64,000 nucleotides of DNA from Phoronis australis (Eukaryota > Animalia > Phoronida), in assembly GCA_002633005.1 (NCBI GenBank), contig NMRA01000035.1, forward strand, positions 1,021,059 to 1,085,058, given 5' to 3'. A program made the position numbers and the translations under genes. The notes under the pieces are model-generated. The model ran no database searches and was not told where the DNA came from. It was given only the letters and a program-made list of their open reading frames with translations. Below, one piece after another: positions 1 through 64,000 of the stretch. Positions within the stretch are counted from its first letter, which is position 1. Each line of letters opens with the position of its first letter.

Positions 1-196
1 ATCTGGTTTAAGTTTGAAACTTGCAAGTTCGTCCTGAAACAAAATGCAGTAGTTGTCGTAGTCACTTGTTAATAACAAACGGAAGTAATTGCAGTAGTAA
101 TTACAGTCAATGCCTATCAACTCTGGTCTCGTGCTTATTTCTATCGCCTTCCCATCTTACCGTTGCCGTGTGATATCCTCTGTTACTATGTTACAG

Positions 197-3100
197 CTTA
201 CCTGAAGTGCCCAGTCTTGCCGACGTTGCCTCTCTGTCAATCCAGTTCCCGCCATCCGCCATCGAAGATATACTCCAGCAGATCTCAGAACATGGCAAAA
301 TCTCCTCTCACTCGCTTGTTAAAATTGTCGACATCTCCCAGCGTCCCGGAGCTCTACTTGTTATGTGGGCTGAGGTAACTTGTGTTTGTGACCTGTAGGC
401 ATCATTTGTTGTTTCTACTTTACTGGTACAATGGAGCCCACTTCATGTCATACCGTCGGTTTCGAAGTAAATTATCATAATAAACGGCATATTCCATTAA
501 GTGGCAATCGTAACCACTCTTGCGAGCTGATCATATTAAGTGGAGGGTATGAGAGTAACACAGCTAAACGGGGAACGACTGTCATTTGCTCCCAATTCCA
601 ACTTCCATTCAGGCAAACGAATTGAAAATGAATTAAGTTGGTTTTTAGATGGAAAGGGAAGTTCCGCATGGGTTAGAATCAGTATTGTTGTTTTTTAATG
701 ACATTATCTGAGAATATGGCAATAGGTCAGGACATTTGGGTTATTTTACACGAGTTTAGTTCTTAATGGTTCGTTTTTTGACATTTCATAACAATAGCGA
801 GGATATTCTGTTATTTGGTATGACTTAAACTGTATATTTTTGTTTGGAAGGTATTAAATTAATCTTCAGCAGTTAATCTAATCACTTCCCAGCCATGTAT
901 ACGTCATAAACTTGCTGAATGAAATAATACACTGGTTTAATAGTCTTTTCAAATCCTTGAGAAAAACGGGCAGACTGGAAGACTTCACCTTGAGACACCC
1001 CATGCTGAGGGGCCTCATGAGTCATAATCAGGTGATCAGTATTATAGACCAGTCATTTGGCCTAAAGATGCCTTGTGCACCGCTAAAGGCAGTTCTTCCT
1101 AGGGGAAAACAATACAATTATAGACGCAGATTAACAAATGTAAAGTATATTATGAATGGACTCAAAGTGAATGACAGCAACTTATTACCAAAGGGTCTTC
1201 TATGTTTTCAATGAATTGTGTGGAAGGCAGTATAGCAGAGTGGTGTGGCTTTGGTCTGCAACTAGTGAGTAAATCATTGAGCATAGCACTGGTTGCTTTT
1301 TGACATCATGTACCCTATTTCAACCTGAATGGATAAGAATGTTTTGAGGGTCTCAATTGGAAACAGTTCTGAGCAATTTTAAGGCTGTGCTATGACATTG
1401 CACTAACTGCACATTGCTATCAAATGGTGAAATATCCTAAAACTACTGAACTTTTCCTGCTCATAGTGGGTCCCATATTTTCTTGTGTTTTTATTAAGCT
1501 GTGAATGATATTTGATTACTAAAGTAAAAGGGCACTTTTTGCGGGTCTAAAGTTGTTAATGTCAAGTTAAACAATTTGAAGGTGCAACAAACTCACACCT
1601 GTCAGGACACTTATTGTTACAAAATTATTCTCATTTTGCTCCTTAGTCAGATTAGAAATGAGAAGCATTGACACTTCCTTATTTTCTGTTAGACCATGTT
1701 CATGAAGCTTGTTTCTCATGAGAGGAGATTTCTAGGCTTTTTATTGCATGCAACCTATTTCAATTCAAACAAGGTACAGTAGTACAAGCACATTGTTTTG
1801 GAAGAGCAAACATGCCTGTTTAGGAAGTTGTTTTTGATACCAGTGCCCGGTTGCATGAAACAGTTCCAAATAGGGACTCAACTAAGTTCCCTAAATATTT
1901 TGCATATTTGTGAACTTGTGAAAACACTGATTGCCCTTTCTTTTGCTGTTTGAGTCTCATTACTAAGTCAGTTTTTGGCTTTGATACAAATCAAGAGTGA
2001 AGTCTAAGTTAAATTCTCATGATTAGTTAAAATAAGTTGGGAGCTTTTCATGCAACGCCCCTAATTTAAGGACTAAGTCCCTAATTATTTTAACTGAATT
2101 AAAGGCTCAGTTTTAGTTATGTTATTAGAAATGCCAATAGTCAATGAGGAGCTCATAATAAAGATAAAATGATAGAAAAAGTACTACATCTGTGAGTATA
2201 GAATGAAACAAATACGCAAATGATTTAGGGAACTTAGATAAGTCCCTATTTGGGACTGTTTTATGCAACCGGGCACTGGGGTCCATTTTATGAAAGTGAC
2301 TTAAGATTTCAGACAGATATTTGATCTTGCACTCCACACATTTCTGAAAAATAATTAAATGTCACGTCAGCGAAAGATTAAAGTGTCTGAGGTAACTGCT
2401 AGTTACTGAGATAATTTCTATAAATTATTTCTAGACTGTGATGCGCTCTCAATTTCTTGTCTAAACGTTTATTCAGCAATTGTGAAGTGTGAGCATAAGA
2501 CCTGTGTTAAATCTTCAGTCGCATTTCGTGAAACTGACCGCAGAGCACGTTTTGAAACGGCTTTAACCTGTTTTGTGCAGGTAGAGCACGATGAAGAGAA
2601 CGTGCCTGACATCTCAGAGTTCAAGCTACAGTATACCTCAGAAGACAGTACTGCTACTGATGCTCCATCATACGAAACCATCTACCAAGGTCCTAGCATG
2701 TCGTATCTGGTGAGACACATCAAGCAGAACCAGCCCTACACCTTCAGGCTGTGTTGCCGTGGTGATGAGGACAGCGAATGGAGCACCTGGTGTGTCCCGA
2801 GAGTCGCCATGACGACATTGAAACATCACGGTTCGTATGTTGACTATAGTGTGACCATAGATTATTGACAACAGACTCGCAACTCCGAGTCCCGAAATTT
2901 TGAGCAGCACCGGTGTGTATTCAAGCTTAAAATGAAATGTCAAGTTAACTGCTGTTGAAGTGCGATATTGGTTTTTGAGTTGGCCTAGTGTTTATTTCAG
3001 GAGTATTAATAGGAGCTTTATTAAGAAGTTACCATTTTACGAGCGTTCAATTTATTTAAACACGGATGTGAGTTGAGCAAAATCACCGATCCAAATCCCG

Positions 3101-4790
3101 ACGAAATGACCATGATTAGCAGACAACGTACTTGCCAGAAGTAATGCGTGTTATATCTGCCAGGTGTTGCTAGTAAATAATGACGTCATGGCTTATGCGT
3201 AAGGTCACAGATTTTGTCCATTGAAAATATACGGAGTTGGCAGTCCATGTCTATGGTGTGACGATACAGCAAATAGTTTGGTTAAGAATATGATACTATG
3301 TTTACCACAAGCTATTTCAGTTAGAATCTTATAGTTTGATTCCTTTGCTCACATATTTGTACAGTACTGCTGTTACTAAATAAGTCTGAATATGTTAAAC
3401 TAGTCTTTGAGCATTTTCAGTTGAGTACCAAACCTTTGAAAAATGGGAAATTGTATATTCAGCAATTGTTTTTATCCAACATTTATGTGCTATAGTCAGG
3501 CCATGAATTGCATTTAGACATTTCTTTTCGATGTCTTCTGGTTATGATACATATGCGTCAACAAATAATAAGTTTGTGTAGTTAACTTAATTGTGATAAC
3601 TCACAGAGTAATTAGGTCAATTTCACATGCTGCAATGGTAACTATAGCAACACTGCCATTTATAGATTGAAATACTTGACCTGTGATTGAAAACTACACT
3701 TGAGTGCATGGTTCTATGAAAATGCAAATAAACCATTGTTTTATCCTATTGGATAACTGAGAGCAACATGGTCCATTGCTTCACTTGCGGCACGTAGTGA
3801 ATTTTGAGTTCCTCATTGTAACATCCCCTCTGTTTCAGAATGGTGCAGTTCAGTTATTGGTTACTCTTTAAGCAATGATAATCGCACAGCAGCCGTTGAT
3901 TCATCCTCCGACTCCTGTCTGCCTGTTCTACACTCTGCAACACCTAGTTATCTGTGTGGACATGGGCTTGAGTTTAGCATTATAGACATTGCTGAAGGAG
4001 AGGTGTTTGATAATGGAGGCATCGGCATCAGCTTTGACAAAAGTGAAGGGGAAAGTCTAATGAGACCCGGTGCTCTGTTTGTGAACTCGTTAGGTATGTG
4101 GTTTTTCCTGGTGAAGTTGTCATTTGTCCACATTTGAAAGATTATGCAACGGTTATACTGTGTTGCAATTGATGTATTGCCATGCATCATTCTGTTGTGG
4201 TATGTAAAATGGGTATTCTTAGCATTTAATTGTAAGTTTTGTGTATTCACAGTTGTTCATATGGACTAATTTGTTCTTACTGTTTTCATGTTTTATTAGC
4301 TAGTGATTACCTTGTTTTATGCAATTCAAAACATAATTCTGTACACAAAGCAATAGTTTTTAAATTCATACATTTAGTACAACTCGATGGAAGTTGTTAA
4401 ACATCGAGTACTTGTAATAAAAATGAATTTTTATAAAATCTCAGTCGTTAATTTTATCCTTTTTAAATTCTAAGTCAGTGATGAGTCTAACGCATGGTAA
4501 TTGTGCTTGTTTGCTCGTAAATTTCAGGCCAAGTGTACGTGGATGGCAAGAAGTTGACTAACGTGTTGCCCAGTTTAACACAGGGATCCACTTTGACATT
4601 TAACACGGAACTAATATCTCCGAACAAAATACGCGTTTCTATTGAAACCAACGACAAACAGGTGACGGTGGACTGGAAAGAGGATCGGGAGCCGACTCAT
4701 GTCTCTGCTCAGGGCAATGGAGACTGGTGCATACCCCTCTACTTTGGTCTGCAGTTTCAGTCGATAGGATGGAAAGTTTTTGTTCAATAA
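197..4790 (+). CDS. CRLF3: Cytokine receptor-like factor 3 (FN3 + SPRY-like C-terminus), 5'-partial; coding exons 197-374, 2581-2830, 3839-4093, 4528-4790
   Basis: The GT-AG exons join in frame: LPEVPSLADV...RPGALLVMWAE|VEHDEEN...YTFRLCCRGDEDSEWSTWCVP...TTLKHH|EWCSSVIGYSLS...LFVNSL|GQVYVDGKKLTNVLPSLTQGSTLTF...LYFGLQFQSIGWKVFVQ*. This is colinear with vertebrate CRLF3 as recalled (LPEVP, YQFRVCARGDG.EWSPW, GYSLS, GKEMTNQLP, LYFGCSF.YPGWKVLVF). Upstream exons lie outside the window. Confidence 0.93.
1840..2279. mobile_element. MITE / non-autonomous DNA transposon, ~55-bp imperfect TIRs
   Basis: ccagtgcccggttgcatgaaacagttccaaatagggact... at 1840 is inverted against ...agtccctatttgggactgttttatgcaaccgggcactgg ending 2279. 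A related copy is at 25768-26097. Confidence 0.8.
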
Positions 4791-5130
4791 ATGTCATTGT
4801 TGGAATCATTGAAAGGGTGTTTAGCAAGTGTAACCCAGTGGTGGCAAGTGTTCACGTCCTTTTCCGTAGAAGTGTTATTCTTTGGGAACAACAAAGCTAT
4901 CTCTATTACATGTCATGCCACAGTTACTGAACAATGCTGTGCAAGTCACTGAACAGTTAATCTTTTCAGTTAGATAACCAGTAAGCTTTACTGTATTTGT
5001 TCAGGTTAATGCCTACATTTGGCTGTTAAGCACTTAACCTCTAATTTTCGTAATTTTCACTTTTGGAATGGCCACCGTTAATCAAGCGTTTTGGTTCCTT
5101 AAATCACCATTTTTAATACACACTTCAACT

Positions 5131-5136
5131 AATAAA
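5131..5136 (+). promoter_or_regulatory. Candidate poly(A) signal of CRLF3
   Basis: AATAAA ~340 nt after the stop codon, followed by a GT/T-rich stretch. Confidence 0.45.
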
Positions 5137-7748
5137 ATGTGCACAATTTGCTTGACTGTGTTTTGCAAAATACAGATTGCCTGCATTTCAAATATTTTAC
5201 TTAAAAATAACTCCATGATTGCTTACTCAATTGATACTTCAAGCAAACGCCCTCACTGACTTCAAATAACTTTAGCATATAAGTCCCACGGAGGGATAAT
5301 CGAGTCAAACCAAAGTCACAAACTTTGAAGTCGTATGAATCGAGTTAGCAACGCGATATGATGTGTAATTTAGAATGTTAACTCACCGTCTTAAAGAACC
5401 AAAACAATGTTTCCACCCCAAAACATGTATCAAAACAGTGTTCTTTTCAAAGAGGGTGCCACATGGGGCTTAAGCGCCCATACTCGGCTTAAAGTCCACC
5501 GCGTTACTTTTTGAGATTTCTTACTTGTGTGCTTTGGGTTTTAACCTTGAAGAATAAGGAATGCAACCCATGGTCTGTAGTTTTGACAATTTTATATTTG
5601 AAAGTGTGTCAGGTGAAACTATTCAGGGTTATTTGTGCTCCAGTAGTTTGTGCCAATTGAAAGGTGCGTTACTTTACTGTAATTAACCTATTGCCAGGAT
5701 TTTGAGTGACAGCTTAACTGACCAATCAGAACGCAGCATTCTTGACACACCTGACAAACAGCCTGTTATTTTTTAAAACTTATTGTTCATTTGTCGACTT
5801 TTCGCAAGGGAGCGGAGCTTGCGTTAGGTCAATTCTGAGGGCTTTTAAGTCATGCATTAGTTGCCTAAGAGTTGTGTTTTACTACACCGTTGCTTGCATG
5901 TTGTTAACAAGTGTTGATTTGGTTGCACATTGTGTTACTCCTGGTGAAAAGAACTGCTATGATTGGCTAGTACAGAAGGACAAAGGTTTCCACTTGGTGG
6001 TGGATTTACGAAAACCAGGTCCCTAAACTGAGCTCAGGTTAGAGCTGTTACAAGTGCGAAATTCTCTTACATTTGGTAATGATGCGCACAGGTGTCTTGG
6101 TGCTACCAACCATAAAGAACTAAGTTCTACATTTTTAAGCTTCAATTTGTTTTTCTATCAACCGTTTGTGCATTTTTAGTAATGGAAATCTTTTGTGTGC
6201 CATTTTCTTTTGTGACAGAGTCTCCGAGGCCTTCTCTAGTAAGAAATCAGATGCATATCAATGACTTTAAACATTTTCTTGGAGCTCCTAATCTTTTGCT
6301 TGCTTTCTTGTTTGCGACCCACCCTGCTGTGCCTGTTGCCGGAAACAAAAATTGAAAACTGTTCTACTTTTGTACATGTGTATTTTTACTTGCTTAAAAT
6401 TAATGGTCACAAACTTCAGGTCTTAATCTTCCTTGTCCTTCCGGGCTCCCAGCCTTCTTGAGGCCCCTGCGCTCAAGCCTTGCCAGCCTTATGATTAATC
6501 CGATTACATTATTTTTTTTACAAATAACAGGTTTGCAAATTTTATACACTGGTGGAGTTCAAATTTGAATGTTTTGCGATATTTGTATAGCGACAAGTGC
6601 AAGGTTTACAACGTGTGGGTCCATGAGCACCCAGAATTGTAGGGTCTTGTTGTTGCCTCCATGTCATGTAATCAGATATACCTGTTTCTTTGTGTTGTGA
6701 CTCTCACACTTGAATTGAAGGTTGCACATTTTGGTCTTGTGGGAACCTTGGGCGCATGATTTTTTAAACCAAATTTGAACTTTGCACTGTTATTTTTAAA
6801 TTATCGTATAAGTGCAGTATAGAATTGCGCTTTAAAGTGTCGTAATTTCACAAACTAAAATCTTTATGGCATTATGTATTTGTTTTTTGATCTCTAGGTG
6901 AAGGAACTGTTTTTAAGAGCTTTAAGGGGGGATTACTTGTGTTAGATACAGCCCTTTCTAAAATATAAGTATGGTATATTTTCAGCATTACTTTCAAAAT
7001 GGCCATTGGCGACTGTAGAGAAGTGACATAAAAGCCTAGTGAGAGGCCTATGTCTTGCTGTGTGTGCATCAAATGCCATTTATCAAGCACAATCACATAC
7101 ACAGACTTATCAACAGCCAGGAAGTCATTGTTTGCCCTGTGGAAGCAGAGACACACGAGATCTGGCCTTTCGCTAGACTGTTTAAATCACTTTCCTATTG
7201 TTGCCTGGCACGGAGACTTGTAATTAACACTGAAAATGTGGGAAATAACCAGAAACTTTCACTTTTAGAAAGGGTAATGTTAAAAACACTTGCGTATTTT
7301 TCATTTTCAAGTTGTTAGTTCATATCAAGTCTGTAACCATAAAATGACTTTTTGTATTGCACGTGTTGACCCCTTGCATCTATATAATTTTACCAGTGCC
7401 AATTATTGGATATAATGAGTTGCCTTTTTGTATTGGATGTGGGAAATACGTTTCAGCACCATAAAACTCGCATAAGTTGGACATGCATAAGTCCGCCAAA
7501 TGTAATGGTATGGTTGTTCTAGTACGTAGACTTCTTTCCGTAAGTTGAATTCACCATACTCTGATAAAATCTCGATTCTGTTGGATGCTATGTCTGCGAA
7601 TTTTACTGTATTGCATCTACATGTCATTAAAATATTATCACATATGCATTGCGTTTATTAAAAAAAAAACAGCAGCAAAAGTGACTGAGTTTACTTTTCC
7701 ATGACCAAAAGGTACATAAGCTTGAGCAGTAAAATTTCCCTCATGTAA

Positions 7749-7754
7749 TTTATT
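7749..7754 (-). promoter_or_regulatory. Candidate poly(A) signal of SelU/PRXL2A (second AATAAA at 7654-7659)
   Basis: tttatt on + equals AATAAA on -, ~70 nt downstream of the SECIS core. Confidence 0.55.
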
Positions 7755-7799
7755 CACATCTAAAGACATCCGTCAATTCAAATTTCTTGTTGAACTAAA

Positions 7800-7885
7800 A
7801 ATTACCATGCAGGTCCAAGTACATCAGGTGGAAGTCTTCTTAAATTTCATCCTCCACCGTCATCAAACGAATGTGTATGTGCATT
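7800..7885 (-). promoter_or_regulatory. SECIS element (eukaryotic, type II-like) in the SelU/PRXL2A 3' UTR
   Basis: Minus strand reads AUGAC-GGUGGAGG-AUG-AAA-UUUAAGAAGA-CUUCCACC-UGAU (7863->7823). It has the UGAN/NGAN kink-turn quartet, an 8-bp helix II (7 Watson-Crick + 1 GU) and an unpaired AAA 11 nt after the core. It lies ~1.03 kb after the stop codon and upstream of AATAAA. Helix I is weak by eye. Confidence 0.88.
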
Positions 7886-8895
7886 TAAAGTCCAAGAGAA
7901 ATATAAAACTGCGTACAACATTACAGCAAAATCTCAACAGTTTCAGACAAAAACAATTACTAAACTTCCACTATTCTCATTTTTCAAAGGGTTCTTACAT
8001 TTTTGTGAAGTCCCAGAATTTTTTGAAACATTGTTTGATGAAAGCTATAATGCAGAATTTGAACATGAGTAAAGCGTTCCTTTTTTGAAAAAATGAGAAA
8101 ATAAAATTTCTCATGTCAGACATATTGTGTCCTAAACTGGCGAGATTTTACCCATTCATCACTAACTGTTACAAACATTGTCTCAATAACTTAACAAAGA
8201 CACTGAGTACTATCCAATCTGTAAACACATTAAAAATATCTTTGAAATTTGTTTTTGGTTGATTGAAGGTACCGGTAATTGCCAATACCTCGCTGTTAAA
8301 GCACAAACCACTCCAAATCAAAATGATTGTACAAGGAAATGTTGTGAACTTTCATCTCTAGTGGATGTCGAAGCATTCTGACAGCATTATTTCAAATTAC
8401 AAACTGTTTATCAGGTCGCATGATTTCCGCCACGACAGAGGAAAACAACACCTTAAAATAAAAATGTGCATGCAACAAACTTAAAATAAACAAGTGGAAA
8501 TGCTTTTCCTTTACGCTACAACCTGAATAAAAGGAACAAATAAAATTTAAAAAAGTCCATAATCCTTTATCACAGACATAACATTTAAATAATGTTTTTT
8601 TCAATTCAAGCTTCTTCACCGAGGCTGATAACCATCGAACATTACAAGCATGATATATATAGAATGTGATTAGACAAGATAGTTCATTTATATTTTTCTT
8701 CTGTCAATAAAGAAATTGCATCCATACATGTAAGAAAAGCTACAAAAATTGACATGTTATGCATATGAACAGTAAGAAACGTATTGTAGTTTTCACATGT
8801 ATAGTTGGTGCAGAGTACTATGGAATGTAATGTGAACAAAATGATGAAAATTTCCCTTGTACATTGTTTAATATTAATAATGAACCAGCAAGCAT

Positions 8896-11800
8896 TTATA
8901 ACTTTGCACTGGGTTTGGGAGCTATTTTATCAACAGCGTCCAATATGGCCTTTTTAGATGTGATATCGCCGAACTCTTGTTCACGGTGCTCTAGTAAAAT
9001 TCCTTGATCACCTCGACCCATTACGAACAGCCCTGCGAAATACAAGAAAAAAGTGTGTAGTCTTGCCATGCACGGACAGGGACACACAGCTAGTATGACT
9101 ACAAGGTGGGACATGTAACAGCATCAATGATCGCTGTTTTGTTTCAATTTCACTTCTGTAAGAAATACTTTGGAGTGAAATTAGGCAAGTCAAGACTAAG
9201 TTTTGCAACTGAACTAAGACCGGGGTTAAGGTTATCTAGGACCTTAATAAACAACCTCAACTCTTAAGTCAAACATCGAAAAAACTATGCTTTGTTAACC
9301 ATTACAAATTTATATTTTGTGTAATGAGAAAGAATATCGAGGATTCTAGAAATATGCTTCTTACTACTATGTCTAAGAAAAATTTTCCTTTGCAAGAAAG
9401 GTACATTCATACCAAAATAACCCCCCCCCCAGCTGATTTTACTGAAACTTGTTTGAATGAAAACTTTCACGAAAACAACAACGGATTTAAAACTTGACAT
9501 GTTTCGGTGTCATTTATTAAACACCATCCTCAGAAGTCATAATACAGTGGCCACCTAGCTAGGCCCAGCAACAAGTAATGAAGCACAGATACAGTCAGTT
9601 ACAGGGAGTGACAATGAACTATACCAACAATGACAACCTGTGGTGTGTCAGTTGCCTATTGAGATTGGGCTTGCACCAACTGATATGTAAAGCCTCACGA
9701 ATTTTAAGCTCCTTTGTTGTTACTGCCTGGTCTATTATTGCAAAGTCATTGAAAGAGCACTGCTGATAACAATGATTGGAGCTCTGCAGGTGAATATTTA
9801 CATGTGAATTACTGTCAGAATTTAGATGTTCCTTGGTCCTGGTTTTCAAATGGCGAACAGTTTCGCCTATATAACTGGAGCCACATCCAGCACAGTGTTT
9901 AATAAATGACACCGAAACATGTCAAGTTTTAAATCCGTTGTTGTTTTCGTGAACATATGCTGTTACTTGCTATCATGGAAATGAAAACTTTACGTTAAAT
10001 CTCAAAACACTGTTAGGACTTTGCTGTAAAATGCCTAGTTTTCACATACAGAGTGATATATGTATAAGACCGTTATTTTTTTACAAAAATACTTTATTTA
10101 CTAAGTGAATAATCAAAAATTCCTCAATACAAAAACCGCATTCAATTTTGGCTAAATTTCCTGAAACTTGATTGCTTTTGCACCTAGCACTTAACTGGAA
10201 TTTCACTTACTATGACCAACAGAATAACTGAATGGCATAATAATGGCAAATGGATCTGTTCCACAACAATGTTGTTTAACTAACTGCGAAAAAAATCCAT
10301 TTCATAGCCGAATAACTCGAACATAAAGTGTTTTCAGCAAAGCTATGGCAAAGTACAATATAAAGTGGCTCTCTGTATTAGCAAACAAAATGCAAAGGTG
10401 CAAAATGTAGTAAAGTAGAAATTTATAAAGTACCTCCCATTAACCGCCCTTCGCCCTCTAAGTTGTTGGGGAAGCCACTTGACGCTGCACGGTACGCATT
10501 TTTGAAGAATCCAGGCCGCAAAAAGTTGGCCAGAAACATCCAGTTTTCCTTGGGACCATAGAACTTTCTCTGCAAACAGATTCATACCCAATTATTACAG
10601 TCTTAAATTGCTGACTTAAAGAAACCGTGAGGACTGCATTATGGAACTTTTGTCACTTACAATTACCTTTAACATGAAATTTAATTCTAGAAAGTTATTG
10701 TCCGTTCCTGTCATTTCTTGTCTGCAGCCACAGTCAAAGCGTTTCAGCTGCTCAAAAGACGGTGATTAAAAAGACTGCTTTCAAATCAAAATCCAGCATC
10801 AAAAAGAAAAATAAATTCACCATAACTGCCCGAGTATAAGCTCGGTATAAGCTGAGGTACACCAGGGCTTGATGTTGATGGTGGCTCTTTATGAAACAAG
10901 GACTGAAAAAGATGCACCAATGGGGAGAGGGTGTCAGGATCGTTTTGCATTTTTGGCCAAGAGAAAATTGAGGAAAGCGAAAAATAACTGGAGATTGAGT
11001 GAAATCTGGTGACTTGTCACCAGAGGCATCTTATAGTAGCCAAACTGCCCGTTGATTAAGTGAAATCGAATAGCAGACTTAGTTCAAGTGAACAAAAGTT
11101 AGACCACAGTGGCAAATAATCTGTTTCTGAAACAGCCCTCCTGGGAAATTCTGAGGATGCAAAATCACTTTGAGGAAAGTGGCCATTTTGGAAGCAGCCT
11201 CCAGGAAGTTCTTTCAAAAATTCCGTTTCCAACTTTTGTTTATTCTTGTGTATAAACCCATCTGCTCTCGTATCAACAAACATCACATACATCTTGGTCC
11301 ATATCAAATTCATCAGATCATTTCCTTTGAATGGCGCAGTGTTAATAGGACAAAAAGCATTATCTCTAGGATTCATGGTGCCTCAAGACGGGCCATTACC
11401 GTATCTTTTGTCAAACGGTTATTTAGAAGAAATAATTACAAGCAGACCAAGGAAAACAAGTTTAGGTAGAGGAAACACTATTCCAACCCAGTTCGTAATA
11501 CTCGATTAACTCAGTGTGACCCTATGAATGATAATCAGAGATGTCATGAATTCTCATGAAGTTAATTAAGTGCAAATTTCATCATTTCCTATGACGTACA
11601 ACTTTCCCAACAAAACAGTTTATGTTACATAACAATTCCAGGACATCTTGTGTTGTTGTTTACTATGTCACTAACCAGTGCCCACTCATAGTGAAACCCT
11701 ATATGCCAGACAGCTGTTCAGACTCCATTAATGTTTATGGTTTGGATGAAATCACCGGAACTTTCAATATTGTTGTCGTTTTGCACTCACTACCCACACA

Positions 11801-14800
11801 TATTTCTATTCACTATATATATTGTAGCTAGAGTTAATAAACTTTGTGTGTCAGTAGAAAATCAACGACTGTTAGTTTTAATGCTGCTCTCCATCGACTT
11901 GTTGTTGCTACCTTGTTAGCCAACTATCTACCGTTCAACCAAGAACCGGGTAACATTACACAACTATGCTATCACGGCCTATCCCACATTACTCGAGCCG
12001 TATTCTCCACAAGACACCAATAGGTTCAAACATGAAAGGGGTAAAACATCTTCACCTGGAAACTGTTTAACTGAGATTCCAGTGGTAACTGGCAACACGT
12101 AGTGAAGCTGCCTCGGAAAGCAAGATTCAAACCGCGTGTGTGAACCGCAACAGCATCATGTGAAGTACAAGTCACATTCACAGTTGTGGAATTACGAACA
12201 GAGTTGATATAAACCCACGTGTAAGCCAATCCCCATCTTCGAACCACCCAAATTGCAGGCCCTGGGGTTCATACTCGGACTGGTACAGTATATTTTGAGA
12301 TTGAGAACAACCATTTACCTTGCTATCTAGGAACACTTCTCCAACTGTGAAATATTTTTCCTTGAATTCTGGGACACCCACATCCTCGTGGACAACAGCA
12401 TAAACTGGCACATCACGAGCCCTTAGGTCAGATTTGTGCAGAGAGGACAACGCATCGGCTTCCTGAAGAAGGCAGAACGGGCTTCATGAAGCCTCATCAT
12501 GAATGCTTTTACATTGCAACAGAGGATTCTTTACACAATAAATATGATTTGTTCAGGTAAACTTGAGCTACATTTCACATTAAAAGGTTTAAAAGAGTCT
12601 GTAAATCTATTCCTTTCCATCACAAAGGCCAACTTTTGATTCAGACCGCTTAAAATTAGGAAATTTGTCTCAAATTTTACCTGCGTCAAATAAGAGAGAA
12701 TTTATTGTCTTGTGAAAATCAAGGCCATTATTGCTAGAAACCAAGCTCCAGGTTTATTTCAGATGTCGCAAACTGTCTCGAGCAATGAACTCTCAAATTT
12801 TTCCAAGCCCAGAAACGACATCTCATATGAGTTAGGAACAAGTTGAGACTAGTTTGAGAGCAGTAAGAGGTCTTACTTTAAAGTCATCTCCTTTGACAGA
12901 ACACTGCGGATTTATAGTCGTTTTAAGTGATTGGGAACACCATTTTTTATCAGAAAGAACCCTGGCCAGAGATCAGTTGTTTAACTGACACACCCAGTAA
13001 TACTTGATGGCAACAGTCTGATATAACGTGCCGGTATTTTGAGAACCAGTTTGATGCCCGTTATTCAGAGGAGAAAACTGCTTCTCAAAAATCGAGAATG
13101 TTATATCTGACCATTAACAAACTCGACAGCCCTTGTCAGATTGTATTTTCTGGGAAAAGAGTTCACAGATAAGATATGCAGGGCTATTGGGGAATGCAAA
13201 AAGCTAGTTACAAGATGCACCATGATAATTGGTGTTCATAGTCCAAACGTAAAGTAAATAACATATAAATCGATAAGTGAAAAAATTAACTTGAAATTGG
13301 GACGCTTGCCACTAATCTGGTCTGACACATTTAGAAGGCCACCGCTGACCTCACTAAGGAAAATTTTGTCAGTCAAAATTCCCAGCACTTGTTGATTTTT
13401 TTTTAGTAAATCAGTTTTCAGTAAAAACATTTTTCACATAGGGAAGTGCACTTCCTAAATGTAGTATGGTGGAAGCATTGAGCAAGAAATCAGTTGTTCG
13501 GTAAATGTACATCACTGAACAATATTAAGAGACCAACCTCTCTGCACAAAAATCATCCAGTTCGTCGCACCACCATAATTACTGCACCATTGTCTTTCCA
13601 CAGGTCACTGGCCTGTAAATACAGAGAAATTGGCAATCGTCAATTATAGGGGTCCAGCACTTTGAGAACTAGTTTGATGCCTGTTATTCAGTGAAGAAAA
13701 CTGGTTCTCAAAATGCGGGGCCCCTGAAAGTAACTAGGTTCGAGAATATATATATATATGTATATGTATATGAATATATATATACATATATATATATATA
13801 TGTGCATAAGAAAATGGAGCCCAGCTATACGTCTGGTATTTTTCGACATCATTAGAAAATTGAAACAATACAAAAGCAGTGTACCGCACCAACTTTGCAT
13901 ACCAAGAAATGCAAACATGCCAAACAATGAAGCAGATGACGCAGATGACGGTGCAAAAAAACATCAACATATCTGTTGATCTAACAATTAAAATACAAGC
14001 CATCAAAAGTGCCATTCCAAAGTGAAAACTATTGGAAATAATTTTTCAAGCTTGTTTTTACTAGGAAACGTTTTTTGCATTGGGACACAAATTTGCAGAG
14101 ATTCTGAGTTTGAACAAATTTTGCTTGATAGGTGCAGGAAAAATTTATCCATAACCTATAGGATTCGTCGATTCAGTACACAACAATTCAGATTGTTATC
14201 TGTATACTAAACCACTAGTATAGGTGCATATGTTGTACAACACTGACTGCGAAGTGTCATTGTATACCTACAGGGGCAACATAATTTTCCAGTGTTCACG
14301 AATCCTTTGGGTACAAGATCATTTGAGAAATTTATCATGTATTTTGCCTGAATATTTCTTTGATTTCAAAATACAGGTGAATGGCGCTATCGACTAGTAA
14401 AACATTGGTAAAACATAAAACAAATACTATTTGAAACTTACAGCTGTGAGTGTGGTCAGGAAGTTGCAGCATTGCGTTCAGTATTCGCCGATGCGCGCGA
14501 ACCGAAAACATGAACGTTGAAAGAAAAAAATGAGATAACATGTACAGCACACAACTCACAAAATGAACCGTGTCACACTGGATCTGAGCTTGCCAAATCT
14601 AGCGCTATTTGGCATATAGTAAATCTAGAATCAGTAACCAGTCAATAGAAATGATCTAGAACCAAGACACAAGCATATTCCATGAACAGGTGACTTCATC
14701 AGACTTTTTACCTTGAATACTCTTGGCTCATCTCCAAATGTCTTCAGGTCTGTGTCAGCCAAGTACTCCAATGAGGCCTCCGTGCCAGTTGACGGCCAGT

Positions 14801-14858
14801 TGCAGTATATAGCCACAACTGCGACTACCCCCGCAGTGGTCCACAGCCACGATCCCAT
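8896..14858 (-). CDS. PRXL2A: Selenoprotein U1 / peroxiredoxin-like 2A (FAM213A, AhpC-TSA-like thioredoxin fold), 212 aa, Sec at codon 69; exons 14858-14712, 13612-13538, 12462-12319, 10569-10434, 9032-8896
   Basis: Spliced product: MGSWLWTTAGVVAVVAIYCNWP...ASLEYLADTDLKTF...VFK|ASDLWKDNGAVIMVVRRTG-U(TGA)-FLCRE|EADALSSL...VPVYAVVHE...GEVFLDSK|RKFYGP...NNLEGEGRLMG|GLFVMGRGDQGILLEHREQEFGD...PKPSAKL*. All introns are GT-AG with phases 0,0,0,1. It matches PRXL2A motifs (LEYL, AVRRPGCFLCREEA, FYGP, GNLEGEG, QGILLEHREKEFGD). Confidence 0.95.
9468..9979 (-). mobile_element. Penelope-like retroelement 3' fragment (GIY-YIG endonuclease + pseudo-LTR) with inverted terminal copy
   Basis: ORF 9619-9912 has GIY-YIG-type CAGCGSSYIGETVRHLKTRTKEH...LKIREALHISWCKPNLNRQ. 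Perfect 59-bp inverted repeat 9466-9524 / 9895-9953. A 12-bp direct repeat aatgaaaacttt at 9456-9467 and 9980-9991 is a probable TSD. Confidence 0.88.
9492..9537 (-). ncRNA. Minimal type I hammerhead ribozyme (Penelope pLTR type)
   Basis: Minus strand reads ACUU-CUGAGGA-U-GGUGU(UUAAUAAAUG)ACACC-GAAAC-AU-GUC-AAGU: intact core, stem I ACUU/AAGU, stem II GGUGU/ACACC, palindromic ACAUGU stem III. Predicted cleavage after GUC (9496/9495). Confidence 0.8.
13020..13115. repeat. Short hairpin-forming interspersed repeat, copy 1 (others at ~13661-13713 and ~19961-20065)
   Basis: Shared core tttgagaaccagtttgatgccc...gagaaaactg(g)ttctcaaaa, with inverted arms (ataacgtgc...ttttgagaa / ttctcaaaa...gttatat). 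Confidence 0.7.
13538..13612 (-). CDS. PRXL2A: SelU exon carrying the in-frame UGA (Sec) of the UxxC redox motif
   Basis: atttacag|GCC AGT GAC CTG TGG ... CGA CGA ACT GGA TGA TTT TTG TGC AGA GAG|gttggt. The exon is 75 nt, phase 0/0, with TGA at 13555-13553. Confidence 0.93.
13746..13803. repeat. Imperfect (TA)n microsatellite
   Basis: atatatatatatatgtatatgtatatgaatatatatatacatatatatatatatatgtg. Confidence 0.9.
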
Positions 14859-15787
14859 CTCAGCCTCCTTCGGGTCAACTCTATTAATAATAAGATAATT
14901 AACTAATACTCAATTAACCAACAATTAGGAGGACGAACAGAGCTATTNAGAGAATCTGAGTTTGAACAAATTTTGCTTGATAGGTACAGGAAAAATTTAT
15001 CCGTAACCTATAGGATTCGTCGATTCAGTACGTAACAATTCAGATTGTTATCTGTATACTAAACCACTAGTATAGGTGCATATGTTGTACAACACTGACT
15101 GCGAAGTGTCATTGTATACCTACAGGGGCAACACAATTTTCCAGTGTTCACGAATCCTTTGGGTACAAGATCATTTGAGAAATTTATCATGTATTTTGCC
15201 TGAATATTTCTTTGATTTCAAAATACAGGTGAATGGCGCTATCGACTAGTAAAACATTGGTAAAACATAAAACAAATACTACTTGAAACTTACAGCTGTG
15301 AGTGTGGTCAGGAAGTTGCAGCATTGCGTTCAGTATTCGCCGATGCGCGCGAACCGAAAACATGAACGTTGAAAGAAAAAAATGAGATAACATGTACAGC
15401 ACACAACTCACAAAATACTGGATCTGAGCTTGCCAAATCTAGCGCTATTTGGCATATAGTAAATCTAGAATCAGTAACCAGTCAATAGAAATGATCTAGA
15501 ACCAAGACACAAGCATATTCCATGAACAGGTGACTTCATCAGACTTTTTACCTTGAATACTCTTGGCTCATCTCCAAATGTCTTCAGGTCTGTGTCAGCC
15601 AAGTACTCCAATGAGGCCTCCGTGCCAGTTGACGGCCAGTTGCAGTATATAGCCACAACTGCGACTACCCCCGCAGTGGTCCACAGCCACGATCCCATCT
15701 CAGCCTCCTTCGGGTCAACTCTATTAATAATAAGATAATTAACTAATACTCAATTAACCAACAATTAGGAGGACGAACAGAGCTATT
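14097..15787. repeat. Tandem duplicate (14097-14947 / 14949-15787) spanning an N; contains SelU coding exon 1 twice; probable haplotype-overlap artifact
   Basis: The two copies abut the single N at 14948 and differ by a few SNPs and one 12-bp indel. The exon copies 14712-14858 and 15552-15698 encode identical peptides. Confidence 0.85.
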
Positions 15788-16719
15788 TTTTACAATACAT
15801 ACAAGTCGCCAGAAAGAAGAATTTTTTACCAGGCTAATGTACTTTGGACTTGTAAAATACTGGTAGTCGCTGATTAGCGCTGTAGGTTTGATTAATGACC
15901 TGGAACTGGCACACTGACTGTAAGTTCTCCACAGACAGTCATGTGCTACTGCAACTTTACTGAAGAAATGTAGCAATGGTTCAGGATTCATAATGTGGTC
16001 GGAACACAAATCCTGAATCTCAAACCGTTTGTAAAACAGGGTACTAGAGCCCACATTGTCTGACTGGTAAGTAGGAAATCTTAGTTAGACAGTAAGGCCT
16101 CAATTGTAAATGTACTGTATTATGGGACACATGAATTCACTAAAAAAATCATTGACACACAAGTCTGAATTTATATTGGCCAGTTTTCTGATTTTCAGGA
16201 CTTTTTCACTTAAATATTATAGATATTGCCATCCGTTGGCAAGTTACCCATGAGGACCACCAATCCCAGTCTTTCAATAACTTTTTACACTCGCGACATT
16301 TAGCGAGCTGACAAGATATGATGTGACGTATTTTGATATAAAAATAGGTCACAGACTCATTCTTCCCGGCGTCGTCAACGGTTTTTACTCCTTGAAAAGA
16401 AAACCTGTCATTGTCAAGTCTCAAACAATATTTGACACATCAAACAATGCATTGAAATTGCTAATGGCAGGTAGTAATGTTAGTAGTGAAGTGGCAGAGA
16501 TTCTAGGCAATTACATCGACTAGGATGCCGCAGGCATACAGGGGCGGTGAGTACATCCCCACAAAAAGTTACGAATTCCAAAATACAGGAAATAAAATCA
16601 AATGAAACATGCATATATGCACATGGAATTATAAGAAACACATACCATAAGTCTGGAGACGATTCACTATAATTTGAACAAACTGATGAAAATCTGTCGC
16701 AGTTTGCTAAAGTTTCTCT

Positions 16720-17577
16720 TACCGGGAGCCATTTTGAGGAAGTTACTTGAAATCACGCATGTTGATGAATAAAAAGTCCAAGGGACACAAATCTTACAAC
16801 TTTCACCCAACACCTTCCCATGCTATTTTGCAAGTGTCACGTGCCAGCGTCATGAGCTTTGCCCACTCTGGCGCTAGCCCTTGCCTAACTCACGTGACTC
16901 AGTTGAAATACTTTGCGGTTATCGCGCACCTGGTGAAAAAGTTAACAGTGACCAGAAAAGTGGAGTTGGAATTCTTCGCCAAAGTCACCTTAATTCTTGT
17001 AACTAAGCTTCATAAGATATGTGTAGAAGTAGAAAGGACCACTGAAGGAAGTTAGCACTTTTTAGTGATATGTAGAAGTTTTTAAGTGAGGAATGTATTT
17101 TTGTTGAGGTGAAAACTCCTAATCGGTTTCCGGATTTGGCCTACTGCCCGTTTAAAATAAACGGGACGAAATTAGTACAGAAAGCGATGGGAAGTGTTGT
17201 AGACCCTAACCGGCCAATCAAAGCAAGGGGCTATGTGTTGCCTACACTACATAGAGAGATTCATGGAAATTGTGAAAATGGTGAACTTTGTAATGAGACG
17301 TTATTTGACTTGTTTCACTGCTGCGCTGGCCTTCAGCCGCGCGCGCCCTCTGTCGGCATCAGAAGACAACTGTTGTTCATCTTGGAGACTGCCGAAGTTG
17401 GCTTTCCGGCCCATATGCCCGTAATGTCCAATGAGGGCGCAACATGAATATTAATTAAGCAGCCCTGCAGCCGATACACGTGCTGGGATGCAGAGCGGCA
17501 TTCGATATCCAGACCGCACACCTAAGCAGAGCTATTGTCTTGTTATTGAGCTCAACCACGGACAACTAAGATGTAAG
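16720..17577. promoter_or_regulatory. Putative divergent promoter region for SelU (-) and Delphilin (+), with candidate first exons
   Basis: Locally CpG-richer. Minus-strand donor CCCG|gtaaga at 16723/16722 with a YY1-like caaaatggc. E-box/AP-1 tcacgtgactca at 16890-16901. CCAAT box near 17214. Plus-strand donor AAG|gtaaga at 17577/17578. Confidence 0.45.
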
Positions 17578-20500
17578 GTAAGACACCTTTGGAAATTACT
17601 ACAACAGTTAAACCTTGGCTTGAGTTCATAATGCAAGTTTTAGAGAGCTTGAGCAACTTAGTTCTGTTGTCCTCCCATGTAGTTTAATCCCGTCGGAACA
17701 GCACAGACCACGTCGTGAGTGCTAAAAGTTATTGAGAGACTAGGAGGTCGCTAGCAGCATACACGCCAAACGGGAAGTGAGGAAGGGAAGCTGAAGGGTA
17801 GGCCATCACTGAAACACAGACAAATTTCGGTTTAGCTCACCAACTCATTCCATGGGTTAGTAAAGTACAAAATGAGAGAGTAAAAATTTACGCCGGTACG
17901 CCTTATGTCAACTACTATATGACTTCATACTGAACCAGAAAATGGCCGAAAATGGCAAAATAAGCGAGAATACCTCAGGTTCTGAATCTGCGGGCTTCAG
18001 CGCATTCTCACAATGACAAAGGTCATGGCCTATTTATTGCCACAATCTCACCAAAAGATGTCACTGGTTGACCATTACCACAAAAATAACATGTGAAATG
18101 TGTCTTAACAGTAAATTTTTGGCGTTCCTCATTTTTATTGTTTATGCTTACTAAATATCCAAATAAGAAGCCCCTAAATGCTTAATGTTTTAAATAAATT
18201 TCGAGTACCTGCGACCTGATCACGTGACTCATAAGCTTCTTTGACAACAACAGCAGCAGACATTTGAAATTTGACGGAACATGTTGAACATAGTAAGAGT
18301 AAGTTAAATTTGTGTATTTGATGTGGAGTTTAATTTCACACCTTGCTTTTTGTTGTGTAATGTCGTTTTTGTGCGGTCTTTTGAGTGATTTTTCAATGAG
18401 TCAGTTGAAATGTTGACTTAGAATGAACAGAATCTTTTCATTGAATGAATCGTAAAAAATGGGCCGAGTCGGCGAGTGACTGATGAGTAAACATTTTTTT
18501 GGACCGTACGTCTTCTATACCAGTAAATATACTGTATGGAAGTAAACAGGTAAAGGGACTGGGGTTCACCCAGGATAAAAACATGGCATCCAAAATAGGT
18601 TTTCCATATTTCTTGGGGTATCTGGCACTGCTGTACGTGAACTTGGAACCTTGCTTAAATGATTTCAAGATTAAACGGAAGTGAGTGTTGCGTGAACTTG
18701 GAATACGCGAGGCAAATTGACAAGTTCACTCAAATAATCACGTTCATGTTCATAAAAATTTGCACTGCACTAAATCAAGTTACATTTGAATAAAACAATG
18801 TCAATTTTAACCAACCTTTTCAACTACGGGCGATCAGTTTCACCCAGCAATAATCGATTTAGCCATTCACATATTCCTCTGGTTCAGCGACACAAGTTAC
18901 GGTAAAGGAGAAAATGGTTGATCACAAGGCCAATAATTACAAAAATTCTTTTCACCGAACAAAAATTTCTCCTTTTTGCTATAAAGAATATTCAATTCCA
19001 AGTTCACTCACGTACAGCATCCACAAGGTCATTGGGACATTGGGAATGCTGTTTTCATGAGCCCAAGTCAAATTGGCGACTTGATGTAGTATGTTACTGT
19101 GGAGACATGGGTCTGTAGTAAAGTTTGCATATCTTAAGTGATATCTTACTGAGCCCATAAACCTGCCTTCTGTCACAAAAAAACATTTTTTTTAAATCGC
19201 CATTGTGAAATTGGTCTCACATCGGGCACTAGTTGGATATAATGGACCCTGATTCAGAGAACCAGTTACATCCACTAATTAAATGGCCGCTATTCAGTGA
19301 TTGCCTGGTTCTCTAAATCAGTGCCTCACACTGTTGGAATAAGCTGACAGATCCTTATTGTTTGAGAGCATCATCTCAACAAGTTGACTTGTCACAGCAT
19401 GTTATTTCATTAATGCTGGGCATGCTGTCAAGGAATAACGAACTGTGGAAGTTCTTTCCTGGACCAAAAATCACTTCTCATCTACCTAACGAACAAGTGG
19501 TCTGAATCAAAATTTAATTTCTTTAATGAGTTTTTTATTGTCGCTTCAACTAACTTTGTATTCTGACAGTCTTTGCTTTCATGTCTCAAAGTGAGGTAGA
19601 AATATTCTATCAGATTCTGAATCCTGTATAAAGTAGCAGAAATTGGTCAGTACCAGGGACGATGCTGCAAAACAGAATTGTACCTAACCATTTTCAAGAG
19701 GATTTATCAAACATTTAAATGAGTATGTTTTGTAAATATTCAAAAAAACCGGTTATAATCGAAGAGAATTTATTACTACTGGAAGTGTGCAGTGCCTGCC
19801 AGATCTGTTCAAACTGGTGCATCAGTCTTCTTTATAAGTGGAGTGGAAACTTCTTTACATGTCAGTCTGCCAAATCTATTCAAGATCTTACTTGGATACA
19901 GAGGCTTACAGTGGATGAACAGTAATGGTGACAGAGATGGCAGGAACATGGGCAATAGCAGGTATAACGTGCTCGTATTTTGAGAACCAGTTTCATGCCC
20001 ATTTTTGATTGGAGAAAACTGCCTGGTTCTCAAAATTCGGGCACGTTATATCCGACCATTACCAAAACATGCACCCATATGTGCCTGATTACATGAAGCA
20101 ATGCAAATAGGTACTCAGCTGTGGTAATTCTTTGCTTATCTAGCCCACAATATGGACAAGAAGTGAAATTATATTTTCCCAAAATTTCCCGCAAAGTAAA
20201 GATTAAGAATTTTTTTGTCTATTACCGACATGGTTTGCACTGCTGATGTTTAATCAACTTAAAGGTATGTTTTGCATTATTAGGCCTTTGAAAACTGGAA
20301 AAAAGGTTAATTTTGGCAATTATTTTGTGGGAAATAAGTAGAAAATTCTAGTGTGTTCTCTAAATTTTCAGCGCACTTGAGAACTTTGTGGAAACACTTA
20401 TTTTCTTTATCCTGTTATTTTACCTGAACTCATCACTACAGTACATTAAGTTCTAACTATGATACATACATACTGTGTGTAAACTCAACATTGAATTCTT

Positions 20501-21912
20501 CATATTATTGAAAATAGAGAGGTGCCTTTTAATATAACATCCCCTATGGTAAGGACTTTAGGCCCAGTTATCTGATACATTATTTGTATATGTCTCAAGT
20601 AAAAGATGAGCTCGTGATAAAGACCTTACAGAATGTAACATTTGTGAATAAACAAAGTCTAAAAATGCCCTGAAAATTTAGGTTATATAGCTGAGTCCCT
20701 GTTGGGAATGTTTCAAACCACTAAGTAGTGGATACGGACAATTTGCAAATGCAATTATGATCCAACCAAAGCCCATTATGAAACTTATCTGATAAGACCT
20801 GTTGACCAAAACATTTGATACTGCCGCTTGATTTATTCACATTTTTTGTGTGCGACAGGTTGTTTAAAATGATGATTACTTTATATCAAACACTTGTAAA
20901 ATCATCACAGTTTTTATTCTCTGATAGTGTTATGTACATATCTCCAGTATGTGCATTGTTTTATCAAAATGTACTGTTCCCGTTCATCAATATTTACGAC
21001 TTGTTCTGAAACGCGGTATTGATTTTTATCCCAGCTTGGTTTTGTGGTCAGGAACTGACCTCAGATTAAGCTACAGTACTTACCTGTGCATACTAAGACA
21101 CTTTTGCTTTCCATTCGCAGAAAATGCTTGGACATCAAAATTTTGTTTTATTACTTATAGATGATTCTCTAAGTAGTTATTATGTGAATGATTACCAGTG
21201 TAGAGTATTTTGGTCTTCCATTGTTCTATGCTTACAAGTTAGTGTATGGTGAATATTACAGACATAAAAGGATTTTGTTGTCACTGTAGTGCACAGCAGT
21301 CTCAGCATATTTTTATGTTTGCCAAGCTTAAGTTTTATCTCTATTTATTTTAATAAACACATGCTGTGCCATATCAACATATGTCAATACAGATCTTACA
21401 TAAAGAATGTATGTTACCTTTCTCTGGAGTATTGGTTTTGATTAGATATTGATTAACGGCTACATATTCTGGTCTGATCATAGTTAACCCTGGGTGTCTT
21501 GGGTGTCTCGTTGACTCATGCATAGGTAGTCACAGGTAGTTAAGGTGTGGCTTAACACCTGGATCTAGTTAGAATGATGGTGTTTCACTGTAGTAAGTCA
21601 CGGAATTTTACAGAGATAGGGTGGTACCGATTTGTATTTGTAAGTTTCAGGAAATGTGCTGATTTCTTTGTATTTTGCTGTCAAAATTTTCCAAATGCAA
21701 ATTGAGTTGTAAGTATTTTTAGTGGATACTTGATTAAAAATGTTATAATCTGTGGTTAGAATTGCAAAGAAATGACAAGATGAGGTATTAAGAAAGTTCT
21801 TTTTTCTGTAGGTGTCCATGTGATAAGCTTTGAGGATAGCTGTTCCCAAAACAAATGTCCGTCCAGATGAATCTCAAGAGGAGAATTCTCTCAAAGCTTT
21901 AACGAAGAAATT

Positions 21913-59477
<37,565 letters not shown>

Positions 59478-62400
59478 TACCCAAGTTGAAATGGCTGAGA
59501 CAGTTGACCGCTTAAAATGCATCATACAAGAGTAGTTGAAGACAAAAACATGCTGAACTTTTTGTAAATATGCTCCAAAATGGCCTCCGCATGTAGTGAC
59601 TTTGCAGTTGGAGAGGTTTTTGCAATTGTAGTTTTAATTTTAGGCAAATTTGTTGTGGTTTTTCTAATAAGTTTTTATGGCATTTACAAATGTCACGTTA
59701 CTATTTTCATTTTTTTCCTAACCGATTGCGTCTTAATCTCTAGGAATTGTCTGAAAAGTGTGCACCTCAGCTTTATTTCTCCCTTTACTATGTTTACATT
59801 CCGTTCTATTTATAAACGGTATATTTTTTTAGAACTCCAAAGATCTGTATAATTTTTTAACATTCTAGAGATCTGTATACATTTATTTTTAACATTCTAA
59901 AGATTAATTGAACTATTACTAAATAACACTGAAGCTTTAACATGTTTTTCTTGAAACAGGGGTGGACAGTTTGAGAAGGATATCAAAGTATTGAATGGTC
60001 ACTTAAGTAAATTGTATCGTCAAATCTCATTGAAAAAATGTTTGTCTTCTTTACCTACAATTTATTTCTTACCTTCTTCGGTTGTTGGGGGGAAAGGATA
60101 CTTTGCATGACCCCTTTGTTGCTCTTTGATTCACCACGGCATAATTTCGATATAGTGCATTTTATTTTCTATCAGTTAAGAGTTTGTATCTGATATCTCT
60201 AACTTATTATATTGATTTTTTTGTGAATCTCCAATTATGTTTACTCTAGTGCTAGGTGTTTATTCTGTTAAAATATTTAATATTTACTTTACCTATTTTC
60301 AGTATTGATGATATATCGTCGTGTTCAGCCACTGGTAGTGTGATACTGTTTTTCATATTGGTGATGGAATGCAAGAGATGGGATGTTTATTCCGTTTTTG
60401 TAACGTAGGTGTAGTTTTCATACAATGTTGGCAGAATTCTGTCAAAGTTCTCATGTTCCATCCAAGTTTTTGCTTAATCGCGAAGGAAATCCGGAAAAAC
60501 TTCATCACTAGTAGAGGTTAAGCTAAAAATTGCATTGCTCTGAAATTTGCTTTGAAGAGATGGTGTTGACTGTTTTGTAGTTCTATTGATTTTAAGATTA
60601 TGTCAATGGACAAGGTTTGAGTTATGTGTGCCAAGAAGGAATTGTAGACATTATATTTGCAATGAGTGACATGAAGTTACTGAAATTTGACTTTGCTGTA
60701 CATTGCATCATTCTAGATTGCTGTGGTGTATTGTTTATTTTGATAAATTGAGAAGATTGTATATTTTGATTGTAGCATGTCCGTATAACTGTGGTAAATG
60801 CCCGGTGGGTTTAGGTATCACTGGATAGGTCTGTGATATATCCGGTCAAATCATTGTAATATTTTTAGATGATGGAAATGATACTATTATGAAATAGGTG
60901 GAGAATAATTTCTATTTGTAATAGTTAAGAGATGTTATTATGGCCTTGTTCTGTCGATGTTTTGGGTGGATAGTAATAGTCACATCATGCTGTCACGTGA
61001 CATTTTGTTATGGTTACCATGGTTGCCATGGTGTATAGTCAGCGGTGATTTTAGGAGCACGCCACGCGTTATTGCCGCGTGAAAAATTTCATAAACAGAT
61101 GCACTGTGATTGCTTAACTCGGGCCAATGGGCACATTTGAATTGTGTCATATTTACACCTTATCTTAGTCACGAATAATACACATTGGGTTCAGATTCTG
61201 TCACGAGGACAATGCAGAGCAGCTGATCAAAACAGCGACCCAAAAACAGCGTTAGGGATAAGTGGTCCTGCATGTTGTGAAAATAAAATTGCCAAGTGGA
61301 TTTATTTGTTTATGTGCAGTGAGCTTTTGAGCAATCACTAGTCGTATTACACACTTAATCCCTCGAAAAAAATGGAATTCATGAAGGGCAGTAAGTACTA
61401 ACCCGGCCTCTAGGTCCTCCAAATTGGGCCATAGATTTCCAACGTTGTGGCGTTACTTTAAAATGATCGCTGTTGTTGGATAAATTATGAAGTTTTACGT
61501 CACCGAAGTCATTGTGTGTGATTGTTTATGGTACTAGGAACATCATTTATGTTTTATGAAATACTATAAGTGAGGGCTGAATACTTAAGTTTGTTGGGTA
61601 TTGTAAAATGCTGAAACTCTCTGTTGCTATGAATAGTCAGTGAGAGCTGAGTGACTTGTCAAACAGTAAAATGTAGTCGTGCAGTGCTTTCCATTTCCAT
61701 TGAATATTAAACAGTCCCTTGTATTCAAGCAAGACTTCCTATTAGCTTAGTCAGTCACCCAAGAAGGTGTGTTCACTATGATTACTGAAGTCGGGCACTT
61801 TTAGCAAGACTTACCAATATTACCATCAGTGTATTTATGATCAACAGTGTACCCTTGTTTGACACCCTCAAGACTTATGTTGAACAAACAAGAATTAACA
61901 ATCTTACTTTTACTTTGAATTCTGTTCAAGTCTGTAGTGACGCAAACTGCTTGCGTGCCATCTTGCTTTTTGAACGGGGATAATAACAAGTGGTGGTGGC
62001 AGAGAAAGCAAACGACTGGCAAGTTTCCAATTTTGAAAATGTTGCAAATTTGAAGCAGAAATGTACATTAAATATTGCTTAAAATTCCTAAATGTAATTT
62101 AATTGAACTAGTACTTGTCAGAGGAATCACTACGACATCTAGAAACATGCAGTCACGATCATGGCCATGTACACACTATTTGCAAGCCAAGTGAGTTGTC
62201 TTCTATCGCGATTTTCTCTTGGGTGACACTGTTGGAAAGCCCAGGAAAGTATGTTTTATGACATTGAGTAAGATTTTCTAGAAATACCACAGAATGCACA
62301 TGTAAGTGCAGAATAATGTGAATATGTGTTGAAAATGGATACACTGCCCCTAAGGTTGAGATGTGTATACAACTTGGAAAAGATGTTTTATTTTGTCATT

Positions 62401-63174
62401 TGTTTATGTAGGGTCTTTATGAGGTCAACTTAATTATTAGGCACCATCTGTTAGTAAGAAGTTGTTTGTGAGTCCACATACAGGGAGTGTGGATTGGTGT
62501 GTGTGGAAACTAGTACTGATAAAGCAATGCTGATGCACTCCCGATTTTATGAATGACTTTGAAACCACTATCTACACACTGTGATAAATTGTATAGGACT
62601 AATTTCTGGAAGGATTGATGCCATTTCTCATTGGAGAGGGGTTGCATTTGATAGATGGCGGCAACTGGGAGAGTATTAGTGATGCGTTGTGTTGTACACT
62701 TCTACCGACAGTGATTGGCCAGCGATATCCATATTCAAACCTAAGTCGGAATAAAGTCGGCCATGTTCCATCTGATCCACAAGTTCTATATATACTGTGC
62801 GAACACTTGTCTTCACTGGCTGCTACTAGTCCTATGTAAAATCGTATACAAAACTCGCAAGTGTGTTGACCCTTCTTAAGATTGTGTATCTTGTGTAGTT
62901 GATATCTATTGTTCTTTCGATCTACATTGTGTATTTATTCTGGTGTTGAAAATATAATTTCTATCTTTCTGAGGCACTGTTTGAGTAGTGTTCACCAGGT
63001 GGCGCACCATCTACTATGGTAAAACTAGTTTCAACTTCTTCTTTATAACATTACGGTGGTTTTCTATTGGCTTGAGGAATAGACAGTCACAACCGTCTCG
63101 ACTCATTAGCAGTATAGACGGTGCATGGCTGTCCCACAGGCTCTCCATACGCCGGAAGCTTTTCGGCGAATCGT

Positions 63175-63624
63175 GCCTCTCACTGATTAAACCATCTTTA
63201 AGTCGTGTTGTTATAAGTACCTTTTGCGCACACGGCAGAAGGTCACCTAGGGAGGCCGTTGATGTCTTTAATTCCTTCCAACTCGAACAAATACTCCCGT
63301 AATCAAACTTTTCCGAAGTCTTTCGGCCATGGCAGATGCCCCACTGAATAGGTAACTAGAGTACTTCTACGGAGTTGAAACGTATTGTTTTGTATGTGGC
63401 TAAATACACACACTTGTCGACGTCATATCCTCTGACGCAGTGTAAAAATGGCCAGTTGCTGACTTTTGGTCAACTGAAGGAAGGACTGTTCGAAAACTGT
63501 TTGATTATGGGAGTATTTTCTCCGAGCTGGAGAGTGTTGAGGACAGCAACGACCTCTTAAGGCGTCCTATGTACCCAGAGCATACTTAAAGCAACATGAC
63601 TTGATGGTTTAATCAGTGTGAGGC
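63175..63624. repeat. Diverged ~135-bp inverted duplication (arms ~63175-63315 and ~63491-63624)
   Basis: Minus strand gtttgattacgggagtattt...caacacgacttaaagatggtttaatcagtgagaggc aligns with plus strand gtttgattatgggagtattt...caacatgacttgatggtttaatcagtgtgaggc. Confidence 0.7.
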
Positions 63625-64000
63625 TCCTGCGTATTCATGTCTTAATTTTAGGATTTTAGTGGAAAATTCCACATTTCGCTAATATTAATAATTTACATGA
63701 ATACTATATTTTTATTAGTCGTTTACATCAAACGTGATTTAGGATTTTTCTTTTACCACATTTTGTAATATTAAACTTCTTTGGCTTGATCACACATGTC
63801 AACCATTTTTGCTCTAACCATAAGCAAGTAAAAAAAAAACCACAGCAAACCATAGCACTGACGAAAACGAGTCAAAATATGGTAAAGTTTCAAAATGCAT
63901 TGCATATGTACCTACTTACCTATAAGAGGCTCTTACATCTACCGCTGTGAGTGCTTTTATACTCCTTGGTAACTTTTTTGTCCCTGTCGACCAAGGCTCA

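Follow-up and report, generated by a model that had tools for sequence, protein, structure and literature searches.

A predicted SECIS element within the 3′ UTR of a spliced Phoronis australis SelU1-type gene

The SelU1-type gene and other features of the window

The window analysed here is a 64,000 nt stretch of Phoronis australis contig NMRA01000035.1. A gene model on its minus strand comprises five coding exons separated by GT-AG introns; joined, they give a 212-codon frame that contains a single in-frame TGA. Coding exon 1 (14712–14858) was predicted from a GT donor in frame 0, and the protein aligns to its relatives from residue 1–7. The TGA (13555–13553) lies in coding exon 2 (13538–13612), where it is codon 69 and belongs to a UxxC motif of the thioredoxin type. 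Coding exons 3 (12319–12462) and 4 (10434–10569) follow, and the last coding exon (8896–9032) ends in a TAA at 8898–8896. Transcription was assessed with three stranded RNA-seq runs (X2, X3 and X4), about a fifth of each being read, and with a fourth run (X1) that is presumed to be RNA and whose contig is spliced. Three of the four introns, those between exons 2 and 5, were spliced as predicted in all four runs, with joints at 12461/13537 and 9031/10433 and on both sides of exon 4.

An AhpC-TSA_2 domain and a (U/C)xxC motif, as expected of a SelU1/PRXL2A selenoprotein, were found, the motif at codons 69–72. Exon 3 by itself matched the domain (PF13911) with an E value of 0.0016, a match that falls short of the curated cut-off, and the domain was present in eight of nine homologues scanned. 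The predicted protein was 37–53 % identical over 135–205 residues to its six best matches. Seven clusters were looked up, of which three were named PRXL2A/FAM213A and none SelU2 or SelU3, the rest being unnamed or hypothetical. Two word-indexed protein searches with single SelU1 exons gave no matches. With exon 5 as the query, HMMER returned 38 matches; seven of these were long proteins sharing four to five short stretches and were discarded as unrelated. The initial annotation had assigned a hairpin in this region to SelU, and the assignment is supported by the spliced UxxC gene lying upstream of the hairpin and by the occurrence of both TGA and SECIS in related loci (see below).

Approximately 850 bases containing coding exon 1 are tandemly doubled, at 14097–14947 and 14949–15787, with a single N at 14948 between them. 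The copies are identical at 832 of 839 aligned bases, with one 12-base gap, and the second holds a near-identical exon 1 at 15698–15552. Judged from its sequence, this tandem is likely to consist of two haplotypes joined by the assembler.

Several other features were observed in and around the gene. Exon 2 lies between two copies, 80 % alike, of a short repeat that has inverted arms inside it (13008–13111 and 13631–13734), and deep two-strand reads with loose ends point to a high-copy, MITE-like family. Within the last intron, a minus-strand open stretch of 100 codons (9622–9921) resembles a GIY-YIG endonuclease. Its top Atlas clusters (0.95–0.96) carry PF01541 on 17–31 % of their members, and the stretch itself had no Pfam match. 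A perfect 59 nt inverted repeat (9466–9524 and 9895–9953) lies there, with reads on both strands. We presume this stretch to be the remnant of a Penelope-like retroelement. On the plus strand, exon-like frames at 21871–22287, 44448–44903 and 58365–58700 between them have a PDZ domain (E=1.4e-14), a run of prolines and an FH2 domain (E=2.4e-10). Their sequences suggest one long PDZ-bearing formin gene, which we take to be delphilin-like. A further plus-strand exon-like frame, at 2410–2868, matched fibronectin type III weakly (E=0.044). A scan for bacterial promoters and terminators, of no relevance here, was empty.

Structure and chance expectation of the predicted SECIS hairpin

A hairpin with the core of a SECIS element lies on the minus strand at 7823–7863, and the motifs listed in the initial annotation were all confirmed on checking of the sequence. 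The AUGAC side of the core is found at 7863–7859 and the UGAU side at 7826–7823. Eight consecutive pairs, including one G-U, join 7858–7851 with 7827–7834 as helix II (7827–7858), which closes a 16 nt apex. The apical AAA (7847–7845) lies 11 nt past the core, and the core itself is 1032 nt 3′ of the SelU TAA, where approximately 1 kb had been estimated. Helix II had a pair probability of 0.91–1.0, both when folded alone and in a context of 300–560 nt; values of 0.96–1.0 went with a folding energy of −10.1 kcal/mol. Below the core, constrained folding and the Rfam alignment placed an internal loop and a short, weak helix I (7810–7873, limits approximate), consisting of four pairs, including a G-U, with further short stems.

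The core, the apical AAA and helix II agree with published descriptions of a SECIS. The core is A-UGAC/UGAU, an instance of UGAN/KGAW preceded by an unpaired purine, as in the definition given in PMC3753652. An A-run stands at the fixed distance from it, and the AAA column is the same in all seven aligned related elements. Helix II, for which the structural definition in PMC2647825 gives 11–16 bp, falls at the short end. It has eight standard pairs, and including the four pairs of the core brings it to 12, which is our own reading of how that definition counts. The mRNA to which the element belongs has a UGA in frame, and the element lies in its 3′ UTR, at a spliced UGA-to-core distance of 1464 nt.

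Comparison with related loci was made through a metagenome scan, in which 15 loci were fetched and 14 kept; one (L015) was dropped, with 24 residues matched and 66 % GC. TGA occupies the Sec codon in every one of the seven loci that extend over the active site. SECIS-like elements were found in eight of the 14, at 240–1094 nt past the stop codon, and four of these eight matched Rfam SECIS_1 with 24–42 bits, two of them exceeding its cut-off. No clear SECIS was found in the other six loci, which include four of the seven with TGA (L001, L005, L008 and L013); the downstream sequence in these four spans 102–1186 nt, with two having only 102 and 417 nt. In two of them, L005:191 and L001:307, TGA stands at the Sec position and the 1186 and 573 nt of downstream sequence, respectively, gave no SECIS, which may be farther downstream or atypical. 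In four public protein records of relatives (P0005, P0011, P0025 and P0028), the region of the Sec codon is missing or the sequence begins just past it. These gaps are the usual mis-annotation of selenoproteins.

A covariance model (R1) was built from seven SECIS of the related loci, with the window excluded and the element of L007 omitted as misaligned. Its top match in the 64 kb was 7813–7873, with 32 bits and a rough E value of 3e-4, and the next match had 12.9 bits. L007 scored 22.5 bits (E=0.018), while L006 and L009 gave weak matches (16.9 bits, E=0.27) and were left out of the SECIS count. When the window element was added to the alignment (eight elements), both sides changed in nine of the ten pairs of the helix II register, and covariation was 0.846 in register vs at most 0.411 when the register was slid. 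Both R1 and these pair counts lean towards the consensus because the seven model elements were picked by SECIS pattern.

In an E-value threshold search, Rfam SECIS_1 matched 7814–7871 over the whole model (1–64) with 19.0 bits, equivalent to an E value of 1.8 over 4227 families, at which level it stood among chance matches, and approximately 4e-4 for the SECIS_1 model alone. At the gathering score, no Rfam match was returned in the 64 kb window. The match is full-length, and its 19 bits are below the gathering score of 35. That score (RF00031) is set for purposes of curation and does not describe the biology, and the hairpin falls under it because helix II has only eight standard pairs and is accompanied by a weak helix I.

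These figures bear on the reading in which chance produced a SECIS look-alike and the gene either represents a pseudogene broken by its UGA or relies on another element. The sub-threshold Rfam score agrees with that reading, as do the folding z-score of 7790–7900 (−1.32, no better than shuffles) and a mean of 0.5 matches per shuffled whole window (20 shuffles) to a SECIS-like pattern with at least eight consecutive pairs. The hairpin alone proves little, since chance would supply such a pattern this often. The observed element was the one match to this pattern on either strand of the window, and it falls on the sense strand of the SelU1 UTR; when this 1256 nt UTR was dinucleotide-shuffled 2000 times, the same pattern arose in only 18 of the shuffles. 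The case for a SECIS is carried by this placement, and the element is more than chance would provide there. Its rank as the top R1 match in the window, the splicing and expression of the gene and the TGA common to all seven relatives also oppose a look-alike, which is very improbable.

The initial annotation further described a small, type II-like mini-stem at the apex, which folding did not bear out. Three pairs can be drawn (7844–7836, 7843–7837 and 7842–7838, within 7836–7844), and a type II SECIS would hold the AAA in a bulge under them, with protein binding stabilizing the stem. Type II is the commoner form, with 224 elements vs 62 of type I in the survey figures of PMC2647825, and a mini-stem is present in folds of the related L003, L007, L010, L011 and L012. 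However, the relatives of like length, L002 and L014 (40 nt vs 41), fold without it. By folding, the apical helix III that characterizes type II had a probability of at most 0.04 in both alleles of the element: 0.00 in the window allele, at a cost of 4.3 kcal/mol, and 0.02–0.04 in a second allele, at 2.1 kcal/mol. The second allele combines linked changes at 7844, where a U-G pair becomes C-G, and at 7839, a loop base. It was seen in 25 of 33–34 reads of X2, six of 23 of X3 and none of 56–57 of X4. That it turns a pair of the mini-stem into C-G and otherwise alters just a loop base speaks for type II, but one allele is one event. An apex working as an open type I loop is favoured by about three to one, and the type II form is possible, though clearly the less probable. 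No variants were seen in the core and helix II, where 0.67 were expected, which gives no evidence of constraint.

Transcription of the 3′ UTR and the proposed poly(A) switch

In all three stranded runs, sense depth continued unbroken out of the last exon and across the hairpin, with no joints in the UTR, which is thus transcribed and unspliced from 8895 to 7688. The ratio of depth at the SECIS (7839) to the mean of three coding sites was 1.41, 1.17 and 0.79 in the three runs and 0.98 when pooled. The two contigs of X1 leave 8242–8261 open, so that no single record joins the coding exons and the SECIS. The initial annotation had named mRNA 3′ ends upstream of 7863 as the finding that would count against a SECIS; because sense reads traverse the hairpin and run to approximately 7690, this objection does not apply. 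Most steady-state SelU1 mRNA includes the SECIS.

The first canonical poly(A) signal past the SECIS is an AATAAA at 7749–7754, 69 nt past the core, close to the approximately 70 nt noted initially. Sense depth fades between 7794 and approximately 7690, with 16.4 in the bin 7693–7743, approximately 1 in 7642–7692 and 0–0.08 in 7591–7641, and one X1 contig ends at 7688. Since both reads and contig pass the expected cleavage site of AATAAA 7754, this signal is not the sole 3′ end, and AGTAAA 7695 or AATAAA 7659 (within 7654–7695), at which depth drops, may therefore also serve. A crude coverage model did not tell apart 3′ ends near 7730, 7670 and 7638. The SECIS is retained with any of the signals at 7754, 7695 and 7659.

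A regulatory switch had been proposed in which earlier poly(A) sites in the UTR remove the SECIS. The equality of SECIS and coding depth does not bear this out, nor does the number of AATAAA signals between stop codon and SECIS, which is zero. The sole A[AT]TAAA in that interval is a candidate ATTAAA at 8867–8872, whereas 2.4 would be expected by shuffling. It speaks for a reading in which the SECIS is functional and a proximal site near 8850–8808, the use of which is regulated, yields a SECIS-less mRNA. On such an mRNA the UGA would act as a stop, giving a product of 68 residues and a likely NMD target. An mRNA whose stop codon lies well upstream of the last exon junction is typically degraded by NMD. 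The UGA precedes that junction by 295 nt, so an mRNA lacking the SECIS would probably undergo degradation and be under-counted in the reads. Consistent with a proximal site, depth in 8549–8718 was 0.34–0.39 of coding depth in all three stranded runs, and nine molecules started at 8808 in X4, where the adjoining depth was 32.

The dip in depth is open to another account, as it coincides with the most AT-rich part of the UTR (GC 0.29 vs 0.33–0.43) and depth tracks GC, with a Spearman correlation of 0.59 in X4 (P=0.003) and 0.37 in X2 and X3 (P=0.08). Depth also regains the coding level farther downstream. The pile-up at 8808 may represent duplicates or a proximal 3′ end. No hexamer was found 15–35 nt upstream of it, and none of the 24 loose ends listed carried poly(A), a further 17 rows lying outside the listing and X2 and X3 being too shallow to show the pile-up. 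Precedents for the loss of a SECIS exist in human SELENOP and SELENOS, and these are the cases known: in the literature consulted, a SECIS-less poly(A) isoform was found neither for SelU nor for any invertebrate. Regulated use of a proximal site is unlikely, although a minor short form may exist. The idea of a second, SECIS-less SelU1 mRNA made by cleavage 50–90 nt past the stop codon, which would set a selenoenzyme against a truncated, degraded product, is about as improbable.

Interpretation and comparison with known systems

The reading that best accounts for these data, with a probability of approximately 0.93, is that the hairpin is a standard eukaryotic SECIS of a spliced SelU1 (PRXL2A-type) gene and is predicted to recode its in-frame UGA. 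It is supported by the place of the hairpin in the UTR, the sense-strand reads, the best R1 match and the TGA and SECIS of relatives. By analogy with established SECIS biology, the tandem G-A pairs of the core would form a kink-turn to which SBP2 or SBP2L would bind. Together with eEFSec and Sec-tRNA, the bound protein would recode codon 69, which precedes the SECIS by 1464 nt once the mRNA is spliced, and a 212-residue redox protein would result. In the human SECIS elements described in PMC2761289, a G-C pair at +2 plus a U three bases before the AUGA (−7) were linked to weak recoding. The present element has both marks and is therefore predicted to be weak, if the human rule carries over.

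In annotation, the locus should be given a Sec residue as its codon 69 and a 3′ UTR approximately 1.2 kb long. Standard Rfam screening misses the present SECIS. Selenoprotein biology is unchanged by the element, as a Sec-form SelU1 with SECIS has already been described for invertebrates; such forms are reported for invertebrates and fish in PMC3473315 and PMC13134290.

In comparison with known systems, the element is very likely to be a true SECIS, though slightly atypical, and the SelU1 gene that carries it is an ordinary one. With the eukaryotic SECIS of Rfam RF00031, as defined in PMC3753652, PMC2647825 and PMC2761289, it shares the A-UGAN/KGAW core, the G-C first pair above the core and the AAA 11 nt above it. 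Its 3′ UTR location is also the same, far beyond the minimum UGA-to-SECIS distance of 51–111 nt. It differs in having only eight standard pairs and a weak helix I, and its assignment to type I or II is not clear-cut. The gene has the UxxC of SELENOU1/SelU1/PRXL2A (FAM213A, C10orf58; PF13911) at the family position. It reads RRTG before the TGA, in contrast to RRPG in all seven related loci, and its stop-to-SECIS distance of 1032 nt is at the long end of the 240–1094 nt range in those loci. The proposed switch follows the same logic as the human isoforms made from SELENOP through an alternative poly(A) site and from SELENOS through alternative splicing, in which loss of the SECIS makes the UGA a stop codon. 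The human isoforms are demonstrated in the accounts of PMC5133445 and PMC3628699, whereas the SelU1 switch is a proposal.
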